In this document: in pieces, positions 1-64,000 of the stretch | How positions within the stretch are numbered: the first letter of the stretch is position 1 | Layout: each line of letters opens with the position of its first letter | Source: Squalus acanthias | Taxonomy: Eukaryota | DNA length: 64,000 bases | Direction: 5' to 3' | NCBI GenBank assembly: GCA_030390025.1 | Contig: CM059432.1 | Location: forward strand, 38,938,001-39,002,000 | Translations under genes and position numbers: made by a program | Notes under the pieces: model-generated | The model's database searches: none | Told to the model about the DNA's origin: nothing | The model's input: the letters and a program-made list of their open reading frames with translations, nothing else

Positions 1-683
1 ACTAAATAAACTTTCCAGCAGAAAATGTTTCATTTCCATTCTGTTATGCAAAAAATAACCAACATACTAAAGGTTGAAAGCTTTGGATAGAAACTGCCCA
101 TTTGCACTTACTGTCTATTCTTTTGTTTATTCAGTTAAAATGACATTCTTTACTAGATACCAGACCATCATTAATGGATTCTTGTCTTCCTGCCAATGAC
201 TATAGTAGTTTTATTGTATCTTTGATTAATGAGTATGATCTTTTGAACTGTACAGCACTTTACTTGTTATCAGCAAACAGGCTTAATTACAGAAATTAAA
301 GTGTTTAACAGCCTCAATATAAAATCAGATGCTCGCTACATTACAAGATTTTAACACTTGATTCAAAAATGTTCTCGGCTCGTCACAAAAGTACCATAAT
401 TATATGGCTAGAAAATGCTCTATACTGCAGTGTTTGTACTTTGCATGGAGAGAGCAGGTTGTAGTAAACACATATTGGACCTGTTGATAATATGAGCCAC
501 AATTCATGCAACCAACGTCTTAAATATATGAATGCTATAAACTTAAATGCATGAAGGGATGAAGTGAACATTCTCCATCAATTGGCTACAGCCCTTCATT
601 AAAATGGCTAAATTCAATATATAGCCAAAACCAAAGGTGAGGAAACAATGGCCTAAAAATGACTCCCAACTTGCAATTATTGT

Positions 684-717
684 GTGTCAACTGTGGCTCA
701 GTGGGTAGCACTCTCTC
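684..717 (+). mobile_element. 5' head of a tRNA-derived Deu-domain SINE (SacSINE1/AmnSINE1-like), split from its body at 4262
   Basis: GTGTCAACTGTGGCTCAGTGGGTAGCACTCTC matches the head of the intact copy at 51731 and contains the A-box. Confidence 0.85.
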
Positions 718-850
718 GGTGGAAGGGGCTGAGAGTGAGCAGGTGCTGCTGGGTGCTTGATTACTGCAGGCAGTTGGAGTGAATTTGTAAAAAGTTGGTG
801 GTGTTTTTCTTCAGGTTTTAGGGCCTTTTTCGTCCTTAAACAGCAACCAG

Positions 851-1880
851 ATGGCTGCTGAGAGGGCTGGGCCACTCAGAGGACAATGTTCCCAGGATGA
901 ATTTAATCAGGGGAGAAAATGTTGGGGGAAGGGAGAAAAAAAGGCCCAACGATTTGGGCCTGGACCCCAGGAGGTTTAGAAAAGAAAACACAGTTCAGTG
1001 CGAGGATAAGGAGATACAAGCTTGGGATATTATCTAGGCGGTACGTGAGGACTGCGGCGAGGGAAGCTGCTTTGCCTGCTGACCAAAGCCGAATGTTGGG
1101 TTCGAGGTGACGGTCAGTAGCCGAGAGGAGGTGGAAAGACTTTTACTGAGTTTGAATGTTGGAGATAAGTTCTTGAAGGTATCTCTGCTATATTCTAAAG
1201 ATGTGCTAATAAAAAAGTTGGAGTAGTGGGACATTAAAATATGCTTGGCAGTAAAGAGGAGATACTATCCAGGAACGCGGGTAGCAAATGGAACCCGTTA
1301 TGTAAAGGTGTGGTTCCCAGAGGGGGTGAAGTCATTGCCGTATAGCATGAAATTCAAGACAATGGAAGGAGTGCAGTACTTCCGGGTATTGCATGATAAC
1401 CAGGTGAAGGTTTGTTATTATTGTCTTGGACACGACCATCTTGTAAGAAGCTGTCCAGATGTGTACTGTTGTAACTGCGGTGAGTCTGGACACATCGCTT
1501 GGAGCTGCAAGGCGGAGAGCTGTGGGGTGTGTCACAAAGGCCCCACCCACTGTGAGTGTGCGGCAGAAGGAAGCCCCTTGAGTGATGAGGAGATGGGAGA
1601 AGGAGAAGGAGCAGGAGGTGTGAGTGGAGTGGCTGGAGGAGCGGAGCAGGTGGAGGACACAGCTGATGAATGGAAGGAGAAAAGAGTGCAGGAATGGAAG
1701 GAGAAAAGAGCGCAGGAAGAGGCAGAAAATTGTGATGCAGAGAACAGGATAGAGATGGTGGAAAAGGACAAAGACAGCAGCGGGCAGCACAGGTCGAGGG
1801 CAGAGTCGAGCCATAATACGGCTCAGCTCTCCCTAAAGAATCTGGTGTCCATGGGGGGAGAGGAGGTGGGTGCGGGGTAA
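851..1880 (+). pseudogene. Tx1-type ORF1 (gag-like zinc-knuckle protein), with stops and frameshifts
   Basis: KRRYYPGTRVANGTRYVKVWFPEGVKSLPYSMKF...YFRVLHDNQVKVC is followed by CYYCLGHDHLVRSC and CCNCGESGHIAWSC knuckles. The upstream frame from ATG 851 is interrupted. Confidence 0.85.
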
Positions 1881-2155
1881 GTGTAAGTACTCCAAAGAAA
1901 GATGGGGAGTCGGACATCTCGGGGAGCAGGAGGGGGCAAGACAAGGAGAGGGTGCAAGAGGCAGTAGCCTTAAAGGGGCAGCAGGATGGGAGCGGGGAGA
2001 CAAAGATGCCAGAAGGGAGCAAGATAGGTGCAGATGCGCCATTGTCCCAGGGAGAGAAGAAACGGGGAGCAAGGATCAGCGGTGGAGATGAGGCCGAAGG
2101 GAGTGGCACTGTTGGAGAAACCGTGATAGCAGGAAGACTCTCTAAGGGAGATTGT

Positions 2156-2993
2156 GGGCTGGATTTTCCAAGCCCCGAGGAGGCGGGCATGGAGGCGGGA
2201 CAGCCAGTAAATTCGGAGAAAGTGGGGGCGGATGGCAAACCCGCCCCCATCCCACCTCCGTGCCCTTTTGCCAGGAGGTGGGAAGATGTGCAGCTTCGGG
2301 TCCCGTCTCCTGGAGGCGGGAAAGGCATTTAATCCTTTTAACTGCCTGTTAACAGGTAGTTAACAGGCAGAAAAAAGGATTAGTGCCATTTTACCTTCAC
2401 AGGTGAAGGCTTCCCGACCTTGGAGAACCCCGCCGGGTTGGAGGAGATGTGGAGGAGGTCTGTGGCGGTCGGAGGCACCTGGAAGTACGGTGTAGTGGTG
2501 AGTGATGGGTGCAAGTGTGGAGTGGTAAGTATGCAAGGTGAGTGATAAGTTTTAAAAAGTGTTCACTCACCTTATTTTCTTCCTACAGTCTTCAGCCGCG
2601 GTGGATCGGGAGAGCTGACATCCCCCTTGTCAATTTCACAGACCGACTGTTGGAACCTCCAAACCAACAGCCATGTGAAATTTACAAATTTGAAAGGTTT
2701 GATGAGTCCTCAACACAAGGACTCATCAAACTAAAGAGAATGTCAGTGTTTGACAGCTTCACAGAGCTGTCAAACGCTGACATTTCTTCTTTCAAGAAGT
2801 CTTGACAGATAGCACGTCTGACGTTGACGTGCTCTGTCAGTGACTTCCTCCCTAATTAGCCTGCTGAGGCGGGCTTAACAAGCTCAATCAGGGGAAAATC
2901 CCTCTGGTTGGTCAGGCAAGGATGGAGGCGGGACATTGACACGACAAGCAGCAGTCCCACTTCCAACTCGTCTCCATTCACAAAATCCAGCCC
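2156..2993 (+). mobile_element. PIF/Harbinger MITE, family B
   Basis: TIRs GGGCTGGATTTT / AAAATCCAGCCC; flanks TGT/TTT. A near-identical inverted copy lies at 9051-9896. Confidence 0.88.
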
Positions 2994-3502
2994 TTTGTAT
3001 CTGACAGGGAGCCGGGACGGGAGGTTACAGAAGAGCTCGAGAGTGAGGAGTCAGATGGGGACAGAGACATGGAAGTGGGAGGTCGGGTGGCATCGTGTGG
3101 AAAGGGAAAGGTTAATGAGGGGTAGAGGAGGGAGAAGGGGCAGCTCCTCAGCCCAAACCTAATGTAAGGGAAAGGCTGAAACTGTAGGGAAGGTTCAAAC
3201 AGGAGGTAAAAATTGCCGGAGGCTGCAGGAGAAAGCAACAGCTACCCGAAAAGTTGGGAAGGAGCATGAGAGGAGGGAAGGGCCGGAGATTAAATGATGG
3301 GGGGATTATCAGGCACACTTCCCTTATTCGGAACCATGATTACTGATCAATTTTTAAAGTACAATAGATTGGCATATGTTATGGGAGACAAATTAAACTT
3401 CCGGTTTTGATGTTAATGGCTGTGCAGAGCGGCAGAATGGATTTGTATGATACAATGGAATGATCACGATGTTGTAAATGTTTTCAATGTTTAATAAATA
3501 AT

Positions 3503-4246
3503 GGCCCAAAAATTTGTGTTGCTACGCGAGAGTACGCACTGTATACTCTCGCGTATTCTGTCTCCAATTGCCGGTTTTCTGCATGCACTGCGCATCCGCT
3601 GAAAACCGGCACTTGGTGAATGCAAAAGGGGGCGGTTCCTAAGTGAACCGCGAGCGCGCTACAGGCTGCGCGCACGCAGTGCACTTAGTGCTTTGAACGC
3701 GCAGGTAAGTATGGAAGATTTTACACATAAAGAAAGGAGGCGTAAGGCCCTCTTTTAACAAGGTAAATAGTTAATTAAGTATTATTTTGAATTTTTTTTA
3801 ACAGGTATATCTTTTTTAGAGACTTTAAAGACAGGTAAGTTTATTTTTATAACTTTTTAAAAGATTTTAAATTTTTTCAAAAATTTAATTTTTTGTTTAA
3901 AATGGTTAATTTATTTAACTATACTTATTTTATTAATGTGATGGTTTTAAAAAATTTTTTAATTGAGGTTTAGCTGTTCTTTTGGGGGGGTATAGTATTC
4001 ATAGCTTTCACAGCACTTATGTGAAAGCTATGAATGAAAGATGGTGTGCTGCCATTGGCTCTAACTGAGTCACGTGATCCCACAGCTCGCACGAATTAAC
4101 TGCGCCTGTGGGATACGGAAGCACTGCCCAGCTGCTGTCCAGAACATCAAGTTCGTGCGAGCTGGGACTGAAAAAGCCAGCGCGCAGTGAGAGATCGCGG
4201 GGAAGCCTTACCCTCGCACGAAGGCTCCCTCACGAATTTTTGGGCC
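3503..4246 (+). mobile_element. PIF/Harbinger MITE, family C (AT-rich core)
   Basis: TIRs GGCCCAAAAATTTGTG / CACGAATTTTTGGGCC; 3-bp TSD AAT; homolog at 61338-62101. Confidence 0.9.
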
Positions 4247-4261
4247 AATATATCAAAACAA

Positions 4262-4700
4262 AGTGGGTAGCACCCTCGCCTCTGGGTCAGAAGGTTTTGG
4301 GTTCAAGTCCCACTCCAGAGACTTGAGCATGAAAATCTAGGCTGACATTCCAGTGCAGTATTGAGGGAATGCTGCACTGTTGGAGGTGCCATCTTTCGGA
4401 TGAGACTTTAAACCGAGGCCCTGTCTGCTCTCTCAGGTGGATGTAAAAGATCCCATGGCACTATTTCGAAGAAGAGCAGGGGTGTTATCACCGGTGTCCT
4501 GGCCAATATTTATCCCTCAATCAACATCACTAGAACAGATTATCTGATCATTATCACATTGCTGTTTGTGGGAGTTTGCTGTGCGCAAATTGGCTGCTGC
4601 GTTTCCTACATTACAACAGTGACTACACTTCAAAAAGTACTTCATTGGCTGTAAAGTGCTTTGGGACGTCTGGTGAAAGGTGCTAGTCTTTCTTGACACT
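4262..4700 (+). mobile_element. Deu-domain SINE body and L2-like tail
   Basis: B-box GGTTCAAGTCCC; Deu core GATCCCATGGCACTATTTCGAAGAAGAGCAGGGG; tail TGTAAAGTGCTTTGGGACG. Confidence 0.9.
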
Positions 4701-4877
4701 TTAAGCATTAAGACTTGAAAGGAGCAGGCAAAGCAAATGTTGGAGGGAAGCGCAGCCCTTGGTTTGGTTCATTGCTGCAGATACTGTAGTGTAAATCTGT
4801 AACTGGGAGCTTCCCTTCAGCAGATATATATCCCATGCACCAGTGGTAATAATTGCAGATGCCACAAATGTAAGATT

Positions 4878-5160
4878 GTGGCAATGTAATGGTTATGTTA
4901 CTGGGCTAGTAATCATGAATTCAAATCTCACCATAGCAGTTTGAGAATATGAATTCAGATTTTTTAAAAATTGGGAAATAAAAAGCTGGTACCAGTAAAA
5001 GTGAAGCTGACAGATTGTTGTATAAACCCAACTAACTAATTTCTTTTATCAAAATTGTTACAAAGAATAACAAGTCCCACCACCACCTTCTCAGGGCAAC
5101 TAGAGATGCGCAATAACTGCTGACCTTGTCAGTGACACCCACATCCTGAAAATGAAAAAA
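4878..5160 (+). mobile_element. tRNA-derived SINE with a CR1-group LINE 3' tail (degraded)
   Basis: The head matches 22040-22145. The tail at 5076-5160 matches the reverse complement of the LINE 3' end at 13075-13165. Confidence 0.75.
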
Positions 5161-5501
5161 TACATATAAACTGCAGGCATTAAGATGAATCTGTACATGT
5201 ATTTATACTGTGCCTTTTTTTTCTTTATATAGAGGTGCCAGGATCCAGAAATGCTGCAATGGGTTCTTCCACTGCCAAATCACACAGCAATCACATCCTA
5301 CAAAAATCAGCACAGAGAACAAACCTTGAAGGTAGTGGTTAGTTACGTCAATATGGGATCACCTGGAATAAAAAAAGGTAAATATGGGAGTTTGAAGAAA
5401 GGTCAGATGTCATAGTGTAAAGGCTCCAAATTATGACTTGCAAAGCAGAGGAGCTTCAGGAAGCAAAAGGCCGACTTCACGATCGTGTGTGTAAAAGTGC
5501 T

Positions 5502-6536
5502 CCCACACGAGGGTGTCTCGTTGATTCACCCACATGAGTTGTCTTGCTGCTCCACCCACACAAGGGTGTCTCCCTGATTCACCCACATGAGTTGTCTTGC
5601 TGCTCCACCCACACGAGGGTGTCTCATTGATTCACCCACACAAGGGCATCTCCCTGATTCACCCACATGAGTTGTCTTGCTGCTCCACCCACACGAGGGT
5701 GTCTCATTGATTCACCCACATGAGATGTCTTGCTGCTTCACCCACACAAGGGTGTCTCATTGATTCACCCACATGAGATGTCTTGCTGCTCCACCCACAC
5801 AAGGGTGTCTCCCTGATTCACCCACATGAGTTGTCTTGCTGCTCCATCCACACGAGGGTGTCTCATTGATTCACCCACACAAGGGCATCTCCCTGATTCA
5901 CCCACATGAGATGTCTTGCTGCTCCACCCACACGAGGGTGTCTCATTGATTCACCCACATGAGTTGTCTTGCTGCTTCACCCACACAAGGGCGTCTCCCT
6001 GATTCACCCACATGAGTTGTCTTGCTGCTTCACCCACACAAGGGCGTCTCCCTGATTCACCCACATGAGTTGTCTTGCTGCTTCACCCACACAAGGGCAT
6101 CTCCCTGATTCACCCACATGAGTTGTCTTGCTGCTTCACCCACACAAGGACGTCTCCCTGATTCACCCACATGAGATGTCTTGCTGCTCCACCCACACGA
6201 AGGTGTCTCATTGATTCACCCACACAAGGGCGTCTCTCTGATTCACCCACATGAGTTGTCTTGCTGCTTCACCCACACAAGGGCGTCTCCCTGATTCACC
6301 CACATGAGTTGTCTTGCTGCTTCACCCACACAAGGGCGTCTCCCTGATTCACCCACATGAGTTGTCTTGCTGCTTCACCCACACAAGGATGTCTCCCTGA
6401 TTCACCCACATGAGATGTCTTGCTGCTCCACCCACACGAAGGTGTCTCATTGATTCACCCACACAAGGGCGTCTCTCTGATTCACCCACATGAGATGTCT
6501 TGCTGCTCCACCCACACGAGGGTGTCTCACTGATTC
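5502..6536. repeat. Minisatellite of alternating 27-bp and 26-bp related monomers (53-bp dimer)
   Basis: Monomer A CCCACACRAGGGYGTCTCMYTGATTCA and monomer B CCCACATGAGWTGTCTTGCTGCTYCA repeat over ~1035 bp. Confidence 0.97.
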
Positions 6537-6789
6537 GGGCGGGAAGGCCAGAGTGGCTGATTCCTGCGGTGCTGAATTTGGTGACTTGAAATATTTTGGT
6601 TATTTTGGAGGCTACGCACAGAGTACATGATTCTCATTGGGGCTCTTTAATTATTGCTATTCTAATGCAAATTAGTCCCACAATAAAATCCACGACCTTC
6701 CTCAGCACGTCACTCTTTAGCACTGCTCACCTGTTTAAAATAGGAGCTACTGCTACCTTTTGCCATAGCACTGTTGCTGACAGCAGCCA

Positions 6790-7995
6790 CTGCATTGGCT
6801 GTAACCACAGTGGGAATTCCATTGAGCCTTTCAATGGCAGTGATGTATTTGGACCAGGAAGAGGAGTTCAGGCAAAGGGAACAAAGTCAGGTGCACTTGC
6901 ATCTCAGATGTTTGGCAGCTACTGGGCCTTCTCCTAGTAGCAAAGTCTTCAAACGTAGGCACCTATTCTTGGGGCTGTCTGAAAAGACTTGCCTTAATCA
7001 ACTGTGATTTATGAGGGAGGCTGTCACAGTTTTATGCTGTATCCTTGAACCTGACTTCCAGACAAGATATACCACAGAAACAGACCTATTTGTTATGGAG
7101 AAGGTTACGACAGCCGTTAAATTTTACGTGACTGCTTCCTTCCAAGCCATTGGTAGTGATATTAGCCACATCAGTTAATCTTCAATCCAGTGGTGCATAA
7201 AAGAAGTGGCAGAAGCCTCTCTTCCTTGTTCTCATCCTTTAAGTCACTCCTTAAAACCTACCTCTTTGACCAAGCTTTTGGTTACCAGTCCTAATATCTC
7301 TCTTTATGTGACTCGGTGTCAAATTTTGTCTGATAACGTTTCTGTGAAGCACCTTGGGTTGTTTTACTGCATTAAGGTGCTATATAAATGTAAGTTGTTG
7401 TTGTTTGCTGGGGGAAAACACTTTTATCACTCGCTCCATGAAAAGGATGCAACAGAGTGAGATGGCACTCAGATTTTAGGAACAGAATAGTGCAAATTAA
7501 TGCATAATACCCTGGCAGCAGCCATGATGTTTTCATTTTGTGTGAATCGATCATGTCAGCACTATTTGAAGGAGCAGGCGCACAGCACGATTGGTTGCTA
7601 GGAGATGAAAGTTATCCACTGCTGCCCTGGCTAATGATACCATTGAGAAACCTCCAAACAAAGGTGGAATACAGATATAAAAAAAGTTCATTCCACCACA
7701 TGAATTCCGGTGGAACATAGCATTGATATTCTGTACATTGTTTGGACAACTGTAACAGTGGGGAGGTGCTGGGGGTGTACTGCTCTATAGCCTGGACAAG
7801 ATGTCAAACATTATCACATTCTGCTCTATGCAAAGAGGGGATACTATTCAGCAAGAGAAGTGGGAGAGTCAGCCTCAATGGAGAAGGGTGAGGAGGAAGA
7901 ACAAATGGTCGCGGATGGCATTCAGCCAGGGAGACTGGTGCCCAAAACATTCAGCTCATTGTGCCTGTGCTGGCTGATTAACAGGATTTTTACTT
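6790..7995 (+). pseudogene. Decayed PIF/Harbinger (HARBI1-like) DDE transposase
   Basis: Recognisable pieces are KVTTAVKFYVTASFQAIGSDISHIS, PGSSHDVFIL and WLLGDESYPLLPWLMIPLRN, with multiple stops. Confidence 0.85.
7225..7405 (+). mobile_element. L2 LINE 3' end inserted in the transposase fossil
   Basis: CCTTAAAACCTACCTCTTTGACCAAGCTTTTGG...TGTGAAGCACCTTGGG...GTGCTATATAAATGTAAGTTGTTGTTG. Confidence 0.75.
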
Positions 7996-8269
7996 AACCT
8001 TGTAAATGTATCCCTGCATGAACTTATGCATTATGGTCTTCATCATAAGATAATGATCCTGCGAGTAACATGCATTGCCAAATCAGTGCAAATGGAAAGG
8101 AAAATCAATTGAGATGTATAACGGTTAGCTGATCCGATCCGCTACGGCTAATTTTCTGCCCCTGCCGAAGTTGAACATTACTCCCAAGGTTTCTGCTTCA
8201 ATGATTAACTCCAGTAATGTATTCAGTCTCCCAACCCTCTGTGTAAAAATGTACCTTTCCTCTGAAACA

Positions 8270-8640
8270 GAAGATTGTGTGTGCAGCTCCAGGACTTGAC
8301 TTATGTAATCTAGGCTGATACGCCAATGCAGTACTGAGGGAGTACTGTATTGTCAGAAGCTCTATCCTTTGTCTTAAGACCTTATGGATGCTTAAGACCT
8401 TATTAAACTAATTGAAGAAAGCAGGGAATTCTTTCGGTGTCCTGCCCAACATCCATCCCTCAGCCAACACCATAAAAAAGAAGTTGAACTGACCATTCCG
8501 CTCATTGTTCTTTGTGGTATCTTGCGATACTGCCATGCTTGCCTACATAACATTCACTGCACTTCAAAGTCATTCATTGTATGTGAACTGCTCTCTGATT
8601 GATGTGATAAGGTGTTGTATAAATGTAAGTTCTTTCTTTC
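8270..8640 (+). mobile_element. Degraded Deu-domain SINE
   Basis: CTAGGCTGATACGCCAATGCAGTACTGAGGGAG and the tail align to 4262-4700. Confidence 0.75.
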
Positions 8641-8710
8641 TCACCTGATGTTTCCAACAGGGGTCATTGAAGATACAAAGTAGAAGACCTTGTGAGATTG
8701 GCGTTGTAGG

Positions 8711-9025
8711 AAAGAACTTGCATTTATAAAGTGCCTTTCATGACCTCAGGACATCCCAAGCACTTTACAGCCAATGAAGTATTTTTGAAGTGTAGTCACT
8801 GTTGCAATGTAGGGAAATACAGCAGCCAATTTGTGCACAGAGAGGTCCCACAAACAACAATGAGGTACATGACCAGACAATCTGTTTTTTAATGATGTTG
8901 GTTGAGGGATATATTTTGTCTAGGACATGAAGAGAACTCCCATGCTCTTCTTCAAATAGTGCTATGGGATCTTTTATGTCCACCTGAGAGAACAGATGGG
9001 GCTTTGATTAAACGTCTCATCCGAC
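8711..9025 (-). mobile_element. Deu-domain SINE, 3' part
   Basis: Reverse complement of the Deu core and tail seen at 4400-4700. Confidence 0.8.
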
Positions 9026-9050
9026 TTAACAGTACACAACAAAAATCGTT

Positions 9051-9896
9051 GGGCTGGATTTTGTGAATGGAGGTGAGTTGGAGGCGGGACTGCTGCTTGT
9101 CATGTCAATGTCCTGCCTCCACCCTCGCCTGACCAACCAGAGGGATTTCCCCCTGATTGACCTTGTTAAGGCCGCCCTGTGGGCTCAGCAGGCCAACTAT
9201 GGAGGAAGTCACTGACAGATCAGGTCAACGTCAGACGTGTTATCTGTCAAGACTTCTTCAAAGAAGAAATGTCAGCGTTTGACAGCTCTGTGAAGCTGTC
9301 AAACACTGACATTCTCTTTAGTTTGATGAGTCTTTGTGTTCAGGACTCATCAAACCTTTCAACTTTGTAAATTTCACATGGCTGTTGGTTTGGAGGTTCC
9401 AACAGCCATTCTGTGAAATTGACAAGCAGCATGTCGGCTCTCCCGATCCACTGCGGCTAAAGGCTGCATGAAGAAAACAAGGTAAGTGAACACTATTTTA
9501 AACTTATCACTCACCTTGCATACTTACCACTCCACATTTGCACCCATCACTCACCTTTACACCTTACTTCCAGGTGCCTCTGACCACCGCAGACCTCCTC
9601 CACGTCTCCTCCAACCTGGCGGGGTTCTCTGAGGTTGGGAAGCCTTCACCTGTGAAGGTAAAATGGCACTAATCCTTTTTTCTGCCTGTTAACTACCTGT
9701 TAACAGGCAGTTAAAAGGATTAAATGCCTTTCCCGCCTCCAGGAGACGGGACCCGAAGCAGCACATCTTCCCGCCTCCTGGCAAAAGGGCACGGAGGCAG
9801 GATGGGGGCGGCTTTGTCATCCGCCCCCACTTTCTCCGAATTTACCGGCTGTCCCGCCTCCATGCCCACCTCCTCGGGGCTTGGAAAATCCAGCCG
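9051..9896 (-). mobile_element. PIF/Harbinger MITE, family B
   Basis: Inverted near-identical copy of 2156-2993; TIRs GGGCTGGATTTT / AAAATCCAGCCG. Confidence 0.88.
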
Positions 9897-9988
9897 ATTG
9901 TGTAGTTGCCTTGGTTGCCTTGCAATTTAAAAATAATTCCTGAAATAACACAAATTATTTTTAAAGCATCGATTAAAGCAAAAATATA

Positions 9989-10730
9989 GGCCACGATTTT
10001 ATCATTGGTGGCGGGGTGGGTGCGGATCAGGTGGTCGGCGGGCTCCAGTCCCGCCTCCGCATTCAGCCGGTAAAAATTTGCGATTTTGCCCTAATTGGGC
10101 AATTGATTCCCGGCGTGTGCGCTCTCCTGGCCAATTACTGTTTTGGGTCTGGAACTTGACTCTGCTGATGTCTGTGAGCCAGCTGCATTTAAGGGGTCCT
10201 TGCAGCCTTGGTTCATTTTCTCCTTATTTACTGCTGGATTGACTACTCTGCTTACTGCTGCTGACATAGCAACCTCAAGAGCGAAGGCCTCACCACGATT
10301 TGCTGATGACTCCCTCCATGCTCTTGTGGAGGGAGTCAGAGGTCAAAAGGAGGTACTCTTCCCATCCTCTGGGAGGAAGAAGCCACCACAGCAGACCAAA
10401 GCTGTGTAGCTGCAAATTGCACAGTCGGTCAGCTCGGCATCGATGTGCAGTCGAACCAGGGTACAGTGCCGAAAAAGGTTCAATGACCTGGTCCGCTCAG
10501 GGAAAGTGAGTATAACATCACCATTACCCTCAATCTACTCCCCATCTCCTCTCATCACCAGCATTCTGCATTATCAACCTACTCCTCCACATCCCACTTT
10601 ACCCTTACATCCCTTGCACCCTTAACCATCCCTCTCTCTATGTACACTATCACTTCACTATTTGACTATGCTGCCCTCACACTCGCTATCACTGTTATGC
10701 AATGCCAACAACTAACAACGCACAGGGAGG
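9989..10730 (+). mobile_element. Harbinger left arm with Myb/SANT-like exon (about 10260-10505)
   Basis: Starts GGCCACGATTTT. Encodes RAKASPRFADDSLHALVEGV...EVLFP...SRTRVQCRKRFNDLVRSGK, followed by a GTGAGT donor at 10506. Confidence 0.8.
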
Positions 10731-10779
10731 GCCCTTGGTATTGGTACCTCACTCCATCTTTGTCTCCTTCTAAGCATCG

Positions 10780-11505
10780 TGTCATCCGCTTTTCGTGTTA
10801 GCCACCCGACTCCAATTGGATGTGGGAGAATTATTCGATTTTCCCCTAATTGGGCAATTGAGTTCCAGCATGTGGGAACCCATGAACCAATTAGTTTTTT
10901 CAGCCTGAAAGTTGCCTCTGATGATGTCATCATTGCTGCTGCATTTAAGGTCTGCAAAGACTGGGAAGCTTTTGGCCTTTGCTGTGAGAGGGACCTGGAG
11001 GCAAAATGAGCAGCAGGAGACCTAAGTCTGCTCCCAGATTTTTTTTGTACCACCACCACCACCACCACCACTACTACTATTACTACTCCTCCAGGCTCCA
11101 AAGTTCCACAACAATGGTTATGACTGCTAAAACTTCCCCCAGAATGATGATTGATCAAATCTCCTTCTTAATGGTGGACCTGCAGCTGATAGTTAGCAAT
11201 CCAAGTGTGCTACCGCCAGGTTTCACCGTTGTGTTTCAGAGGAGGCGTGCATCACATTGGAAAAGTGTTAAAATCAGAAAGGCTTCTCAAAACGGGATTA
11301 TAGAGGCAATTAAGTGGTTGTTAAGGGCCTTAAGGGCCTATCCTGCCTCTTGGAGGCGGGACGGAGACGGGATCAGAAACCACGCATTTGGGAAAATTGC
11401 TCGGAGGCGGGATGGAGGCGGAGTCGGGCCCGCCCGCCATTTTTTGCAATTTTAACACCCCACACGCCTCCATTCCCGCCTCCTCGGGCCTGGCAAATCG
11501 AGCCC
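10780..11505 (-). mobile_element. PIF/Harbinger MITE, family A (one end eroded), with an internal (CAC)n(TAC)n microsatellite
   Basis: Reverse-complement similarity to 23901-24614 and 60723-62252; ends GCAAATCGAGCCC. Confidence 0.8.
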
Positions 11506-11734
11506 ATAGTCTCTGGAGCCCTCCTAATGTTAAATATTGGCCTACATTCCAAGACAGAATCTGTCGCAGTTATTGATCCTTTATTCTTGTTGAAGTGTTC
11601 TGTAAGTTAAATGAGAGAACAGAATGATTGGTTGAAATTATAAAATACCTCTGTTTTCCTCTGTATATTTCTTTTTGTAAAAGGGTACTTAATATATTAC
11701 ATATAGGTTTCCCTCATAACATGAGAGGAGACAT

Positions 11735-12566
11735 GGGGGCGATTTTGCCAATGGGGGCGCGTTGGAGGCGGGACTGCTGCTTGTCGGGTCGCTGTCCCGC
11801 CTCCATCGACTTGTGGCCAACCCACGCTATTTTCCTTTGATTGACCTTGTTAAGCCCGCCCAGCGGGCTTAGCAGGCCAATTAAGGGGAAGCCGATTACA
11901 GAGAACGTTAGCGTATGATGTTTCATCTGTCAAAAATTTTTGACAGATGAATTGTCATCATTTGACAGCTCTGTGAAGTTGTCAAACACTGACATTCTAT
12001 GTTGTTCGATGAGTCCTTGTATTCAAGACTCAGCAAACCTCTTTCTTTAGCAGAAATTAGATGGTTGTTGCATCGGTGAATGCAGCAGCCATCTGTCATC
12101 TCTGCCGGTGAGATGCGAGACTCTCCGCATCCTAACTGTTGAAGCCTGCAGGAAGAAACAAAGGTAAGTAAATATTTTCTATCACTTTCCACTCACCTCA
12201 CATACTTACCTCTCCACACTTGCACCCATCACTTACCTCCACAGCGCACTTTTGCACCCCTCCGACCCCCGCAGACCCACTGCTCGCCTCGGAGACCCTG
12301 GCGGGGTTTCCCGACGTCGGGAAGCCCGCGCCTCTGGTGGCAAAATGGGGATAATCCTCTTAACTGCCTGTTAACTACCTGTTAACTACCTGTTAACAGG
12401 CAGTTAAGTGGCTGTAATCCCCTTCCCGCCTCGAGGAGACGGGACCCGGCGTGGGATGGCACGGAGGCGAGTTGGGGGCGGGATAGGCACCCGCCCCCAA
12501 ATTCTGCCATTTTCACGGCAGTCCTGCCTCCATACCCGCCTCCCCAGGGCTGGCAAGATCGTGCCC
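11735..12566 (-). mobile_element. PIF/Harbinger MITE, family B variant
   Basis: TIRs GGGGGCGATTTTGCC / GGCAAGATCGTGCCC; homolog of 62256-62985. Confidence 0.85.
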
Positions 12567-13074
12567 ATAGTAAAATTATGTCAGATGTTTCTAGATGTTA
12601 GGAAAAAGGCTGTATTCTAATTATATATGCACACTTTAAATTATTAATTGCAATGATTATATAAAGCTTACACTTACAATATAATATACAATAGAGGGAA
12701 CTTATCAAATACATACATTCCCTCCATTGTATATTATATTGTATCAAATACTTATAAGAAGCTTTATTACAAAAATGGCTCTACTGTTTGTAGTACTGGT
12801 TAGAATATTTAACCAATTTTCAGATATTTTTATTCTCCAGTTCTATAACAAATTTTTCATTCATTTTTCCACATATAACACACTTTGACAGTTGTTTACT
12901 GGAAATATGTAGCTCTGGAAAACGCAATGGCATTTTTTGAATCAGAATGATCCTCTGACTGGAAAATCTGAAAGAAAGAAAGAACACTGCACTCTTACAG
13001 TGCTATATTATGTTCTCAGGACATCCCAAAGTGCTTTACAGCTAATGGATTACAAAGACACAGGTTTTAAAATT

Positions 13075-13857
13075 TTTAATTTATTCATTCATGGGATGTG
13101 GGCGTCGCTCCAAGGCCAACATTTATTGCCCATCCTTAATTGCCGAAGAGAAGGTGGAGGTGAGCTGCCTTCTTGAACTGCTGCAGTCCTTGTGGTGAAG
13201 GTAATCCCGCAGTGCTGTTAGGTCGGGAGTTCCAGGATTTTGACCCAGCAACGATGAAGGAACAGGGATATATTTCCAAGTCAGGATGGTGTGTGACTTG
13301 GAGGGGAATTTGGAGGTGGTGGTGTTCCCATGTGCCTGCTGCCCTTGTCCTTCTAGGTGGTAGAGGTCGCGGGTTTGGGATGTGCTGTCGAAGAAACCAT
13401 TGGCGAGTTGCTGCAGTGCATCTTGTAGATGGCACACACTGCAGCCACTTTGTGCCGGTGGTGGAGGGAGTGAATGTTTAAGGTGGTGGATGGGGTGTCA
13501 ATCAAGTGGACTGCTTTGTCCTGGATGGTGTTGAGCTTCTTGAGTGTTGTTGGAGCTGCACTCATCCAGGCAAGTGGAGAGTATTTCATCACACTCCTGA
13601 CTTGTGCCTTGTAGGTGGTGGAGAGACTTTGGGTGTGGAGGTGAGCCACTCGCCGCAGAATACCCAGCCTCTGACCTGCTCTAGTATTTATATGGCTGGT
13701 CCAGTTAAGTTTCTGGTCAATGGTGACCCCCATGATATTGATGGTGGGGCATTCGACAATGATAATGCCACTGAATGTCAAGAGGAAGTGGTTAGACTCT
13801 CTCTTGTTGGGGTTTATCATTGACTGGCACTTGTGTGGCGTGAATGTTACTTGCCAT
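13075..13857 (-). mobile_element. CR1-group LINE 3' fragment (ORF2 C-terminus and 3' UTR)
   Basis: PTINIMGVTIDQKLNWTSHINTRAGQRLGILRRV...YKAQVRSVMKYSPLAWMSAAPTTLKKLNTIQDKA. Confidence 0.88.
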
Positions 13858-15545
13858 TATTAATTACTGATCGCAAATACTGGGTAGAAGATGGAAGAGT
13901 ACTTGCATGATAATTAGGATACATAACCAGACTTTTTGGTAAAGTACTGAGTACAGTAGCAGGACAGGAAGCTTTAGAGGTAGTTATAGGAACACAGATA
14001 TAAAACAAGATTGAAAATGAAAAAACAGATCACAGCTTGTATTGTGTTTATTACCTAAGGGATTAAAGTTACATGTTGCACAGCATCAAATACTTAAAAC
14101 GATTTATAAGATTATAAAAAGACAGATCACGGCTTGCAATAAAGGCAACAGGCTATTACCTAAGGGATTATAGTAACTTGCTTTACCACATCAAAGCATC
14201 AAAAGCAGCCAGCCCTCATTATTTATTTAAATACTTTGAAAATTTTGATTTTTAAAGAAGTATATAAGAATGGATAGTTGATTTGTCATTCAGCTTTTTT
14301 CATAGTTCATCTTAGCTCTTATAAGTGTATGTAATTTTATTTCTAGTTTTATCTCCTTTCACCCCACTTTAATGTTATTCCACTTAAGCCTGGAGGCTGA
14401 GATCCATTTTGTCAGATATTTCCATGACTCCCCTCATTACAATTCAGTATCAGATTATGGAGAAAGAAGCTTTGAGGAGTGGGATGGGTCTCCCTGTTTG
14501 GATTTTCATTTCATATAGAATTTGAAATCTAACTTTGCTGCACTCCATTTAGACAATTAACCGAAAACTAGTGAAACTTGCTCATTACAATCCTCAGTAT
14601 TATTTGGCATTTTTAAAATATGTACCCAGTCATAGAATATTCATGAATTCAAAGTATTCTTTTAGCTCATTTAAATTACATTTTTCTTCAATTCCTTTTG
14701 ATCATCCTTGTACCATGCATAATTCACCCAGCTATAAGGAAGGTTATCTGCTCTGAGACTTCTGTCATTGGTGTTCCTGATCTGGCATCTAGAAATTGCA
14801 ACTTGGGTGCTGTCATTTTGAATTTATTGAAGTGCTTTCTGGATCCCTGTTGATTTTTCAAATGTTAATTGCTTTTTGTAGGCTGCTATTTTAGTTCACA
14901 CTTTTTGATCTTGGATCACACCGCTTCCTCTATTAATGAATCTTTTCAGCAAAATATGAAGCTTCGACACCCTGAAATGTGGCTTACATTTCTGTTTCCA
15001 TTTACGCAGTTTATCTATATTTATTATCAATGTAAACTAAGTCAGACTTCTTACCAAAGGTCAGGTGGGCCATTTTCAGTGTTAAGTCAGCAGAAATTCT
15101 TGTTGACGAAAGCACTTTCCTGCTGGCAGTGCTCTCACAGAATAGGAAAATTCAGTGCAAATGAGGGCATAATATGATAGCCCTAGATCTTCCTGTGTTC
15201 CTCCATCCAGTTCTGCCCAGTGCAAAGCTTGTATATTCCAAATGAGCATTAAAGGCCAGTAAGATTATGAACTGTTGAGAAAGGGTCTCTTAAAGCTACA
15301 CTTTTTTTCCTTGCCATGCCATTGCAAGATATGAAGTTTGTTTTCAATGGAACCCTATCACAGGATTTTGTGCAAGAGGATGAAGACAATCAAAGGAAGA
15401 TATGCCCTGGAGATCAGAAGGCACTGGAGCTGGCCTGGCCATCTGCACCATTATGCTACCAATGATATTTATAGGGAGAAAGAAAGCACCAACCTCAGGA
15501 CTTCTCAAAAGAGCTATACAGCCAATGAGGTACTTTAGAAATATA

Positions 15546-17291
15546 GGCCGCGATTTTGCCGGTGCTCAGGGAGGCGGGTCAGAGGTTAAAGTGCTATTGA
15601 TTGACGGCGGGTCCCGATCCTGCCATCAACCCACCTCCAAACAGCTTTCCCAAGTGTCAGGTACCCAATTTACGAATGGACCCGACACCTAGCGGCGGGA
15701 AACGGATTAAAGGCAATTACCTGCCTATTAACAGGTACTTGTCAGTAGTATTTAGCCTGTTTTTTGATTTTCCCGCTTCTGGGTCGGGTTTCCCGACGTC
15801 CGGACACCACGCCAGGTAAGTGTGGCATGTTGTGAGTCTGGTGTAATGTTTGTGAAAAGATGACAGCTGCAGAAGTGGTGTGAAGGATGCAATGTTGCAC
15901 ATGGTGAGTTTCAGAGCAAAGAAAATGTTGCTAACTGCATTTTTAAAACATTTACAGAGTTCTTTAGCTTACAAGTTTTTAAATCCAAGGGGGAGAAATT
16001 CAGTATCGCCCCGTTTAGGGCGCAGTTATCGGCCGGGCGCAAAGATTAGCGCCTGGCGCTAATTATCGCCTCTGACTGCAAACTTGACTTTTATCGCCCC
16101 TGGAGGTGATTGGAGCGCTAAACCAGGCGCTACACATCTGTCTTAAGGTGCAAAGGCCGAGGAGCGAGGCGCTAACTCAGAGTGCTGGCGAAGCTCATGT
16201 GATGTCAGTCAGCAATGGAACACACACACAATGGCGCCGGCCAGTTCTTAAAGGGTAGGGTTGATCTTGCTTTCCATCCACATCCTGCTCATTGCAGCCT
16301 TGAATCTCGGCCTGGAGAGACCTGTACATCAAATCTGCTGGAAAGAACAATGGAGAGACCCAGGGAAAGAGCTCAGAGTGCAACCCCCACAGTCTCTTCA
16401 AAATCGATACAAGGAAGGGCAAATCAAAAGGAACCTGCAAAGTGCTGCTCAGTACCCAAAACTCCTTCACACAGCGTTGAATCTCTCCAGAAGTCTCTCT
16501 CTCTCTTTCTCAGAATGTGTGGTTCAAAAATGTCACCAACAAAAAAAGGCAGGAAGCGGTCGCCTTTAAATAGCGCTCCCCCAGTCCCTTCTTGACTGCA
16601 AAACGCTCCACTCAACCTGTTGTTGCTAGCAGCAGGCGGTAAGGCAGGGGGCGCCACTCAATATCCGCTCCGGGGCGCTACCGGGGCGTTGCGCACTCGA
16701 CTGACGTCACGATCTGCCGGCGCAGGAGATCATGGCGGTAGTGTTTAGTGCCAGCGCAAAACATCTAGTTAATTTTGCGAGCGGCGCAAACATCGTCGCG
16801 CCCAGGCGCTAGTTGCTTTGCGCCCCATTAGCGCCCTATTAAGGCGCTAACGGGAGGCGCAACCAACTGAATTTTTCCCCCCAACTATATGTCCAGTGCC
16901 ACCTCATTGGGAGAACCTCTCTCACCAGTGACAGATCACTTCTGTCACCTCACCTGCAGCTGCCATCTGTTCCAGCATATGGAGGGAGTCATTGGAGAGC
17001 CTGGGTGCAAGAGTTCACCTTTGTGCAGTGATTGTCAGTGTTTTCAGCACCTCAATGCTGTCAAACACTGAGAAATCAACTGTCAAAATAAAATTGTGCA
17101 TGGTCCCTTTAAGGAAATCGGCAGATGACGCATCATCAAATGACGTCAGCAGACCCGCTTCCTGTTAATTGGTCGGTAAGGTCAATCAAGGGAAAATCAC
17201 ATCTGTGGAGCGGAGGCAGCTGGGGGCGGGACTGGAACCCGGAAACCAGCTGTCCCGCACCCATCCTGACACCGATCACAAAATCGCGGCC
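15546..17291 (-). mobile_element. Harbinger deletion derivative, host of the nested MITE at 15989-16881
   Basis: 13-bp TIRs GGCCGCGATTTTG / CAAAATCGCGGCC. Segment 16890-17190 resembles 56400-56495 and 58010-58200. Confidence 0.8.
15989..16881 (+). mobile_element. PIF/Harbinger MITE, family D (893 bp, CpG-rich)
   Basis: TIRs GGGGGAGAAATTCAG / CTGAATTTTTCCCCC; TSD CAA; same-length inverted copy at 47724-48616. Confidence 0.92.
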
Positions 17292-17334
17292 AAAGTCACT
17301 GTTGTAATGTAGGAGGAGAGAAGACCACTATAGT

Positions 17335-17510
17335 AATGATATTGTCAGTGGCAGTCAAGATTTTTTATCCCTTTACCTCCTTTCCCACTGAACAACAGAA
17401 GTTATGATGTGGCTGCCCAACTTCGCCACACTGCTGAATTTCCCAGTATATTGGAGGTCATTGATGATGCCCATGTGACAATCCAAGTTCCAGCTCCTCT
17501 TTTTGGCATC
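17335..17510 (+). pseudogene. Harbinger transposase fragment
   Basis: AEFPSILEVIDDAHVTIQVP resembles the GFPxVxGxIDCTHVxI motif. Confidence 0.55.
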
Positions 17511-17695
17511 ACCGCTTGCTGTTACTCAGCTATGCACTGTGACTTACTCAGGGCAGTCTCCTCAATTTCACTACCTGCATCATATGGCACATGTGGTGCT
17601 GATTGTAAGAGTGATTCAAAATGCTGTGATGTGCTGATTTGCTCTGAGTAATTAGCCATGTTGTCAGGATGCTCTCCCAGGCCTATAATAGTAGA

Positions 17696-17950
17696 CAAAA
17701 ATGAGAAGTCGCACAACACCAGGTTATAGTCCAACAGATTTATTTAATTTTACAAGCTTTCGGAGCTGTCGCTCCTTCGTCAGGTAAGTTAGCAATGAGA
17801 GAATCTCTCATTGCTAACTTACCTGACGAAGGAGCGACAGCTCCGAAAGCTTGTAAAATTAAATAAATCTGTTGGACTATAACCTGGTGTTGTGCGACTT
17901 CTCATTTTTGTCCACCCCAGTCCAACGCCGGCATCTCCACATCATGACCT
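17696..17950 (+). mobile_element. Penelope-like element terminus in fold-back form
   Basis: Perfect palindrome at 17694-17912 plus the tail CCCCAGTCCAACGCCGGCATCTCCACATCATG; TSD CTATAATAGTAGA at 17683-17695 and 17951-17963. Confidence 0.8.
17823..17854 (+). ncRNA. Minimal hammerhead-ribozyme-like motif (PLE type), mirrored on the minus strand
   Basis: CTGACGA-A-GGAGC-GACA-GCTCC-GAAA-GCTTGT gives a CUGANGA box, stem II, a GAAA box and palindromic AAGCTT. Stem I is not evident. Confidence 0.6.
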
Positions 17951-17964
17951 CTATAATAGTAGAA

Positions 17965-18372
17965 GAAGATAACATGCATTCTAGGTTGTCGCAGGAATTC
18001 AGAGAGGAGATAGCAGAGTTCTCCTTACATATGCAAATTGTGCCAGGGTACTGTAGGGTAGTTAGTGTAACACCTCTGTTCAAGAAGGGAAAGAAGGATA
18101 AACAGGGTAATGTCAGTTTTGGGCAAAACCTTAAAATCCATAAATGCTAACAGCACTCGTGAGCATCTAGAAATGCATGTGATAATCAAGGAAATGGATT
18201 TGTTGAAGGCTAGTTGGGTTTGGCAAATTTAGAGTTTTTTGAAGAAATGACTGATTGGATAAATAAAGAGAGTGAACTGGTTGTTTTCAGAACAGAAATA
18301 ATGATGTAGTATATATGGATTTTCAAAAGGATTTTGATAAGATGTCTCAAGAGGCTTGTTACAAAAATTGTT
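17965..18372 (+). mobile_element. Old CR1 RT fragment
   Basis: RVVSVTPLFKKGKKDKQGN, plus decayed EFFEE and VVYMDFQK.FDK-like sequence. Confidence 0.7.
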
Positions 18373-18374
18373 CA

Positions 18375-18830
18375 GCTGACCTCACTTGATAGAGCTGGTG
18401 ACCTTTGGCTGTAGGCAATTGTTGGTGCTCTCCGGCTTTCTTGCCATCCTCTATCCCACTTCCTCGCCATCCTCTGTGCCATCAGTGTCCTCTCCTTCAT
18501 CATGCTTAAGTCTTTTGTCCAGTGATGGTTCCATGTGTTGTTTCCATTGCAGATCAAATTATGCAGCTTACCATTATCCTACTCTGAATCACTCTGACTT
18601 CAAGCAGACTAATATCTCCTGTGGCAGCCTGAAAGGAGCCAGAGGTTGAGGGCTGCAGTGACCTTGTCTGCAACAAGCAGTGCTGTGCTCATTTAGCAGA
18701 TGGTTGCAGGTCTTTTTTTGCAGGAGGTGACTCAACTCTGAGAAGAAGAAAAGCCCCTTTATACTATTCCTGAGAACTGCAAGTATGTTGCCTTGGGCCT
18801 ATAAACTGTGTTGGGAGAGTAAGGATTTCT
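18375..18830 (-). pseudogene. Internally deleted Harbinger transposase remnant
   Basis: The minus strand reads GSFQAATGDIS and an acidic C-terminal-like tail. Confidence 0.55.
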
Positions 18831-20404
18831 GCGAGCATGCCTCCTTCTATTTGCTCCTTTTTCCTGTTGCTCCTGCTCCTCCATCTCTCGCCAGAGTGGG
18901 ATTCCCAGACGGACCCCATGAAAAAATAATGTGGTCAGAAGTCACTTAAGCGTTCAAAATGTTCTATAATAATGAGCACTCTGACACTGTCTTAGTAGCA
19001 AAAATAATGATCTAAGTCAAGCAAAATGTCTCCCAAAATTTTCTGCAGTTTTATCTGAGAACAGCTGAGGATCCCTTTACTGTTGCTGGAAATGGCCGCC
19101 TCTCGACTTGTCCTGCCCGTGGTTTGTTAGCAGGATCAGAAACTGGTGATAGCAATGTGGGCAGACAAAAATAGCGTTGGGTTGTAACAACATAATTTTA
19201 CTCCAATTAGCATACTAGTGAGGCTCCTGCCAGTTTCCAACGGGAGCTCTGGCCATCTTGATCAACATTCGCCCAAACAAACTGGTTCCGGACCAATTTT
19301 CAGCTATTCCACTCCAGGGATGTATGACTTGTACTCTAAAAAGGAGCAGAATCTTATGCTTAAACTCTCAGGAGGTCTGACATTTTTAAAATTGTGGCTT
19401 CACATCTTGCTGTAGTTACACTACACATAATGTGTACTTCAACTGATGTGAGATTACTTACTCTGGGTGCTTTTATATCTTTCACTTTAGTGCATTTATT
19501 AGTCAAAATGCAGATCTGATTCCTGAGCTATATGGCCACTTTTGCATTGATATGCACCCAAAACTGCTTCACATCAACGTGAAAGTGGCAGTATAACGGC
19601 ACCCTAACAGAGTTAGACTCTACTAGTTCTACCGAGGTGTATATTCTCTGAAGTAAAATCTCCTAACATCCTAAGCTTGATTGCATCTACCCAATTACAA
19701 TCATGTTGAATATGTGTGATGATGTGCTCAAAATACAAACAAGGATCAAAACGTTTCAGACATATTAGATCTTATGCTTTGATTGTTAATGCTGTTGTTG
19801 TTAGATATTCAGCACACTTGGTGGGTCTAACAGACATTTAAGCTAAAGCTTGTGCATCCTTGAGTGTACTCTGTGCTCACGTGCTGGAATAAAAGGTAGG
19901 CCACATGCTTTCTTAAGGAATACTTTGTCAAAGGAATCAGGAAACAGAATAGTGCATGGCACTGTTGAGTGGGACTGCTGAAGAGCATCCTGATGTCACT
20001 TTAAGTGGCACTTCAGATTCTTCCTGCTCTCACAGATAAACCATCAGTGAGGATTTTACTTAGACCTGTTCTATGCTGTCTCTTCAATCGATCTTATTTC
20101 TAGTCTACCTTTTTTTCTCCTTGCAATCATTCTTGTGATTACTCTCTCCATAAGAAAGGTGATCCTTCTTACCCTTCTAATTACTGCCATTTGCCCCTTA
20201 CTTTCTAAAAGGATCATTTTCAGACTTCCTGATTCTGGCCTTGTTTGCTGGAATCAAAGAGCAAATTTGGGTGCACACTGCATGTGATTTTTTGACCATA
20301 TAAATGATTGGTTGGAGAATCACATGCACCACGAGCCCAAGGTCCCAACATGCACTGCTGTGAGGCGGGGCTCCCCCTCAGTAGTGTAAAGTCAGAATAT
20401 TACC

Positions 20405-20580
20405 CCTTAAAATTATGGAAATTAATGTGAGCTCTCAAATTATCCATCATATTGAAAGTTTGAGCCTAAAACAGGGCTTTCAGCATGGTCATTCCACTGG
20501 CGAGCTAGTCTCTCATGTTGTGCATCTCTGGAACTCTGCCCTTGAACACTTTGGTGAATTATCAGTTGTTATCTTGGGCA
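20405..20580 (+). mobile_element. Ancient non-LTR RT fragment
   Basis: KQGFQHGHSTGELVSHVVHLWNSALEHFGELSVVIL resembles RT domains 2-3 (QxGFR.GRST.D). Confidence 0.6.
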
Positions 20581-20644
20581 GGACACCATGCACTTCTAAA
20601 CAAGTTAACATCACATAGCTTCCCAACAAAACTGCACTCATTTT

Positions 20645-20816
20645 AGCCTAGAAATTATGTTGCGGGAGATTAACCGATGAACTCTTTAAGTCATTCCTAT
20701 GAAATTACGGAAATGTTAACTGTTTAAATTAAATGAGTTCGCACCTCTTTAAAATAAGTAATTTCATAGAAACATTTCATTCAACCACTAATATTGCACG
20801 GTGTAATTTCTAGGCT
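20645..20816. mobile_element. Short palindromic MITE
   Basis: Ends AGCCTAGAAATTA / TAATTTCTAGGCT; internal CTATGAAATTAC / GTAATTTCATAG. Confidence 0.7.
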
Positions 20817-21264
20817 CTAGTTTCCTCATTTCACCTGTGCTGTCACTGATGACTCATCCTTTGCCTTTTTTTCAAGGGTTCCACAAGGCTTGATCCTGGT
20901 ACTCTGGTCCTTCTTCACATTGTTTTTATCAGCTCTTCAAAGATCTAACTATAGACCGTGTCCCACATTTATAATGGAAACTGCCTATGTAAACTTGTCA
21001 TGCTGTAATTACACCTCTTCCTCCCCCAGGGATGAGGTATGCGGGTCTTTACGTCCAATACTTCATGAACATCATGGAGTTCCATTCTTCAATGTGCAGT
21101 TGGTCTGTGACCATAAACACAAATATGTGAATGCCTGTTACCCTTAATCTACAGCAAACTATAGTGCTGCCATTATTTGAATGGACAGGAAGACTGGACA
21201 GGTGGCTCATTGGGGACCAAATTACCCCCTATTACCCTGGCTCCTGACCCCTTAGAAAGAAAGA

Positions 21265-21410
21265 AAGAACTTTTGAAGTGTAGTCATTGTTGTAATGTAG
21301 GAAACGTGGCAGCCAATTTGCGCACAGCAAGCTCCCACAAACAGCAATGTGATAATGACCAGATAATCTGTTTTTGTTATGTTGATTGAGGGATAAATAT
21401 TGGCCAGGAC
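21265..21410 (-). mobile_element. Deu-domain SINE fragment
   Basis: Reverse complement of 4495-4640. Confidence 0.8.
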
Positions 21411-21689
21411 AGCCATTGACTATGTCCCTGTCCATTAATTTAAAAGGATGGATAATTGGGTGGGCTCCCTTTTTGGTGTGTGTTTCTACCGGCTTGATTT
21501 TCCTGTATTCGCCCCACCCAGGTGAACCACTACCCTCAGGTGCAGGATCAGGAACATTTACCTCTCTATCTCAACAGCCACTTGTGTTAAGGTCAGACTT
21601 CCATTTGTTTATGATCTTGTTTACTTTCTGTTCTCTCTGTTGCACCACTCTTAACAATCTTACCATTTGGGTTTACTTCTTTTCACTCT

Positions 21690-21860
21690 TCTTTCTCCCA
21701 AAATGTGCTACTTCATATTTCTCTGCATTGAACTGCATCTGCCACTTCTCTGCCTATGCCTTCAAAGTGCCTCTGTCCCCCTGTAATCTCCTGCGTTGTT
21801 CTGCACAGTTTCCCATGCCCCCAATTTGATGTCATTAGCAAACTTCAATTATCATTCTTT
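21690..21860 (-). mobile_element. Old CR1 RT fragment
   Basis: The minus strand reads KFANDIKLG...WQMQFNAEKYEVAHFG. Confidence 0.7.
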
Positions 21861-22039
21861 TTGTGTCTATGTTCAAATCTACCTCTCTCTACCTATATGT
21901 TAAAAATCTTATATCTACATACTTCATGTCAACTTTTTCCATTATAAATCTCTATGTCCACATTTATAATTGAAACTACTTTTATAAATTTGTCACTCTG
22001 TAATTACACCTTTTCGCAGTGGAGGTGCGGCAGGGCCGG

Positions 22040-23264
22040 GTACTGTAAAGTAGTGGTTGTTACTGGACTAATAATCCAGAGGATGTAAATTCAAATCCTA
22101 ACATGGCAGTTTGAGAATTTGAATTCAGTTAAAAAAAATCTAGAAATAATTTTAAAGGGGTGCAGGAACAGAGAGTCCTGGGGGTTCACATGTACAAATC
22201 TTTGAATGTGACAGGACAAGTTGATAAGGCTGTTAAAAAAACACATGGGATCCTGGGCTTTATAAATAGAGGCACAGCAAGGAAGTTATGCTAAATCTTT
22301 ATAAAGCACGGGTTAGACCTCAGCTGGAGTGTTGTGGTCATTTCTGGGCACCACACTTAGGAAGGATGTCAAGGCCTTGGAAAGGGTGTAGAGGAGATTT
22401 ACTGGAATGGCACGAGGGATGAGGGATTTCAGTTATGTGGAGAAACTGGAGTAACTGGGATTGTTCTCCTTAGAGCAGAGAAGGTTAAGAGGAGATTTAA
22501 TAAAGGTCTGCAAAATTGAGGCATTTTGATAGTTTAAATAAGGAGAAACAGTTTCCACTGGCAGGAGGGTCAGTAACCAGAGGACACAGATTTAAGGTAA
22601 TTGATAAAGAACCAGAAGGGAGATGAGGAGAATTTATTTTACACTGTTAGTTGTTATGATCTGGAACACACTGTCTGAACGGGTGGTGGAAGCAGATTCA
22701 ATAGACACTTTCAAAAGGGAATTCAATATATACTTGAAAAGAAAACAAATGCAGGGCTTTGGGGAAAGAGCAGGGGAGTGGGACTAATTGGATAGATTTT
22801 TCAAAGAGCTGGTACAGGCACAATGGTCTGAATGGCCTCCTTCTGTGCTGTATGATTTTCTGATTCTATGAATAAAAAAAGCTGGTATCAGTAAAAGCGA
22901 CCATGATGCTGTTGGTTTGTCATAAATATCTAATTGGTTCACTAATCTCCTGTAGGGAAGGAAACCTGCCCTCTTTACCTGGTCTAGTCTATATATGACT
23001 CCAATCCCATAGCAACGTGCTTGACACTTAACTCTGAAGTAGCCTATGAAACCACTATAATGAATAACAAGAACAAAACTGGATGGGATCATTTGGCTGT
23101 GACTCTCACATTGAATCAGGACACTGAAATTATACCTTTGTCCAGGTGGAAGTGCTGCAGTGCTGGGACTCAGGACATGATGAAAGCATACCCAGCCCAG
23201 TCGACCCTGCAAAGACCTCATCAGTAACATCTGGGGACTGATACCCAAGTTGGAACAGCTATCA
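22040..23264 (+). mobile_element. tRNA-like SINE head continuing into the start of a LINE APE-endonuclease frame (interrupted by the CR1 at 22146-22871)
   Basis: The head matches 4878-5040. Segment 23193-23264 reads QPSRPCKDLISNIWGLIPKLEQLS. Confidence 0.6.
22146..22871 (+). mobile_element. CR1 LINE 3' fragment
   Basis: ILKGVQEQR.LGVH...LYKA.VRPQLECCGHFWAP, followed by the CR1 3' UTR and a TATGATT-type tail. Confidence 0.9.
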
Positions 23265-23296
23265 GGTGTCAGTTTTGGCTCAGTGGTAGCACTCTT
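23265..23296 (+). mobile_element. Deu-SINE head, split by a CR1; the body resumes at 25249
   Basis: GTGTCAGTTTTGGCTCAGTGGTAGCACTCT. Confidence 0.8.
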
Positions 23297-25248
23297 AGAA
23301 TCATAGAATGATATGGCACAGAAAGAGGCCATTCAGTCCATCATGCCTGTGCTGGCTTTTTGAAAGAGCTATCCAATTAGTCCCACTCATTTGCTCTTTC
23401 CCCATAGCCCAGCAAATTTTTCCTTTTCAAGTATTCATCCAATTTCTTTTGAAAGTTAATGTTGAATCTGCTTCCACCACTCTTTCAGGCAGTGCATTCC
23501 AGATCATAACAACTCGCTGCATAAAATTATTTTCCTTATCTCGCCTCTGGTTCTTTTTCCAATTACCTTAAATCTATGTCCTCTGGTTACTGACGCTTCT
23601 GCCACTGGAAACAGTTTCTCCTTATTTACTCTATCAAGACCCTTCATGATTTTGAACTCCTCTATCAAATCTCCCCTTACCTTCTCTTCTCTGAGGAGAA
23701 CAACTCCAGTGTCTCTAGTTTCTCCACATAACTGAGGTCCCTCAACCCTGGTACCATTCTAGTAAATCTCCTCTGCACCCTCTCTAAGGCTTGACATCCT
23801 TCCTAAAGTGTGGTGCCCAGAATTGCCCACAATACTCCAGCTGGGGTCCAACGAGTGTTTTATAAAGGTTTAACATAACTTCCTTGCTTTTGTACTCTAT
23901 GGGCTGGATTTTGAATGACCCATGGAGTCGGGTTTGGAGGCGTGTGGGGGGTTAAATTTGCGGGGTCAGGGTTTCCGACCCCATCCCGACTCCATCCCGC
24001 CTCCACGCAATTTTGACATAATCAGTCACGGGGTTCCCGACTCCGTCCCGCCTTCAAGAGGCGGGAGAGGCCATTAAAGCCCTTAACAAGCTCTAAATTG
24101 GCCCTGTAATGCCATTTTGAAACGCTGTAGCTATCTGGTGTGAAACACTCCAGTGAAAGCTGGCGGGAGCACAAGTGGCTAGCGGACTATCTGCTGCTGG
24201 TCCACTATTATAACGGAGATGTGTGATGAAGGTTGTAGTAGTATTAGGTCTGAACGTCACCTCTGATGCTGCTGCATTGAATGTCTTCAGATACTGCCTG
24301 GGAGGACTTGCTTGGCAAAAAAATTCTCTCTCTCTCTCTCTCTCTCCACCCATTGCAGGTCCACTCACATCAAAAGCCAGGCAAGTCCTCTGTCACCAAC
24401 AGTCTCTGAGACTAGGCAGTCAGCAATGATGACATTATCAGAGGTGCCTTTCAGACTGAAAACACTAATTAGTTCATGGGTTCCCACATGCTCCAACTCA
24501 ATTGCCCAATTAAGTGAAAATTGCATCAGGCATCCACATTAATCTGGAGTCGGGGGGGAAACACGAAATGCGGATTACACGACCCCAACCCGACCCCAAG
24601 ACAAAATCCAGCCCTATGCCTCTATTTATAAAGCCAAGGATCCCGTATGCCTTTTTAACAGCCTTCTCAACTTGTCCTACCATTTTCAAAGACTTGTGTA
24701 TGTACACCGCCAGATCCCTTTGTTCCTGCACCCCCTTTAAAATTGTACCATTTAATTTATATTGCCGCTCCTTATTCACCCTACCAAAATGAATCACTTC
24801 ACACTTCTATGCATTAAATTGTACCTGCCATGTGTCTGCCGATTTCACCGGTCTGTCTATGAACTCCTGTTACTATCCTCCTCACTGTTTACTACATCCC
24901 GAGTTTTGTGTCATTGGCAAACTTTGAAATTATGCCCTGTACACCTAAGTCCAGGTCATTAATATATATCAAAAAGAGCAGTGGTCTCAACACCGACCCC
25001 TGGGGGACACCGCTGCACATTTCCCTCCAGTCTGAAAAGCGACCATTTACCAGTACTCTCTGCTTTCTGTCCCTTAGCAATTTCGTATCCACACAGCCAC
25101 TGCCCATTTAATCCCATGGGCTTCAATTTTGCTGACAAGTCTATTATGTGGTACTTTTTCAAATGCCTTTTGAAAGTCCATAAACACAACATCAAACACA
25201 CTACTCTCACCCACCCTCTCCGTTACTTCATCAAAAACTCAATCAAAA
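23296..25248 (-). mobile_element. CR1 LINE, 5'-truncated, containing the MITE at 23901-24614
   Basis: Tail TAGAATCATAGAAT; minus-strand RT motifs SGVPQGSVL.PLLFLIYINDLD and ISKFANDTKL. Confidence 0.92.
23901..24614 (+). mobile_element. PIF/Harbinger MITE, family A
   Basis: TIRs GGGCTGGATTTTG / CAAAATCCAGCCC; TSD TAT. Confidence 0.92.
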
Positions 25249-25517
25249 ACTGAGTCAGAAGGTTGTGGGTTCAAATCCCACTCCAGAGACTTGAGCACAT
25301 AATCTGGGCTGACATATCAGCGCTGTATTGAGGGAGTGCTGCACTATCGGAGGTGTCATCTTTCGGATGAGACATTATACCGTGGCCCTGTCTGTCCTCT
25401 CAGGTGGACGTAAAAGATCCAATGACTCCATTTGAAGAAGAGCAGGGGAGTTCTCATTTGCTGTAAAGTGTTTTCAGATGTCCTGAGGTCGTGAAAGGCA
25501 CTATATTAATACAAGTA
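25249..25517 (+). mobile_element. Deu-SINE body (internally deleted)
   Basis: CTGAGTCAGAAGGTTGTGGGTTCAAATCCC...GTGAAAGGCACTATATTAATACAAG. Confidence 0.85.
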
Positions 25518-25668
25518 CTAGCTATGCCCCTAGCTAAGCTATTCCAGTACAACTACAATACTGGCATGTACCCGACAATGTGGAAACTTGCCCAGGTATG
25601 GCCTGTCCACAAAAAACAGGACAAAACCAACCCAGAGAATTAATACCCTGTTAACCTAAAATTGCATA

Positions 25669-25870
25669 ATGCGGAGATGCCGGTGTTGGACTGGGGTGGA
25701 CAAAAGTGAGAAGTCGCACAACACCAGGTTATAGTCCAACAGCTTTATTTGACATCACAAGCTTTCGGAGCGCTGCTCCTTCGTCAGGTGAAGAAGGAGC
25801 AGCGCTCCGAAAGCTTGTGATTTCAAATAAAGCTGTTGGACTATAACCTGGTGTTGTGCGACTTCTCACT
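25669..25870 (-). mobile_element. Penelope-like fold-back terminus with hammerhead-like core
   Basis: Inverted arms at 25704-25782 and 25793-25871 (1 mismatch); TSD TAAAATTGCATA at 25657-25668 and 25871-25882; minus strand CTGACGAAGGAGCAGCGCTCCGAAAGCTTG. Confidence 0.8.
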
Positions 25871-25887
25871 TAAAATTGCATAGGCAG

Positions 25888-26117
25888 CAAGTTGTTATGA
25901 TCTGGAATGCACTGCCTGAAAGGGTGGTGGAAACAGATTCAATAATAACTTTCAAAAGGGAATTGGATAAATACTTGAAAAGGAAAAAATTGCTGGGCTA
26001 TGGGGGAAAGAGCAGGAGAGTGGGACTAATTGGATAGTTCTTTCAAAAAACCGGCACAAGCACAATGGGCCGAATGGCCTCCTTTGGTGCCGTATCATTC
26101 TATGATTCTATGATACT
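25888..26117 (+). mobile_element. CR1 3' end
   Basis: WNALPERVVE..SIITFKRELDKYL; ends TTCTATGATTCTATGA. Confidence 0.85.
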
Positions 26118-26916
26118 ATGTCCTGTCCCCAAAAAGCAGGACAAATCCAACTAGGGCAATTACTGCCCTATCAGCCTATTCTTTATCATCAGTAAAGTGA
26201 TGGAAGGAGTTGTTAATAGTGCTGTCAAGCGACACTTACTCACCAATAACCTGCTCACTGCTGCTCAGTTTGAGTTCTGCCAGGACCACTCAGCTCCAGA
26301 CCTCATTACAGCCTTTCTCCAAACATGGACACAAGAGCTGAATTCCAAAGATGAGGTGAGAGTGACTGCCCTTGACATCAAGGCAGCAATCAATCGAATG
26401 TGGCACGAAGGAGCCCTAGTAAAACGGAAGTCAAAACTGAAATGGCTGGAGACATACTTGGCACAAAGGAAGATTGTTCTGGTTGTTGGCGGCCAATCAT
26501 CTCAGCTCCAGGACATCGCTGCAGGAGTTACTCAGGGCAGCATCCTGGGCCCAACTAACTTCAGTTCAACAATGACCTTCATTCTATCATAATGTCAGAA
26601 ATGGGGATGTTTGCTGGTGATTGCACAGTGTTCAGCTCCATTCATAATTCCTCAGATACTGAAGCAGTTCATGCTAGCATGCAGCAATACCTGGATTAGA
26701 TAAGTTCAGGCACACCAGGCAATGACCATCTCCATAAGAGAGGGCCTAGGCATCTCCCCATGACATTCAATGGCATTACCATACTGAGTCCCCACCATCA
26801 ACATTCTGAGGCCACCATTGACCAGAAACTCAACTGGACCAACCAAATAAATGCCATGGCTACTAGAGCAGAATGTGAAATTACAGTGTGACAAATTTAC
26901 ATGGAAAGTTTACATT

Positions 26917-27330
26917 ATAGAATCATAGAAGCTTACAGCACAGAAGGAGGCCATTCGGCCCATCATGGCTCTTTGAAAGAGCAGTCGTGCTTAATTCCAC
27001 ATCCCTGCTTTTTGTCCGTAACCCTGTAAGATCCTTATCCTCAAGCACCTGTCCAACTCCCTTTTAAAATTATTTATGGAATCAGCTTCCACCACCTTTT
27101 CAGGTACAGCGTTCCAGATCCCGCCAACTCTCTGAGTGAAAAAATTTCTCCTCCAGATCATTTTCAAATGATTTTAAAAATATGACCGCTGGTTATTCAC
27201 CCACTTGCCAGAGGGAATAGTTTTTCTCTATCTACTCTATCAAAATCTCCCATCATCTTAAAAACCTTTATTAGGTCACCTCTTAACCTTCTCTGCTCCA
27301 AGGAGAACAGTCCTAACTTTTCCTCTCAGA
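26917..27330 (-). mobile_element. CR1 3' end
   Basis: ATAGAATCATAGAAG tail followed by the reverse-complement CR1 3' UTR and ORF2 end. Confidence 0.8.
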
Positions 27331-27472
27331 TATACAATGGCCACTGGCATAAGCCAATATTTTTCTGACTGCCTCATTTACTGAGAATCATTATAGCATG
27401 CAATATCATCACTATTTCATGATTCACAAAGATAGCATTATAATTTAAGGTCAAATAATTTGCATTGATGAA

Positions 27473-28175
27473 TAGCCCCGATTATAACCCCCGCACATGA
27501 CAAGAATGAGGCGTGCGGTGGTGAAAATTTCATCACCATGGCATTCACCAGATCCACGCTGCACGGGCGCCATGTGCCATTTCAACAGGTGCGTTTCAGG
27601 CAGCATGTGAGGCATTCACTTCAGGCAGGTGAGGGCCTCATTAAAATTCAAAAGTTGGGTGCTAATGAAGTCAGTCAGACTCTGGCGTTATTTTAACTTC
27701 ATGTTGCAAGGTCGGCGCCTGGTGCCGGCCTCACCAAGGAAACCGTCTGCCATGGGGGAACAGGTCCAGAAAAGGGTGAGAATGTCAGTTAATCATTTTT
27801 TATGTAAGTTTCCTTTTGGGTCTGGAGGAGCAGGATTGCTCCTCTGTGCCCCTCAAGGAAATCTTGGGTCTCAACTACCCGGGTTTCCCCTGCGCCCTCC
27901 CCGATAGTGATCCCTGTTGCCCTCCCACCCCCCTGATCCAGTTACTTGACTGTCAAGGACTGCTCCCATGGGTCCCCAGCTACGGTGTCCTGCTGCACTC
28001 ACCTGACTCCCGCCCGCTAGCCTCATGTCATCGGCGCTTGGTTCGGGCCCATTGTATTTAAATGAGTCCCGTGAGTTAAAAAAGCCCGAGCCTCATGTTG
28101 GCAAGCCAGGATAGCTTGATCCTCGCCCTGCTGGCCCCACACTTGCCCCCCCCTCCCCATTTAAAATTGTAGCTA
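27473..28175. mobile_element. Degraded Harbinger-type MITE
   Basis: GC-rich island bounded by eroded inverted ends (GCCCCGATTATAA / TTAAAATTGTAGC); similar to parts of 48654-49087. Confidence 0.5.
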
Positions 28176-28779
28176 ATAACTCTGACTTTTAGATTACTTT
28201 CTATAAAGCTGCATTTCTATCAAGGCTGCCAATTCAGATGGAAAAAGGATCAACAGGAAACTTATTAAAAATGCAAAGCAAACAGGGCAGCTTAAGAATA
28301 ATAAATGCAGGTGACACAGCCTGTTAATATGCCATAGAACAGTTGAGATTTTACAAATGGCAAGTTACCAACCTCAGCTGGAACTGTCTGGGGAGGCTGG
28401 ATGGAAACTAGGAAGGGAAAGTCAATATACATTTACATCCATTCTAGTAGTTGATATGACATTACTGGGATGTGTTGCCTTGTCCATACCTTGGTTGGTG
28501 GTGGGAGTATTGTTTGGGGATTTTACTTAGGGAAATACTTGAATAAAAGGCAAAAATTATGGCAATGCTGGAATTCTGTATCAGGTTAAGACTGTGCAAA
28601 CATTTGGCTCAAATTCATTCTTGAGTCAGTGTCAAAGAATGCATCATGTACATTGCCTTCATTATTAGTATGAGCTAGATATGTTTTGACTGAATTAACA
28701 TATAAATGTGTGAATGCAGTTAATGTCGATATAGGAGACTCAAATTAATTCAAGTTCTCTGTTCTACATGGAACATCAA

Positions 28780-29165
28780 CACTGGTTAGTGTAGAACTGA
28801 GCCATATAGTCTAGAAAGTCCCAAGTTCAATCTGCTCTGTGTTGAGCTAGCTGATCTCAGCTGGCGTGGTGGTCGGAGTGCTACAGCAGTTAATATATCA
28901 GCCAGGATTCCCACTCCTTACTGTTATCCAGTGATTCCTGCTGGAAAGTACACATGTGCATTGGCATTGGACTTGGAAAGGGTTTCACTTGGCTTTGGTG
29001 TTCCCATGATTCAAAAGCTGGCCAGCAGTTACTGTCCAAGCTTACACATGAAGAATGGCTACTTAGATGAAGAATGGCTACTTAGCTGAGTTAACACCAG
29101 GTTGCTGACAGTTGTATAACTGTACACCAGCAGAAGCCATCACCTTCAGGAGAGGAAGGGGGAAA
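28780..29165 (+). mobile_element. Old tRNA-derived SINE-like element
   Basis: B-box-like GTCCCAAGTTCAATC, then GAGCTAGCTGATCTCAGC...ATCCAGTGATTCCTGCTGGAAAG...CACATGAAGAATGGC, recognised from memory as an ancient vertebrate SINE body. Confidence 0.5.
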
Positions 29166-30856
29166 ACATTTTCAAAAGATGGAACTGGAAGGCCACTTAT
29201 GGTGGGAATGCAATACTTGCACAGCATAGGTTTTCAGTGGAAAAACATCCAAAATGAATACATTAATATTAATAGATATCACTGCACCACGAGTGAACGA
29301 TTTTCTTTAATTATTAGGTGGCATCATAACAAGGTTCAACTGGAGATAACTGTAACAATGTGGGATGAGGTATCTGGTGGAAATCAACACAGCAATAATG
29401 CTGTGATGAAGTTTCTATGTCATGCTTTTGCTGTCATTACTTTCCTACTTTCAAGTAAGAAAATAGATCATATACAAACTTTTTAAAGTGATTGGTCAGT
29501 TGATGAAGGAATTGTTATTTAGCAGTGGTTGACCTGTATTTGAACTTCAGCTCAGTGAAAGGCACTCTCAGCTGAGGAAATCAAGCAGCACTAGCAAAAT
29601 GTCTTTCAGCTCAATACAAAAGCAAAATAAGGACTGCATGGAAGAGTGAAAAGAAAAATCTCACCGCTCTTTGTGATGGATCCATTCTGTTAGTTTGGTG
29701 TGTCTCACAGCAGAAGAGAGCATGTTAGCGAGGGAGATGGAGTCTGTCACGGATGATTGGTGTCAGTAAACAAAATTCTCCTCAGTTGTTCACTAGAATT
29801 GCTTGGCTTCTTTGCATGTCTCACTGAATTGGTTTCTTTTATTTGCTGCTTGACTGGTTGACTCTTACCAGACCGAAGGATAAGACCAAAAGCCAAGCTT
29901 TCCAATCCACCGTACAAACTGGTTAGCTGACCCTTGACTCCCACCCATTAACCCAGGTGCTGGTGGTTTTTAGCCTTTTAATCATTCCTGTTCTTGCTGA
30001 TACAGTCTTCTGTCTAATTAACTCAGCTTGCTCTACAATCTTCACTCTTTACTGTACTTCAAACCTATTATTTTGAAGTACTGTACCTAAGCATTAGAGG
30101 CACTAATTAAAAAATGGTGTTCATACCTAAGGTTGACCTCTGGATATTGATGACAGGTAAAATGTGCTAATACACATTTTAAGAGTTCCACAGCAACAAA
30201 TCTTTCACAGGATGAAGTGGTGGTAGATCTTTGTACAAATAACTCATTCTAATAGTATTACCAGTTTGTCATTGTTTAAGTGATGTGGAATCATTATAAG
30301 AATCAAAAGTGGAAGACCTAAGTGGAACAAACTAGGTTTGTACGTTTAGCTGTAAGTTTCCTTTCTGTCTAATCTTGATTGTTCATTTTGATTAAAATAA
30401 TGCTCTTGAATATAATGTGCAATAATTTATTAAAATGCAAAATCACACTTTAACTTTATATGTGTATTCCTTTGATGAAGAAAGAATTCAACCTACTGGT
30501 CTCAACAATTCAGAGCAGTCCTTATTTATGTTGTATGTTATAAGTGCGTCTAGTCAAGCCTACCTCTCTCCTAACATGCCCAAACATAACCTTAAATACC
30601 CTCGCAGTAATTACAAGTACACTGTTGGCCAGAGTTTTTGCTTGAACTCAATATGCTGGTTTGAAAATTGATTTTGCATTCACATTAGCACTAAAAAGCC
30701 ATAATTACACTGATGTACAATAATATAAATGATTAAATAATGTTTAACTCTTTTCCTGTTTATATCTTTCCTTCCTCAGAACTGTTCCAGTTTTTATTAC
30801 ATCTAAATGGGTTAACATGATAAAGATCTTGATCTGTTAGTGACAGGAACAAACGT

Positions 30857-31363
30857 GCCTTAGAAGGAGTGCAACGAAGGTTCACTAGATTGATTCCTGG
30901 GATGGGGGGATTGTCCTATGAGGAGAGATTGAGTAGACTAGGCCTATATTCCCTAGAGTTTAGAAGAATGAGAGATGATCTCATTGAAACATATAAAATT
31001 CTTAAGGGGCTTTGACAAGGTAAATGCTGGGAGGATGTTTCCCCTGGGTGGGGAGTCTAGAACTAGGGGTCACAGTCTCAGAATAAGGGGTCGGCCATTT
31101 AGGACTGAGATGAGGAGAAATTTCTTCACTCAAAGGGTTGTGAATCTTTGGAATTCTCTATCCCAGAGGGCTGTTGATGCTCAGTCATTGAGTATATTCA
31201 AGACAGAGATTAATAGATTTTTGGATACTAAGGGAGTCATTGGATATGGGGATAGTGCAGGAAGAAGAGTTGAGGTAGTAGATCAGCCATGATATTATTG
31301 AATGGCGGGGCAGGCTCCAAGGGCCGAATGGCCTACTCCTGCTCCTATTTCTTATATTCTTAT
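30857..31363 (+). mobile_element. CR1 3' fragment
   Basis: GRMFPLGGESRTRGHSLRIRGRPFRTEMRRNFFTQRVVNLWNSL; TTCTTAT tail. Confidence 0.92.
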
Positions 31364-33567
31364 AAACTTAAGAGAATCTCAAACCAGTACTTGTTTAGAA
31401 TGATGCAGAGCTCGCAGACCTGGATTATACTGCCAGCCCTGTGTTGCTTTCTGGCTAGGGAAAACAGAATTCACATGTCCACCATGCTAGCAGATAGACA
31501 GCTATCCTTTCAGCTCTCTGCTAATGCTAAAAGGCTACAAACAAAGTTTAAAAGTTCTTGGCCAATGAATGGACTCTCTAGGGACTTTTTAAAATTTGCA
31601 GTTATAATTCAGTTGATCTGAAGCCAAAGTGGTGTGACATTATGTCCTCCAGCTAGCCTTGCACTGCTTGCCTAAATTCAATTTTGGCAACTTCACACCC
31701 ACACATCTTGAGTTAATGTGAAGCTGAAACCACTTTGTGTTGACAGAAAATATGTAGTGCAACTGCACCTAGAAAGACAAAGACATAAAAACCTGTAAAA
31801 ACAACGTTGGCTGAAACTTACAACTGTTTCCTTGGCCTGGTGAAATTTGGGCTGATTAGTACATGTTAGATTATTGAACAATGTAAAAAAAACTGTACTC
31901 TGTAAAACTAGCACGAGGAATTTGTTTATGCTCCTGTTCTGTCAAACTGGTCCTTCTATAAAAAAACATATGCTCTGCCTTAAATATATGGTTAGAATAA
32001 AGGTAAGTGGCAGATAGGTAATCAATCAAACAACATTATTACTGCTCTAAATCTTGCCCTATTCTTTTGCTAAAATTGGTTGTTTAATCTGTATGCTCAG
32101 TGTGCACCAGTTAGATTAGGAAAAGCTCCAACTAAGAAAAGGTCATTGCTGAGGTCACATTGTATGAGGCCATAACTTCAAAGAAGTTTATCTCTTTTAC
32201 AACACCATTAAGTCATTGGTAATGGTCTATTGTCTTTCATCATCTCAGGTCTTCTACCTGCTTATTTACCTCCAGACAAACTACAGAATTCAAGGCACAG
32301 TGTAAACAGGTGCTTTTCTGCTTCTTACCTCTTACCCAAACCACAACCTTAACATTAAAAGGTAATGAGATCATTTGTTTTTTTTTAAATGTACCCATAC
32401 AGAACAGGAGGGTTCTCTATTCGAAGAGACAATAATAGAACAAGAAACTAATGAGAAATTATTTTTTATGCAATCCACTAAATTATATTTATTAGCTTTT
32501 TTCCTTTTCCACCTCTCCACTTCCCTCTCATTGTCTCTTGTTTGCATACAACTTCCTTGAACGCCATTAGCTTCCATAATTACTATCTAGCCAACAATAG
32601 GTACATACAGGACATAATTAAGGGTCAAGATTGCCGACAATGAAGATCACATAAATTGACAAGCATAACATTTTTTAACCTTGAGTCCTAGTTTTAGAGG
32701 GTCCATCTCAAGAGCTCCATGCAGTGTTCATAGCAGCTCTACTATTATTCGGTAAGACCAGAAGCCATCCTAATCAAGGGCTTTGATGGACTTTTCCCTC
32801 TCTTTCAATGCATACCTTTTCACTGTGGTAAACTATTTTATCGAGTTGGCTGTCAGAAATGTGATAACAATTCAACTGAGCATGGTAGATACATGGTAAA
32901 AAGTTTTTGTCAGATACTCAAGTGTTATTTCTTCTTTTCCCCACAAATCTCCTCCCCTTCTCTCACGCAAACATGTAACTGGCTTTGTAATGGTAGGAAA
33001 CAATTTTTTAAAAATTAAATACATTTTTAATAAAAATCTATAAACTTTTTTGTTTTGCATCCTACTGTAGGGAAGCTTTACCGGATTGCCACCAGATAGT
33101 CTCAGTTTTTGAACTATGACAAGGATTTAGGAACTTTGCAACAGTAAACCAAGGTTCTGATTCTTGAACCGAGGGCCCTTTGCATCTCCAGATGATTATA
33201 TGGTTGGAAAGCCAGTCCTGTAATTCACTGGTGATGAATAGAAAAATAATAAAAGGTTTCTAAAAGTCTTGAAAACCGTAGAGAAAATAAAATAATTAAT
33301 TTTTTTAACTCCTTCAAAAAAGAACTAGATAACATTTGATATGAATAGGGATGAAGATTATGGGGATAAGTATGGACAGAACTAATCAAATACTCCATGA
33401 ACCACCATGGTTCCTGTGCTGATGAACCATGGAAATGCCATCTGTGGAAAGCCAACCAGTAGTAAATACTAAAGGTGTAAGAATAGATATTCTGGAGTTC
33501 TGTTTAATTTTCTTTCTAAACGAGGGAGTTATTTTGCAGAATAATGCCCTCAGAAACTATAGGAGAA

Positions 33568-33990
33568 CCATAGAAGCTAACAGCACAGAAGGAGGCTATT
33601 TGTACCATCTTGCCTGTGCCAGCTCTTTGCTACAGCAATCTAAAACTAATCACACTACCTTGCTCTATCCTCATAGCGTACCTTCCTCTTAAAAAGATGC
33701 AATAGTCTCTGCCTCAACTACTCCTTGTGGTAAAGCATTCCATGGTCTAACAACAGTCTAGTAAAAAAATTTCTACTAACCTCTCTCCTCACTCCCTTAC
33801 TGACAATTTTAAATCGATGACCCTTTGATATAGACTTCCCAACCAGAGGAAATAGTCTTTCCCTATTATTCTCTCAGAACTCTTCATAATTAAAAAAACA
33901 ACACCTCTTCGTCTTCTCTGCTGCAGTGGAAATAGTCCCAGTATCTCAAGTCTCTCCTCATAACTATAATCCTGCTGTCATCATGGTGGC
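33568..33990 (-). mobile_element. Old CR1 3' fragment
   Basis: CATAGAAGCTAACAGCACAGAAGGAGGC tail, homologous to 26917. Confidence 0.7.
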
Positions 33991-34139
33991 TTTGTGTCAT
34001 ACACACTTCATGGGGCAGGTTCTGTCCAAGTGGCATGGAAGAACTCAAGTAAGAGATGTGGAGGTATTACTGTTAAAGTGTAGGAAGAGGTTTTAGGGTT
34101 GTGCATGTAAGTAATTCCAGTTAGGAGAGATGATTAGCT

Positions 34140-35082
34140 ATAGTGCAAGGTCCCGAGTTAGAGCTCCCCTTAACCAGAGTGCATTGTGAAGGGTTTGTTG
34201 TACAAGTGTTGTTTTAAGAGGGTGAAGAATGTGTTAGTGCTCAGAGTGGGCAAGGAAGAAAAGGGAGAGTGTCTGCTTGTGTTACCTCGCCTGCCCTGGT
34301 GAGGTCATTCAATTTCTTGCAGCAATTGTTGGTAGTCCTGGGGCGAGTGCCAGTTCTACCACCCTCTAGGGGGCATGAGTGACAGTCTTGGCCTGTTGGC
34401 ATACATTCTCGAGTCTGTGCCTCCTTACTTTAATTTCCTCACGGAGGTCTTGGAGGTCTGAGTCAGAAAAATTCTGCGTTCTTCTCCTGTGCCTGGGTGC
34501 CATGTCCTGCTACCTAGTTTGGCTGCATATTCCAGGGGGTCCTGTTGTAGATATTCTTGAAAAGTATCATAGAAATATTGGTGAGAGATGGAGGCTGATT
34601 TGGGTCTCAGTAATGTACCATTTTTCGATGGGAACAAGGCGGTAGCAAGACCAAAATCACAGTACAGCACTTACCACCCCTTCCTACCAACATCTGATCT
34701 GCTGCAATTTTGAAGTGGGCTGGGGAGTAGGGGTTCCATGCTCTGGCCCCATGCAGGTGGGAGCTTCATTTGTTTATGCAAATCAGGGTCCTTAAAGGGA
34801 CTGCTGGAAGCTGCTCGGCAAATGCTCCAGGTAACTTTGCAGTCTGAACTGTCTTTTTAAGGGCTACATTCCAATTTCCATGCACTGCTGCAGCTTACAC
34901 CCATTTTTTACGGGGTTTACACTATTTATGGCTGCAATAGGTATGCAGATAAGCTGACCCAGGAAACCCTCGTGTGAATACCTCTCCTGACCACCAGCAG
35001 GTGCGAATCATTTTTTAATGGTGTGACAGCAGTGCAAGTCACTGCGTGGAAATTCTCCACCCATATCTACTGCTTTCTCGTT
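34140..35082 (-). mobile_element. Degraded Harbinger derivative with Myb/SANT remnant
   Basis: The minus strand reads MAPRHRRRTQNFSDSDLQDLREEI...RTTNNCCKKLNDLTR; paralog at 42810-43635. Confidence 0.7.
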
Positions 35083-35084
35083 AT

Positions 35085-35800
35085 ATATACAGTCAATCAT
35101 TTCTTCAAAAACCTCTATTGGTTGTCAAACTTGACTTTAAGAGCCATGCTGGCTGTCCTTGATTAGCCCATGTATCTTTAATTGCTCATTAATTTGATCT
35201 TGAATTATGAATTCTAAGAGTTTGCCCACAACTAATGTTAGGCTAAATATAATGTTACCCAAATTATCCCTTCTTGAACAAGGCTGTTACATCAGCTACT
35301 CCCTGGTCATGTGGCACAATTTTCAGATCGAAGGAAGATTTAATAATTATGGTCAGATCCTCTCAGACTTCTTTCAACTGCCTAGTGTGCTTGCTATCGG
35401 GACCCAGTGATTTATCCACTTTTGAGTTCTGCTATCTTTTTCAGAGCCAATTCCTTTTCTATAGTGATCTCTAACAATTTTTCCATTGTCCTCTAGTACG
35501 TCAATGTCCACCATCATTTCCAGAAATTATTGTAAAATATTAGTTAATATTTACATCACACCTTCATCCTCCCCAACTAGACTTTGCTCTTCATGCATGT
35601 GCAGCTCTACCCTCATTTAAGTAACTTTTACTTTTTATAAGCTTATAAAAACCTTTACTACTGCTTTTTATGTTACCTGTTGGCCTTTTTTCATATTCCC
35701 TTTTAGCCCTGTTAAACTCCCTATTCATGTCCACACAACACTTTCTATATACCTTGTGATTTTGGTAGCCCTTCTTTTATCATATGCCCCCTTTTAAGTT
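35085..35800 (-). mobile_element. Very old CR1-like fragment
   Basis: Decayed minus-strand KVDKSLGPDS.H.R.LKE and ADVTALFKKG motifs. Confidence 0.55.
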
Positions 35801-36596
35801 TCTGTTTGATTTTAATATCTGTTTATTTATGATAATCTATCATTTGATAAACTATCTTATAGCAATATTTCTATTTTGCAATCTATCCATCTTGTATTTG
35901 AAGATTCCCCACTGCTGGAGATTTAATAAATTGGGTTGAATCCACGATAGAACAAATCATGGTCTGTGGAAGGAGGGAGTTTGATGAGTTGAATGGCATT
36001 TTCTTTTTTGGTGTTTTATTATAGCACGTAGGGCTGAATGAAATACAGTCTGACCTAACAAAACAGAATAATTGATTCAAATGCTTCAGGCAGACTAACA
36101 AATATCTATCTTGCTGACATCCTGACATTTAAAAGAGAATTATTATCAGTCTGCCAGTTGTTCACATGTTTTGGAAACATGTAGAAAGCAAGATGGAAAA
36201 AAAAATAGTGTTTTAGTACCACCGGTAGTAATCAAACTAGACGAATATCTGCAGATCAGTTCTTGAATTTGAAATGATCGTGACAGACCTAGCAACCCAA
36301 GATGCCTATTTTAAACAGGCGTGCAGTCACAGCATGAAAAATGGGAAATGGTTTGTGCAAACACAATCTTCCCTGACTTCCAACCCCTACCACCCACACT
36401 GAGCTCACACCATCACCACTGGCATCAATAGTCTGAAAATCTTTTCCATAAAGTTTGTGATCATCAGGGGTCTCAATTCAAAATGTCCAATTAGAGAAGG
36501 GATAGAAGACAGGGTGAAGATTGCACTCTCCAATCTGCACCTGCAACATGCTTCCTGGCAACTTTTGCTCAGTTAGAGGGATTGGAGGCAGGAAGC

Positions 36597-36945
36597 TTAT
36601 GCCAGAAACAGGTATGTAAATGCATGCAATGGAAATGCAAGCAATTTCCACTTGTCTTGGTCTTCTTGCTGTGGTTGTTCTCTTCCTCTGGGTGCTTTAT
36701 AGTTTAGCATCGTTGAGTAGTGAAGTTGTGCAACTGGCAGCAGACTGCAATGATCATGGAAAACGGGCTTGTATTGTAGGATGTCCCCTGACCTTTCGAG
36801 GCATTTGAAGCACTGCTTCAGTGTGCCTATAGTATTTTCAATAATGAATCTGGTAGCCGAATGCACCTCATTGTACCTATTCTCAGCAGCTGTTCATAGC
36901 TGTGGTAGAGGTGTCATGAGTCAGGGATCAAGGGCCTTGGTCTTC
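36597..36945 (-). pseudogene. Harbinger transposase C-terminal remnant
   Basis: LMTPLPQL..AAENRYNEVHSATRFIIENTIGTLKQCFKCLERSGDILQYKP. Confidence 0.8.
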
Positions 36946-38360
36946 TTAGAACCAAGCTTGCACTCTTTGTGGGTTAAATAGCGGGACATGGATTATCCAT
37001 AGTGGGCGTGCTAACATATACATGCATTTTGCAGCCACACTGAGATGAAAAGAGTGATCGAGATGAATCCCTGTGAAGGTGTGAGTGAAAGAGGAATTAT
37101 AGATATTGGCTGCTGATGCTAGGTGTTCTCTGCTGCTCAATGTGCATGCACGGTTATCATTCAAAGTGCTGTAAGATAGAGCGATGGGGAGTAAAAGCTA
37201 TGATGTGCCATGCATACTTTACACACATACTTCATATGAGATAGTCCTATCTTGGCTGACCTAATCTTGGTCAGGTCTCTGAATTTTTTCTGACTTGGAG
37301 CCAGTTCGCCTGGTGTTGCTCTGAGCATTGACATATGTTGCCATCTCCTGCTGAAGACTTTGTGCTGCTCTCCTGATGAACAGTGTCCTGGGATGTCAAG
37401 GCTGCTCACTTTCCTCTGTCTTACTTGCTGAAGTAACACTTTCGGGAATCATGTGTGAATTTGAGGACAGGTGATACTCCATCACCTCTCTCCTCCATGA
37501 ACAGTCGAATGATATACAGCTGGGCAACAGTAGTTTCCTCAGTAAATAACCTCCCCTTTAGGAAGCTTCTGCAAGTCTTTAAATCCTGCTGCAGAAAACA
37601 GCGAGCTCCCAATGGGAGGCATTGTGATGTCAGGCACTCACTAAAATTAGGTTGCACGCAGAGTTGTAGCAAGATCAGCATTTAACCAATACAGTGCTTG
37701 CAAAGACTTCCATGGCCAACACACACCTGCTCGGTACTGAAACCAAAATATAAGCAGTACTATGTGAGCATCTTACTTTCTAAAAGCATTTTCAATCACT
37801 CATTTCATGGTTTGGTTAGAGAAGCTATTAAACAGCTCACAGTAGAATTCAGGGCCACTCTCAATCACTATCATCAATGCCACTCCTATCGACTTAAATG
37901 AGATACATTTGCAGCACGACAATCTATTTCAGTTTGTCCTTGTTCTCCCACCTTAAGATGAAGCACGGTATATCATGAAACTCCTAAAACTTGTAATTCC
38001 CTTTGACTGACTGGGGACCAGAAACCTTCTTTTAACACTTGTTTGTGATAAAGACTGCCAAGCATATATTCAGGGCACACATATATGGCAACTTTTTCTG
38101 CTACCTACACAAAATCTATCAGGGAATAACAAAATCTCATTCTAAATGGAGGTTGCTTAACATTACTTAAGAACTAAAAGCAACATCAATTACAAAAGAT
38201 TGGGTGAACTTAGCAACACTGGGGGGAGAATTGCTTTTGTCACAACATAAAGTAACATTATGAATGTATTTATGAAGATTTCCTCTCTAATATTGCTAAT
38301 AAAATTCTAAATGCATTCTGTTCATATTTGCTTATGATTGCACTACAAATAGCAAATAAA

Positions 38361-39108
38361 GGGGGAGAAATTCAGTTGGTTAGCGCCTCCGGGGGGCAAT
38401 AACTGGGCGCTAACGACTTACCGCCTGAGCGCGGCAATGTTACTGCCGCCCGCGAAATTCACCTGGTGGTTTGCGGCGGGGGTAACGCCAAGCGCCATGC
38501 TCTCCTGCGCCCAGAGATCGTGACATCATCCAGCTGCGCAGCGCCCCGTTAGCGCCACGGACCCGAAATTCGGTTCCGCCCCCTGCAGCATCGTCGGGCG
38601 ATAACACCGACAGCTGCAGGAGGCGTTGTTCGGGAGGATGGGCGCTTCGGGAGTGATAATTAAAGGTAAGGCCGCTGGTCTTCAGTAGAATTGTGTTTCC
38701 TTCCTTTAGGGTGCATTTTGAAAATGTTTAAATGGTGCGATTGATCGGCCTTGCACTCTGTCAGACTGCTTGGGGCTGATTGTCGAGGATCCCGGCCGCC
38801 ATCGGCGACGAGAGAGGTCGTTCAAATGCAGAGCCTGCAGCAATGGCCCTTCCCTTTAAGGGAGGGAAGGAGCTCTCGGATCCCGGCAGCGCTGCAGTGG
38901 TCATTGTGCAGCGCTGCACCTCTACCACCCCCCCTGCTTGGTTTATTGCTCCAGAAGGGTAGTGGTAGCGCTTGATTTAGCGCGTCACTTCCTTCCTGGA
39001 GTGCTAACACTGAATTTACCGAAAGCTGAGAATGATTAGCGCCTGTGCTAATTTTTCCAGCGTTCAAAATTTAGCGCCCCAAATTGGGCGATACCGAATT
39101 TCTCACCC
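38361..39108. mobile_element. PIF/Harbinger MITE related to family D
   Basis: TIRs GGGGGAGAAATTC / GAATTTCTCACCC; TSD AAA. Confidence 0.88.
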
Positions 39109-40393
39109 AAAGTCTTTACAAATACACTTAAAACATTACATATAATCACTGAGGAATATTTCCCTACTGTGTTAATTATTTAGTACATTTTAAATATTAA
39201 AGAAAGTGAGTGTAGGAAAGTATGTGCAAGAAAGTACTTCTCCCATCTAGGTAAAAATAAACTTTTATTACTTTTTTAAGGAGGCTTTTCAAGTTTTCTG
39301 TTGTTTTCTTCCTTCACTGAGTTCATGATTTTGAGTCCACACACCTGCAGAGAACTTCAGCAGCAGACACTAACTACGCTGTTTATTAGCAGGTCGTTTT
39401 GTGCAGACCATAATGATTGGCATCCTTCACCATCTGGATGTTGAGGTGTCTGAACTGGGCGCTGCTGTGACACTGCTGCTGTGTACTGAAGAATCCTGGC
39501 TTGGGGCACATCATAATCAGGATCTGGGATAGGAAAACACACCAGTCACTGCAATTTCCTAAGAATTCCCTCACTAATAAGTCCCATGGTTAATGTCAGT
39601 TCTGTGAATTGAGCAGTTCTGTGAAGGGTGTGAAGATCCAAAATGCTGATTCTCTATAGAAAGGCAAAATGAACTAATAGTCCATTTATGTAGCAAATTG
39701 GAGCTGGATTAATTCTTAATTTGCCTTCCATTTGTCACTATACAATTTTGCATAATCTGATTTTGTTTTTGCATGCGTTTCTGAGAGTGAGAGGTGTTGA
39801 AAGTGAAGACAGCAGCAGCCAAAGAAATGCTACTAGCAGCCTGACCAGCTGAGGCCCCTCTGCCCCCCAGTTCCCCCTTGTAGCAGCAAGGCAGCGAGCT
39901 TCATTCACACATAATGTTATATAACTTCTCCAACCATGGGAGAGGTTGTGAAGAAAAAAAAGCTTCAACATTTTGAAGAAAATCTTCACATGTGGAAGTG
40001 TGCTGCATCCTGCATGTGTTTCGTTTTGCTCTACAAATTCGCCCAAATCTAGAGGAGCTCCTCACTATTAAGTCTGACTGAAACTATCGATATAGAGGTT
40101 GGGGGAGGGAGAGGAGTGGAAAGACCTCAGCTAGTCAACTTGGCAGCTGTTACATGTTTTGCCTACTGTTTTTGCCCTCTTTCTTGTAAATCACTCTACA
40201 CTATAAATTAGATAGTTTCATCAGCAGGAGGGTGAAAACCCCAAGACCATTTTAGAAAGTGGCTTTGTATTATAAAAGGGGTACAAAACATCAAATATAT
40301 CCTAACAAAATTGGAGGTTTACATTAAAAAAAATATGTTATCTAAATGTTTACATTGAAAATTACCCTCCTATATTTTCTTTTAAAGGTCAGA

Positions 40394-40540
40394 GGGGGTA
40401 ATTTTGACTTTGGATGACAGTGTAAAATTCATGATATCGGATTTGTCACCTGTTATATCTGTCCCAAGTCAGCTGCTGTTGTCTTCAGTTTCAACACCTC
40501 TGGCCTGCTTCACGCTACGCCCAAAGTCAAAATTACCCGC
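40394..40540. mobile_element. Short palindromic MITE
   Basis: GGGGGTAATTTTGACTTTGG / CCAAAGTCAAAATTACCCGC. Confidence 0.75.
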
Positions 40541-40969
40541 CAAAGTTTCAAACCATTTGAGCAGCTATTGCAGTCATGAATAAGCTCTCCTTTAGGTGCA
40601 TGCTTATGACCAGGCCAATTATTCTGTTTGATGGAAGTCTAGGGGCAGAGGGAGAGGGGAATGGGAAGATACTGAATGAACTTCAGGGAGTAATTACCTC
40701 TGCTGCACTGGTATATGGGGCAAGAGAGCTGTAACATTTTAAGTTACAGTAATAAAGTCTTTACTTAAAAAGATTCCGACAAATTCAGACTGGAGAACTT
40801 TGGTGAAAAAAGCTAATGAAATATTTGGAAATATTTCTAGTCTTACACGCACAGCCAACACAAATCTGTTTCTGTGAAATATTACAATGTAGCTGACTGG
40901 TCCTGCTGTGCCCTTAACCTGGATTTGGCATTGCAATCATAAGTTGGGTGTAAAATTGTTTAAAAGGAA

Positions 40970-41147
40970 GCAGGAGTCGCCAAGAAAATCCTGGAGTACT
41001 TTCAAAAATCCCCAAAAGGCTGCAGAACAGCTGAAAGAGAAACAGGAACAATTTGGAAAACATCACTGCAAGCTGCTGCAGAATGTCAAAACCAGATGGA
41101 ACTTAACCTGGAAAATGTTTGAAAGGCTGATACCAATTTACACTTAG
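40970..41147 (+). pseudogene. hAT (Ac/ZBED-like) transposase fragment
   Basis: KAAEQLKEKQEQFGKHHCKLLQNVKTRWNLTWKMFERLI matches the hAT TRWNS..M..R motif. Confidence 0.75.
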
Positions 41148-42526
41148 AGAGTGAATTCAATTTGGGGTTGCGTTGATCCAAACTGAATTGGATCTCCCTA
41201 GCATTTACACGCACCTCTGCCCTGAGCCACCTCACAGTTCTGGCAGTATCAAATTACTGGCCTGACACATGGGCTAGGATGTATGGCAAAGAAAGAGCTA
41301 GGCAGGGAATCAAGTCCGAAAAATCAGTCGAGGAATCTGCTCTGCCAGGTACTTAGCCAGCTCCTCCTCTCAGTTTTAGGAATCCTTGGCTTTCTCTTGA
41401 CAACGCAGTCTGCTAGCCAAAAAGGCATTCCTGTTGAATTATTGGTTGTTTCAGTAGCTCTTCAAATGTTTCAAACAAAATTGATAGGAATCTGCATCCG
41501 TTGAAGTTGACTTTATTCCAGTAGGTAGTCCGAACTGAAACATGTATACTGTTTGGAAACTATAATTTAATTTGAAACAGCATGAGTTCAGAACAAATCA
41601 AAAGCTGAGCTGGGGTACACATGAATTAAACTCAGGATTTGCAGCTCCTGATTGTTCTTTTATCAAAATTGTGGAGCTTTAACTATCCTCTTGTGTCTTT
41701 ATTCAAAAACTAATGGCAGCCTATAAGGTACAGAAATATTATAATTGCAGAGCTAGTTTGCAAAATAATGAAAAAAATAAAACCCTTTTCATTGTTGATC
41801 ATTAATCACAGGGGTAAATTTTAACTCTCCCCGCTTGGTGGAGACTTTGTAAGGGATTTGCAAACTAAATTTGACTTCAATGGAAATAAAAATCAGGAGA
41901 AATATTTAATTATCAAAATTACTCCCATCATTTCTACAGATCATGAACATCATTACTGCACCCAACGTAATGATCGCAGATGCCAAAAGAGGCCTGAATT
42001 GAATCAGTGGTGGGAGGAATTACCCCAGTGTAGGGTGAACTTTAATCAGCTTTCCTGTGCATGCTGGAATCTTTGTGATAGCTGCAAGTCAAACATCATT
42101 CCATTAACCTGAGCAGATGAAAGCATCAGATTGTCCACTTACGTTACTGAATGGAAAGAGATTAACGCGTGTTGAATATCTTTAACCTCAGCAAGGAAGT
42201 ATTTGCTTTCAAGGTTCCCACTCAGTTTCTTGCAATATGTATCGCATACTTGCTCCCTTTTGGATCAAATACATAACCAATTGGCTCTTGTCCTTTTTTT
42301 TACCCCACATGAGTAAGAATACCACAATTTAAAATGTTTTAACATATGCAAACTAATCTTCTAAATTGCTTATGGAGATAACATTTTCTGGCGGCTTTTT
42401 TTTTTACAGATTCCTGATGAACATGGCACTACAACAATGTCACTATTCCATTTTACTTATCTTCAATAATTATATTGATAATATAATTTAGATTATGTTA
42501 CTTAACATTGTCATGATACACACTTA

Positions 42527-42712
42527 GGCCTAGAAACTTGTGGTGGACGGTGGCGCAGAACGGGTGGTATCGGATCGACCGCCTGTTATATGAAGCGCCC
42601 GATACTCAGTTCTATTGCAGTCACTGGAACTGAATATCAGGCGCTGTGTATAACGGGTGGCCGATGCGATACCGCTCATCTTGCGCCACCGCCCGAGAAG
42701 AATTTCTAGGCC
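42527..42712. mobile_element. Short, almost fully palindromic MITE
   Basis: Ends GGCCTAGAAA / TTTCTAGGCC with extensive internal dyad symmetry. Confidence 0.85.
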
Positions 42713-42809
42713 TATATTTGTGATAATACATTTATGCTACCAGCTTTATATATATACCTTTCCTATTATTGTTGAAATAATAATTTTGTATAATTTGGAC
42801 TGAAATTGG

Positions 42810-43635
42810 AATAGGCCCTGAAAATCTTCCCCTGCTCGTCTCCCATAGATCTGCAGGAGACCGCGCCATAGTGCAAGATCCTAAGTTAGAGCTCCATTTA
42901 ACCAGAGTGCAGTTTGAAGGGTTAATTGTGCAAGTGCTGCTTTATGAGAGTGAAGAGTGTATCGCTGCCCAGAGAGGGCCAAGGAAGAAAAGGAAGACTG
43001 TCTAGTGTGTTACTTTGCCTGCCCAAGTGAGGTAGTTGTACTTTTTCTGGCACTGCTCTGTAGTCCTAGGGTTAGGGAATTGGTGCTTTGTGCTAATGCC
43101 ACTTCCCTCTAACTGGCATGTGTGCTATGTCTGGCTGGCTTTCTGGCACCCGTAATTAGGAGTCTGTGCCTCCTGCCTGCAATCTCCTGCGGGAGGACTT
43201 TGAGCTCTGAATCAGTGAAGTTCTCTGTTCTTCTCCTGCTTGGCGCCATGCCCTGCTGCCTTCTTGGTGCTAATGTTCCTGGAACAGACATAATTCTTAA
43301 AAAGTAAGAGGAAAAGATTTTTGAGACATGCAGTGAAGTTATCTGAGAGTCCAGCGAGAGAACCAAGAGAATTCCTTCCTTACCTGGTTGACCCCCAGTC
43401 TGCCGGGAAGTGTGCAGGCTAAATCTACTATTCAGAGGCTGAACTGCAGTATCCATGCAATCCAGCCGCTTACACACATTTCACATGAGATTTACGCCAA
43501 TCACTATGCAAATGGGCTGACCCAGGAGGTCCTCATGCAACTACCTCCGCTGACCACCGACGGCTGCAAAACTGTAAAAAATAATTTTTAATGGCATAAC
43601 TGTAGCCCAACTCACCACGTAGAAGTTCACCCCCC
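42810..43635 (-). mobile_element. Degraded Harbinger derivative with Myb/SANT remnant
   Basis: MAPSRRRTENFTDSELKVLPQEIAGRRHRL...RTTEQCQKKYNYLT; paralog of 34140-35082. Confidence 0.75.
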
Positions 43636-43863
43636 CACCCTCCCCCCACCCCGAGTCTAATTAGACGTCATAATCTTTAAATCAAGACACAACCACAATG
43701 CTTTCCTTCTGGAGGTGTTGGTTTTAGGGCATCCCTTATCTTGTCCCACCTGTACAAAGAAAATTGTAGAACATTTATTTATTACTTAGAGTAAGAGACT
43801 GAGATCACCAATCAATGAGAACATGATTATTGGAAAATAAAATTTATGCCGATGAAAGATTAA

Positions 43864-45922
43864 GGCTGGGAAATTCGACACCACTGGAAAATGGGTGCGG
43901 GCACCGTGATGCGCAATATTCCCGCGCCCATACAAAAATCGCAGGCAGCATGTCAACTTTGTGCTGCCTGCTAATTACCATGATTGTAGCGCACAGCTTA
44001 GCGTTGAACGCGCTGCTGACAAGCTCAGCGCTCAGCAGGGGGCCGAAGTTCGCATTGCTCCCTTCTGCAGATAAAAATAATTAAAATTGCTTCAGCACTA
44101 GGCAGTCTGCACCTCTTAAAGGTGAGCTGCCTTCTGCTGATCAAAAATGCTAAACGTGCTTCAGCACTAACACAAATGGCTCAACAAGCCAGGGAAAGGG
44201 CACCCAGGGTCTCAGACGCAGCACTCGAAGCCTTTGTGCAGGGGGTCAACACTGGAAGAGAAGTCCTCTACCCACAGGGGGCCAGAAAGAAGGATGTGGG
44301 ACCAGATCACCGAGGTGGTCGCTGCGAGCAGTGTCGCTCCCAGGACCTGGCTCCAGTGCCCTCAGACATTTCATGACCTCAGACGAGTGGTCAAGGTCAG
44401 TGAATGCATCTTCAAAAGCCATCTCCTACCAACTGCATCACTAGCCTCACACATTGCTCAATGCACGGCCCCCCCAATCGATCACCTACCAACAATCTCT
44501 ATCAAACACGAGGCACACCTCACATTCCTAGATTCACCTCACCCCCTTGGAGGAGACGGTGCTGGCCATTCTTGGCAGGGGCATGGCTGAGCCCTTGGCC
44601 AGCGGCAGAGTTGAAAGAATACAAGATGCTGGTATCCTCATACGTTATCCACCTTCTCACATCCCACTTCCCCCTCATCCGACAATCTCTTCGGATTTAC
44701 ACGCTGCACATGCTTTACCCCCTCCCCTCACCACAACCCTACCCTTGTGCCTTCCTCATTTCAGACCCAAGAAACCTAGCCTTCCCAGCCAGTTGTTGGC
44801 CAAGAAGAGGGAGAGGAGAGTGAAGAACAAGAAGAAACAAAGTCACTTGATTTCACACTCCCATCCACCAGCTCCTCGAGGTCGTCCTGCAAGGCCCTCT
44901 GCAGTGTCCCCCACTGAAAGTCAGCAGCCTTCCACCAGCCATGCTGCACCCACTGGGGTAGCACTGCATAACAGCACTTGGATATGCAAAGGCGCATGCA
45001 AGACAGTCACTAAGGTAATGCACAAGGGTGATTAGATTAATTTTTGATGTAATACTGGATGCATATATGGATAAAGTTGGATTGGAAAGTTTGCTTTGTG
45101 GTGGCTTTTATTTCAGCATCGTGGCCAAGAGGACGCTGTGATGGTCAGTAACAGAGGGAAGGTAAGGTGTGGGACAAATGTTGAAAGGGGAATTGGGGTT
45201 GTGTTCACTGGTACTGCAGGTGGATGATTCGATCACGGATATCCCGGCCAGAAAGAGACTGTCTGGGTTGCCTCCTTCCTTCCGCTTCCTCCTCTTCTGC
45301 TTTTTCCTCTTTTGCTTTTTCCTCTTCTGCTTCCTCCTCTACTGTCTCCTCCCTCTGTGAGCAGCTTGTCACCTTTGCTGCCTCTGCTCTATCTGCAGCC
45401 CAAGGGGGACTGCAACTAGAGCTCCCAGGGCTGGGAGCAAGTGGTGCTCTCAGAGGCCTTCCTTTAAGATCCAAAGCCTTGCAAATGTCCAGCAGCACTC
45501 CCTGCACACTTTAACAACTTTTTTAATGTATTGCACCAAGCCACTACTCCAATAAAATGTAAAGAAACCAGTCCAAAAGCAAAAATCTAAACTTACTTGA
45601 AAGTTGTGTGTGTCCCTTTAAGAAGCGTTGGCAGTGGCTCTGGTGTACTGCTGCACGCACGTTGTTCCATGCAAGGGTTGGAGAGGGCATTATTAAGAGC
45701 GGCAACATCTAAAATCCCAGATTGTGCGTCAATTCAGGTGTTGCACGCCGATTGACGTCACGAGCTGGATCATTTAAATATGCGAAGCGAACACAGGCAA
45801 CAGCAGCGCTGCTGACCTGCCCAAAATGGCGGTCGCTGTGTTCCGCACTGGAAGCGAGGCGGCTGCCATTTTTCTTCCAAGCCGGCCTTAACGGCCGGCG
45901 CTAAAGCTCCAATTTCCCGGCC
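43864..45922 (+). mobile_element. Internally deleted Harbinger with convergent Myb/SANT (+) and transposase-end (-) remnants
   Basis: TIRs GGCTGGGAAATT / AATTTCCCGGCC. Segment 44176-44395 reads MAQQARERAPRVSDAALEAFVQGV...RTWLQCPQTFHDLRRVVK. Minus-strand 45205-45507 has an acidic tail ending GRDIRDRIIHLQYQ. Confidence 0.82.
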
Positions 45923-47299
45923 AATACATATGAGGACAATTCACATCCACATCACATACTGGAAGGCCATGTTAAAAAATCTACATGGTATAAAATGGCT
46001 GCCTGTTGCAGAATATTTCAGATGCTCTTCAGTAACCATATTTCAACTTGGTCTGACAAGATGGGGCTCAAATGAAACTTATACAGGAACATGACTGAAA
46101 AGCCAAGACAAAGAAGAGGACAACACGAGACTTTCATTTGGAACAGTAGAAAAATATAATAGCCTGTTTTAAAAATAGAACCGATTTGACGCTGATTGAA
46201 AGTTACATTCACTACAACACTGTTAGCCAAAGCAAACATATCAATGCAACCAATAGTCCCTGCGTACAGTAAATGGTAATGCATCTGCAGTAATGCACCG
46301 TCATGGTTTTAAAACATGAATTGTGGGAAGAAACACAAAAGATTAAGTATTGAGTAAGATAATTGCTCAGAATATAGGGATAAGTTTTTTGATTGACAGG
46401 CTCTGGCACAGAGCTTCAGAAGCAGTGTGGCTGTTTTCAATAGAATGTGGGTGATGATCCTGTTGTCATTAACAACCAGTGCCCTCATTACATAGTCCAC
46501 ACTGGAACACCCAGTCAAATGCAACCTCCTCTCCTGCCATCAGACCTGACCTGGCAGAATCAAACTGCATCTAAAGGTAAAGCATAGAAGGGGCTGTATG
46601 GTATCTTCCTTGAGGTAGCTGAAGTTTTTATGATTATGAAGCAGTTTGACATTGTCGATTTAAGCAAAGAGGTCACTATGGCAAAAGGTTCAAGCTTCAA
46701 CAAATGATTATTCACTAAACAGCCATTTATCTGAATGTTAAATACAATTATAGCTTATATTATAGCTTATCCCTCCTGTCAATAATTCTAGTGAAAAACT
46801 CAGTGTGAACACAAAATGGGCTGTTTTTGGAAAAGTTATTGACAGGAGGAATTCTACCCCCTAAAAGGTAACTATTTTGCTGTTAATTTCTGAGATTCCT
46901 GCTTTGTTAAAATAGTAATCATTGGCGACATTTCTGTCAAATGTATAGTTTTGCCTTCTCATTTCTATCTACAGAATTGCTAACACCAATTGCTACGTGT
47001 TCTATGTGCTGAAGTAGCCAATGTTAACATCACATTTCAAGCATACTTGAAGCTGTTCCAAACTGTCCTAATATTATTAATGTGATAGTGCATGTGTTTC
47101 TAAATTAATTTGTTTTTGTACTACAGCATACTTTATGTCTGTTTTTCTTAAGTGTACATTCCTGCTAAAAATATAAAAATTATAGAAACTATGTGCATTA
47201 TGGGGGGGGGGGGGGGGGGCGGGGGGTGGGGCGGGGGGAGGAAATTTCCTCAGTTTGCTGTTTTTAGCAAAATCATATATGTACGTATAATCAGAAAAA

Positions 47300-47472
47300 A
47301 TCTTTCCCCATATCTGAACAGTCCTCTCTCCTCTCATTTAAAACCTCCTCAAACCCATGCATTTGGATATCTCTTCTAACTCTTCAACTCCCACTTGGTG
47401 TTCACATTGTCCTAGGTGAAGCACCTTGGGATGTTTCATTGCATTAAAGGCACGATATAAATACAAGTTATT
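47300..47472 (+). mobile_element. L2 3' end
   Basis: GTGAAGCACCTTGGGATGTTTC...TTAAAGGCACGATATAAATACAAG. Confidence 0.65.
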
Positions 47473-47723
47473 TCCATGTTTTACTGACCAATTTTAAAAT
47501 TAAAAAAAATGTTATTGGGATTAGTCAACTGGCGGATGAAATTCCACGGGAATTATACTGGTTTCCCACAGTGACTGCAGAATTTTAGCCCCTTCAACTG
47601 TGTTACAATCAAATCAGACAAGTGTGATGGTGCAATATTTTACAAAGTAACACAGACCTCAGTGAAGGATCTGGCAGCTTGGTCTAAAATGAGTAACATT
47701 GACAGAAGAAGTATGGAATACAT

Positions 47724-48616
47724 GGGGGAAAAATTCAGTTGGTTGCGCCTCCTGTTAGTGCCTTAAGAGGGCGCTAATGGGGCACAAAGCAACTAGCGCC
47801 CGGGCGCGACGATGCTTGCGCCGCTCGCAAAATTAACTAGACATTTTGCGGCGGCGCTAAACACTACCGCCACGATCTCCTGCGCCGGCAGATCGTGACG
47901 TCAGGCAAGTGTGCAACGCCCCGGTAGCGCCCCGATGCGGATATTGAGTGGCGCCCCCTGCCTTACCGCCTGCCGCTAGGAACGACAGGTTGAGGGGAGC
48001 GTTTTGCAGTCAGGAAGGGACTGGGGGAGCGCTATTTAAAGGCGACTGCTTCCTGCCTTTTTTTGTTTGTGACATTTTTGAACCACGCATTCTGAGGGAG
48101 AAAGAGAGAGACTTCTAGAGAGATTCAACGCTGTGTGAAGGAGTTTTGGGTACTGAGCAGCACTTTGCAGGTTCATTTTGATTTGCCCTTCCTTGTATCG
48201 ATTTAGAAGAGACTGTTGGGGCTGCACTCTGAGCTCTTTCCCTGGGCCTCTCCATTGTTCTTTCCAGCAGATTTGATGTACAGGTCTCTCCAGGCCGAGA
48301 TTCAAGTCTGCAATGAGAAGGATGTGGATGGAAAGCAAGATCAACCCTCCCCTTTAAGAACTGGCTGGCGCTGTTGTGTCTGTATTCCATTGCTGACTGA
48401 CATCACATGAGCTTCGCCAGCGCTCTGAGTTAACGCCTCGCTCCTCGGCCTTTGCGCCTTAAGACAGAGGTTTAGCGCCTGATTTAGCGCTCCAATCACC
48501 TCCAGGGGTGAAAAAAGTCAAGTTTGCAGTCGGAGGCGATAATTAGCGCCAGGCGCTAATCTTTGCGCCCGGCCGATAATTGCGCCCCAAATGGGGCGAT
48601 ACTGAATTTCTCCCCC
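47724..48616 (-). mobile_element. PIF/Harbinger MITE, family D (893 bp)
   Basis: TIRs GGGGGAAAAATTCAG / CTGAATTTCTCCCCC; TSD CAT. Confidence 0.92.
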
Positions 48617-48653
48617 CATGTGTTTTGATTCTTCGGTACCTAATACACATCTA

Positions 48654-50855
48654 GGAGGGAATTTTAACCACGAAGTGCAGGTGGGTTGGGGGAGGGATGG
48701 TAAAAAAATGTAAAATCTCAAACCCGACCCCAACTCGCCTCCAACACGCCCACTTCCGGCTCTCAATCTTTTAAGGAGGCTGCGTTTCTCCATTTTAACT
48801 GCATTTTTATTTTTAACTCATGGAGGCTGGGATTCCGAGAATCCCGGCAGGTGAAAGAAGGCGAGAAGGGTCGGATCCATGAGGTAAGTGCCTTTAGTGC
48901 ACTGCTTGTGGGCCAGGAGGAGCAGGAGTGTTTTCTCCAGGCCCAACAAGCTTCCTTCAACGTGTTCGGCTGACCCCCAACCCCCGTGATGTCTGATTAA
49001 CCCCCATCCCCCGCAATGTCCCACCCCACTGATGTCCGAGCCCCCCTGCAATGTGCAACCTCCCCGATGTCCAGCCCCCCCGCCCTGTGATGAGAGGGAG
49101 GAACTTAATGAAATCAGTATTTGTAGGGAAATGGTGTTCGGGAAATTGACGGGATTGAAGGCAGATAAATCACCAGGGCCTGACAATCTAGGTTACTTAA
49201 GGAAGTGGCCCTAGAAATAGTAGATGCATTGCTGGTCATCTTCCAAAATTCTATAGACTATAGACTCTGGAACAGTTCCCATGGATTGGAGGGTAGCTAA
49301 TGTAACCCCACTATTTAAAAAAGGTGGTAGAGAGAAAACGGGGAATTATAGACCGGTAAGCCTGACATCGGCAGTGGGGAAAATGCTAGAGTCCATTGTA
49401 AAAGATGTAATAGCAGAGCACTTGGAAAACAGTGACAGGATCGGACAAAGTCAACATGGATTTACAAAAGGTAAATCATGCTTGACTAATCTACTGGAAT
49501 TTTTTGAGGATGTAACTGGTAGAATAGAGAAGGGAAAACCAGTGGATGTGGTGTATTTGACTTTCAGAAGGCTTTCGATAAGGTCCCGCATAAGAGATTA
49601 GCGTGTAAAGTTAAAGCACACGGGATTGGGGGTAAGGTACTGACTTGGATAGAGAACTGGTTGGCAGACAGGAAGCAAAGAGTTGGAATAAACGGGTCTT
49701 TTTCCGAGTGGCAGGCAGTGACTAGTGGGGTACCGCAGGGATCGGTGCAAGAACCCCAGTTATTCATAATATATATTAATGATCTAGACGAGGGAGCTAG
49801 ATGTAATGTCTCCAGGTTTGCAGACGACACAAAGCTGGGTGGGCGTGTGTGCTGTGAGGAGGATGCAGAGAAACTCCAGTATGATTTGGACAGGTTGGGT
49901 GATTGGGCAGATGCATGGCAGATGCAGTATAATGTGGATAAATGCGAGGTTATCCACTTTGGTGGCAAAAACAGGAAGGCAGATTATTATCTGAACAGCA
50001 ATAGATTGGGAAAAGGGGAAGTGCAACGAGACCTTGGTGTCCTTGTGCACCAGTCGCTGAAGGTAAGCATGCAGGTGCAGCAGGCGGTTAAGAAGGCAAA
50101 TGGTATGTTGGCCTTCATAGCGAGAGGATTCGCGTACAGGAGCAAGGATGTCTTGCTGCAGTTGTACAAGGCCTTGGTGAGACCACACCTTGAGTATTGT
50201 GTGCAGTTTTGGTCACCTTATCTGAGGAAGGATGTTCTTGCCATGGAGGGAGTGCAGTGAAGATTCACCAGACTGATGCCTGGAATGGCAGGAATGACGT
50301 ATGAAGAGAGATTGGGTCGATTGGGCTTGTATTCGCTAGGGTTTAGAAGAATGAGAGGGGATCTCATTGAAACTTATAAAATTCTAACAGGACTAGACAG
50401 ACTAGATGCAGGAAGGATGTTCCCAATGGCGGGGGAGTCCAGAACCAGGGGTCACAGTCTAAGGATAAGGGGTAAGCCATTTAGGACTGAGATGAGGAGG
50501 AATTTCTTCACCCAGAGAGTGGTGAACCTGTGGAATTCTCTACCACAGAAGACAGTTGAGGCCAATTCATTAAATATATTCAAGAAGGAGTTAGATGTAT
50601 TTCTTAAGGCTAAAGGGATCAAGGGATATGGGGAGAAAGCAGGGACAGGGTACTGAATTTGGATGATCAGCCATGATCTCATTAAATGGCGGAACAGGCT
50701 CGAGGGGCCGAATGGCCTACTCCTGCTTCTATGTTTCTATGTCAGACTTACCTCAGCCAGCCTATTAATCTGTTAATTTCTGCAAGGCGTATGGGAAACC
50801 CATACCTCTCCACTCCCCCCCGCACTCTCCTCCCAACTGGAGTAAATACTAGGGC
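48654..50855 (+). mobile_element. Harbinger-type MITE, family E, split by the CR1 at 49088-50741
   Basis: Starts GGAGGGAATTTTAACC; similar to 55901-55950 plus 58333-58985; right end uncertain. Confidence 0.55.
49088..50741 (+). mobile_element. Young CR1 LINE, 5'-truncated, RT region with few lesions
   Basis: ORFs 49281-49601, 49661-50260 and 50276-50656 give NYRPVSLTS, SQHGFTKGKSCLTNL, SGVPQGS and RFADDTKLGG. There is a TGA (likely CGA decay) at 50258 and a TTCTATGT tail. Confidence 0.95.
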
Positions 50856-51730
50856 TCCAGTATCAGAAACTCATGTACATTGTCTAAATTACCTCTTTTT
50901 AGTATCGTTTATGATATGTTATTGCCATTGATCAGACCACACTATTAGTTTTGTGGTAGACTGCATAATAAATGCCAGTGGAGTAGAGAAAGATAATAGA
51001 AGATATGGTATCACCCAAATCAGAAGCAGCACAACATACTTCATATTGCTCCACATCCAGTTGCCCTATTGTTGTTGTAAAAGAGAAACACGTTAATTCA
51101 CAGAGAGAGCTCCTGTCACACACACTAAAAGCTGTGTATTTAAAACATGCTACTTCAACCATTTTTTTATATGTAATTTTATTTTGGTCTCCTTTTCAGT
51201 TGTGAAGGATCGATATCTAGCCAATAGTAGTTCAGTGAGAACTAACTATATCATATTGAAAACCACATGCTCTCCAAATATGAGAAGCATGGGTGTAAGC
51301 TAACAATTATCTTTAGCTGTTTTCTAAGGAGGTTAAATCTTTCACCTGGATATTCTACAGAGGGCCTCCCGACTTACCGTCATAATTTCGTCAGAAGATC
51401 AGTAGAACCCTGGAGAAACAAAGCAAACTATTAAAAATGCCCGTTTACACCATTTCTCCAGGGCTTCCACCGATCCTTCGCTGCATGGAAATTCTCCCCC
51501 TTTATGTCAGCAGGTTCTCATCCTGTTGCATTCTAAGAAAATGTGGCTTATCTATTCCAAGATGTAGGCCTTAGCAAATTCCACTTAGAATAATTCTTAT
51601 TTCCTCATATAATTTTAACCAGCCTCTGACACCTCAAGCAATTGGAATCATCAACTCATTTTAGCTAAGATGTGTTTATTATGGATTGTGTTTTTCAGCT
51701 TTTAAGTATCATTATAACATGCTTATGTCA

Positions 51731-52155
51731 GTGTCAGCTGTGGCTCAGTTGGTAGCACCCTCGCCTCTGACTCAGAAGGTTGTGGGTCTCAAGTCCCTCT
51801 CTAGAGACTTGAGCTAGGCTGACACTCCAGTGCAGTACTGAGGGAGTGTTGCCCTGTTGGAGGTGCCGTCTTTCAGATGAGGCATTAAACCGAGGTTGCA
51901 TCTGCTCTCTCAGGTGGACGTAAAAGATCCCATGGCACTATTTCAAAGAAGAGCAGGGGAATTATCCCTGGTGTCCTGGCCAATATTTATCCCTCAATAA
52001 GCATAACAAAAACAGATTATCTGGGAGCTTGCTGTGTGCAAATTGGCTGCCCCATTTCCTACATTCAAAAAAGTACTTCATTGGCTGTAAAGCGCTTTTT
52101 TGACGTTTGGTGATCGTGAAAGGTGCTGTATAAATGCAAGTCTTTCTTTCTTCTT
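51731..52155 (+). mobile_element. Near full-length Deu-domain SINE
   Basis: tRNA head, Deu core and tail ending AAATGCAAGTCTTTCTTTC. Confidence 0.92.
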
Positions 52156-52368
52156 AACAAACTCTCCCCTTGCATCCTGCCCCAACCATTCACCTATCAC
52201 CTAATTTACAAAGTCACCCATGGCCTCAGTCTTAGCACACATTACCTCTGCAACCTCCTCCAGCCGGATTTACCAGCCACACCCTTCGGTCTTTCAGCTT
52301 TGCTTTCTTGTACATTCCGCCTTCTTATGCTTCTCCACCATTGGTGGCAGAGCCTTCATAGAATCATA

Positions 52369-53730
52369 GGCCCTGATATTAATTGCAAGGCGTGTTGGGA
52401 GCGGGGGGTGGTGGTGGTGGCGGGGGGGGGGGGGCGGGGGGTGGTGGAGCGTGGCGGGTGGTAGGGGTCCAATATCACATGAGAAACCCAGAAGCAATTT
52501 CAGCACGTCTGTGAAATTTTAACGCAGCCACCTCATCATTATTTGACTTCCGGGTTTGGCATCGAATGCGCAGCAGCAGGTGTGGTGCAGACCCACGTGA
52601 CTGGGGCTCCACTCCAGTATTTAAAGGGCCAATCCGGAGATGGTATTTGGAGGAGTTGGGAGGTTTGGCACAGAGACTACAATTTCACAATTGACTCAGG
52701 ACACTCAAAGGCTGCGCCCCGCTTTAACAACGCCTCACTTGATATACTGCGGGGGGAAGTGAGGAGTGGGAGAGAGATACTTTTCCCCAGCAACGGGAGA
52801 AGAAACCTGCTGCTGCCACAAAGCAGGCGTCGCTGGAGGTGGCCCAGGTGGTCAGCAGCAGGAGCATTGTGCCATGCAGGGCATTGTACCATGCAGGGCA
52901 TTGCGAGGATGTCTTCTTTCATGGATAGAGTGGAACATCAAGCACAGCAATCAAATGAGTCCATGCAGGCTTTGACCATGGCCGCACGGACACTGGATAC
53001 CAACATGTCTGGCACCTTAAATAGGTTTACAGACACCTTAGCCTTGGCCTTACAGCACATCACTGATCTGCACCAAGCTGCTCTCCAGAACAGCTGTAAG
53101 AGTGATGTGCGGCAGGCCCATGAGAGGGATGATGGCAAAAGGGGACATGGAAGTGGGGAGTCCACTCAAAGCACTCCCACTTCTCACCCGTTGCTCCTCC
53201 CTCAGTCAATACCCGACATGCTGCCTCCTATCCTGATGCTGAGTATACCCCTGCCCAGGTGCAGGTGGAACAGTCTTTGGCGGGGCTCCACACGGGGTCT
53301 AAAATCAGAGGTCATTGGCCAAGAGCATTTCAGGAGTTCAGGGATGTGAGCAGCCTGCCTCTAACTCTGCTCAAGCCATAGGGGTTTCTCCATTTAGGAG
53401 CAGGAGGAAAAGGAAGAGTAAAGCTTTGTAGTTGCACAAGTAATTTTATTACTTTGCCCCGCTGTCCCATGTTGGCCATTCTTGGTTGCTCAGTGGCAAC
53501 TCGTCTTTTCAGTTGTTTGTTGATAAATGGGTAGACATGAATGGAAGGGAACCAATGGAGGTATATGCAATGGGTGGTTGGTTGGTATCAGGACTGCTTT
53601 GTGTCAGCGGGATTGCGGGGGGCAGGGGGGGGTTGCGGTTGGCAGATGAGATTTGTCGTTGGATGTGGTTGTAAGATGGGTCCAGTGGTGGTAACTAACA
53701 GAATCTTGCAGCTATAAGGGGATCCCAGGC
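52369..53730 (+). mobile_element. Harbinger derivative with deleted Myb/SANT gene, inserted in an L2 3' fragment (52170-52360 and 53730-53943)
   Basis: HSKAAPRFNNASLDILRGEVRSGREILFPSNG...; C-terminus GVSPFRSRRKRKSKAL; right end uncertain. Confidence 0.72.
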
Positions 53731-55664
53731 ACTTTCTCTTCATCCAACTGTCCCTATTATCTGGAACTCCCTACCTAAACCCCTCTGCCTTTTTAACTCT
53801 GTCTTCACCTTCAAAAGCTTCCTCAAGATCTATCTCTTTCACCATGCTTTTGGTTATCTTCTCTAACCCCTCAGTGCCCATTTGTCTATGTGAAGCACCT
53901 TTGGACATTTATTACATTAAAGGCAAGTTGTTTTGTTGTTGTTATTAAATTTGGCTTCTTGTTATTTTCCTATTCTGAGCCCAACAGATTTGTAATTAGC
54001 CTGAGGTGGATAGTTTTATCTGACAGGTCAGGTAGCTTCATTTCTCAATCTACTTCATGAATATAGATAATAGAGTGGAAAGGAAAAATGAGGTCACAAT
54101 ATTGGTTCGTTATAATGCCAATCACTTATTTGCCCAGTGGCTATTTAGTTCTATGGTGCGTAATGCTGTACAGTCTTGGAATGAAATACAATAATATATT
54201 GCTCCATTTTTGGGAAATTGGCTTGCACTGACATTTTTCTTGAAAGAATTAGACTTAAGCTAAACAGAAATGTTGTAAATTGTATCTAAAAACCTTCACA
54301 GAAAATGCAAGGTATGTCTGCTATGTGTAGATTGTGCGTTGATGATAGCGAACTCAATAGTCATTGGCCAAAAATAGGTTAGTCGGCAGTGACCCAGAAG
54401 GTTCTGCTGGTGAATCTCTTCTGACTTTCCTACAGGTACTAAAAGCAGATGCCGTAACACCATATTTATTTTATAGTTTGATAATTCCACCGATTAATGC
54501 TAAAGCCAGGGCCGGGGTGGCTATTGCAACAGTTGCTGAGTCTATTGTGGATTCTAGTGGCACGGCTAGTTTAGCAAAGCTGTCTGTTGCTGCAGCCGCT
54601 GAGCCAGCAGCTCTCCTTCGTGGCTGCCAAGCTAAGCTATTTTGGCAACTTTGATTAAATAATAAACTGACATTGTTTTGAAGTTTTGTGCATTTGTCTG
54701 AATAGAGACGTTACAAAAGTACATTCCATTACGAAATAGGATTTATATTCTTATATTTTGAATTTCATTGAATGACGACAAACTGTAACTCTAGCATCAA
54801 GTGTTTAGGAAATGGAAATGAATCCAATATGTTTTGAGCCTCCAACTAAGAACAAAATCAATCAGAAAAGTGTGGCTTTTTGTTAAAACTGATGGGTGTC
54901 AAGTTTATTTTGAAAATGTCTGCACAAAATGTTTGTAAATGGTTTCACAGATATGGGTAAAATAATTGTGAAATGTACTTTGTATAAACAGACTAGACAG
55001 CTATAAGATAAGTGACTATGGTTCAAATACTGTTTATTTCTCAGCATTACTTCAGAAATGCCAGTTACTCCCTTTTTTTCAATGCTGACATAATTTCAAT
55101 TTAAAATCGCCTTTAAAAGAGAACAATTTCAGACTGTGTATCTAAAGAGTTGTATAGTCTTGGTGAGGGGAGAATGATATGACTTTCCAATTTTAGCAAC
55201 AACAAAATTCAAAACAGATGAATGAAAAAAAGTATTTTACCCTCCAGTACTTCCCTTGACCCTGCACACATATCATGGTTCCAGGTGGTCTCTAAAATGA
55301 TAAGTGGTCCATTAGTAAGTTACCCACTCCATCATCTTCTCACCATACATTATAAATAATATTTATTTCAATAAATTACTAAGCAATCAGCTCATCCATT
55401 TTGCCTTAATGAATTCATCTCTTAAACATTCACTAAACCAACTGATTCTCCCCACAGTAGTCTTAATAAATCAACAGATAAATAAATCCTCTGCGGTCGT
55501 TCAGCTTTCCCACATCCAAGCAGGTTGTACTCAGGTTTTTTTGTTACATTCATTCTTGGGATATGGACGTCGCTAGTAAGGTCGGTATTTATTGCTCTCC
55601 CCAGATACCTTATCATTTGACCCAGTCACACTTTTCCACAGTTTCATATCAGCACCAACTGTGC

Positions 55665-55900
55665 AGTATAATTGATTCTATAATTCAAGGTAAAGTTAGG
55701 AAATGTTTAGAAATACATGGCTTAATCAAGGAAAGCCAGCATGAACTTGCTAAAAGAAAGTTGTGTCTGACAAATTAATAGAGTTTTTTAAAAGAATTGA
55801 CTGAATAGATAGAGCAAGGGAATGCAGTAGATGTAGTGTATATAAATTTGCAGAAGGTGTTCGATAAGGTGTCTCACAAGATGCTTGTTAGAAAAATTAA
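55665..55900 (+). mobile_element. Old CR1 RT fragment
   Basis: LIKESQHELAKRKLCLTN...GNAVDVVYINLQKVFDKVSHKML. Confidence 0.8.
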
Positions 55901-58900
55901 GGCCAGAATTTTTTCCTAAAAATATGGGTGGGTTTGGAGTGTGGGGGCAGTTAAAGGCCCGAATTTTCCGGGGTGGTAGTGGGCGCGATCGAAGCTGGGT
56001 CGGGTGGGAAAGTTGTTATATTTGGGAGCGGGTCGGGAACCCGCTGTCATCCCGCTCCCACGCGCCTTTCCCCCAGGCGCGTCTGTCAGCGCAGACCCAA
56101 TGCAACTGGCAGAGGTGGGCGACCCAATTTAAAGTATTAGTAGATTGTTGTCAGACCCTTAAGAGTGGTTTTAACCTTACCTTTTAAATTTAACTGTTTG
56201 GCCACGGGAAACATGTTGCTCAGGAACCACGTCTGTCAACCTGAGGCGGGAGTTCAGTGGCCATTGCTCCAGCTGCTTAGTTGACAGCATCAAATGTATT
56301 ATAAAAGCTCCCACCTGACAGATGATCACTTTCCGCAGCAGAAGCTGTTTCTCACTGCATTCCCAGCACAGATTCTGCAGGCTGTAGTCTTTCCAGCAAA
56401 GTCTCCATCCAGTGTCACCTCACTGGAAGAACTTCCCTCACCATTGACAGATTGCTTCCGTCATCTCTACTTCATCTGCCATCTATTCCATCAGCATGGC
56501 GACTGTAGGCTCCTCCATGGATAGGATGGCCACCTACATGGAGCAGCTAATGTGCCACTCACAGGAGCACATAGTCTCTATGGAGAATAGATGGCTATCT
56601 ATGGAGGATAGATGGCTATGTATGGCGAATAGATGGCAGAGGCTCATACACCTCCTCTCTAGGAGCGATGTCAGTGTCGATGTGGGTCCTCATGGCCCCA
56701 CTGATGTGCAGCAAGGTGCTCTCCAGCTCCTTGGCAGCAGGGAGATGAACAGGCTGCCTCTACCTCTGCTGAAGCTATAGGGCTAGCACCTCGTAGAAGC
56801 ACGCGGAAGAGAAAGATGACACACAAGTAGATTCACAAGGGTAGCCACTTGGGTGTTTATCCAATGTTTATGTAAAGTTTCCGTTAATGTGCTGTCAAAC
56901 ATAAAAATCTCACGGTGGTGCTCATGTTGGAGATGGACTCCTCCATTCTCTGAATATTTGCGCTCGCAAAACCTGTCAAAGCCTCCTGCACTTCTTCCTG
57001 CACCTCCAGGATGGCCCTCTTTCTGGATGGACCCCGAGGCTCAGCGTCTGCATGCAGCTGAGCAGAGCTGGGAGCATCCTGTGGCCTCCGGCGAGGAGTC
57101 TCCACTGCTGTCCCTGTCTCCACCATCTGCTCTTGCTCACTTGTGACTTGGGAGACACCAGGTGACAACACTACTCTATTTGAGGAGTCGTCTTCCTCTT
57201 GTGGGGGACAGTGGAGGGGGTGGGGGCACTCTTGATGGACCTGTGGGAGAGTAAAGAAATGAGTTAGATATGTCATATGAAGAATGGGTACAGATACCAT
57301 TGTGCACATGATGACCATTCAATGGCTGCTGACATCAGTGCCCATATGAATGACTGATGTATGCCATTTAGCTGTATGAGATGTAATTCTGTCACTAGGT
57401 TGCTGAGATGTCCCCCACTCTCCGTCTCCCACCTCCAGCTGCTCGGCGACTCCAGATATTTCTAAAGCAGCCTCCTCTGCTGTTGTAAGGTTTGCAAATG
57501 ATGGAGGGCCACTGCCGGTTCTCCCCCTCTCCCTCTTACTTTGGGCACTCTTTTCCTGCAAGGAGGGAAGGAAGAGAAGGTTGAGTGAGAGTGATGGAAT
57601 GAGTGTAAGGAATGGATGGGTTAGATCTTTAGAGGGTGACTATGATGGAGTGGGGTGGCAATGCCAAGTGGCCTCCTTGTGTGTTGTTAGTTGGTATGAT
57701 TGCACGAGGATGAGTGTGAGTGTGAGGGGTGGCTAGTGAGATGGGGATGTGATAATGTAGATAGAGAGAGAGGGATCGGTGGACATGCAAGGTATGTTCG
57801 TGTGAGTAATGATGTGCAGGGGTAGGGTTGGGAAGGCAGAGTGATGGGGATGTGATGAGAGGCACAGCAGGATGAAGGTGAGTGTGGCTTTGTACTCACG
57901 TTTCCTGATCTAATGAGATAATTGAAACATTTGCGGCACTGCACCCAGGTCCTCCTGACCACTTCCCTGCTGGTGACCTCCTCTGCAATCTCCAACCAGG
58001 CAGATTTGGCATATGAAGGGAGTCATCGGAGAACCTGGGTGCAGCCCTCTGCCTCTGTGCAGTCATTGTCAGTGTTTGCAGCACTATGTTACATTGACAT
58101 TCAAATCCAATGTAGCCGTGGCCCCTTTAAAGATCCCGGCTGAAAATGTGTCATTGATGACGTCACCAGACCCGCACGATTTAATTGGGCCGGGTAACAT
58201 GCAGGGCGGGCTTAATAGGCCCTATTAAGGTAAAGTCGTTTTCAGCAGTGGGATGGAGCCAGCAGCGGGGTCGTGACCTGCCATGGCCACCGCCTGCACC
58301 GGACCCGCCCAGGTAGGCAAAATTCTGCCAAAGTGTTAAAAATGGGATTCCCAACCTGATCCCACATCCAACCTGCCCACTTCTGGTTTTACCGGAGGCG
58401 GAATGGGGGTGGAGGCGCGGACATCCAACCCGCTCCCAGGAGGCGTTACCTCAATTTAAATATTGTAATAAAACTGGAAGTCTTTTTTCTCCTCCATTTT
58501 GTGTTTAACTGCGTGTGGATGGGTTTCACACAATTCGTGAAACACGGCAGTTAAACCAAAGCGGGGACTGCTGCATCCAGGAGGAAAGTGGCTTTATACC
58601 TACCTCCTGGATTCAGGGTCCCGACCATACCCACTGCCCGTGATCGGAGACCCCCTCACGAGGCCTCAATCACCTTCCCAGTCCTCCAACCTCCCCCCAA
58701 CGATGATGATGAGGCCGGCCATGATCCTCTGGTGGCCAACCCCAATCCTCTCTCCGCCCCTGCCGATCCCCCCCCCCGACCCCCCACTGACCCCTGGCCG
58801 ACCACTCCCCCCCCCCACCCCCGATCCCTGGCGATGCTCTCTCCCCCCTCCCGATCCCCGACCCCTGCCGATTGCTGATCCTCCTCCCGTGAACCCTCCC

Positions 58901-58985
58901 CCAGACTGGCCCTTTGCTTCTGAGGCCTACCCATCCGCAGCCAGCCAGCCTCTCAAGATGGCTGGCTGCGGACGGGAATCCGAGG
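55901..58985 (+). mobile_element. Harbinger-type MITE, family E (outer element), truncated by the CR1 at 58986
   Basis: Starts GGCCAGAATTTT; continues at 58333 after the nested element; C-rich tract at 58640-58900. Confidence 0.6.
55956..58329 (-). mobile_element. Harbinger derivative carrying a 3-exon Myb/SANT (ORF1) gene and no transposase
   Basis: TIRs GGCCCGAATTTT / AAAATTCTGCC; TSD AAA. Exons at about 58066-57900 (APRFSDDSL..RTWVQCRKCFNYL), 57555-57396 (EKSAQSKRERGRTGSGPP) and 57240-56911, with GT-AG introns. Confidence 0.85.
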
Positions 58986-59761
58986 CATAAGAACATAAGA
59001 ACATAAGAAATAGGAGCAGGAGTCGGCCATACAGCCTCGAGCCTGTTCCGCCATTCAATAAAATCATGGCTGATCATAAATGACCTCAACTCCACTTTCC
59101 CGCCCGATCTCCATATCCCTTGATTCCACTAGAGTCCAAAAATCTATCTATCTCAGCCTTGAATATCCTCAAAGACTCAGCATCCACAGCCCTCTGTGGC
59201 AGAGAATTCCAAAGTCTCATAACCCTCTGAGTGAAGAAATTCCTCCTCATCTCAGTCTTAAATGTCCTACCCCTTATCCTGAGACTATGCCCCCTAGTTC
59301 TAGACACTCCAGCCAGGGGAAACAACCTCTCAGCATCTACCCTGTCAATCCCCTTCAGAATCTTGTATGTTTCAATGAGATCACCTCTCATTCTTCTAAA
59401 CTCCAGAGAGTATAGGCCCATTCTACACAATCTCTCATCCTAGGACAGCCCTCTCATCACAGGAATCAATCTAGTGAACCTTCGTTGCACCGCCTCCCAG
59501 GTAAGTATATCCTTCCTTAGATAAGGAGACCAAAACTGTGCACAGTACTCCAGGTGTGGTCTCACCAAGGCCCTGTACAATTGTAGCAAGACTTCTTTAC
59601 TCTTATACTCCAATCCCTTTGCAATAAAGGCCAACATGCCATTTGCCTTCCTTATTGCTTGCTGTACCTGCATGCTAACTTTCTGTGTTTCTTGAACAAG
59701 GACACCCAAATCTCTCTGAACACCAACATTTAAAAGTTTCTCACCATTTAAAAAATATTCT

Positions 59762-60605
59762 GGGCTGGATTTTCACTGACCCGTGGAGTCGGGTTTGGAG
59801 GCGTGTGGGGGGTTAAAGTTGCAGATTCGGGGATCCCGACCCCATCCCGCCTCCAACCCGCCTCCATGCCAGTTTCTCTGGCGGCGGGTACCCGACCTGT
59901 GCTGAGACCCGACTCCCCGAGGCGGGAAGGGATTAATGACAATTAACTGCCTATTAACAGGTAGTTAACAGGCAGTTTTTTGCCTAATCCCTATTTTGAC
60001 GGCTGAAATGTGGGCTTCCCGACAGGTGCCAACCACGCCAAGTTATCAGGGCGGACCGTGGGTCTGCAGGGGTTGGAGGGGTCGATATGTCCGGTGGGCA
60101 GGTGAGTGATGGGTGCATGTGTGCAGAGGTAAGTGTGTAAGGTAAGTGCAAAGTGTGGGAAAAAGTTTTACTTACCTTAACTTCCTCCTGCAGGTGTCAG
60201 CCCCTCAGTTCTCGGGAGTCAGAAATCTCACCGGCACAGAAAGCATAAAAGCTGTGGTCCTGTCAAAAACTGCAGCCTTCTGTTTTCTGTGCTTGAATGA
60301 TTTCTAACTCAGCCTGAGAGGAAGGACTCAAGTTAGAAATCATATTGTCAGTGTTTGACAGCTTCACAGAGCTGTCAAACGCTGATATTTCATCTGTCAA
60401 AAGCTCTTGACAGATGAAATGTCAATCTGTGACGTCACCTGTTGCCGGGTGGCCCTTAATTGGCCTGCTGAGCCCACTGGGCGGGCTCAACAAGGTCAAT
60501 CAAGGGAAAATACACTGGGTTGGCCATATCTCGATGGAGGCGGGTCTACAACCCAAAAAGTGGGATTCTCGACACCAACCCAACCGCAGAATCAAAATCC
60601 AGCCC
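59762..60605 (+). mobile_element. PIF/Harbinger MITE (family B-related)
   Basis: TIRs GGGCTGGATTTT / AAAATCCAGCCC; TSD TCT. Confidence 0.92.
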
Positions 60606-60722
60606 TCTGTTTTTCTATTCTTTCTACCAAAGTGAATAACCTCCCACTTCCCTACATTATACTCCATCTGCCACCTTACTGCCCACTCACTTAGTCTATC
60701 TATATCTCTTTGCAGACTCTTT

Positions 60723-62252
60723 GGGCTGGATTTTCATTGACCCGTGGAGGTGGGTTTGGAGGCGTGTGGGGGGTTAAAATTGCGAAAACTGGCGGGCGGG
60801 CACAAGCCCGCCTCCATCCCGCCTCCACACAATTTTCATTAAATCGTGTCTGCTGGTCCCGACTCCGTCCCGCCTCTAAGAGGCGGGATAGGCTGTTAAG
60901 GCCCTTAACAAGCACTAAATTGCCTCTATAATGCCATTTTGAAAGGCCTTTGTGATTTTAACCCTTTTTCTACGTGAAGTACGCCTGTTCTGAACCACAA
61001 ATGTGAAACCTGGCGGGAGCACATTTGGCTGGCTGGCTGGCTGGCACGCCTGTTCTGAACTACGAATGTGAAACCTGGCGGGAGCACATTTGGCTGGCTG
61101 GCTGGCAGGCATATCTGGATGGATGGATGGATGAGGAGGAGACGTATCTGGATGGATGGATGAGGAGGAGATATATCTGGGAGTGGTGGTGCAAAAATAT
61201 CTGGGAGCAGACTTCGGGCTGCTGCTGCTCATTTTGCATCCAGGTCCTCTCACAGCAAAGGCCAGGCAGTCTTTGCAGACCTTCAATGCAGCAGCAATGA
61301 TGACATCATCAGAGGCGACTTTCAGACTGAAAATGTTGGCCCAAAAATTCGGCCGTTCTCAGGTGAGTACTCAGTGCGTACTCACCCGTATTCGTTCCCG
61401 AAGTGCCGGTTTCCTGCATGCACTGCGCATGCGTGGGAAACCGGCACTTCCGGTATGGCGAAGGGGGCGGTTCCTAGGTGAACCGTGTGCACACTAGAGG
61501 CTGTGCGCACGCAGCACACTTAGGTTTTTTTTCAGGTTTCAACGCGAGGGTAAGTATGGAAGATTCTATGCAAGTAAAAAGGAGGCGTAAGACCCCTTTT
61601 GAACAAGGTAAGTAGTTAATTAAGTGTAATTTAAATTTTTTTTCAACAGGTTTATCTTTTTTAGAGACTTTAAGGAAAGGTAAGTTTATTTTTATAACTT
61701 TTAAAAAGTATTTTAATTTTTTCAAAAATTTAAATTTTTGTTTAAAGTGGTTAATTTATTTAACTATCGTTATTTTATTAATGTGATGGGTTTAAAAAAA
61801 AAATTATTTGAGGTTTAGCTGTTCTTTTGGGGCCGATTTCAATTCATAGATTTGACAGGTCCCTGTCAAATCTATGAATGAAAGATGGTCTGCTGCCATT
61901 GGCTCTCCATGGCCCACGTGATCCCAGGGGTTGCATCGCACTAACTGCGCCCCTGGAACACGCAAGCACTGCGCGCCGGCACTAGGGAGAGGCCCAGGAC
62001 CCGAAGTTCCTGCGGGGGCAAACAAGAACGGCAGACACGGTACGTGATATCGCGCGCGATCCTTACCCCCGCGGCAAGCCTCTGAATCGAATTTCTAGGC
62101 CGCTAATTGGGTCATGGGTTCCCACATGCTGGAACTCAATTGCCCAATTAGGTGAAAATTGCATCAATCTCCCACATCCAATTGCAGTCGGGTGGATAAC
62201 ACGAAAAGTGGATAACACGACCCCAACCCGCCCCAGTATCAAAATACAGCCC
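60723..62252 (+). mobile_element. PIF/Harbinger MITE, family A, with a nested family C copy
   Basis: TIRs GGGCTGGATTTT / AAAATACAGCCC; TSD TTT. Confidence 0.9.
61338..62101 (+). mobile_element. PIF/Harbinger MITE, family C
   Basis: TIRs GGCCCAAAAATTCG / CGAATTTCTAGGCC; flanks GTT/GCT; homolog of 3503-4246. Confidence 0.88.
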
Positions 62253-62255
62253 TTT

Positions 62256-62985
62256 GGGCGTGATCTTGCCAGCCCTGGGGAGGCGGGTACGGAGGCGTGA
62301 CTGCCGGGAAAATGGCAGAATTTGGGGGTGGGTGCCCAGCCATCTTCCCAGGAGGCAGGTAGCTGTCCCACGCCGGGTCCCATCTCCTTGGAGGCGGGAA
62401 AGAATTAAAGCCTATTAACTGCCTGTTAACAGGTAGTTAACAGGCAGAAAATAGGATTATCCCCTTTTTGCCCTCACAAGTGCGGGCTTCCCGAAGGCTC
62501 CGAAACCCACCAGGTCAGTGAGGCGAGTAGTGGGTCTGCGGGGGTCGGGGGGGTGCAAAAGTGCGCTGTGAAGGTAAGTGATGGGTGCAAGTGTGGAGAG
62601 GTGAGTATCTGCGGTAAGTGCAAAGTGTTAGTAAAAGTGTACTTACCTTTGTTTCTTCCTGCAGGCTTCAATCGGTGGGTATTCAGAGAGTCTCGCACCT
62701 CAACGGTAGAGATAACAGATGGCCGTTGCATTCTCCAATGCAACAACCATCTCATTTCTGCAAAAGAAAGATGTTTGATGAGGTCTTGAAATTTTTGACA
62801 GATGAAACGTCATACGTTGATGTTCTCAGTAACCGGCTTTCCCTTAATTGGCATGCTAAGCTGGGCTTAACAAGGTCAATCAAGGGAAAATAGTGTGGGT
62901 TGGCCAGAAGTTGTTGGGGGCCGAACTGAAACCCGACAAGTGGGAGTCCCACCTCCAAAAGCTCCCCATTGGCAAAATCACCCCC
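62256..62985 (+). mobile_element. PIF/Harbinger MITE, family B variant
   Basis: TIRs GGGCGTGATCTTGCC / GGCAAAATCACCCCC; TSD TTT. Confidence 0.9.
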
Positions 62986-63744
62986 TTTGTGTTCTCCTCA
63001 CAGCTTACTGTCCCACCTAGCTTTGTATTGTCAGCAAACTTGGATACATTACACTCAGTCCCTTCATCTAGGTCATTAATATATATTGTAAATAGCTGAG
63101 GCCCCAACACTGATCCTTGCGGCACCCCACTAGTTACAGCCTGCCAACCTGAAAAAGACCCGTTTATCCCTACTCTCTGTTTTCTGTCCATTAGCCAATC
63201 CTCTATCCATGCTACTATACTACCCCCAACCCCATGAGCCCTTATCTTGTGTAATAACCTTTTATGTGGCACCTTATCAAATGCCTTTTGGAAATCCAAA
63301 TATATTACATCCACTGGTTCCCCTTTATCTACCCTGCTATTTACATCCTCAAAAAACTCTAATAAATTTGTCAAACAAAATTTCCCTTTCATAAAACCAT
63401 GTTGACTCTGCCTAATCATGTTATGATTTTCTAAGTGCCCTGATACCACTTCCTTAACAATGGATTCCAGCATTTTCCCGATGACTGATGTCAGGCTAAC
63501 TGGCCTGTAGTTCCCTGTTTTCTCTCTCCCTCCTTTCTTGAATAGCAGTGTTACATTTGCTACCTTCCAATCCGCTGGGACCGTTCTAGAATCTAGGGAA
63601 TTTTGGAAGATAAAAACCAATGCATTCACTATTTCTGCAGCCACCTCTTTTAGAACCCTAGGATGTAAGCCATCAGGTCCAGGGGATTTGTCGGCTTTTA
63701 GTCCCATTAGTTTCTCGAGTACTTTTTCTCTACTTATATTAATT

Positions 63745-64000
63745 CTTCTCTTCTTACTTCTTAAGCAGTCCCTCGGAACCGAGGATGACTTGCTTCCACA
63801 TTAAAAATGAGTTCTCAGGTGACTGATGAGTCCAATGCGGGACCTACAGTCTCTGTCACAGGTGGGGCAGACGCTGGTTGAAGGGGCGGGTGGGTGGGGT
63901 GCTTGGGTTGACGTACGCTCCTTCCGCTGCTTGCACTTGGCTTCCGCTTGCTCCCGGCGAAGAGACTCGAGGTATTCGGTGCCTTCCCGGATGCTTCTCC
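63745..64000 (-). mobile_element. RTE-clade LINE 3' end (runs off the window)
   Basis: The minus strand reads RSIREGTEYLESLRREQAEAKCKQRKER...CPTCDRDCRSRIGLISHLRTHF (stop at 63801-63803), followed by a short UTR and a GAA-rich tail. Confidence 0.85.

What the first reader, a model, noticed from the sequence alone, without database searches (positions are those of the whole stretch)
684..4279. ORF1-only Tx1-like retroelement inserted in the tRNA A-box of a SINE
Seen: removing the two nested MITEs leaves a ~1.95-kb element with a 5' leader, a zinc-knuckle ORF1, only ~200 bp where a ~3.8-kb ORF2 would be expected, AATAAA and an A-rich end. It is bracketed by an 18-bp duplication (16/18) of the SINE A-box region AGTGGGTAGCAC.CTC.C. 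Established: several Tx1-clade lineages are sequence-specific for multicopy RNA loci or microsatellites, and ORF1-only L1 derivatives (HAL1) are known in mammals. Inference: this may be a non-autonomous half-Tx1 family that targets tRNA-like A-boxes and so parasitises the genome's most abundant SINE.
Basis: partly seen in the sequence, partly recalled or inferred. Interest (0 to 1): 0.75.

Follow-up and report, generated by a model that had tools for sequence, protein, structure and literature searches.

The report
Half-LINE inserted in SINE promoter
This is a decayed copy of a 2-kb jumping gene that kept the first gene and both ends of a LINE, lost its copying enzyme and probably spread by borrowing it; this copy cut a SINE in the middle of its promoter box, but whether the family aims at that box is still open.

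Summary
The anatomy is real. A tRNA-headed SINE (684-715 + 4262-4676) is split inside its A-box by a poly(A)-tailed insert with a 16-bp target duplication (15/16). Without two later MITEs the insert is 1,958 bp: leader, decayed zinc-knuckle ORF1, and 195 bp to AATAAA. New here: ORF1's stop overlaps an ATG, as in a full-length two-ORF relative, and the last ~20 codons of the 38-codon frame it opens score as an ORF2 C-terminus (1st of 2,163 stop-anchored segments; post hoc test). So ORF2 was lost by internal deletion. Related copies occur in several coded organisms, and laid contig depth shows no step across the deletion (ratios 0.85 and 1.05). Three of this copy's four ORF1 stops are private to it. 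This fits a family that spread as an ORF1-only, HAL1-like unit (about 0.8), though no contig spanning the junction was displayed. A-box targeting is unproven (about 0.55): one insertion plus one diverged contig starting in the duplicated target, against an unrelated LINE piece in another head of the same SINE. No partner LINE was found, and Tx1 membership rests on ORF1 likeness only.

The parts
684..715 (+). 5' piece of the host tRNA-headed SINE, with the A-box (694-705)
   Evidence: Matches positions 1-32 of the intact copy at 51731; A-box pattern
700..715 (+). Left target-site duplication (16 bp); break inside the A-box at 699/700
   Evidence: 15 of 16 identical to 4262-4277
716..850 (+). 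5' leader of the retroelement
   Evidence: Sequence leaves the SINE at 716; first ATG at 851; covered by contigs of other copies
851..2155 (+). ORF1, first part (start codon inferred); decayed, with stops at 1035, 1080, 1224, frameshifts and a ~15-codon gap near 1205
   Evidence: tblastn of seven homologues over 942-1829; stops
1413..1508 (+). Two CCHC zinc knuckles
   Evidence: Motif scan; Pfam zf-CCHC E 0.0012
2156..2993 (.). MITE 1, inserted later into ORF1
   Evidence: 12-nt inverted ends and 3-bp flanks; 92% identical copy at 9051-9895; five contig pieces of other copies stop at 2146-2153
2994..3297 (+). ORF1, acidic/basic C-terminal part (stop at 3123, frameshift), ending at the stop 3295-3297
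   Evidence: Translations; assignment of this low-complexity part to ORF1 is by position and likeness in layout to L001
3294..3410 (+). 38-codon ORF2 remnant: ATG overlapping the ORF1 stop, in frame with the last ~20-30 codons of an ORF2; deletion junction inferred between ~3300 and ~3350
   Evidence: Same AAATGA overlap in full-length relative L001; stop-anchored profile score ranks 1 of 2,163
3411..3502 (+). 3' UTR with AATAAA (3493-3498)
   Evidence: Sequence
3503..4246 (.). MITE 2, inserted later between AATAAA and the tail
   Evidence: Inverted ends and AAT/AAT duplication; related copy from 61331 at 80%
4250..4261 (+). Decayed A-rich tail
   Evidence: Sequence
4262..4277 (+). Right target-site duplication
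4262..4676 (+). Remainder of the host SINE, with B-box at 4300-4310
   Evidence: 78% to the intact copy at 51747-52113; B-box pattern

Best explanation
One dead copy of a non-autonomous, ORF1-only retroposon family (about 2 kb) derived from a two-ORF LINE of the Tx1-like lineage. Steps: (a) an internal deletion removed nearly all of ORF2 and left its start codon joined in frame to its last ~20-30 codons, the 3' UTR and the poly(A) signal (anatomy shown; deletion inferred). (b) The shortened master kept an open ORF1 and was copied many times; its RNA is probably made by RNA polymerase II, packaged by its own ORF1 protein and reverse-transcribed in trans by the ORF2 protein of a complete relative that recognises the retained 3' end (family spread supported by depth; trans-mobilisation inferred from known LINE biology). 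(c) This copy was inserted by target-primed reverse transcription at a nick in the middle of a SINE's A-box, giving a 16-bp duplication and separating the A- and B-boxes (shown). (d) It then decayed and took up two MITEs (shown). Whether the borrowed endonuclease prefers the A-box is open; I put it slightly above even (about 0.55), and the confidence below does not include it.
For: Target duplication, tail and split SINE. ORF1 50% identical over 111 aa to ORF1 of L001, a complete element with an endonuclease-RT ORF2 of 1,296 aa and the same AAATGA stop/start overlap. The last 15 or 20 residues of the 38-codon frame rank 1 of 2,163 stop-anchored segments of the window against a profile of 99 ORF2 C-termini, 1 of 5,000 shuffles reaching the score; all 38 residues rank only 8 of 950. 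Words of 716-2155 are held in 20 of 24 listed runs from 9 studies, best share 0.43. Summed contig depth of the bin holding the junction over the two bins before it: 0.85 (X1) and 1.05 (X5), while in X5 depth falls from about 55,000 near the 3' end to 19,000-40,000 in the first 430 bp, so truncation is visible along the element but no step at the junction. At the stops 1035, 1080 and 3123, 93-99.9% of summed depth in X1 and X5 carries a sense codon.
Against: No displayed contig piece spans the junction; the output shows only 24 pieces of about 138,800. Summed contig depth is not copy number, as the tool states. Local profile-HMM tests of the 38-residue frame were not significant (176 of 1,000 and 116 of 2,000 shuffles reached the score), and the stop-anchored test was chosen afterwards. 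A search of 1.84 billion representatives with the 38 residues gave only three repeat-protein artefacts. No partner LINE was found: RT pieces in the window are at most 31% (one 44-aa piece 36%) identical to the 120 relatives. The fourth stop (1224) is not among the 40 of 616 variant rows shown.
Confidence: 0.8

Rival explanations
1. The same ORF1-only family, and its partner's endonuclease is specific for the tRNA-type A-box, so copies sit at this base of SINE heads (or of true tRNA genes, with SINEs as decoys). This is the best explanation plus targeting.
For: The break is at a G/C-rich site in the A-box, not a T-rich L1-type site (L1 site recalled). In run X5 (another coded organism) a 232-nt contig, 12% diverged, depth 7.5, aligns from 706 to 925 from its first base, i.e. 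through 10 nt of the duplicated target (table 8, record 17). Many Tx1-clade families are target-specific, including for other repeats (PMC4494074, introduction and section 15 read). The ORF1 relative L001 has flanks that look like two halves of a 5S rRNA gene (recalled motif). SINE sequence covers only 2.8% of the window.
Against: One insertion and one contig whose flank letters were not displayed. Rfam did not confirm the 5S flanks of L001. Another head of this SINE (23266-23295 / 25250-25456) is interrupted by an unrelated LINE fragment, so 2 of 3 heads in the window are hit and heads may collect insertions generally.
Confidence: 0.45
2. ORF1-only family without sequence targeting; this copy landed in a SINE head by chance or because such heads are general insertion sinks.
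For: Second interrupted SINE head with an unrelated, opposite-strand LINE fragment about 20 nt from this break. The SINE is abundant: depth 47-89 times that of the element. The locus was picked because it looked striking.
Against: A-box bases are a tiny share of the window; X5 record 17 starts within the target; the lineage is often target-specific.
Confidence: 0.35
3. An ordinary autonomous two-ORF LINE copy that lost ORF2 by a one-off deletion during or after insertion; there is no ORF1-only family.
For: This copy has other private gaps (about 15 codons near 1205). No spanning contig is displayed, and in X1 depth dips 15% in the junction bin, like the dip at the private gap.
Against: No depth step across the junction in X5 although depth falls toward the 5' end over under 2 kb; about 3.8 kb of extra ORF2 in most copies should give a clear step. 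The deletion leaves ORF1, its stop and the 3' end intact, the layout described for HAL1.
Confidence: 0.17

Closest known systems
HAL1 (half-L1) of mammals (PMC5753468, passages read; the primary paper PMC2923044 was not available)
   Same: Non-autonomous LINE derivative that encodes only ORF1; arose from a two-ORF parent.
   Different: Here ORF1 is a CCHC-knuckle type, not the mammalian L1 type; the host is a non-mammalian vertebrate (shark-like, from recalled repeat families); a short in-frame ORF2 remnant is kept; it may be target-specific.
Target-specific Tx1-clade LINEs: Tx1L in Tx1D, Keno (U2), Kibi/Koshi (microsatellites), Tx1-Mar (PMC4494074, sections 3 and 15 read); Mutsu (5S rRNA) and Dewa (tRNA-Leu spacer) (PMC3706591, passage)
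   Same: CCHC-type ORF1 (described as consistent with the Tx1 clade in PMC5203782, passage); insertion into a multicopy repeat; relative L001 has apparent 5S flanks.
   Different: Those are autonomous. None of the passages read names a tRNA or SINE A-box as a Tx1 target; Dewa uses the spacer of tRNA arrays. Specificity here is untested.
SINEU-3 with Tx1-Mar in crocodilians (PMC4494074, passages)
   Same: A non-autonomous passenger thought to inherit the target preference of a Tx1 partner, landing in another repeat.
   Different: SINEU is non-coding and snRNA-derived; this element is a coding internal-deletion derivative of the LINE itself.
Dada DNA transposons in tRNA genes (PMC3706591, passage)
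   Same: Insert in the A-box; the reported duplication TAGCTC ends at the position equivalent to this break.
   Different: Dada are cut-and-paste DNA transposons with 6-bp duplications, unrelated in mechanism.

Membership tests
HAL1-like ORF1-only retroposon | Encodes ORF1 and lacks endonuclease/RT | tested here: met
   ORF1 homology; no ORF2 domain hit between 716 and 4261 with a profile of 120 ORF2 proteins; 195 bp from stop to AATAAA
HAL1-like ORF1-only retroposon | Retrotransposed as a unit (duplication, A tail) | tested here: met
   16-bp duplication and A-rich end bracket the unit; this alone does not date the deletion
HAL1-like ORF1-only retroposon | Many independent copies share the deletion junction | tested here: inconclusive
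   No depth step across the junction in X1 and X5, but no spanning contig displayed
HAL1-like ORF1-only retroposon | Derived from a two-ORF LINE by internal deletion | tested here: met
   Stop/start overlap as in L001 and ORF2-like C-terminus by a post hoc anchored test; local tests not significant
HAL1-like ORF1-only retroposon | Autonomous partner with matching ends in the same genome | not testable with these tools
   No genome held; none in the window
HAL1 in the strict sense (mammalian L1 derivative) | Mammalian L1-type ORF1 (Transposase_22 domain) | tested here: not met
   Pfam gives only zf-CCHC for four ORF1 pieces and for relatives
Tx1 clade | RT groups with Tx1 in a phylogeny | not testable with these tools
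   The element has no RT; no named Tx1 reference set was at hand. L001's RT region is 55% identical to BAC82613.1, 'pol-like protein', Danio rerio; its family name was not found
Tx1 clade | ORF1 with CCHC zinc knuckles followed by an endonuclease-RT ORF2 in complete relatives | tested here: met
Target-specific Tx1 family | More than 20% of copies flanked by the same repeat (criterion in PMC4494074) | tested here: inconclusive
   One locus and one contig; flanks of other copies could not be counted
tRNA-derived SINE (host) | A- and B-box head, non-coding, multicopy | tested here: met
   Box patterns (recalled consensus); several copies in the window. ARAGORN and Rfam call no tRNA. The SINE family name was not tested

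The most novel reading that the evidence does not exclude
A high-copy, ORF1-coding half-LINE of the Tx1 lineage, shared by several related species, whose borrowed endonuclease cuts the tRNA-type A-box. It would be a target-specific coding parasite that inactivates the promoter of each SINE it enters, and it would point to an undescribed autonomous LINE specific for A-boxes of SINEs or tRNA genes, at the spot also used by Dada DNA transposons.
Probability: 0.45. Interest if true: 0.65.

Novelty: new variant of a known kind. Interest (0 to 1): 0.5.

Why it matters
ORF1-only LINE derivatives show what a retroposon must keep in cis. One from a zinc-knuckle (Tx1-like) lineage that kept ORF1 open while it spread would extend the HAL1 way of life beyond mammalian L1. 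If it also targets the A-box, it adds a Pol III promoter element to the list of LINE targets and gives a simple way in which one retroposon family disables another. Both ingredients are known separately; the combination was not in the passages I read (searches).

Tried and rejected
No whole genome is held, so the proposed genome BLAST could not be run; the element has no second copy in the 64-kb window. Collection scans: viral contigs gave nothing by protein or by a 22-nt motif; prokaryote genome contigs likewise; metagenome contigs gave 2 loci of 370 candidate stretches, L001 and L002, which are 99% identical with the same 5' flank and count as one. The 38-residue frame against 1.84 billion representatives gave three repeat artefacts. 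Local HMM tests of that frame were not significant. A 19-nt likeness between the 3' UTRs of the element and L001 is within chance (42 of 500 shuffles). Rfam found nothing at L001's ends, so the 5S reading is recall only. I first took the variant rows at 3333 as proof of contigs spanning the junction and dropped this, because 'from_end' counts to the contig's end whether aligned or not. The 18-bp duplication was reduced to 16 bp. Pol III transcription of the element is unlikely: the B-box lies beyond it and seven T4+ runs lie on its sense strand. Expression: no RNA holder listed; X17 is only guessed to be RNA and is not used as evidence. X22 (raw reads, another organism) laid only 30 reads and is uninformative. 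Earlier scan notes held no look-alike of this element. Supplements of PMC4494074 could not be read; they list Tx1 flanks and may bear on whether an A-box target is already recorded. Repbase itself and the HAL1 and 2004 Tx1 primary papers were not seen.
Full report
Observation. The described structure is in the sequence. A SINE is split: 684-715 matches the first 32 bases of an intact copy at 51731-52113, and 4262-4676 matches it from base 17. With recalled consensus patterns the A-box is at 694-705 and the B-box at 4300-4310, so the break at 699/700 lies inside the A-box and the insert separates the two boxes. Two MITEs sit at 2156-2993 and 3503-4246, each with inverted ends, 3-bp flanks and relatives elsewhere in the window. 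Without them the insert is 1,958 bp.

ORF1. The frame around 942-1829 aligns to all seven proteins returned by the homologue search (7 of 82 candidates; 32-43% identity) and has two CCHC knuckles. None of these proteins carries a name. This copy is dead: stops at 1035, 1080, 1224 and 3123, frameshifts and a gap of about 15 codons. A metagenome scan returned a complete relative, L001 (2 loci of 370 candidates, both the same element), 50% identical over 111 ORF1 residues, with a 1,296-aa endonuclease-RT ORF2. Its RT region is 55% identical to BAC82613.1, a zebrafish 'pol-like protein'. L001's flanks look like two halves of a 5S rRNA gene, as described for Mutsu; this is recall, and Rfam did not call the ~30-nt pieces.

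What happened to ORF2. ORF1 ends at 3295-3297 in AAATGA, where an ATG overlaps the stop; L001 has the same overlap at its ORF2 start. The ATG opens a 38-codon frame, 3294-3410. Local tests of that frame against ORF2 C-termini failed: 176 of 1,000 shuffles reached its score with three sequences, 116 of 2,000 with 99 sequences (99 of 120 hits had a complete end), and a library-wide search gave only repeat artefacts. Because the claim is about the last codons before a stop, I then scored it anchored at the stop; this test was chosen after the others. The last 15 or 20 residues rank first of 2,163 stop-anchored segments of the window, with 1 of 5,000 shuffles as high; 25 and 30 residues also rank first; all 38 rank 8 of 950. 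I read this as an ORF2 start joined in frame to the last 20-30 ORF2 codons by an internal deletion between about 3300 and 3350.

Is it a family? No genome is held and the window has no second copy. Words of 716-2155 are held in 20 of 24 listed runs from 9 studies, best share 0.43. I laid 4 of those 24 runs on 640-4400 at 80% likeness; X22 gave 30 reads and X17 is shallow, so the argument rests on X1 and X5, two coded organisms. Summed contig depth in the bin holding the junction, over the two bins before it, is 0.85 in X1 and 1.05 in X5. In X5 depth falls from about 55,000 near the 3' end to 19,000-40,000 in the first 430 bp, so 5' truncation is visible over less than 2 kb, yet there is no step where 3.8 kb of ORF2 would lie in complete elements. 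X1 is flat throughout and has no such control, and its 15% dip resembles that at this copy's private gap. At three of the four stops, 93-99.9% of depth in both runs carries a sense codon; the fourth is not among the 40 of 616 rows shown. Of the 33 shown rows I scored (leaving out 3 in the leader and 4 in MITEs), 7 are synonymous, 23 change a residue and 3 are those stops, as expected for neutral decay of this copy. Five contig pieces end at 2146-2153, so other copies lack MITE 1. Limits: summed depth is not copy number, and no contig spanning the junction is among the 24 pieces displayed. The element's depth is 1/89 and 1/47 of the SINE's, which suggests thousands of copies if the SINE has some 10^5 (inference). 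I put the ORF1-only family at 0.8.

Is it targeted? For: the break is not at a T-rich L1-type site (recalled); SINE sequence is 2.8% of the window; many Tx1-clade families are target-specific, several for other repeats (PMC4494074, sections 3 and 15 read); and in X5 a 232-nt contig, 12% diverged, depth 7.5, aligns from 706 to 925 from its first base, through 10 bases of the duplicated target. Its flank letters are not shown, so this is suggestive only. Against: it is one insertion, chosen because it looked striking, and a second head of the same SINE (23266-23295 / 25250-25456) is interrupted about 20 nt further on by an unrelated, opposite-strand LINE fragment with RT pieces and no duplication. 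Two of three heads in the window are thus hit, which allows a general sink. Earlier AI notes describe Tx1-like LINEs at fixed sites of tRNA-derived SINEs in other genomes and a Penelope-targeting Tx1 family in this genome; they are unchecked leads and are not counted as support. I put targeting at about 0.55 given the family, 0.45 overall.

Mechanism. Shown: the anatomy, the split SINE, later MITE insertions and decay. Supported: internal ORF2 deletion and spread as a short unit with an open ORF1. Inferred from known LINE biology: Pol II transcription (AATAAA; T runs on the sense strand), ORF1 protein acting on its own RNA, and a complete relative's ORF2 protein acting in trans on the retained 3' end and choosing the site. 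No partner was seen; RT pieces in the window are distant.

Comparison. It works like HAL1, an ORF1-only non-autonomous L1 derivative that arose several times in mammals (PMC5753468, passages), but it is not HAL1 in the strict sense, since its ORF1 is of the CCHC type, which PMC5203782 links to the Tx1 clade in non-mammalian animals (passage). Tx1 membership by RT phylogeny cannot be tested. If targeted, it parallels SINEU-3/Tx1-Mar, and the break position matches the A-box site used by Dada DNA transposons (PMC3706591, passage). An ORF1-only Tx1 derivative or an A-box-targeting Tx1 did not appear in the listings and passages seen (searches); the library lacks most subscription papers, the HAL1 paper was not held, Repbase was not searched and the supplements of PMC4494074 were unreadable.

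Verdict. Observation confirmed; interpretation partly supported. A new variant of a known kind, interest 0.5; 0.65 if A-box targeting holds.

Noticed in passing
window 23266-25456: A second copy of the same SINE is split just after the A-box (head 23266-23295, body from 25250) by a minus-strand, 5'-truncated LINE fragment with RT pieces (CR1/L2-like by recall), with a small target deletion; the fragment holds a MITE (~23901-24616) with the same 12-nt ends as MITE 1.
   Followed up: partly
L001 1-6808: Apparently intact two-ORF Tx1-like element in a metagenome contig, with flanks resembling the two halves of a 5S rRNA gene (Mutsu-like, recalled); its ORF1 has a long N-terminal tandem repeat.
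   Followed up: partly
window 700-752 (table 5c): Run X5 lists a joint from 752 back to 700 at depth 410. It may be a short insertion in the leader of other copies mapped wrongly, or a repeated target-plus-leader unit; unresolved.
   Followed up: no
window 3503-4246: MITE 2 is very deep in run X1 (about 1-2.6 million) but nearly absent over 3916-4167 in run X5 (208-1,302), so it looks lineage-restricted and younger than the host element's family.
   Followed up: no
window 5449-6000 and beyond: Tandem repeat with a 53-bp unit made of alternating 26- and 27-bp subunits.
   Followed up: no
window 62952-63800 (-) and 49113-50092 (+): Other LINE reverse-transcriptase fragments, 22-31% identical to the Tx1-like ORF2 set; not the partner.
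   Followed up: partly
window 12674-12744, 17745-17861, 25708-25867: Hairpins that give sub-threshold Rfam microRNA matches; probably palindromic repeats.
   Followed up: no
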